A stretch of DNA of 26,158 bases, from assembly GCA_964451115.1 (NCBI GenBank), contig CAYVGF010000005.1:1-26158 (forward strand), in the 5' to 3' direction. Shown in pieces: positions 1 to 26,158 of this stretch (positions are counted from its first letter, which is position 1; each line of letters begins with the position of its first letter). The translations under genes were made by a program, and so were the position numbers. The notes under the pieces are model-generated. The model was not told the origin of the DNA. It searched no databases and worked only from the letters and a program-made list of their open reading frames with translations. This DNA comes from an uncultured Candidatus Saccharibacteria bacterium. GTDB taxonomy: Bacteria; Patescibacteriota; Minisyncoccia; UBA6257; GWB1-50-10.

Positions 1-1
1 T

Positions 2-75
2 TGGTGCGGGATACGGGAATCGAACCCGTGCCTTCAGCTTGGGAAGCTGATATTCTGCCCCTAAACTAATCCCGC
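2..75 (-). tRNA. tRNA-Gly, anticodon CCC, encoded 3' CCA
   Basis: The minus strand folds as a cloverleaf: acceptor GCGGGAT/ATCCCGC, D-stem GTTT/GAAT, anticodon stem TCAGC/GCTGA with loop TT-CCC-AA, T-stem ACGGG/CCCGT with loop TTCGATT, then A-CCA. Confidence 0.96.
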
Positions 76-1754
76 TTTGGCAGATTTAATTTTTTAACTT
101 CTTTTTCTATTTCGCTTTCTTCAATTTTTTCAAACAGCGGCTTTGGTTCGGAAATTTCAACCCTGGCCAATAAAGTCTCCAGCGATTCTTTTTCGTTTTC
201 CGGCCAGCTCTCCAGTTTGATGCCAAGCATTTTAGACAGCTTTCCGTCTGTTTCAATTAAAAGCGGTTTGCCGGCTAAAAACAAGGCCAGAACGGCAAAA
301 AGCGCGTTGGTTAAAATTTCTTTTTTCTTGCTTTCATCCTTAACCAGCCAAGGAGTTTTAACGCTGAGATACTTATTGCCCGCCTCGGCTAACTGAACCA
401 GGGCCTCAATGTAATCCCGAAACCTGCCTTCCGCCAGGCTCCGCTTCGCCAAACTTATCCGGCGCAAAACATCTTCAGCCCAAGCGGCGTCCAAGTCTTC
501 TGGGGCAAACCTTCGGAAATCTTTAGCCAAATTTAAAGTCCGGTTGATAAAATTAGCGTAAGTGCCGATTAAAACGTTGTTGTGGCGGGCGGCAAAATCC
601 TGCCAACTGAAATTAGCGTCAGTTTTCTCCGGCATGATGGCGGTAAGATAAAACCGGACCGGATCTATGCCGTATTTTTCAGAAATATAACCGGAATCAA
701 CAACAACTCCCCGGCTCTTGGAAAACTTTTGGCCCTCCAAAGTCAGGTAATGGTTGATGAAAGGCACATCCGGCAAATGAAGTTCAGGATGAAAAACATG
801 AAGCTCGCCTGGCCAAAATAAAGTATGGAAAACCAAATTATCCTTGCCCATAAAATAATAATGCTCTGAATCCGCAGTAAGCCAAAAATCTTTCCAATCT
901 TTATTATATTTTTCCGCCCATTCAATAGAAGCTGACAAATAACCGATAACCGCTTCAAACCAAACGTAAATCCTTTTATGTTCAACGCCTTCAATTAGCT
1001 GGCTTTTTGGAATTTCTTTAACCGGAATTTCAATCCCCCACTCCAGATCCCTGGTGATAGCCCGGGGCTTCAAGCCAGCCTTAAGCCAGCCGGCTGTTTC
1101 TTCTCTAATCCAACCGCGCCAAGCCGCGCTTTTATTTGAAACATAACCTGCCAAAAAATCGCTAAGTTTAGGCCAGTCAAAGAAATAATGTTCGGTTTCC
1201 TTCAAAATTACTTCATCGCCAGTGATTTTGCTTTTGGGGCTTTTCAGCTCGCCTTCTTTAATCAGCCGGCCGCAGTTGTCACACTGGTCGCTGCGGGCAT
1301 TCTCAAACCCGCAGTAAGGGCAAACGCCTTCCACATACCGATCCGGCAAAAACCGGCCTTCTTTTTCAGAGTAATACTGGCGGGTAAAATCCTTAAAAAT
1401 AAATCCCTTCTTTAAGCTCTCAATAAAAAACTGCTGAACTATCTGGCGATGGTTGTCAGTGGTTGTTTTGGTAAAAATGTCAAAACTTAACCGCAGTTTT
1501 TTAAATAAATCTAGGTGGTGTTTATGGTAAATATTTACAATTTCCGCCGGCGGCAGATTTCTTTTCTCGGCTTCAATCGTAATCGGGGTACCGTAAGAAT
1601 CGGACCCCGAAACCATTAACACTTGGTTGCCGAGCAATCGGTGAAACCGGGCAAAAATATCAGCCGGCAAAAGGTAGCCGGCCAGATGCCCAATGTGGAT
1701 ATCGCCGTTGACATAAGGCCAAGCTACTCCAATAAAAATCCGTCTTTTAGCCAT
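66..1754 (-). CDS. metG: Methionyl-tRNA synthetase, ~562 aa, no C-terminal tRNA-binding appendage
   Basis: Motifs AWPYVNGDIHIGH, Zn knuckle CPYC..CDNC, YVWFEA, GKDN and KFSKS. Start placed at ATG 1754 (MAKRRIFIG) instead of the ORF-track 1856, whose extension runs through the structured RNA. Confidence 0.96.
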   Translation of the reverse strand: MAKRRIFIGVAWPYVNGDIHIGHLAGYLLPADIFARFHRLLGNQVLMVSGSDSYGTPITIEAEKRNLPPAEIVNIYHKHHLDLFKKLRLSFDIFTKTTTDNHRQIVQQFFIESLKKGFIFKDFTRQYYSEKEGRFLPDRYVEGVCPYCGFENARSDQCDNCGRLIKEGELKSPKSKITGDEVILKETEHYFFDWPKLSDFLAGYVSNKSAAWRGWIREETAGWLKAGLKPRAITRDLEWGIEIPVKEIPKSQLIEGVEHKRIYVWFEAVIGYLSASIEWAEKYNKDWKDFWLTADSEHYYFMGKDNLVFHTLFWPGELHVFHPELHLPDVPFINHYLTLEGQKFSKSRGVVVDSGYISEKYGIDPVRFYLTAIMPEKTDANFSWQDFAARHNNVLIGTYANFINRTLNLAKDFRRFAPEDLDAAWAEDVLRRISLAKRSLAEGRFRDYIEALVQLAEAGNKYLSVKTPWLVKDESKKKEILTNALFAVLALFLAGKPLLIETDGKLSKMLGIKLESWPENEKESLETLLARVEISEPKPLFEKIEESEIEKEVKKLNLPKRD

Positions 1755-1761
1755 TGGTTTA

Positions 1762-1789
1762 AGTTTAAAAAAATGAAGCGATAAATCAA
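1762..1789 (-). promoter_or_regulatory. Sigma70-type promoter for metG, leaderless geometry
   Basis: TTGATT (1789-1784), 16-nt spacer, TAAACT (1767-1762), then 7 nt to ATG 1754. Confidence 0.55.
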
Positions 1790-1797
1790 ATTCCACT

Positions 1798-1942
1798 AAA
1801 AAAGATCCCGCTTGTAGATTCTCCGGCTCTATTGAGCAAGTGGGTTCTCTCAGCATATAGCCCCCGAACGAATCAGCAGACTATAGCGCTTTCGAGATCC
1901 CTAACCGGAAATTTTGACCCGGAATCTATCATAGCGGGATCT
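1798..1942 (-). ncRNA. Candidate ~145-nt structured ncRNA, 6S RNA-like rod with a central bubble
   Basis: The closing stem AGAUCCCGCU/AGCGGGAUCU plus UAGAUU/AAUCUA and CCGG/CCGG encloses a central bubble and an upper irregular stem. An extended -10 lies 6 nt upstream and a U6 tract ends it. Existence is better supported than the 6S identity. Confidence 0.6.
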
Positions 1943-1948
1943 GTTGTT

Positions 1949-1957
1949 ATTATACCA
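1949..1957 (-). promoter_or_regulatory. Extended -10 promoter (TGgTATAAT) for the candidate ncRNA
   Basis: TG-g-TATAAT at 1957-1949. The predicted +1 at 1942 coincides with the first base of the closing stem. Confidence 0.65.
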
Positions 1958-1971
1958 AAACCCATTAAAAC

Positions 1972-1998
1972 AAAAAAGCCCCGCTAGATAAGCGGAGC
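1972..1998 (-). terminator. Intrinsic terminator after the hypothetical gene
   Basis: GCTCCGCT-tatct-AGCGGGGC hairpin followed by TTTTTTGTTTT, 11 nt past the stop at 2010. Confidence 0.8.
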
Positions 1999-2009
1999 AG
2001 GAATTTAAA

Positions 2010-2465
2010 TTACTCAACCCATTCATTGACCGCTATCTTTAGACTGCAACGGGGGCAGTAATAAATTCTGGCTTCATAATTTTTGAACTCTGATCCGTAA
2101 AAAATCTCTCGCCGGTGTAATTTGTTTTTTCTCATTCCGCTTAAACAGCGGGGGCAAACCTTGATTACCGAAGCGGTAAGCTCCAAACTGCACAGTCTGC
2201 ATTTAAGTTGGAACTGAATTGGCCGAAAGTTTTTATCGCCAATAAAGACGCCTGATTTTTTTTCTAAATCAACATCGCTGGCCAGCGCAAATTGGTGCTG
2301 GCAGGTGTTTTGGATGTCGTTAATAATTTTACGCAAGGCGTCAACGCCGGTTTTAACAAAATTGTGGCGCGGAAAAATAGTTTTATCCTCACTGTCATAA
2401 AAATCGTTGGAAGGCGCGCCGCCTTCATTTTCCCATCTATGGAGTTCAAAACTGTCTTTGCTCAT
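2010..2465 (-). CDS. Hypothetical ~151-aa Cys-rich (putative Zn-binding) protein
   Basis: AAGGAGGT Shine-Dalgarno 4 nt before ATG 2465. Contains CRLC, CPRC, CPRC, a CQH and an N-terminal RWENEGG. Flanked by terminators on both sides. Confidence 0.75.
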   Translation of the reverse strand: MSKDSFELHRWENEGGAPSNDFYDSEDKTIFPRHNFVKTGVDALRKIINDIQNTCQHQFALASDVDLEKKSGVFIGDKNFRPIQFQLKCRLCSLELTASVIKVCPRCLSGMRKNKLHRREIFYGSEFKNYEARIYYCPRCSLKIAVNEWVE

Positions 2466-2534
2466 CGGTACCTCCTTATTTTTTCGTTTTACCAAACAAC
2501 TGCCGGAAGTTTAGCAAGCGATGACAGTAAAATC

Positions 2535-2558
2535 AAGAAACCCCGCTTTCAACGGGGC
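2535..2558 (-). terminator. Intrinsic terminator after ndk
   Basis: GCCCCG-ttgaaag-CGGGGT followed by TTCTT, downstream of the ndk stop. Confidence 0.6.
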
Positions 2559-2585
2559 TCAAAATAAAAACTCTTGCCTCAACAG

Positions 2586-3164
2586 TTAGTCAACGCCAAA
2601 CCGCTGATAGCTGAAAATATCTTTGCCGCCAAACCAGTAATTAATCTCATGCTCAGCTTCTTCCGCCGTTTCGGAAGCATGGACTAAGTTGGCAATCGCC
2701 CGCCGCTCTTTGTTAGCTAAAGCTGGCGAGTCAACTGAGAAGTCGCCCCGAATTGTGCCCATTTCCGCCTTGGCTGGAATTGTAGGCCCCACAATTTTTC
2801 GCACCATGTCAACCGCATGCACGCCCTGGATTACCATTTTAACCATCGGCGCGGAAGTCATAAACTCAATCAGCCAGCCCCTAACCTGCTTGCCGATTTC
2901 CAACGGATCGTCGGTGCCAATTTCTTTGACCGGATCTAAATTATATTTCTGGTAAGTGTCCAGCGTCTTGCCTCCGACCCGCTTAAGCCAGGCTTCGTCT
3001 TTGGGGTAATGGTTGTCTATGTCTTCCGGCGTCGCCTGAAACATCTCCAAGGCCACGATTTTCAGGTCTCTCTGCTCAATCCGCTTAATAATTTCGCCGA
3101 TCAGGCCTTTTTTGACCCCGTCTGGCTTAACCATTAAAAATGTTTTTTCTTCTTTTGGATTCAT
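2586..3164 (-). CDS. ndk: Nucleoside diphosphate kinase, long form with internal insert
   Basis: TFLMVKPDGV, GTIRGDFS and the catalytic His in NLVHASE. Confidence 0.95.
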   Translation of the reverse strand: MNPKEEKTFLMVKPDGVKKGLIGEIIKRIEQRDLKIVALEMFQATPEDIDNHYPKDEAWLKRVGGKTLDTYQKYNLDPVKEIGTDDPLEIGKQVRGWLIEFMTSAPMVKMVIQGVHAVDMVRKIVGPTIPAKAEMGTIRGDFSVDSPALANKERRAIANLVHASETAEEAEHEINYWFGGKDIFSYQRFGVD

Positions 3165-3184
3165 AAGAAAATGATTATTAGCAA

Positions 3185-4627
3185 TTAATCGTTTTGACCT
3201 TTTAATTTATTGATTTTAAGCCCCAGTTCATCCAACTGCTTCTGGTCAACCGGCGCCGGCGCGCCCATCATCAAATCTCGGCCATCGCCGGTTTTAGGAA
3301 ACGCTATCACTTCCCGAATATTGGGCTCGTTTTGCAGAACCATTACTAACCGGTCAATGCCCGGCGCCATTCCGCCGTGGGGCGGCACGCCGTAGCGGAA
3401 AGCTTCCAAAATGTGGCCGAATTTTTCAATTACTTCTTCGCGCGGATTGCCCATAGCTTCAAAAACCGCGGCTAAAAGTTCCGGGTCGTGAATTCTGATA
3501 GAGCCGCCGCCAACTTCGTAGCCGTTCAAAACAAAGTCGTACTGGTAAGCGTAAATCTGAGCAGGATCTTCCTGGAACGCTTTTTTAAACTCTTCAGCGG
3601 TTAACGGCTCAAATCCGTTTTCACCTTTGACTTTGGGTTGGGTAAAAGGATGATGAACGGCGTCCCACCGGTTTTCGGTTTCTTTCCACTCAAACATCGG
3701 AAAATCAACCACAAACAGCGGCGCCAGCTCATTGGGATCGTCAGGATTGTCCCTTAGGTCGGGGCGGTCCGATTTATAATTTTTCATCGCTTCTTGGTAA
3801 GTCATTCTTAAAAACCGGCCGTCGGGAGCAAGTTTCAGCTTTTTGTCGGGATACAAATCCTTAAAAGCGCCGAGAAACAGCTTCTCAATTAAACTTAAAA
3901 CGTCTTCTTCCTCAACAAAGCTCATTTCCAGATCCAGCTGGGTAAACTCCGGCTGGCGGTCGCCGCGGGTGTCTTCGTCGCGAAAACAGCGGGCAATTTG
4001 GAAGTAGCGCTCAAAACCCGCCACCATCAGCAACTGCTTATATTGCTGGGGCGACTGGGGCAAAGCGTAAAATTTGCCGGGATAAACTCGGGAAGGCACT
4101 AAATAATCCCGGGCGCCTTCAGGAGTGGAGCGCCCTAAAATCGGCGTTTCAATTTCCACAAAATCTTCCTTAGTTAAGAAGTCGCGGATATACTTAATCA
4201 GCTTAAACCGGGCCCGCAAATTCTCAGCTAACCGCGGCCGCCTTAAATCCAGATAACGGTACTTCATTCTTACTTCCTCGCCGATGCTATAGCCGTCGCC
4301 GTAAACGTCTATCGGCAGAGTTTCGGCCTTATGGATAATTTTCAGGCCAGAAACCAGGACTTCGTAATCGCCGGTAGAAATTTCGGGGTTTTTCATGTTT
4401 GCCGGCCGCTCGTTAACTTGGCCGGTAATTTCAATCACCCATTCCGGCCTCAGGGCGTCGGCTTTTTCGTACAATTCCTTGTTTTTGGCAATAAAAACCA
4501 GCTGCACCAGCCCGCTGCGGTCCCTTAAATCAATAAAAATAATCTTGCCGTGGTCGCGGCGGCCGTTAACCCAGCCTCTTAAAATAACCTCTTGGCCGGA
4601 TAAGTTAACAATGTCTTTAACTAGCAT
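3185..4627 (-). CDS. aspS: Aspartyl-tRNA synthetase, bacterial type, lacking the GAD insertion domain
   Basis: OB-fold RRDHG..FIDLRD, TPEGARDYLVP, LPQSPQQYKQLLM, motif 2 FRDED..RQPEFTQLDLEM and motif 3 PPHGGMAPGIDR. Confidence 0.96.
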   Translation of the reverse strand: MLVKDIVNLSGQEVILRGWVNGRRDHGKIIFIDLRDRSGLVQLVFIAKNKELYEKADALRPEWVIEITGQVNERPANMKNPEISTGDYEVLVSGLKIIHKAETLPIDVYGDGYSIGEEVRMKYRYLDLRRPRLAENLRARFKLIKYIRDFLTKEDFVEIETPILGRSTPEGARDYLVPSRVYPGKFYALPQSPQQYKQLLMVAGFERYFQIARCFRDEDTRGDRQPEFTQLDLEMSFVEEEDVLSLIEKLFLGAFKDLYPDKKLKLAPDGRFLRMTYQEAMKNYKSDRPDLRDNPDDPNELAPLFVVDFPMFEWKETENRWDAVHHPFTQPKVKGENGFEPLTAEEFKKAFQEDPAQIYAYQYDFVLNGYEVGGGSIRIHDPELLAAVFEAMGNPREEVIEKFGHILEAFRYGVPPHGGMAPGIDRLVMVLQNEPNIREVIAFPKTGDGRDLMMGAPAPVDQKQLDELGLKINKLKGQND

Positions 4628-4637
4628 AATTAATAAA

Positions 4638-5504
4638 TTAGTAGGTAGTATAAACTCTTATCGGAGTTTTATCAATGGGGATTTTAACCGTGCCGTCCCT
4701 GTCGGTGCGGTAAATCTTGGCTCCGGCTGACGCCAGCCGGCTAAGGGCTTCCGGCGTTGGATGGCCGTAGCTGTTGTTTCCAACTTCAATCACCGCCACT
4801 TTCGGGCTGACCGCGCTTAAAAAGCCCGCGCTGGAAGAGTATTTAGAGCCGTGGTGGGGCGCTTTTAAGATGTCGGCCTGAACCATGGCAGGTCCGGCAG
4901 CGGCAATGATTTTCTTCTCGGTTTCAGCGCCAATGTCGCCGGTAAACAAAACGCTGAGCCTGGGGCTGCTTAGTTTCAAAACCAGCGAACTTTCATTTAA
5001 ATCGGCATTGGCAAAGACTTTCGGCGGCCAAACTGCGGCAATTTTGCTGTCGGAATAAAATATCTTGTCCGGAGCCAAAAAAGTTTCGTAATAGCTGCCC
5101 TTGAGCCTTTGCTCCAAATCCGCCAGCGCCGGATTGGGGCTAGTTTGGCCAGTCCATAAAAATGCCCGGATCTTGTAAGCCGCGGCAAGGTTAATCAAAC
5201 CGCCGAAGTGGTCGGTTTGGGGATGGGAGATAATCGCCAAATCAATTGTCCGGTCCCACCAAGGCAAAATTCTGGCCAGCTCTTTAACTAAGCGGTCGGA
5301 CGGCGGACCGCCGTCAATCAGGATTTTAACATTGTTCGGCAGTACTACCAGCTCGCTATCCCCTTGCCCGACTGCTAAAAAATAAACGGCGGGGGTTAGC
5401 CGTTCCGCCTTGATAATCTGCCAGCCTAAAGTCAAATCGGCCAGCAAAACCAAAAACAGGCCAATGGTTAATTTTTCTTTGTCAATTTTAAAAATGTTCA
5501 TCAT
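4638..5504 (-). CDS. ComEC C-terminal metallo-beta-lactamase-fold protein (stand-alone)
   Basis: VGQGDS, LIDGGP, SHPQTDH, LFTGD, PHHGS and YGHP motifs, with one N-terminal hydrophobic helix. Overlaps the upstream comEC ORF by 17 nt. Confidence 0.88.
   Translation of the reverse strand: MMNIFKIDKEKLTIGLFLVLLADLTLGWQIIKAERLTPAVYFLAVGQGDSELVVLPNNVKILIDGGPPSDRLVKELARILPWWDRTIDLAIISHPQTDHFGGLINLAAAYKIRAFLWTGQTSPNPALADLEQRLKGSYYETFLAPDKIFYSDSKIAAVWPPKVFANADLNESSLVLKLSSPRLSVLFTGDIGAETEKKIIAAAGPAMVQADILKAPHHGSKYSSSAGFLSAVSPKVAVIEVGNNSYGHPTPEALSRLASAGAKIYRTDRDGTVKIPIDKTPIRVYTTY
4647..4675 (-). promoter_or_regulatory. Sigma70 promoter for aspS-ndk embedded in the 3' end of the MBL gene
   Basis: TTGATA (4675-4670), 17-nt spacer, TATACT (4652-4647), 19 nt before the aspS ATG. 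Confidence 0.6.
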
Positions 5505-6945
5505 TGAACCTGTATTTATAATAAACCCAGCGAATAAACAAAATCAAAGCCAGATAATACCCGGCAAGCCAAACCCAACCAACCTTAACCGAGCTCAAAA
5601 AGCCCCACGAACCAAAGAAATTAATCAGGCCGATTTCCAAGTTCAGCAAAGCAGAGGTAAAAACAGCCGGCAAGAAAGACAAGCCGGCGCTAACAAAAGA
5701 AACGGCCAGCGTAAGGAAGCCTAAAAGCATAGTCGCCGGAATTAAGCTTAAGATAACCAAATTAGCCAAAAAAGAAGAAATTGAAACCTGGTTAAAATTG
5801 AAAATTAAAAGCGGCAAAACCGCCAGTTGGGCCGAGTAGGTAGTGCTTAAATTATCCCGCCAGTTAAAGGCGCTGAAATTTGGCCGGTTATCAAGCCGAA
5901 GGAGCTTGTCCAATGCCGGCTTCAGGTAAACCAAGCCTAAAACCGCCAAAAAAGAAAGTTGGAAGCCGATATCAAAAGCCAGAACCAAAGGGTTAATCAA
6001 GACCATTACTACCGCCGCCAAGATAATGGCGTTTTTAACGTCAAAAATCCGGCCGCTGGACCAGGCTAGAATGACAATAATTCCCATAATCGCCGCCCGC
6101 ACCACCGAAGCCTCTGCGCCGGTCATTACCACAAACCCCACCACACTCAAAACCGTAACAAAATAAGCGGCTTTCCTCGGTACCGAAAGCCCGATTAACA
6201 GGCCCATTAAGGCGGAAATAATAATGGCGATGTTGTAGCCGGACAAGGCGGTAAGGTGAGTAGTCCCGCTTCTAGCCATCGCTTCTTTGAAATTAGGGCT
6301 AAACCGGCTGGTGTCCCCTACCAGTAATCCGCTTAAAAACGACGCTTCGCCAAAAGAAAAAGTTTTTTGCAGTTTGGCAACGGCAAGGTTTTTTATTTGA
6401 AACAAGGCCCGCTTAATTGCCGACCCCTTGCCGGAAGCGGCAAGCTGGAGCCGGGGATAATAAACCAATCCCGATATCCCTTCTTTTGCCAGATAACGGC
6501 CGTACCCGTTGGCCGGCGCCGGCTTAATGGCGCCGCTCAAATTAATTAAATCCCCGTACTCATGCGGCGGGTAAGGATCGGTTCTGACCAGCACTGTGCC
6601 GGAAAAAGGAGACGCCAGTTTCAGCTTAAACTGCTGGTAATCAGGCGTAATTTTGGGGTTGTTGGCCACTATGCCGCTGAATTCTAATTTTTGGCCGAAA
6701 ACCAGATTATTTTGCTGAAAACCGGCCTGAAATCGGCTGAAATAAAAAGCGCCGATTAAAATAAACCCGGCCAGAGCCGCCAAAATGAAATAGGACCGCT
6801 GCCGCCGGTAAAAATAAATTATCAAAGCGCTGCCGCTGAACGCCAAAAACGCCAACAGCGGCACCAGGGCAAAACCGGCGCTTTTTAACAAAACTCCTAA
6901 AAGGAAAAAGGCGGCGGCGGAGAAAAAAACACCATCCGGACCCAT
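5488..6945 (-). CDS. comEC: ComEC/Rec2 competence channel, N-terminal OB and membrane competence domains
   Basis: Multi-TM protein with SGTTHLTALSGYN, VVRAAIM, DIGFQLSF and ANL motifs. Confidence 0.92.
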   Translation of the reverse strand: MGPDGVFFSAAAFFLLGVLLKSAGFALVPLLAFLAFSGSALIIYFYRRQRSYFILAALAGFILIGAFYFSRFQAGFQQNNLVFGQKLEFSGIVANNPKITPDYQQFKLKLASPFSGTVLVRTDPYPPHEYGDLINLSGAIKPAPANGYGRYLAKEGISGLVYYPRLQLAASGKGSAIKRALFQIKNLAVAKLQKTFSFGEASFLSGLLVGDTSRFSPNFKEAMARSGTTHLTALSGYNIAIIISALMGLLIGLSVPRKAAYFVTVLSVVGFVVMTGAEASVVRAAIMGIIVILAWSSGRIFDVKNAIILAAVVMVLINPLVLAFDIGFQLSFLAVLGLVYLKPALDKLLRLDNRPNFSAFNWRDNLSTTYSAQLAVLPLLIFNFNQVSISSFLANLVILSLIPATMLLGFLTLAVSFVSAGLSFLPAVFTSALLNLEIGLINFFGSWGFLSSVKVGWVWLAGYYLALILFIRWVYYKYRFNDEHF

Positions 6946-6950
6946 AGGCG

Positions 6951-8057
6951 TTAATCCTGAGTTGCTTTAATTTCGCCGCCGCCCAACATCTTCCCCCGAC
7001 CGGTGTAAAAAACCGCCGATTGGCCCGGAGCGATAAATTTCTGCTTCCGGTCAAACCGCAGCGCCCAGCTCGCTCCGATTTTTAAAATCCGGGCCGGCGC
7101 TAACGGCTGCCGGTAGCGGACCCGCGCCCAAACTCTTTGCCCTGCTGGCAGCTGCCGGCCGCTGATAAAATTAACTTCAGCTAAAAGCGCGGTGCGGTGG
7201 AATAAAATTTCATCATCCCGGCCTTCGCCGACGATTAGCTGGTTTTTTTTCACGTCTTTGGCGGCAACATAAATCGGCTGGGCGGGTTTTTTATCTAAAT
7301 TAAACCGGCGAATCAAATTAAGGTGGCGCTGGCCAACAGTGTAGAACTGGACTCCCCAGTGTTCCCCTAGCACCCGGCCGTCAGCAGTGACTACCGCGCC
7401 GGGCTCTGCGGCAATGTGTTGGCGCAGAAAATCCGCCAAGGAAATCTTGCCCAAGAAACAAATTCCCTGGGAGTCTTTCTTCTTCGCTGTTGGCAAACCG
7501 GCGCGGGCCGCTATTTTTCTGACCGCCGGTTTCAACAAATCTCCCACCGGAAAAAGAGCCCGCCTTAAAACCGGCTGGTTAAGCTGCCAAAGAAAATAGG
7601 ACTGGTCTTTGTTCAAATCTTTAGCCCGGAACAAGTTATAAACCCGGCGGCCGTTAACGGTTTGGGTTTTCAGCCGGACATAGTGGCCGGTGGCGACAAA
7701 ATTGGCGCCTAACGCCACGGCTTTTCGCAAGAAAATTCCGAATTTTATCGCTTTATTGCACACCACATCCGGATTGGGCGTCAGGCCTTTTCTGTAGCCG
7801 TCTATCAAATACTCCACCACTTGGCTTTTGTACTCTTTTTCCAGGTCAAACACATAAAACGGAATTTCTAATTTTTCCGCCACTAAACGGGCGTCTTCCG
7901 AATCCCTCTCAGCGCAGCCGTCAAGGTTGTAGCCTTTAATAAAACAACCCACTACTCGGTAGCCCTGCTTTTTCAGCAGATAGGCCGCCACCGAACTGTC
8001 TACACCGCCAGACATTGCCGCAAAAACCGTTTTGTTCTTTTTAGATTTGCTTGCCAT
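6951..8057 (-). CDS. mnmA: tRNA 2-thiouridine(34) synthase
   Basis: AMSGGVDS PP-loop, PNPDVVCN, ATGHY, KDQSYFL, KDSQGICF and PGQSAVFY. Start placed at ATG 8057 rather than TTG 8066. Confidence 0.97.
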   Translation of the reverse strand: MASKSKKNKTVFAAMSGGVDSSVAAYLLKKQGYRVVGCFIKGYNLDGCAERDSEDARLVAEKLEIPFYVFDLEKEYKSQVVEYLIDGYRKGLTPNPDVVCNKAIKFGIFLRKAVALGANFVATGHYVRLKTQTVNGRRVYNLFRAKDLNKDQSYFLWQLNQPVLRRALFPVGDLLKPAVRKIAARAGLPTAKKKDSQGICFLGKISLADFLRQHIAAEPGAVVTADGRVLGEHWGVQFYTVGQRHLNLIRRFNLDKKPAQPIYVAAKDVKKNQLIVGEGRDDEILFHRTALLAEVNFISGRQLPAGQRVWARVRYRQPLAPARILKIGASWALRFDRKQKFIAPGQSAVFYTGRGKMLGGGEIKATQD

Positions 8058-8065
8058 ATAACCCA

Positions 8066-8094
8066 AATATAAAAACTAACTCTGAAATTAGCAA
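8066..8094 (-). promoter_or_regulatory. Sigma70 promoter for mnmA-comEC
   Basis: TTGCTA (8094-8089), 17-nt spacer, TATATT (8071-8066), then 8 nt to ATG 8057. Confidence 0.55.
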
Positions 8095-8151
8095 GCAAGG
8101 ACAAAAAACCGCCGGTTTTTCTTTTCTCAACAAAGAAAACAAACAACTCAA

Positions 8152-8223
8152 TAAACGCCTCAACGGGCTGAGGCGTTTACTGCAAGAAGCCCCTAAACGC
8201 CTCAACGGGTTGAGGCGTTTAGG
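8152..8223. repeat. Two direct copies of a 28-bp palindrome (REP/BIME-like)
   Basis: TAAACGCCTCAACGGG[C/T]TGAGGCGTTTA at 8152-8179 and 8194-8221, separated by 14 nt. Copy 2 extends to 15-bp perfect arms (8192-8223). Confidence 0.9.
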
Positions 8224-8327
8224 CCCGGCCGGCTTTTGGCGGGGTAAATAAAATTTAGCGGGATGACAATTGGCTAAAGCGGGAGCGGCTGAATTTCAAT
8301 TTAACCGAGCTCGGAATTGAAACTTTC

Positions 8328-8356
8328 TTGATTTCAGCCAATCTTTGATTTAAATT
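8328..8356 (+). promoter_or_regulatory. Sigma70 promoter for efp, leaderless geometry
   Basis: TTGATT (8328-8333), 17-nt spacer, TAAATT (8351-8356), then 6 nt to ATG 8363. Confidence 0.65.
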
Positions 8357-8362
8357 GGAATT

Positions 8363-8932
8363 ATGATTAATTACAAAGATTTAAAGCCGGGAATTATTTT
8401 TGTGAAAGACGGAGCGCCTTGGAAGGTGCTGGACTACAATTTTGTGCGGATGCAGCAGCGGAAACCGGTGGTCCAGCTTAAGATTAAAAACCTGATTACC
8501 GGCAAGGTAATGGATTACACCGCCCAGCAATCTGATTCGTTTGAGGAAGCGGAAATTGAGAACAAGCCGCTGGAGTATATTTTTAATAAGCGGGGCGAAT
8601 TTTGGTTTAAAAATCCGGCAGACCCTAAAGACCGGATGTTTCTTAACGAAGAGGTTTTGGGAAATAAAACCGGCTATCTGGTGCCGGGCGCAAAGGTTAA
8701 CGCCCTGATTTTCGGGGAAAAAGTAATTGATATTGAACTGCCGGCTAAAATTGAGTTAAAAGTGAAAGAAGCGCCGCCTTATATCAAAGGCGCTACCGCC
8801 ACCGGCGGCTATAAGCTGGCTACGCTTGAAACCGGCATTAAAATCAGCGTACCGCCTTTTATTGAGGCTGGCGACATTATCAGCGTTAATCCCAGCACCG
8901 GCGAGTACTCCGAACGGGTGGAAAAAGCTTAA
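8363..8932 (+). CDS. efp: Translation elongation factor P with a non-canonical loop
   Basis: 189 aa, three-domain layout with KIKNLITG, GATATGGYKLATLETG..VPPFIEAGD..V and TGEYSERV. Confidence 0.95.
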   Translation: MINYKDLKPGIIFVKDGAPWKVLDYNFVRMQQRKPVVQLKIKNLITGKVMDYTAQQSDSFEEAEIENKPLEYIFNKRGEFWFKNPADPKDRMFLNEEVLGNKTGYLVPGAKVNALIFGEKVIDIELPAKIELKVKEAPPYIKGATATGGYKLATLETGIKISVPPFIEAGDIISVNPSTGEYSERVEKA

Positions 8933-8941
8933 GCTTCGGCT

Positions 8942-10420
8942 TTAGTCGGAAGAGTCGTCGGTTTTTTCCAGAGCTTTCTCCAACATTTGCTTTAAAGCGT
9001 TGACGTCAACTTTTGCTTTAGATTGGTGGATTTTTTTAATTTTTGGCTTTTGATCGGCAGGTTTCGCTAAAACCTCTTTGATAGACTTTTCTTCCTTCTG
9101 TTCCAGCTTAATATGGGCGGCTTCTTCCGATTCCCACTCCTCCATAAGTTTTTTCTCAACTATCTCTTTGGGCAAGGAGTACTTTCGGCGGGTGTACTCA
9201 ATAATTATTTCCCGCGGAGAAACATTTTCCGGCGGTGGCGGCGGCGGCAGGGTTTTGGCGGAAAAAGGAGAGGTGGCCACGCCGTCAATCATTAGTTTGG
9301 CAATGATGTGGTATTTGGGCAAATTAACCAAATCGTTTTCGTCAAACTCCGGCGCAAATTCTTTTTCTAAAAATTCAGCGTCAGCCGCCCCAACCCGAAA
9401 AGCGATTAAAGTGCCGACATTGCCGAAAATCGCGTCCCTTACTTTCGTGTTCTTGTCTTCCACTAATTGGTTGATGTACTGATGGGCTAAGATCAAGCTT
9501 AGCTTGTATTTCCGGGCTTCCGACAAAATTGTGGCGAAAGAATCAGTCGCAAAGTTCTGGAACTCATCTACATAAAGGAAGAAGTCTTTGTAATCCTCAG
9601 TGGTGTTTTTTGCCCGGGACATAGCCGCCAACTGCAAGCGGGTTACAATCATTGCCCCTAGAAGGGCGGAGTTGTCTTCGCCGATTTTCCCCCGCGACAG
9701 GTTAATAATCAAAATCTTGCCCTGATCCATCAGCTCTTTTAGGTTTAAGGAAGACTTCTTTTGGCCTAAGATGTTTCTAATTAAAGGATTGGTTACAAAC
9801 TGGCCGACTTTGTTCTGAATCGCCGCCACCGCTTCGGTTTGGTAGTTTTGGCTGTAGCGGGCAAACTCGTCAGTCCAGAAATGCTTCACCACCGGATCAG
9901 TCAGGTTGGCGACAATTTCCTTGCGGTAATATTTGTCGGAAAACATTCTCAGCACGCCAACCAAGGTAGCGTTGGGATACTCCAAAAGCGCCAGCAAAGT
10001 ATTGTTTAAGATATACTCCATTCTCGGCGACCAGACATCGGGCCAGATTTTCTTAAACACGCCCATCATGCTGGAAGCAACCAAGTGGTGGTATTCGCCG
10101 CCTACTTCTTCCAGCGGATTGAAGGCAATCGGGTACTCAATGTCGGAAGGGTCAAAATAAATGACATCTTCCAGCCGGTGCTCGGGAATGTAGTTGAGAA
10201 GCTTTTCGGCGGAAGATCCGTGCGGATCCAAAAACCCGATGCCGTGGCCGGCTTGAATGTCGGAAATAGCCATATTTTCCAGCAAGGTTGATTTGCCCAC
10301 GCCGGTTTTTCCGATAACGTAAACATGCCGGCGGCGATCGTCAACTTTGATGCCGAAGACATCTTCGCGCCCCCGATAATTAAGGCAGCCAAGCGGAGTA
10401 ATTTTGTTATTGTCACCCAT
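8942..10420 (-). CDS. VirD4/TraD/TrwB-like (FtsK-HerA superfamily) ATPase without an N-terminal TM anchor
   Basis: RRRHVYVIGKTGVGKS (Walker A), FLDPHG, LYVDEFQNF (Walker B) and EARKY..LILAHQY. Confidence 0.85.
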   Translation of the reverse strand: MGDNNKITPLGCLNYRGREDVFGIKVDDRRRHVYVIGKTGVGKSTLLENMAISDIQAGHGIGFLDPHGSSAEKLLNYIPEHRLEDVIYFDPSDIEYPIAFNPLEEVGGEYHHLVASSMMGVFKKIWPDVWSPRMEYILNNTLLALLEYPNATLVGVLRMFSDKYYRKEIVANLTDPVVKHFWTDEFARYSQNYQTEAVAAIQNKVGQFVTNPLIRNILGQKKSSLNLKELMDQGKILIINLSRGKIGEDNSALLGAMIVTRLQLAAMSRAKNTTEDYKDFFLYVDEFQNFATDSFATILSEARKYKLSLILAHQYINQLVEDKNTKVRDAIFGNVGTLIAFRVGAADAEFLEKEFAPEFDENDLVNLPKYHIIAKLMIDGVATSPFSAKTLPPPPPPENVSPREIIIEYTRRKYSLPKEIVEKKLMEEWESEEAAHIKLEQKEEKSIKEVLAKPADQKPKIKKIHQSKAKVDVNALKQMLEKALEKTDDSSD

Positions 10421-10429
10421 AAGTTTTAC

Positions 10430-10438
10430 ATTATACCA
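10430..10438 (-). promoter_or_regulatory. Extended -10 (TGgTATAAT) upstream of the ATPase gene
   Basis: TG-g-TATAAT at 10438-10430, then 9 nt to ATG 10420. Confidence 0.5.
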
Positions 10439-11695
10439 CTAACTGCCGATGGTTGGTAAATTGGCCGGCGGGCGGCCTTTTTTAGTTAAGACTCTTTCCA
10501 CCGTCGGCGCTTTAACCGAAGCCAGCGGCAAATGGTAAATGGTGGCTAATTCCTCCACATTTAAAATCGAAAACTTGCTGGGAAATTCCCGCAGGCGGTA
10601 GTTGAGAAAGAGCATTTTCTTTTTATGGTCAACTTTCATTTTTTTGAACGGTTTTTTGGCAATCGGCATTGTCGCCAAATTCGGCCTTAAAGAATTAAGG
10701 TTATTGGTGTTAAACTGGCGCAAAAATCCCATCACCGCGTTGATGTTGTCCCGAACAAAATCGTCCTTCTTATTGACGTCTACAAACCTGATAACCGTTT
10801 CAAACCCGATTTTTGAAATTTTGTTTTCAACTGCTTCCACAATTTTTCGGTTGCCCGGCGACAAATTCTTATTCTTAGCTTCGCCGGCTTTGTCCCCTTC
10901 GCCCCATTCCGGCGGCCTAACAAAGGCAATAAAGAAATTTTTAACAAACTCAATCAAAGAATCCAAAGCTTTGCCCAGGCCAGACTTGGAAGCCGATTTT
11001 TCTCCCATTAGTTCGGCTGCCAGCTTCTGCCCCTTTTTAATCCAGCCGTCGCCGGTGGCCCTGATTAAAATCTGAATCCAAACATTTTCCGCCGGCTTTA
11101 AATTGGAAACAGCCTCGCTTAAAAGGGCAAGCGGGTCAATTCTTTTCTCTTCCATCAAGTGGTCAAAATATTCGTAAGTCCGGAGCGGATAAGCGTCGTC
11201 CCGCGCTAAAATGAAATCGCTGCCCCAGATGTCATAATCTTCCTTCAGCGTTAAGGTTCCAAACTGGTTGACGTAATCGTCTTCCGGCGGCACCAGGACT
11301 ATTTCTGCGTCCGGATACTGGGAATAAACCGCTGACTCAACAGTGTTGCGAAAGCTTTCCAAAACCCGAACGTAAAACTCCAACTCGCCATTCCGGCCTA
11401 CAATCTCAAAAGAAGCCCAGTTCTCAACCACGCCCTTAAACCATTTCTGTTTCCATAAAATACCAAAGCTGTACATTGAGTGCATTGCCGCAAAAATCTG
11501 CTCCATTGCCTTATAGGGAGTAGTTGGAATTTTGGGCACTGAAATCCTCAACAGCGCCCATTTAAGATTTTTTTTGTATTTTTCCCGGCGGGAAAACAGC
11601 CATAAATCCGGCAGAACAATAACTAAGAAAATTATTAGCAGGAGATACCACCAGGTCAGAATAAAATTTACCAAAGGGTTAAAGAAAAGGCTCAT
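10439..11695 (-). CDS. Membrane-anchored hypothetical protein, probable partner of the VirD4-like ATPase
   Basis: ~418 aa with an N-terminal TM helix (WWYLLLIIFLVIVL), SAVYSQYPDAEI, YPLRTY, IDPL and EELATIYHLP. ATG 11695 is preferred because TATAAT overlaps ATG 11704. Confidence 0.8.
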   Translation of the reverse strand: MSLFFNPLVNFILTWWYLLLIIFLVIVLPDLWLFSRREKYKKNLKWALLRISVPKIPTTPYKAMEQIFAAMHSMYSFGILWKQKWFKGVVENWASFEIVGRNGELEFYVRVLESFRNTVESAVYSQYPDAEIVLVPPEDDYVNQFGTLTLKEDYDIWGSDFILARDDAYPLRTYEYFDHLMEEKRIDPLALLSEAVSNLKPAENVWIQILIRATGDGWIKKGQKLAAELMGEKSASKSGLGKALDSLIEFVKNFFIAFVRPPEWGEGDKAGEAKNKNLSPGNRKIVEAVENKISKIGFETVIRFVDVNKKDDFVRDNINAVMGFLRQFNTNNLNSLRPNLATMPIAKKPFKKMKVDHKKKMLFLNYRLREFPSKFSILNVEELATIYHLPLASVKAPTVERVLTKKGRPPANLPTIGS

Positions 11696-11702
11696 ATCAT
11701 AC

Positions 11703-11708
11703 ATTATA
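11703..11708 (-). promoter_or_regulatory. -10 box (TATAAT), leaderless geometry
   Basis: Consensus TATAAT followed by 7 nt and ATG 11695. No convincing -35. Confidence 0.45.
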
Positions 11709-11734
11709 ACCTTTCGGCGGCGGCTTAATAAAGC

Positions 11735-12742
11735 TTAAATCAAAGTATAGCGGCCGTCCGGCAGGCGTTTGAACTGCTTCCGGTTTTGCAAATTGATAAT
11801 TATCGTGTTGCGCTTAACTAGCTTTTTGCTGCTGACAATGTCAACAACTTCATCAACGGTCAGCGGACCGTTTTCTTCGATGGCTTTTCGGATAATGTCT
11901 TTCACCGTTCCTTTTTCAAAACCATGCTCTTTTAAGGCGTAAATTCCGCGGCCGACCAAAACAAATCGGTCGTCCTTGATGAGCTCGTTATGAACAGTCT
12001 GGGGATGGGCCCTTTTGTAATCGCCGTAGTACTGGTTTATTAAGTCGGCAATTTCCCTAAAGTGCATTGGCCGGCGGTGCTTTTTAACAATTAGGTAAGC
12101 TTTGTCCCTTACGACTTTCGGCTCTATCTCCGGCCACGTTTTCAAGCCAAAATCGCCAAAGTGGTTGCAGCCAACCACTTTAGAGATGGAAAGGTAATGG
12201 TAATCTGCCAAATTTGGATACTTGGCAAAGTGGAAATGGTCGTTAATAATTTTCTCCGGCTTTTGTTTTCTGAGAAAAGCAATAAACTGGTCAATGTGCT
12301 TTAAAACGAACCGCTTCATTTGCTCATCTAGATACCAAAAATCAAACAGATCGTCGGTGCTCTTAAAATACTGGGGCTTTTCGGTTACCAACAGAATAAA
12401 CCGCAAGTAATTGGACCAGTTTTCTTCCTCTTCAATTTCATTAATATGCTTTAAGTCAACCACAAAATAATCATCTCGCCGGACACCGCCAACCAATTTA
12501 AGAAAATCCTCGGCGGAAATAACAACCGGCTCCAACTCGGAAGCGATAGCCGGCCTTAACTTGCCTACCGAATGGTTTATTATCTGGCGAACCCGTTCCC
12601 GAGTAATGCCGAAATCGTCGCCGATTTCCTGTAAAGTCAAAAAATCACCGCCTAAGCCGTACCTTTTAATTAAAATAACTTTCTGCTTCTCGTTTAATTC
12701 GCTGTCCAAGATGTCATTTACTATGTCGGATAATTTGATCAT
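11735..12742 (-). CDS. Sigma70 region-4-like HTH fused to C-terminal winged-helix (HARE-HTH/RNAP delta-like) domains
   Basis: N-terminal RYGL..LTLQEIGDDFGITRERVRQI. C-terminal PMHFREIA..TVHNELIKDDRFVLVGRGIYAL plus a second wHTH-like repeat. Sigma regions 2 and 3 are absent. Confidence 0.8.
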   Translation of the reverse strand: MIKLSDIVNDILDSELNEKQKVILIKRYGLGGDFLTLQEIGDDFGITRERVRQIINHSVGKLRPAIASELEPVVISAEDFLKLVGGVRRDDYFVVDLKHINEIEEEENWSNYLRFILLVTEKPQYFKSTDDLFDFWYLDEQMKRFVLKHIDQFIAFLRKQKPEKIINDHFHFAKYPNLADYHYLSISKVVGCNHFGDFGLKTWPEIEPKVVRDKAYLIVKKHRRPMHFREIADLINQYYGDYKRAHPQTVHNELIKDDRFVLVGRGIYALKEHGFEKGTVKDIIRKAIEENGPLTVDEVVDIVSSKKLVKRNTIIINLQNRKQFKRLPDGRYTLI

Positions 12743-12755
12743 AATTCTTATCTAT

Positions 12756-12785
12756 AATATAACATCCTTATTCAAATTTCGTCAA
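12756..12785 (-). promoter_or_regulatory. Sigma70 promoter for the sigma-4/wHTH gene
   Basis: TTGACG (12785-12780), 18-nt spacer, extended TGt-TATATT (12761-12756), then 13 nt to ATG. Confidence 0.55.
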
Positions 12786-12809
12786 CCCTTCCGGCAGAAA
12801 GAGGCCGAA

Positions 12810-13706
12810 TTAATCTTTCGGCCGGCCCCAGAAATAAAGAAGCGGCGAAGCGACAAAAATTGAAGAGTAGGTGCCAAAAACGGTGCCTAACAAAATGGTC
12901 AAAACGAAGTAAAACAGGTTTTGGGGGCCGACAAAAATCATCGCCAACAGAACTAAAATCAGCGTTAAAGAGGTATTAATTGACCGGGCAACGGTTTCGT
13001 TAACGCTGATATTAAAGATGTCACCTAAAGAAACTTTTTTGCCTTGGTTTAAGGTGAGATTTTCCCTAATGCGGTCAAAAACCACGATGGTGTCGTTAAC
13101 CGAAAACCCTAATACAAACAAAAGGGCGACAATAAAGTTAATGTCAACCTGGACCCCTTGCAGATAGCCGAGCAAAGCAAATATGCCGGCCGGAATGCTG
13201 ACATCATGAAACAAAGTAATCAAGGTAACGGCGCCGTATTTGAAAGAGCTTATCGGTTTGGAAACTTTACGGAAAGCCCAGGCTACGAAAACCGATATTG
13301 CCAGCAAAACTCCGATAATCGCCTTGATTGACTTCTGCTTAAGCTCTTGGCCGATGACTGGCCCGATGCTGGCGAAGCTAATTTCTTCCATTTCACCGAA
13401 TTTCTTTGGAAGGTCCCGTTTTAATTTCAGATAATACTCTTCCCTTCCGTCCGGCATTTGAATTATAAAGTCGCCCTGGGAATTCTTTTTGACCACTACG
13501 TTTTTGTCGCCAATTTCCTTAGTGATAAAATCTTTCAATCCGGCTTCGGTTATAGCAGACGAAGAAAAATTAACCTGCCAGGACGCGCCGCCTTTCAGCT
13601 CAATGCCAGGATTTAAGCCGAAATAAAAGATGCTGGCCCAGCTTAAAATCACCAGAATGCCGGCAGCAATTAAAAATTTTTTACCTTGGCCAATAATATC
13701 AATCAT
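12810..13706 (-). CDS. secF: Protein translocase subunit SecF
   Basis: GIELKGG, IGPVIGQEL and GFSVNDTIVVFDRIRE. ATGATTGA overlap with the secD stop. Confidence 0.95.
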   Translation of the reverse strand: MIDIIGQGKKFLIAAGILVILSWASIFYFGLNPGIELKGGASWQVNFSSSAITEAGLKDFITKEIGDKNVVVKKNSQGDFIIQMPDGREEYYLKLKRDLPKKFGEMEEISFASIGPVIGQELKQKSIKAIIGVLLAISVFVAWAFRKVSKPISSFKYGAVTLITLFHDVSIPAGIFALLGYLQGVQVDINFIVALLFVLGFSVNDTIVVFDRIRENLTLNQGKKVSLGDIFNISVNETVARSINTSLTLILVLLAMIFVGPQNLFYFVLTILLGTVFGTYSSIFVASPLLYFWGRPKD

Positions 13707-15015
13707 GTTTTTGTTTAGGGTTATAAAACAGCCTCAACATCGCCCGCGTTAAGGTAATAGCGCTGAACATGCTCAAAATAACGCCGATTAAAAGCGCTAA
13801 GGCAAAACCTTGAACAAAGCCGGTGGTAAACATATACAAAATGACAGCGCTGATGATGGTGGTAATGTTGGAATCGCGAATAGAGCTCCAAGCCCGGCGG
13901 AACCCTTCTTCAATCGCCGATTTATTTTCCACGCCCCGCTTAATCTCTTCTTTAGTCCGCTCAAAAACCAAAACATTGGCGTCAACCGCAATGCCGATGG
14001 AAAGAATGACGCCGGCGATGCCCGATAAAGTAAGGGTGATCGGAATTAACTTAAACAAACCCAACAATAAAGCGGAGTACATCAAAAGCGCCGCCGCGGC
14101 AAAAAGGCCCAAGCGGCGGTAGTAAATTACCATAAACAAAATCACCGCCGCCAAGCCGATAATGCCGGCCTTAATGGAATTGTCCAGGGAGTTTTTGCCT
14201 AAAATCGGGCTGATTGTATACTGGTTAACCAGTTTGATCGGGGCGGGCAAGGCGCCGGCGTTGAACCGCTCTACAATCTTTTTGGCCTGGTCAAAAGTAA
14301 ACTGGCCGGTAATGCTGGCTCGGCCGCCAATTATTTTTTCCTGGACTGTTGGCATCTCAATCAGCTGATTGTCTAAAAATATGGCTAAAGGCTGGCCGAT
14401 AAGTTCTTCGGTTAGTTTCTCAAACATTTTTGCTCCTTCGTCGTTAAACTCCAAACCGATATAAGGCTGGCCGGTGATATTGTCAAAAAGCACTTGAGCG
14501 CCCTTAACGTATCGGCCGGTTAAAGCGGTGGGAATGAATTTATAAGCCAAGCCGGTGGAAGAGGCGTTGCTTAAATCCAAAGGAGCGGAAGAAGTGGAAA
14601 CGGAAACTTCACTGGCAGCCGGCTCAAGCACCACTTTTCGGAAATCCAAAAGAGGGGTAGCGCCTATTTCCTTAATGGCCAAATCGGTATTCTTAATGCC
14701 GGCTAACTCTACCACCAGCCGGCGGCTGCTGCCAACGCTTTGGGTGTAAACCCGGGGTTCGCTGACGCCAAACAGGTTAACTCTTTTTTCAATCACGTCC
14801 CTGAGGCCTCCGACAACAGAATCGGCGTCAGCGGCCGGTACATTGCTCAAATCAATGTCATAAACCAAATAACTGCCGCCGACCAAATCCAGGCCTAAAC
14901 TCCAAGGGCGGGCAGAACTAATCTGCCCCCAAAGGGGTTGGTAAACAAAAACCGCCGCCGCAAGCGAAGCAATTAAGATTAAAGCGAAAAGATATGATTC
15001 CCTTTTTTTATTCAT
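13699..15015 (-). CDS. secD: Protein translocase subunit SecD
   Basis: LGLDLVGG, IEKRVNLFGVSEP, GALPAP and GIAVDANVLVFER. Start at ATG 15015 (TTG 15018 is an alternative). Confidence 0.95.
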   Translation of the reverse strand: MNKKRESYLFALILIASLAAAVFVYQPLWGQISSARPWSLGLDLVGGSYLVYDIDLSNVPAADADSVVGGLRDVIEKRVNLFGVSEPRVYTQSVGSSRRLVVELAGIKNTDLAIKEIGATPLLDFRKVVLEPAASEVSVSTSSAPLDLSNASSTGLAYKFIPTALTGRYVKGAQVLFDNITGQPYIGLEFNDEGAKMFEKLTEELIGQPLAIFLDNQLIEMPTVQEKIIGGRASITGQFTFDQAKKIVERFNAGALPAPIKLVNQYTISPILGKNSLDNSIKAGIIGLAAVILFMVIYYRRLGLFAAAALLMYSALLLGLFKLIPITLTLSGIAGVILSIGIAVDANVLVFERTKEEIKRGVENKSAIEEGFRRAWSSIRDSNITTIISAVILYMFTTGFVQGFALALLIGVILSMFSAITLTRAMLRLFYNPKQKHD

Positions 15016-15042
15016 CAAAGTGTTAATAAGAGTACGCTCAAG

Positions 15043-15071
15043 ATTTTATAGGAAAAAACAAAAATAATCAA
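15043..15071 (-). promoter_or_regulatory. Sigma70 promoter for secDF
   Basis: TTGATT (15071-15066), 17-nt spacer, TAAAAT (15048-15043). Confidence 0.55.
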
Positions 15072-15074
15072 ATC

Positions 15075-15104
15075 CCTGCCTGCCGATAGGTAGGCCTGCC
15101 TGCC
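15075..15104. repeat. CCTGCCTGCC-type short palindromic element plus a half copy
   Basis: CCTGCCT-gccgat-AGGTAGG (15075-15094) followed by CCTGCCTGCC. A related copy lies at 21564-21583. Confidence 0.65.
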
Positions 15105-15145
15105 CAAACAAGCAAGCAAATAAAAAAAGCGTGTTTTATATAATC

Positions 15146-15170
15146 AAACGGCCCAATTAGTTGAGCCGCT
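15146..15170 (-). terminator. Possible terminator hairpin after the P-type ATPase
   Basis: CGGCTCAA-ctaa-TTGGGCCG with a weak U-tract (TTTG). Confidence 0.35.
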
Positions 15171-15189
15171 TAATTATACCACAAATTTC

Positions 15190-15218
15190 AATCTATGGAG
15201 GTCGGACCTCCATAGATT
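15190..15218. repeat. Perfect 29-bp palindrome abutting the ATPase stop codon
   Basis: AATCTATGGAGGTC-G-GACCTCCATAGATT, 14-bp arms. Confidence 0.85.
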
Positions 15219-17836
15219 TAGTTTTTGGTCTTAAACTTAACCAATTCCATAATTCCAACCAGCGACAGGCTGAAAAGAAGAACAATTAAGCCGTCTTGGT
15301 AACCTAAAGCGGCGGTCCGGAAGATTTTCTGAAAAGGCTGCCAAAAGACTATCAGCAAAGTTGCCGCCACACTTAAAAATGAAGCTAAATTAAGGTACGT
15401 ATTGTCCCAAAACTTATAACGCCAGATATTCCGGTTTAAGTTGCGGCAGGAAAAAGAAAACAAAACAAAACCGATGCTCAACGCCGCAAAGACAAGGGTG
15501 CGGACATGATTTAAGTCGTAGCCGGCGTAAAAATAAGCCCAAGCGAAAACTCCCAGTAAAAAGGAGTTGCCCCAAACGCTGATTATTATGATAAAGCGCT
15601 TCATTTTGCTGGTGATTAAAGGTCCATTTTTCGGCTCCGGCTTCCTTTCCATTATGCCCGCTTCTTTAGACTCAAAAGTAAAAGCCAAGCCGGGCAAACC
15701 GTCCGCAACCAAATTAACAATTAAAATTAAGGCGGCAGTAATCGGCAGCGGCATTCCCGTCAGCAGGCTAAGGCTGACTAAAAACACTTCGGTAAAGGCG
15801 CTGGCCATTAAAAAAGTAATCACTTTCCGGATATTGTCCACAATCACCCTGCCTTCTTCAATTGCTGCCGGAATGACGGCAAAATTGTCCGATAAAAGGA
15901 CTAAATCGGCCACTTCCTTTGCCACATCAGTTCCCGAACCCAGCGCAATGCCGATGTCGGCTTTCCGCAGCGCGGGGGCGTCATTAACGCCGTCGCCGGT
16001 CATTGCCACCGTTTCTCCCCTGTTCTGCCACGATTTGACAATCCTCATTTTGTGCGCCGGCTCCACCCGGGCGTAAACACTGATCTGGTCCAGCCGGCTC
16101 TCTAATTCTTTGTCGGACATTTTATCCAACTCCGTTCCAGTGACAACGCTTGCCGTCCGGGCGTCTTCAACCAACCCAATCTCCTTAGCAACGTAAACAG
16201 CGGTCTGAGGGTGGTCGCCAGTCACTAAAATTGTCCGCACGCCCGCTTTTTTCGTAAGCTTGATTGCCGGGCGCGCCGCCGGGCGAATTGGATCCTCTAA
16301 AATAATTAAACCCGCAAAACTAAGCCGTTCAGGTTTGATGCCGTCTAATTCTTTAATTTCGGCGCCAAATTCTTGTTTGGCAACGCCAATTATCCTGAAG
16401 CCGTACTGGGCAAAACGGCTAATTTCGCTCTGAATCTTGGTTAACTCGCTCTTCGGCGCGGCAGCAAAACGCAAAAGGCGTTCCGGCGCGCCGGCGTAAA
16501 ATCCGACCACCCGGCCGTCTGCTTTATGGTAAGCGCTGATAAACTTTGCTTTCTGGTCAAAGGGAATTTTTTCAAGCAAGGGCATTTTCCGGCGGAGATT
16601 CCGAGGATCAATGCCTTGCTCTAAAGCGTGCTTTAAAATTGCCTTGTCGGTAGGCGAACCTTTGACAATCCAGTTTTTAAGGGGCGAATCGGGATTTTCA
16701 ACAAACGCTTCGTTGGCTAAAACGGAAATCTCCAAAACTTCCTTAGCTTTAAAGTTTTGGAAAGGGACAACTTCCTTAACCCTCATCAGGCCTTGAGTTA
16801 AAGTTAAGGTTTTGTCGGTAGCAATAACCGAAACGCTGCCTAAAGTTTCGGCTGCCGTTAATTTTTTGACCAACCCCTGCCGCTTCAGTATCCTCTGCAT
16901 GCCCAGAGCCAAAATGGCGGTGCTCACCACCGGCAAGCCTTCCGGAATGGCCGCTACCGCCGCCGCTACCACCACATCAAAAACTTCAATAAAGCTCTTG
17001 CCGTTGGCCATGCTCCCTATCAGCAAGCCGGCGGAAAGCAAGCCAATAATTGCCGACAAAGCCAAGGAAAATTTCTTTAACTTAATCTGATAAGGCGTCT
17101 GTTCTGATTCAATGCTCTTGATTAAAGAAGCGATTTTGCCCAGTTCGGTGTGGATGCCGGTGGCAGTCACCACCGCTTTGCCTTCTCCAGCCTCCACAAT
17201 CGTACCTAAAAAAACCTGGTTAGTCCTTTCAGCTAAAGGCGCGCCGCGTTTAATGCGTTCCACATTTTTAGGAACCGCCAGCCATTCACCGGTTAGCGCC
17301 GCTTCGTTGACTTTTAGCTGCCAACTTTCAATCAGCCGGGAATCAGCCGGCACTTTATCGCCGTTTTTTAACAAAATAATGTCCCCCGGCACTAAATCCC
17401 GGCTGAGCACTTCCTTGATTTTACCCTCCCTGACAACTCTGGCAGTCATCACTGCGGCCCGTTTTAGCGCCTGCAAGGATTTGACTGCTTTAAATTCCTG
17501 AATAAAGCCAAAAAAAGCGTTTAGGACCACTGCCGCTAAAATTACATAACCGTCAGTTTCGTCGCCAATTGCCAAGGTAACTAGGCCTGCCGCCAGCAAA
17601 ATTAAAATCAGCGGCGTGGTTATCTGGGCAAAAGCTATCCGCCACCACCTTAACCGAAATTCGTCGGGCAAAACATTAAACCCGAAATCTTCCCGGCGCC
17701 TTTTGATTTCAGAAAAATCCAGTCCCCGCTTGGAGTCTGTTTTCAATTTAGCCAGCGTTTCGCGGACACTTAAGTCATAAAACGACTTGGGCAGCAATTT
17801 AGGGTAAAGAATTTTCCTGTTTAAATTATCAGCCAT
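15218..17836 (-). CDS. P2-type cation-translocating P-type ATPase with variant motifs
   Basis: VPGDIILL..GDKVPAD, PEGLP, D-KTLTLT phosphorylation site, TGDHPQTA, TGDGVNDAPAL and about 10 TM segments. Confidence 0.93.
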   Translation of the reverse strand: MADNLNRKILYPKLLPKSFYDLSVRETLAKLKTDSKRGLDFSEIKRRREDFGFNVLPDEFRLRWWRIAFAQITTPLILILLAAGLVTLAIGDETDGYVILAAVVLNAFFGFIQEFKAVKSLQALKRAAVMTARVVREGKIKEVLSRDLVPGDIILLKNGDKVPADSRLIESWQLKVNEAALTGEWLAVPKNVERIKRGAPLAERTNQVFLGTIVEAGEGKAVVTATGIHTELGKIASLIKSIESEQTPYQIKLKKFSLALSAIIGLLSAGLLIGSMANGKSFIEVFDVVVAAAVAAIPEGLPVVSTAILALGMQRILKRQGLVKKLTAAETLGSVSVIATDKTLTLTQGLMRVKEVVPFQNFKAKEVLEISVLANEAFVENPDSPLKNWIVKGSPTDKAILKHALEQGIDPRNLRRKMPLLEKIPFDQKAKFISAYHKADGRVVGFYAGAPERLLRFAAAPKSELTKIQSEISRFAQYGFRIIGVAKQEFGAEIKELDGIKPERLSFAGLIILEDPIRPAARPAIKLTKKAGVRTILVTGDHPQTAVYVAKEIGLVEDARTASVVTGTELDKMSDKELESRLDQISVYARVEPAHKMRIVKSWQNRGETVAMTGDGVNDAPALRKADIGIALGSGTDVAKEVADLVLLSDNFAVIPAAIEEGRVIVDNIRKVITFLMASAFTEVFLVSLSLLTGMPLPITAALILIVNLVADGLPGLAFTFESKEAGIMERKPEPKNGPLITSKMKRFIIIISVWGNSFLLGVFAWAYFYAGYDLNHVRTLVFAALSIGFVLFSFSCRNLNRNIWRYKFWDNTYLNLASFLSVAATLLIVFWQPFQKIFRTAALGYQDGLIVLLFSLSLVGIMELVKFKTKN

Positions 17837-19487
17837 TTTGACGCTTTAAATGGTTGAGAGCGTAATCTAAATCGGCATTAACTTTCTTCCCGGGGTTAAA
17901 AATATTGGCCGCATCAAAAATTTTCTTAACTTCTTCAAATAAGCCAAAAATACGCTCGCCGTACATCTGCTTTAAAAACGGGCTGCGGATTAAGCCGTCA
18001 TTATGTTCGGCGGTAATGGAGCCCTTTAAGCCGATAACCAAAGAATAAACCTGGCGGGAAACATTTAAAACAATGTCGCGCAAACGAGGCTCTTGGGGAC
18101 TGATAAGAGTATAAATATGCATGTTGCCGTCGCCCGAGTGGCCGCCGACAGCAAAAGTCATTTTGTCGCCGTAGGCGTTTAAGATTTTGTAAAGAGCGGG
18201 GAAAAGTTCGGTTAATTTCTCCGGCCGCACAATAATATCGTCAACGAACGGCTCTGATTTTTTCTTTTTTAGGTGGTAACGGATTAAATTAAAAGCTTCT
18301 CGCCTGATTTTCCAGTACTTTCGGGCTTCAAATTTTGATTTGGTCAAATGGGTTTTAACCGCCGGCAAATTTTTCAAATCCGAGGCGGCGGCTTTGGCGG
18401 CGTTAACCACTTCCGCTTCCGACTTGCCGGAGAACTCCGCCAGTAAAATCAGTTTAGGCAAACCGCCGCTTAAAACCAGCTTTGCTTCCGGCCGGAAATT
18501 CCAAATCAGCCGAAATAAATTCTTCCACCCCATTAGCTTGGCGAAGCTGAAAAAATAACGGAAAACCAAAGCCAAAGTTTTGTCGTCGTATGACTCCAAA
18601 GTTTCCGGGTTATGCATCAGCAATTTTTCCACGGCCGAAGGCAGAACGTCCATGGTCTTCAAAAAAACAACCAACAGCCGGGAATGGGGTTCGGGCCTGA
18701 TTAGCCTGAACTTAATCTCGGTTATAAGACCCAGAGTCCCCTGGGAACCGACAAAAAGCTTGGTTAAGTCAAAAACTTTTTTGTCTTTATCCCAAACATT
18801 CCACAAGAAGTAGCCGGCGGAGTTTTTAGTAACGTTTGGCTTGGCAGCCTGAAGTTCGCTGTAATTAGCTTTAATTAAATCAAACAGCTGGCGGTAGACG
18901 CGGCCTTCAAAATTGTCGGCGCTTAATTTAGAGTTCAGCTCCTCCTCCGTCAAAGGCCTGATTTCATATTCATTGCCGTCCGCTAAAACCACTTTGAGGG
19001 CCAAAATAAAATTTTCAGTCTTGCCGTACCGCAAGGATTTTTCCCCGCCGGAATTGTTAGCTACCATTCCGCCGACCGCGCAGATTTCCCGGGAAGCGGG
19101 AAAGCTGGGCATAAGCAAATTCTTTTTTAAGGTGGCTTTTTCAAAGTCGCGGTAATAAACGCCGGGTTCAACCACAGCGTAGCCATCCCCGACTTCCTTA
19201 ATCCGGTTAAAGTAACGGGTAAAGTCAACGACAATAGAGCTGGTTAAAGGGCCGCCGCTCATATCAGTGCCGGCTGATCGGGCCGTGAGAGATATCTTCT
19301 CGCCCTGGGCCTTCCGAGCGGCAACAAATTTTACCAGTTTCTTCACGTCTGCTGAATCTTTCGGGTACACCACCAAGCTCGGCTTGACTTGAAAAATGCT
19401 GGCATCGGTACTGCGGCTTAAAAGCGTTTCCTGATCGTCAACAACATCGCCGGTTAAGATTTTTGAAAGTTCAAATTTCAAATCCAT
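17829..19487 (-). CDS. FAD-linked oxidoreductase (VAO/PCMH superfamily, GlcD/D-lactate dehydrogenase-like), ~552 aa
   Basis: PSLVVYP, RSAGTDMSGG, GGMVANNSGG, GSQGTLG, GHSGDGNMH, AEHNDG and IFNPGK. Start moved to ATG 19487, 4 nt after the mscS stop. Confidence 0.88.
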   Translation of the reverse strand: MDLKFELSKILTGDVVDDQETLLSRSTDASIFQVKPSLVVYPKDSADVKKLVKFVAARKAQGEKISLTARSAGTDMSGGPLTSSIVVDFTRYFNRIKEVGDGYAVVEPGVYYRDFEKATLKKNLLMPSFPASREICAVGGMVANNSGGEKSLRYGKTENFILALKVVLADGNEYEIRPLTEEELNSKLSADNFEGRVYRQLFDLIKANYSELQAAKPNVTKNSAGYFLWNVWDKDKKVFDLTKLFVGSQGTLGLITEIKFRLIRPEPHSRLLVVFLKTMDVLPSAVEKLLMHNPETLESYDDKTLALVFRYFFSFAKLMGWKNLFRLIWNFRPEAKLVLSGGLPKLILLAEFSGKSEAEVVNAAKAAASDLKNLPAVKTHLTKSKFEARKYWKIRREAFNLIRYHLKKKKSEPFVDDIIVRPEKLTELFPALYKILNAYGDKMTFAVGGHSGDGNMHIYTLISPQEPRLRDIVLNVSRQVYSLVIGLKGSITAEHNDGLIRSPFLKQMYGERIFGLFEEVKKIFDAANIFNPGKKVNADLDYALNHLKRQNG

Positions 19488-19491
19488 AAAT

Positions 19492-20565
19492 CTAATTTTG
19501 GGAATTAACAAGGTAAACGGACTGGGTTGGGTAAGCCATCTCAATCCCCTCTTCTTTGAATTTCTTATTGATAGCAAAGTGAATTTCCTGATTGCGGTCC
19601 ATGTACACGCTGTAGTCGCCAGAAGAAACAAAATAAACCACCTCAAAATCTAAAGAAGAAGCGCCAAACTGGTAAAAATGGGCGCGGTCAAACTCCACAT
19701 CCTTAACGGAGGCAATAATTGACTTGATAATTTCCGGAATTTTCTTCAGTTTCTCGTCGGGCGTATTGTAGACAACGCCGAGATGGAGCACAACCCGCCT
19801 TTTGCCCATTCGCTTAAAATTCTTAATCTGAGTGGAAGTTAGCTGCTGATTGGAAACCACTATCTCTTCCCCGGAAATTGACCGCAGACGGGTGGTTTTT
19901 ATTCCAATCCGCTCAACTGTGCCCATTTTGTCGCCGAAAACAATAAAATCCCCCACCATAAAAGGCTTGTCAAAATAAATGACAAAAGAGCTGAAAAGAT
20001 CGCCCAGTATGTTCTGGGCCGCCAAGGCCACCGCCACGCCGCCGATGCCCAAACCGGCCAGCAAAGAGCCCACATTTACTCCCACATTAGAAAGCAGCAT
20101 AATTAAACCAATGCCCCACAAAGTGCCCCGCAAAATTCGGTTGAGCAGGTCAAGGATCGCTTTTGAGTTATCGTTAAGTTCCTTTCGGCTAATCTTGGCG
20201 ATCAGGTAATCAATTAAAACTTGGGTGATTAAGATGGCTTGGATAATTGCCCAAACTATCAGGCCCAGATCAATCAATTTCTGGATTAAGCCGGACAAAG
20301 CCAGCTGCCTTAACCCGAAATACAAGGCTAGAAAAAAATAAAAAGAAGGCTTAATGGTGGCAATAATCTGAACCAGAAAATCATCCACATCGGTTTTGGT
20401 CGCGGCCGCCGCTTTCCTAAGTTTGGTCAAAATAAAGCTCTGGGTTATCTTTAGGCCAAAACCCAGAACTAAGAAAACTGCCACGGCAATCGCTATCTGC
20501 TCAACGGTGTTGCCGAGAATTTTCACCTGCCAAAACGGAAGGCTTAGGAAATCATTAATATTCAT
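19492..20565 (-). CDS. mscS: Small-conductance mechanosensitive channel family protein
   Basis: LLAGLGIGGVAVALAAQ, DKPFMVGDFI, GTVERIGIKTTRLR and GIEMAYPT. Confidence 0.93.
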   Translation of the reverse strand: MNINDFLSLPFWQVKILGNTVEQIAIAVAVFLVLGFGLKITQSFILTKLRKAAAATKTDVDDFLVQIIATIKPSFYFFLALYFGLRQLALSGLIQKLIDLGLIVWAIIQAILITQVLIDYLIAKISRKELNDNSKAILDLLNRILRGTLWGIGLIMLLSNVGVNVGSLLAGLGIGGVAVALAAQNILGDLFSSFVIYFDKPFMVGDFIVFGDKMGTVERIGIKTTRLRSISGEEIVVSNQQLTSTQIKNFKRMGKRRVVLHLGVVYNTPDEKLKKIPEIIKSIIASVKDVEFDRAHFYQFGASSLDFEVVYFVSSGDYSVYMDRNQEIHFAINKKFKEEGIEMAYPTQSVYLVNSQN

Positions 20566-20574
20566 GGTGGTTTA

Positions 20575-20602
20575 ATTATAAAAAATAAGGCGCGGAAATC
20601 AA
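20575..20602 (-). promoter_or_regulatory. Sigma70 promoter for the mscS-oxidoreductase-ATPase operon
   Basis: TTGATT (20602-20597), 16-nt spacer, TATAAT (20580-20575), then 9 nt to ATG 20565. Confidence 0.6.
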
Positions 20603-20676
20603 TTATTGATCAGCGCCTGCCAGCCGGCGAACAATTGCTGGCAAGCAGCCAGATATAAACGGCAAGCGGCAAGCGA

Positions 20677-21477
20677 TTAACCGGCCAACAATCCTCCGTA
20701 CAAGCCGCTGAGTTCGCCCAAAGAAGCTTTTTTCAGCCGCGGCAACCGGCCGAAAATAGCCTGAGCTTTTTTTAGCCGGCGCTTGATTTGGTCTAAAGGA
20801 TAAACATTGTCTTCAATCAGGCCGCCGCCGAAAACAATAACCTCCGGTGACCAGAAAACAATAAGGTTATGAAGCCCTTGGGCCAGAACGGAGATTAACT
20901 CTTTCTTTTCCGCCGCGCTAAGCTGGGAGCCAATTTTCCGGTATCGCCTTAAAACCGCTGAACCGCTGACTAAGTCTTCCCAGTACTTAACTTGGGGCGG
21001 CAAGCCTAACAGCTGATGGCCCGGCTCAAAGCCGAAGCCATTGTCGGCAACTTTGCCTTTAACAATCCGCGTTCCGCCGACACCGGTGCCGATTGTAAGA
21101 TAAGCCGCAACCTCGTAACCTCTGCCCGCTCCCAAAACCGCTTCCCCTAAGCCTTCCAGCTCCGCGTCGTTGGCCAGTATCGCCTCGGCCGCAAAAATCC
21201 GGCTCAGCTCTCTTTTTAAAGGCTTATTAACCCAGCCGGGCAGATGGGGCGAATGGATTAATTTAGTCCGCTTGCGGTCAAAAGAGCCGGCAACGCCCGC
21301 GACTACCTTTTCAATTTTATCATCTTGAAACCGGCGCCGGATTGACCGGAATAATTCTTGAGCGGCGCTAAATTTGGGCGGCGTGGGTAAAATAAGCAAA
21401 GATTTTTTTAAGAGCCGCTTGCCCGAGCCGAGACAAACCCTGGTTTTAGTGCCGCCAATATCAAATAAAAGCTTCAT
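20677..21477 (-). CDS. ROK-family sugar kinase, ~266 aa
   Basis: LLFDIGGTKT, LANDAELEGLGE, YLTIGTGVGG and FEPGHQ. No N-terminal HTH. Start at ATG 21477. Confidence 0.9.
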   Translation of the reverse strand: MKLLFDIGGTKTRVCLGSGKRLLKKSLLILPTPPKFSAAQELFRSIRRRFQDDKIEKVVAGVAGSFDRKRTKLIHSPHLPGWVNKPLKRELSRIFAAEAILANDAELEGLGEAVLGAGRGYEVAAYLTIGTGVGGTRIVKGKVADNGFGFEPGHQLLGLPPQVKYWEDLVSGSAVLRRYRKIGSQLSAAEKKELISVLAQGLHNLIVFWSPEVIVFGGGLIEDNVYPLDQIKRRLKKAQAIFGRLPRLKKASLGELSGLYGGLLAG

Positions 21478-21483
21478 ATAATG

Positions 21484-21489
21484 ATTGTA
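21484..21489 (-). promoter_or_regulatory. -10 box (TACAAT) for the ROK gene, leaderless geometry
   Basis: TACAAT followed by 6 nt and ATG 21477, with a weak TTTTCA 17 nt upstream. Confidence 0.5.
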
Positions 21490-21563
21490 CCTTAATAAAT
21501 TGTGATTGAAAATTAACAATTATTGTTTAGATATTTGATAGTTAGTTATTGATTAGAAATTGC

Positions 21564-21583
21564 CCTGCCTACTAGCAAGTAGG
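21564..21583. repeat. Second CCTGCCT-type palindromic element
   Basis: CCTGCCT-actagc-AAGTAGG, similar to 15075-15094. Confidence 0.55.
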
Positions 21584-21606
21584 AGATTTGAAATTAAATC
21601 ATCAGT

Positions 21607-21688
21607 TATTCGAAATTTATTCGAAATTCAAAATTAGAAATTAGAAATTGCACCCTTTTTGATTCATAATTCCCAATTCCAGATTCGC
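21607..21688. repeat. Degenerate 7-nt periodic repeats in two opposed blocks
   Basis: cgaaatt/caaaatt/agaaatt/agaaatt (21622-21649) and gattcat/aattccc/aattcca/gattcgc (21661-21688), plus TATTCGAAATT x2 (21607-21628). Confidence 0.7.
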
Positions 21689-21736
21689 AACGCGCTTATT
21701 GCCAAATGGCCAGTGCGGGTCAATAATAAAATTGGA

Positions 21737-23440
21737 ATGTCTAACATAAACGACAAATGGGTATCAACCTACCCTAAAGAAAGCTTGGTTTATCAGGCTT
21801 ATCAATTTGCCAAAGAGGCCCACAAAAACGATCTGCGCAAAACAGGCGACCCTTATATTAGCCACTGCTTAGCGGTAGCCGAAACTATTAAATCATGGGG
21901 GTTGGATGAAGCTTCTATCGCCACGGCCCTGCTGCATGATGTGGTGGAAGACACTAAGTACAATCTTCAAACGATTGAAAAAAAATTCGGTTCGGAGGTT
22001 GCGTTTCTGGTTGACGGCCTGACTAAAATTGAAGGCTTAAGCTATTCCGGCAATAAAAACCAGGCGGAGAATATGAGAAAGCTGATTTTGGCAATCAGCG
22101 AAGACCTGCGAGTGGTTTTTATTAAACTGGCCGACCGCCTGCACAATATGCAGACTTTAAAAGCCATGCCGGCAGAAAAAAGGCTAAGAATCGCCCAGGA
22201 AACGTCAGATATCCACGCTCCCCTGGCTTACCGCTTGGGAATGCAGAAATTAAGCGGCGAACTTGAAGACCTGGCCTTTCCTTACCTTTACCCCAAAGAA
22301 TACGCTTGGCTGATTAAAACCGTCAAAGAAAAATACATTGACCGCCAAAAATACGTAGAAAGGGTAAGGCCGGTGATTGAGCAAAAACTGAAGGAAAACG
22401 GCATTGTTCCGCTAAGAATTGACGCCCGGGCGAAAAGATATTCCAGCCTATATAAAAAACTTCTTCGGTATGACATGGAACTGGAGAAAATTTACGATTT
22501 GGTCGCCATCAGAATTATTGTTGCTACCGTAGAAGACTGCTACGCGACCCTAGGCATCATTCATAAGTACTGGCCGCCGATGCCTAACCGCTTTAAAGAC
22601 TACATTGCTTTGCCTAAGCCCAACGGCTACCGCAGTTTGCACACAACGGTATTTTGCGTTGACAATAAGGTAACCGAAATTCAAATTCGGACAATGGAGA
22701 TGCACGAAGAAAATGAACTGGGCGCCGCCGCCCACTGGGCCTACCAACAGGCAAAATTGACCAAGGATTACCGGAAAGGAAGAGTGCCGACAGTTGAAAC
22801 TGAAGAAGTGCTTTGGGTCAAGCAGCTGCGAAACTGGCAAAGGCACTTTGCTGATTCGGAAGAATTCCTGAGATCGCTAAAAGTTGATTTCTTTAAGGAC
22901 CGAATCTTTGTTATCACCCCCGAACATGATGTTATTGACCTGCCGGTAGGCGCCACGCCGGTTGATTTCGCTTACCGAATCCACAGCGAAATCGGCAACC
23001 AATGCATCGGTGCCAAGGTAAACAATAAAATCGTGCCGCTTGATTACCAGCTCCGCTCCGGCGATATAGTGGAAATTATCACCCAAAGGGGGAAAAAGCC
23101 GTCGGAGTCTTGGCTGGAATTTGTAAAAACTTCCCTGGCCCGATCTAGGATTAAATCGGTTCTGCGGCAGAAAAACAAAAACATCCTAAAAGACTTTAAC
23201 GCGCCCATGGTGGAGTTCAAAGTAACCGCCAAAGACCGAACCGGCCTTTTAAAAGACATTGCCGGAGTCTTTGCGAAATTAAAGATAAATATCCATAACA
23301 TCTCAACTCAAAAAAGCGGAATTTTCCAAAGCCTGGTGATAAAATGTGAAAACCTAGACCAGGCAAAAGTGGAAAAAACAATGGTTAAGCTAAAAACCAT
23401 TCCCGAAGTGGAAGAGGTTGCTTACCGCTATTTGAGATAA
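21737..23440 (+). CDS. rel: RelA/SpoT homolog, bifunctional (p)ppGpp synthetase/hydrolase, ~567 aa
   Basis: PYISH, LHDVVED, KLADRLHN, RFKDYIALPKPNGYRSLHT, EIQIRT, TGS (TPVDFAY) and C-terminal ACT. Start placed at ATG 21737. Confidence 0.93.
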   Translation: MSNINDKWVSTYPKESLVYQAYQFAKEAHKNDLRKTGDPYISHCLAVAETIKSWGLDEASIATALLHDVVEDTKYNLQTIEKKFGSEVAFLVDGLTKIEGLSYSGNKNQAENMRKLILAISEDLRVVFIKLADRLHNMQTLKAMPAEKRLRIAQETSDIHAPLAYRLGMQKLSGELEDLAFPYLYPKEYAWLIKTVKEKYIDRQKYVERVRPVIEQKLKENGIVPLRIDARAKRYSSLYKKLLRYDMELEKIYDLVAIRIIVATVEDCYATLGIIHKYWPPMPNRFKDYIALPKPNGYRSLHTTVFCVDNKVTEIQIRTMEMHEENELGAAAHWAYQQAKLTKDYRKGRVPTVETEEVLWVKQLRNWQRHFADSEEFLRSLKVDFFKDRIFVITPEHDVIDLPVGATPVDFAYRIHSEIGNQCIGAKVNNKIVPLDYQLRSGDIVEIITQRGKKPSESWLEFVKTSLARSRIKSVLRQKNKNILKDFNAPMVEFKVTAKDRTGLLKDIAGVFAKLKINIHNISTQKSGIFQSLVIKCENLDQAKVEKTMVKLKTIPEVEEVAYRYLR

Positions 23441-23451
23441 AGGAAAATTCT

Positions 23452-24462
23452 CTAAAACTGCCGGCCGGAATCGTTTTCTTCCGCCAGTAGCCGCTCTAAA
23501 AAGTTTTTCAGCTCCGCCGGCGAAAAAAGCTTAAAGACAATTTGGGTAGCGTTTTTGCCGGCTTTAATTTTAGCCGGAACGGAAAACTTTGATTCCAACT
23601 GCCTTTCCCAAAAGGAGTAATCCTGTCCGGCCGCCGAACCGGATTTTTTGGACCGGGCCTGCAGACGGAGCTCTTTGGAGCCAATCTGGCCGCTTAACAG
23701 CTGGTGAAAAAGGGCCTCTTGCCGGCTGGGATCGCTTATTGCCAGCAAAGACCGGGCTTGAGATTCGTTAATTTTCCCCGCCGCCAAAGCGTCTTGGATT
23801 GTTGAAGGCAGGTTAAGCAAACGCAAAGCGTTAGCCACCGCCTCTCGGCTTTTGCTGACTTTCACCGCTATCTCCCGCTGAGTCAATCCAAACTCATCCT
23901 GCAGTTTGGCGTAAGCTTTAGCGGTATCAATCGGATTTAAGTTGGCCCGCTGAATGTTTTCAATCAAAGCCAAAGCCAGCTGATCCCGGTTGGAATCTCC
24001 TTTCCTGATAATTGCCGGCACTCTTTCCAAGCCCGCCATCTTTGCCGCCAACCACCGGCGTTCACCGGCAATCAGCTGATACTCAACTTTGGTGCCGCTT
24101 TCGGTTTCGGTCTGAACCTTGGTAACCACCAGCGGCTGGATAATTCCCACTTCCCGAATAGACTGGGCCAGTTCCTTTAAGCTTTCTTCATTGTGCGTTT
24201 TTCGGGGCTGGTAAGGGTTGGGTTTAATCTTGTCAACCTCAATTTGGAAAATTGCTTCTTTTGACTTCGGCTTACCTGAAGCGCCAAGGCCGGCGGAAAC
24301 TCTTTGATAACCCGCCGCCGCGGCTTTGTCTAAATCCAAACCGCTTTCCTCTTCGCGATGTTTGGTAAAATGAGGAATTTTCCCTGTTCCCTTTTGGTTA
24401 CCGTCACTGTTCTGGCTTCGGTTTTGGGGCGGGATTAAAGATGACAACCCTCCTAAGTTCAT
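23452..24462 (-). CDS. parB: ParB/Spo0J partition protein
   Basis: GLSSLIP N-terminal peptide, PNPYQPRK, IIQPLVV, LIAGERRWLA, LIENIQR..LNP and HTH SREAVANALRLL. Confidence 0.93.
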   Translation of the reverse strand: MNLGGLSSLIPPQNRSQNSDGNQKGTGKIPHFTKHREEESGLDLDKAAAAGYQRVSAGLGASGKPKSKEAIFQIEVDKIKPNPYQPRKTHNEESLKELAQSIREVGIIQPLVVTKVQTETESGTKVEYQLIAGERRWLAAKMAGLERVPAIIRKGDSNRDQLALALIENIQRANLNPIDTAKAYAKLQDEFGLTQREIAVKVSKSREAVANALRLLNLPSTIQDALAAGKINESQARSLLAISDPSRQEALFHQLLSGQIGSKELRLQARSKKSGSAAGQDYSFWERQLESKFSVPAKIKAGKNATQIVFKLFSPAELKNFLERLLAEENDSGRQF

Positions 24463-24509
24463 GGCTTAAGTTTAACTTAAAAGTAATTCTAAAACAATTG
24501 CAATTAACC

Positions 24510-24536
24510 AAAAGGCGGCCGTTAAAGCCGCCTTTT
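24510..24536. terminator. Symmetric (bidirectional-type) intrinsic terminator
   Basis: AAAAGGCGGC-(7 nt)-GCCGCCTTTT, 17 nt downstream of the 24554 stop. Confidence 0.8.
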
Positions 24537-24553
24537 ATCAAACTGAAAAACTC

Positions 24554-24757
24554 TTACACTCCGAACTCCATCGGGTCAGAGCTTGGCTTTTTTTCGTCTT
24601 CTTCCTCTTTTTCTTTTGCTTTTTCCTCCATAATTTTCTTTGCCACCGGATTGTTCTCAGCTTCGTGGGCTTTTTCCATCTCCACTTCTTCTAACCTTTC
24701 CTCGCCTTTGCCGATCTCCGGCTCTTTGGGCTTGTTGCCAAATAACTTTTCAAACAT
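24554..24757 (-). CDS. Small Glu/Lys-rich hypothetical protein, 67 aa
   Basis: Fills the uvrC-parB gap on the prevailing strand, has purine-rich coding-like composition and is followed by a strong terminator. Confidence 0.65.
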   Translation of the reverse strand: MFEKLFGNKPKEPEIGKGEERLEEVEMEKAHEAENNPVAKKIMEEKAKEKEEEDEKKPSSDPMEFGV

Positions 24758-24823
24758 AGTTTTGTTAGTTTTTCAAATAACGACCTTTGGGCTCTTAACT
24801 TCAAGCTAACATGCCTCATATTT

Positions 24824-26062
24824 TTAAGCAAACAGCGCTTTCCGGCTCCTAAGTTTTTTATGGTAATTGATGGCAAACCGGTGGGCCTCGTCCCGAACTT
24901 TAACTAAAACGCTTTTCTTGATTCCAGCCGGGATTTTGCCGATAACCTCGTTTTTTTTGCGGGCCGGGCCTTTTGCAATGCCCACAACGGGAATCTTGAG
25001 GCTTAATTCCTCCAAAACTTCTTTCACAGCGTTAACTTGCGGCTTGCCGCCGTCAATTAAAATTAAATCCGGCGCGGGCCAGGCAGGCTGTTTAGTTTTA
25101 CTCCTCCGAAACCGGCGGCGGACAATTTCCTTAATCATTCCCACATCATTAGGCTGGCTAAAGGTTTTGATTCTAAACCGCCGATATTCGGATTTAGCCG
25201 GCTGGCCGTTTTTAAACACAACCATTGCGCCAACGGCAGACTGGCCGGCGGTATTGGAAATGTCAAACCCTTCAATCCGCTTGGCAGTTTTCCGGGCTTT
25301 TCCCGTTGCAGAGCAACCTGCGCCATCAACAGGCTCCTGGCTAATTAAAGCCGCATCCCGCAAATGGCGAAGGGCAAAAATTTGCTTTTTTAAGCTGGCT
25401 GCTTTTTCAAACTCCAGCCTTTCGCTTAACTCCCGCATCTCTTTTTCCAGAGCCTTAATCAGCTGGGATTTGCGGCCGGAAAGAAAACTAACCAGCCGGC
25501 GGATTGTTTTTCGGTACTCGGTTTTAGAAACGGCCCCTACGCAGGTTCCCGGGCAAAGATTGATCTGATAATCAAGGCAGGGCCGGCCGAACTTCCCGAT
25601 TTTTTCCGGCGGATGGACGTTCCAGGAAAAAATTCGGCGGAGGATTCTGGCCGCTTCCTTTGCTTCTTTGCCCAAAACAAACGGCCCGAACCGCTTGCCT
25701 CTCACCTTGTCTTTGTTCCGCACTAACCGCACGCGGGGAAAATCCTCATCCGTAATTTCCAAATACAAAAAACTGCGGTCGTCTTTTTCTTTAATGTTAA
25801 ACGGCGGCTGGTGCCGCTTAATCAGTTTTGCCTCCAAAATCAGCGCTTCCAAAGCGGAATCGGTCTGCTTAAATCCGACTTTTGCTATCCGCCGAACCAA
25901 GTTTTCAATCCTGCTGTCGTGGGGACGGTTAAAGTAACTGCTCACCCGCCGCTTAAGGTTTGCCGCTTTGCCGATGTATAAAATCTTTCCGGAACTGTCT
26001 TTCATCAAGTAAACGCCGGGAGATTCAGGTATTTTTTGAACTAAATTTACTTTTCTATCCAT
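24824..26062 (-). CDS. uvrC: Excinuclease ABC subunit C, short form without the C-terminal HhH domain
   Basis: GIY-YIG (GVYLMK..LYIGKA), UVR coiled coil, RNase H-like RIEGFDISN, LIDGG and RDEAHRFA. GAGGA lies 8 nt upstream of the ATG. Confidence 0.93.
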   Translation of the reverse strand: MDRKVNLVQKIPESPGVYLMKDSSGKILYIGKAANLKRRVSSYFNRPHDSRIENLVRRIAKVGFKQTDSALEALILEAKLIKRHQPPFNIKEKDDRSFLYLEITDEDFPRVRLVRNKDKVRGKRFGPFVLGKEAKEAARILRRIFSWNVHPPEKIGKFGRPCLDYQINLCPGTCVGAVSKTEYRKTIRRLVSFLSGRKSQLIKALEKEMRELSERLEFEKAASLKKQIFALRHLRDAALISQEPVDGAGCSATGKARKTAKRIEGFDISNTAGQSAVGAMVVFKNGQPAKSEYRRFRIKTFSQPNDVGMIKEIVRRRFRRSKTKQPAWPAPDLILIDGGKPQVNAVKEVLEELSLKIPVVGIAKGPARKKNEVIGKIPAGIKKSVLVKVRDEAHRFAINYHKKLRSRKALFA

Positions 26063-26080
26063 CTTCTTATTCCTCGCTAA

Positions 26081-26149
26081 ATTTAATTGAATTAATCCGA
26101 TTTATTTAATTGAATTAATCCGATTTATTTAATTGAATTAATCCGATTT
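26081..26149. repeat. Three exact tandem copies of a 23-bp AT-rich unit
   Basis: ATTTAATTGAATTAATCCGATTT at 26081, 26104 and 26127. Confidence 0.93.
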
Positions 26150-26158
26150 CAACTCAAT

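Follow-up and report, generated by a model that had tools for sequence, protein, structure and literature searches.

The window, by which we mean the whole stretch of 26,158 nucleotides analysed here, carries on its minus strand metG (methionyl-tRNA synthetase) and, directly upstream of it, the 145-nt element that is the subject of this analysis. Further upstream on the same strand lies a 161-aa ORF with CxxC pairs (the "Zn-finger gene", 2010-2495), which stands between ndk and the RNA and ends in a terminator composed of a hairpin (1998-1978, minus strand) and a T-run. A sequence-only reading of this DNA had described here the terminator of the upstream gene, the promoter element TGgTATAAT, a long closing stem and a run of six U residues, and all of these are present in the sequence at the coordinates it gave. 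The features of the locus are listed below in the order in which they would be transcribed, under the assignment that we consider very probable.

1949-1957, minus strand: extended -10 promoter TGgTATAAT; A1942 is the seventh base past the hexamer
1798-1942, minus strand: probable 6S RNA gene, a rod of ~139 nt plus U-tail, 145 nt in all, with a predicted start at A1942
1919-1942, minus strand: 5' strand of the closing stem (P1a, 1933-1942, AGAUCCCGCU; P1b, 1919-1928, UAGAUUCCGG)
1902-1918, minus strand: 5' side of the central bubble (17 nt; GUCAAAAUUUCCGGUUA), which forms no pairs in the consensus structure
1894-1901, minus strand: 5' strand of P2, GGGAUCUC, which bears the invariant GGGA, shows covariation and matches GGGag of the 6S consensus
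1852-1893, minus strand: apical arm P3, with the tip GCUGAUUCGUUCGG at 1864-1877
1842-1851, minus strand: 3' strand of P2, GAGAGAACCC, which pairs and covaries with 1894-1901
1827-1841, minus strand: 3' side of the central bubble, 15 nt; the invariant ACCCAC is 1845-1840
1803-1826, minus strand: 3' strand of the closing stem (CCGGAGAAUCUA, 1815-1826; AGCGGGAUCU, 1803-1812), which pairs and covaries with 1919-1942
1798-1803, minus strand: U-tract, straight after the closing stem, whose first U (1803) closes the stem
66-1754, minus strand: metG, a neighbour outside the element, with its true start at ATG 1754

The closing stem is formed by AGAUCCCGCU, which begins at A1942 and pairs with AGCGGGAUCU (1812-1803), and is followed by UUUUUU. 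Together with this U-tract, the rod itself is predicted to act as an intrinsic terminator. The 145 nt of the minus strand fold with -63.4 kcal/mol, compared with -40.4 +/- 3.9 kcal/mol for dinucleotide shuffles (z = -5.84; 0/200 as good), whereas the plus strand of the same stretch reaches only -48.6 kcal/mol, showing that the stability is strand-specific. The helices that the sequence-only reading had proposed (UAGAUU/AAUCUA, CCGG/CCGG, GGG/CCC, UCUC/GAGA and UAUAGUC/GGCUAUA), together with its bubble, coincide with the consensus structure of the family described below, and 45 of the 46 consensus pairs form in the window copy. In the minimum-energy fold of the single sequence, the 5' CCGG pairs locally with a window-specific CCGG inside the bubble; in the alignment, unlike in this single-sequence fold, the conserved pairing is CCGG/CCGG across the rod. 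The small hairpin GCUC-AAUA-GAGC in the 3' side of the bubble is likewise specific to the window copy.

Conservation and covariation of the rod

The host genome comprises 590 kb in 68 contigs and is 96% complete. BLASTN searches recovered homologues of the element from four other genomes of the family, at 71-75% identity, and the consensus rod derived from these five sequences already contained 13 compensated pairs. Two covariance models were built, R1 from the five sequences and R2 from 32 sequences, with which the window copy scores 127.8 and 112.6 bits, respectively. R1 found matches in 89 of 96 family genomes, and the RNA was present as a single copy in all but three. When R2 was applied to sampled genomes at wider taxonomic range, counting one copy per genome, matches were obtained in 108 of 151 genomes of the order, 66 of 151 of the class and 21 of 151 of the phylum. 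The members of the family are 111-162 nt long, with a median of 126 nt; the window copy, at 145 nt, falls within this range and, like the median, is well short of the ~200 nt quoted for 6S RNAs.

An alignment of 91 sequences was used to examine the pairing. Across the consensus structure, 90.6% of cells were paired, as against 65.6% in shuffles and 38-52% when the partners were slid by 1-3 columns. Compensatory changes on both sides of a pair occurred in 40 of 46 pairs, and none of 500 shuffles reached any of the observed measures. Structural conservation in relatives, which the sequence-only reading had named as a check on its proposal, was thus found, and covariation was likewise seen in the 32-sequence alignment. 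Every pair of the closing stem showed compensatory changes, with 84-99% of cells paired per helix. In P2, GGG pairs with CCC in 89-90 of the 91 sequences and the next four pairs covary, and compensatory changes were present in 14 of the 16 pairs of the apical arm P3. At the level of primary sequence, GGGA and ACCCAC reach a conservation of at least 96% over the 91 sequences, and the family consensus of the 5' bubble side begins with AUCAAA. Judged by this conservation and covariation, 1798-1942 is a conserved gene and no chance hairpin.

The tip motif of the apical arm is absent from about half of the 91 members and is therefore dispensable. The arm as a whole is a hotspot of change: a hairpin of ~20 nt has been inserted in some genera (L009, L010, L013, L015, L036), and the GCUGRUUCGUYCGG tip is replaced by a short loop in about half of the 91 members (L025, L033, L035 and many order-level loci).

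In three family genomes the RNA is duplicated in tandem, the second copy lying 80-100 nt past the first on its downstream side. These second copies, listed here by locus or contig, retain the closing stem, the CCGG, the start of the 5' bubble and the apical tip, and have lost the invariant GGGA and ACCCAC; they may represent either a 6S-2-like paralogue or a decaying duplicate.

L021, 1737-1876, plus strand: tandem second copy
L019, 1282-1419, minus strand: tandem second copy
G022, contig C2, 42562-42704: tandem second copy

Relationship to 6S RNA

6S RNA is widespread in bacteria, mimics an open promoter and holds back RNA polymerase, and is among the few global regulators of bacterial transcription. 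The Rfam model of this RNA, RF00013, has a curated gathering threshold of 46.4 bits. With this model, the window copy gave no match on the window region at E <= 10, and the whole host genome gave none at E <= 1, leaving no other 6S candidate. The Rfam scan of the window at gathering score returned only the tRNA at 5-75, and at E <= 10 the interval 1700-2050 contained only terminator-like chance matches, which fell on the terminator of the upstream gene.

The homologues behaved differently from the window copy. When 20 order-level homologous loci were searched with all 4227 Rfam families, RF00013 was the sole family matching at the RNA sites, with full-length matches of 30, 25.4 and 24.3 bits; one order-level locus searched alone with RF00013 gave E = 1.2e-4. 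The Rfam scan that the sequence-only reading had recommended gave no match for the window copy itself and RF00013 alone for its homologues, and the confident match to another known family, which that reading had held would count against its 6S label, did not appear at the RNA sites. In the 151 order genomes, the three best RF00013 matches fall on R2 sites. In the 151 class genomes, RF00013 matches 11, one of them above the gathering score (G248, 52.1 bits, 171 nt), and nine of these 11 loci are matched by R2 at the same coordinates. The G248 RNA itself scores 68.5 bits with R2 (E 4e-15). It shares 53% identity with the window copy over 133 aligned positions, with the apical GCUGAUUCGUUCGG identical, and carries ~18-20 extra bases at each end, which extend the closing stem.

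The correspondence extends to individual positions. The near-invariant nucleotides of the family are GGGA, which opens the stem above the bubble, and ACCCACYUG, which enters the 3' side of the bubble; they coincide with the upper-case positions of the Rfam 6S consensus, GGGag and caCCCACCUgg, in the same structural places. The 5' bubble of the homologues aligns with that of the Rfam consensus, and the nucleotides that flank the 6S bubble (GGGA; CACCCACCUGG in the Rfam consensus) are present in the family. The 6S-type rod, made up of a closing stem, a large central bubble and an apical stem-loop, is found both in the window copy and in the consensus, whereas the usual 6S length of ~160-200 nt with extended arms is unmatched by the 145-nt window copy. 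In architecture, the RNA is most like the B. subtilis 6S-1/Aquifex aeolicus type of 6S RNA (SsrS; RF00013), which has the same rod built of a closing stem, a large bubble and an apical arm, the bubble being bordered by GGGA (5') and CACCCACCUG (3'). It also shares with 6S RNA its status as a single-copy housekeeping gene.

Since the window copy has no RF00013 match of its own, its membership in the 6S family is a matter of transitive homology. The RF00013 matches in relatives, the link between R2 and the G248 RNA and the shared invariant motifs argue for a 6S RNA with a shortened closing stem. On these grounds 1798-1942 (minus strand) is very probably an ssrS-type gene for a miniaturised 6S RNA. 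The sequence-only reading had offered a short, divergent 6S RNA as one of its two explanations, and this is the one that the homology supports.

The RNA could instead be a new housekeeping small RNA that resembles 6S only in shape and acts on another partner, its weak Rfam scores reflecting shape together with a chance motif. Such an origin would explain why the window copy has no Rfam match and why most members lie below the 6S gathering threshold or go undetected (RF00013 exceeds its threshold in one of the 151 class genomes and never in the family), and it would fit a size far below that of canonical 6S. However, the curated 6S threshold is exceeded by one homologue to which the family model also gives a strong match, the invariant nucleotides fall on those 6S positions that are best conserved, in equivalent parts of the structure, RF00013 alone of 4227 families matches at the RNA sites of the 20 loci, and no other 6S was found in the genome. 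We therefore regard a mere lookalike as unlikely.

A lineage-specific, shortened 6S-like rod that escapes the main 6S model has a precedent in the 6S-Flavo RNA (RF01685) of Flavobacteria. The present RNA resembles 6S-Flavo in these respects, but it gave no match to RF01685 in the Rfam scans and its conserved motifs are those of RF00013.

The signal recognition particle (SRP) had to be considered as well, because no SRP RNA is detectable: neither the small nor the large SRP model (RF00169/RF01854) found one in the host genome or in the 96 family genomes. The element, which is near-universal and single-copy, might then be the missing SRP RNA of the lineage, too divergent for the Rfam models, and like bacterial SRP (4.5S) RNA (RF00169) it is a small, near-universal hairpin housekeeping RNA with paired ends. 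What is missing along with the RNA is its protein partner. No Ffh M domain (PF02978) was found in any of the 96 family or the 151 phylum genomes, of which several are closed; for PF00448, the GTPase domain of SRP54 and FtsY, the 151 phylum genomes gave only Walker-A-level matches of <=26 bits; and a motif scan of all ORFs of the host genome revealed neither Ffh nor FtsY. The protein searches were positive in 14/14 control genomes. With no SRP-type GTPase in the host genome by profile search or motif scan, an SRP RNA would have no protein partner here. SRP RNAs carry a universal tetraloop and loops at the apical tip; the tip of the present RNA is variable and often deleted, domain IV motifs are lacking, and the conserved parts are the edges of the central bubble, as in 6S. 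The absence of Ffh/FtsY and the dispensable apical tip thus rule out the identification as SRP RNA, the probability of which we put at practically nil. By these searches the SRP system as a whole appears to be missing in the lineage, which, if it is no search artefact, would amount to the loss of a near-universal system.

Transcription unit and gene neighbourhood

In 73 of the 91 loci, the end of a TAnnnT hexamer precedes the modelled start of the RNA by 3-12 nt (mode 6), and the -10 box has a TG extension in 51 of the 91, against a background expectation of ~0.01 per such window. At the other end, a run of at least four T residues lies within 12 nt past the RNA in 23 of the 91 homologues and within 70 nt in 83 of the 91; where the rod is not trailed by U residues, a separate terminator hairpin is present. 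These signals mark the RNA as a transcription unit of its own, whose extended -10 promoter is conserved and whose predicted terminator consists of the rod and U-tract. In three small metatranscriptomes from the same study, of a microbial mat, the stretch was not found, which speaks neither for nor against its expression. Canonical 6S RNA (~180-200 nt) has a distal closing stem, which is absent from this family of 111-162 nt. Because the rod often is the terminator here, end processing seems unneeded, and the ends of the RNA appear to be set by promoter and terminator instead.

The gene downstream of the RNA in the window is metG. The ORF list extends metG to ATG 1856, inside the RNA, which the sequence-only reading had judged a false extension; alignments of MetRS homologues, which begin at residues 1-5 of the protein read from ATG 1754, favour the later start. 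That reading had also ascribed to metG a promoter of its own past the U-tract, and a candidate, TTGATT-16 nt-TAAACT, is indeed found at 1789-1762 (minus strand). This candidate promoter (window 1762-1789) ends 7 nt before ATG 1754, and no Shine-Dalgarno sequence accompanies it.

In the window and at 17 of 30 family loci the RNA immediately precedes metG in the same orientation, and it has a terminator-like end, as would be expected of a cis-acting leader or riboswitch of metG that attenuates through the rod and U-tract upon sensing MetRS, tRNA-Met or a methionine-related ligand. Outside the family, however, metG is the downstream gene at none of 59 loci in other families and orders. The other downstream genes are unrelated (RDD protein, LD-carboxypeptidase, unknown families) or, elsewhere, have the opposite orientation (Na/Ca exchanger, M14 peptidase). 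Moreover, the 5' strand of the terminator stem sits at the very 5' end of the transcript, so that there is no evident antiterminator; the RNA has no CAU triplet and so cannot mimic the tRNA-Met anticodon; the element has no T-box, riboswitch or other cis-regulatory Rfam match; and metG has the candidate promoter of its own. The synteny, namely the varied downstream genes and the lack of metG outside the family, leads us to reject a metG leader, which we consider extremely improbable. The stand-alone gene that the sequence-only reading had preferred is borne out by these downstream genes and by the promoter at fixed distance.

The conserved neighbour of the RNA, on the loci surveyed, is instead the upstream gene ndk, which precedes the RNA on the same strand at 25 of 30 family, 13 of 29 order and 21 of 30 class loci (59/89 in total). 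This arrangement raises the question of whether the RNA derives from the ndk 3'-UTR or is co-transcribed with ndk, with a function linked to nucleoside diphosphate kinase and not to RNA polymerase. Against such an origin stand the conserved promoter at a fixed distance from the RNA 5' end, the whole gene with its own terminator that separates ndk from the RNA in the window, and several other loci at which ndk is convergent (downstream and on the opposite strand); the 6S homology, in addition, holds whatever the neighbours. We consider an ndk-derived RNA very unlikely. For the 6S gene that we favour, the linkage to ndk may still exceed chance, because the release of 6S RNA depends on NTP levels.

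Only in this genome does the zinc-finger ORF stand between ndk and the RNA; in the four relatives found by BLAST, ndk ends 20-50 nt before the RNA promoter. The ORF, together with its terminator, has the appearance of an insertion specific to the lineage.

Proposed mechanism and meaning of a probable miniaturised 6S RNA

If the RNA works as E. coli 6S and B. subtilis 6S-1 do, its rod would mimic an open promoter and fill the active-site cleft of the RNA polymerase that contains the housekeeping sigma factor. The motif in the 3' side of the bubble would act as the "-10-like" element, which in E. coli 6S is a key contact of RNA polymerase in the 3' bubble (PMC8876501). The 5' side of the bubble (1902-1918) is the presumed template for product RNA (pRNA), whose synthesis would probably start at the U/C that is conserved in the AUCAAA motif (in the window, GUC). 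This pRNA would then unzip the closing stem and refold the 6S RNA, thereby freeing the enzyme.

Two forms of refolding were considered. A release hairpin of the E. coli type, between the CYUGG of the 3' bubble and the CCGGG of the 3' strand, has pairing potential but finds no support in covariation, being paired in 74.2% of cases, as against 73.1% in shuffles. The distal part of the 5' bubble and the 3' strand of the closing stem, by comparison, have a mean complementarity of -3.16 kcal/mol in their own pairs and -2.26 kcal/mol in cross pairs (0/5000 permutations), a moderate effect in a test that is inflated by sequence relatedness. The same complementarity reaches -5 kcal/mol or lower in 27 of 90 sequences, against 6-7 in reversed and wrong-strand controls. 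It resembles the collapse helix of 6S-1 and Aquifex 6S, and a likeness to 6S-1 in this respect is possible (PMC8876501), although the complementarity is suggestive only.

A natural 6S RNA of 111-145 nt is plausible because truncated B. subtilis 6S-1, of which just the bubble and two short arms remain, still goes through the full 6S cycle in vitro: it binds sigma-A RNA polymerase ~10-fold more weakly, templates pRNA and is released (PMC8876501). The minimal architecture of the present RNA is comparable to that of these engineered molecules (PMC8876501). Unlike the laboratory constructs, however, it is a natural conserved gene that has kept a long apical arm and in which mainly the closing stem is shortened.

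A large group of ultra-small (CPR/Patescibacteria-like) bacteria thus seems to have conserved a shortened 6S RNA, which the standard model almost always misses in them. The kind of RNA, 6S, would be already known, and what would be new is its miniaturised variant. In the open-access literature, we found no paper that connects Patescibacteria or the candidate phyla radiation with 6S RNA. We put forward tentatively, as an idea whose chances are somewhat below even, that these RNAs constitute a distinct miniaturised 6S subfamily of 111-160 nt, which would include the shortest natural 6S RNAs, lack the distal closing stem and have its ends set by the promoter and the rod terminator; as part of this suggestion, the subfamily might correspond in nature to the 6S-1 constructs that were engineered as "bubble plus two short arms".

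The finding has practical consequences for annotation, since RF00013 exceeds its threshold in one of the 151 class genomes, compared with 66 by the family model. A dedicated model would annotate 6S in hundreds of genomes and would allow false N-terminal extensions of neighbouring genes to be corrected, as for metG here. Natural 6S RNAs of 111-145 nt would also offer a minimal scaffold for structural and mechanistic study of promoter mimicry. For the organisms themselves, analogy with known 6S RNAs suggests that growth-phase control of RNA polymerase may be retained at genome sizes of 0.5-0.9 Mb. If this holds true, 6S RNA has been kept in 0.5-0.9 Mb genomes in which SRP proteins and SRP RNA were not detected, and 6S control of RNA polymerase would be one of the last forms of RNA-based regulation to survive extreme genome reduction.
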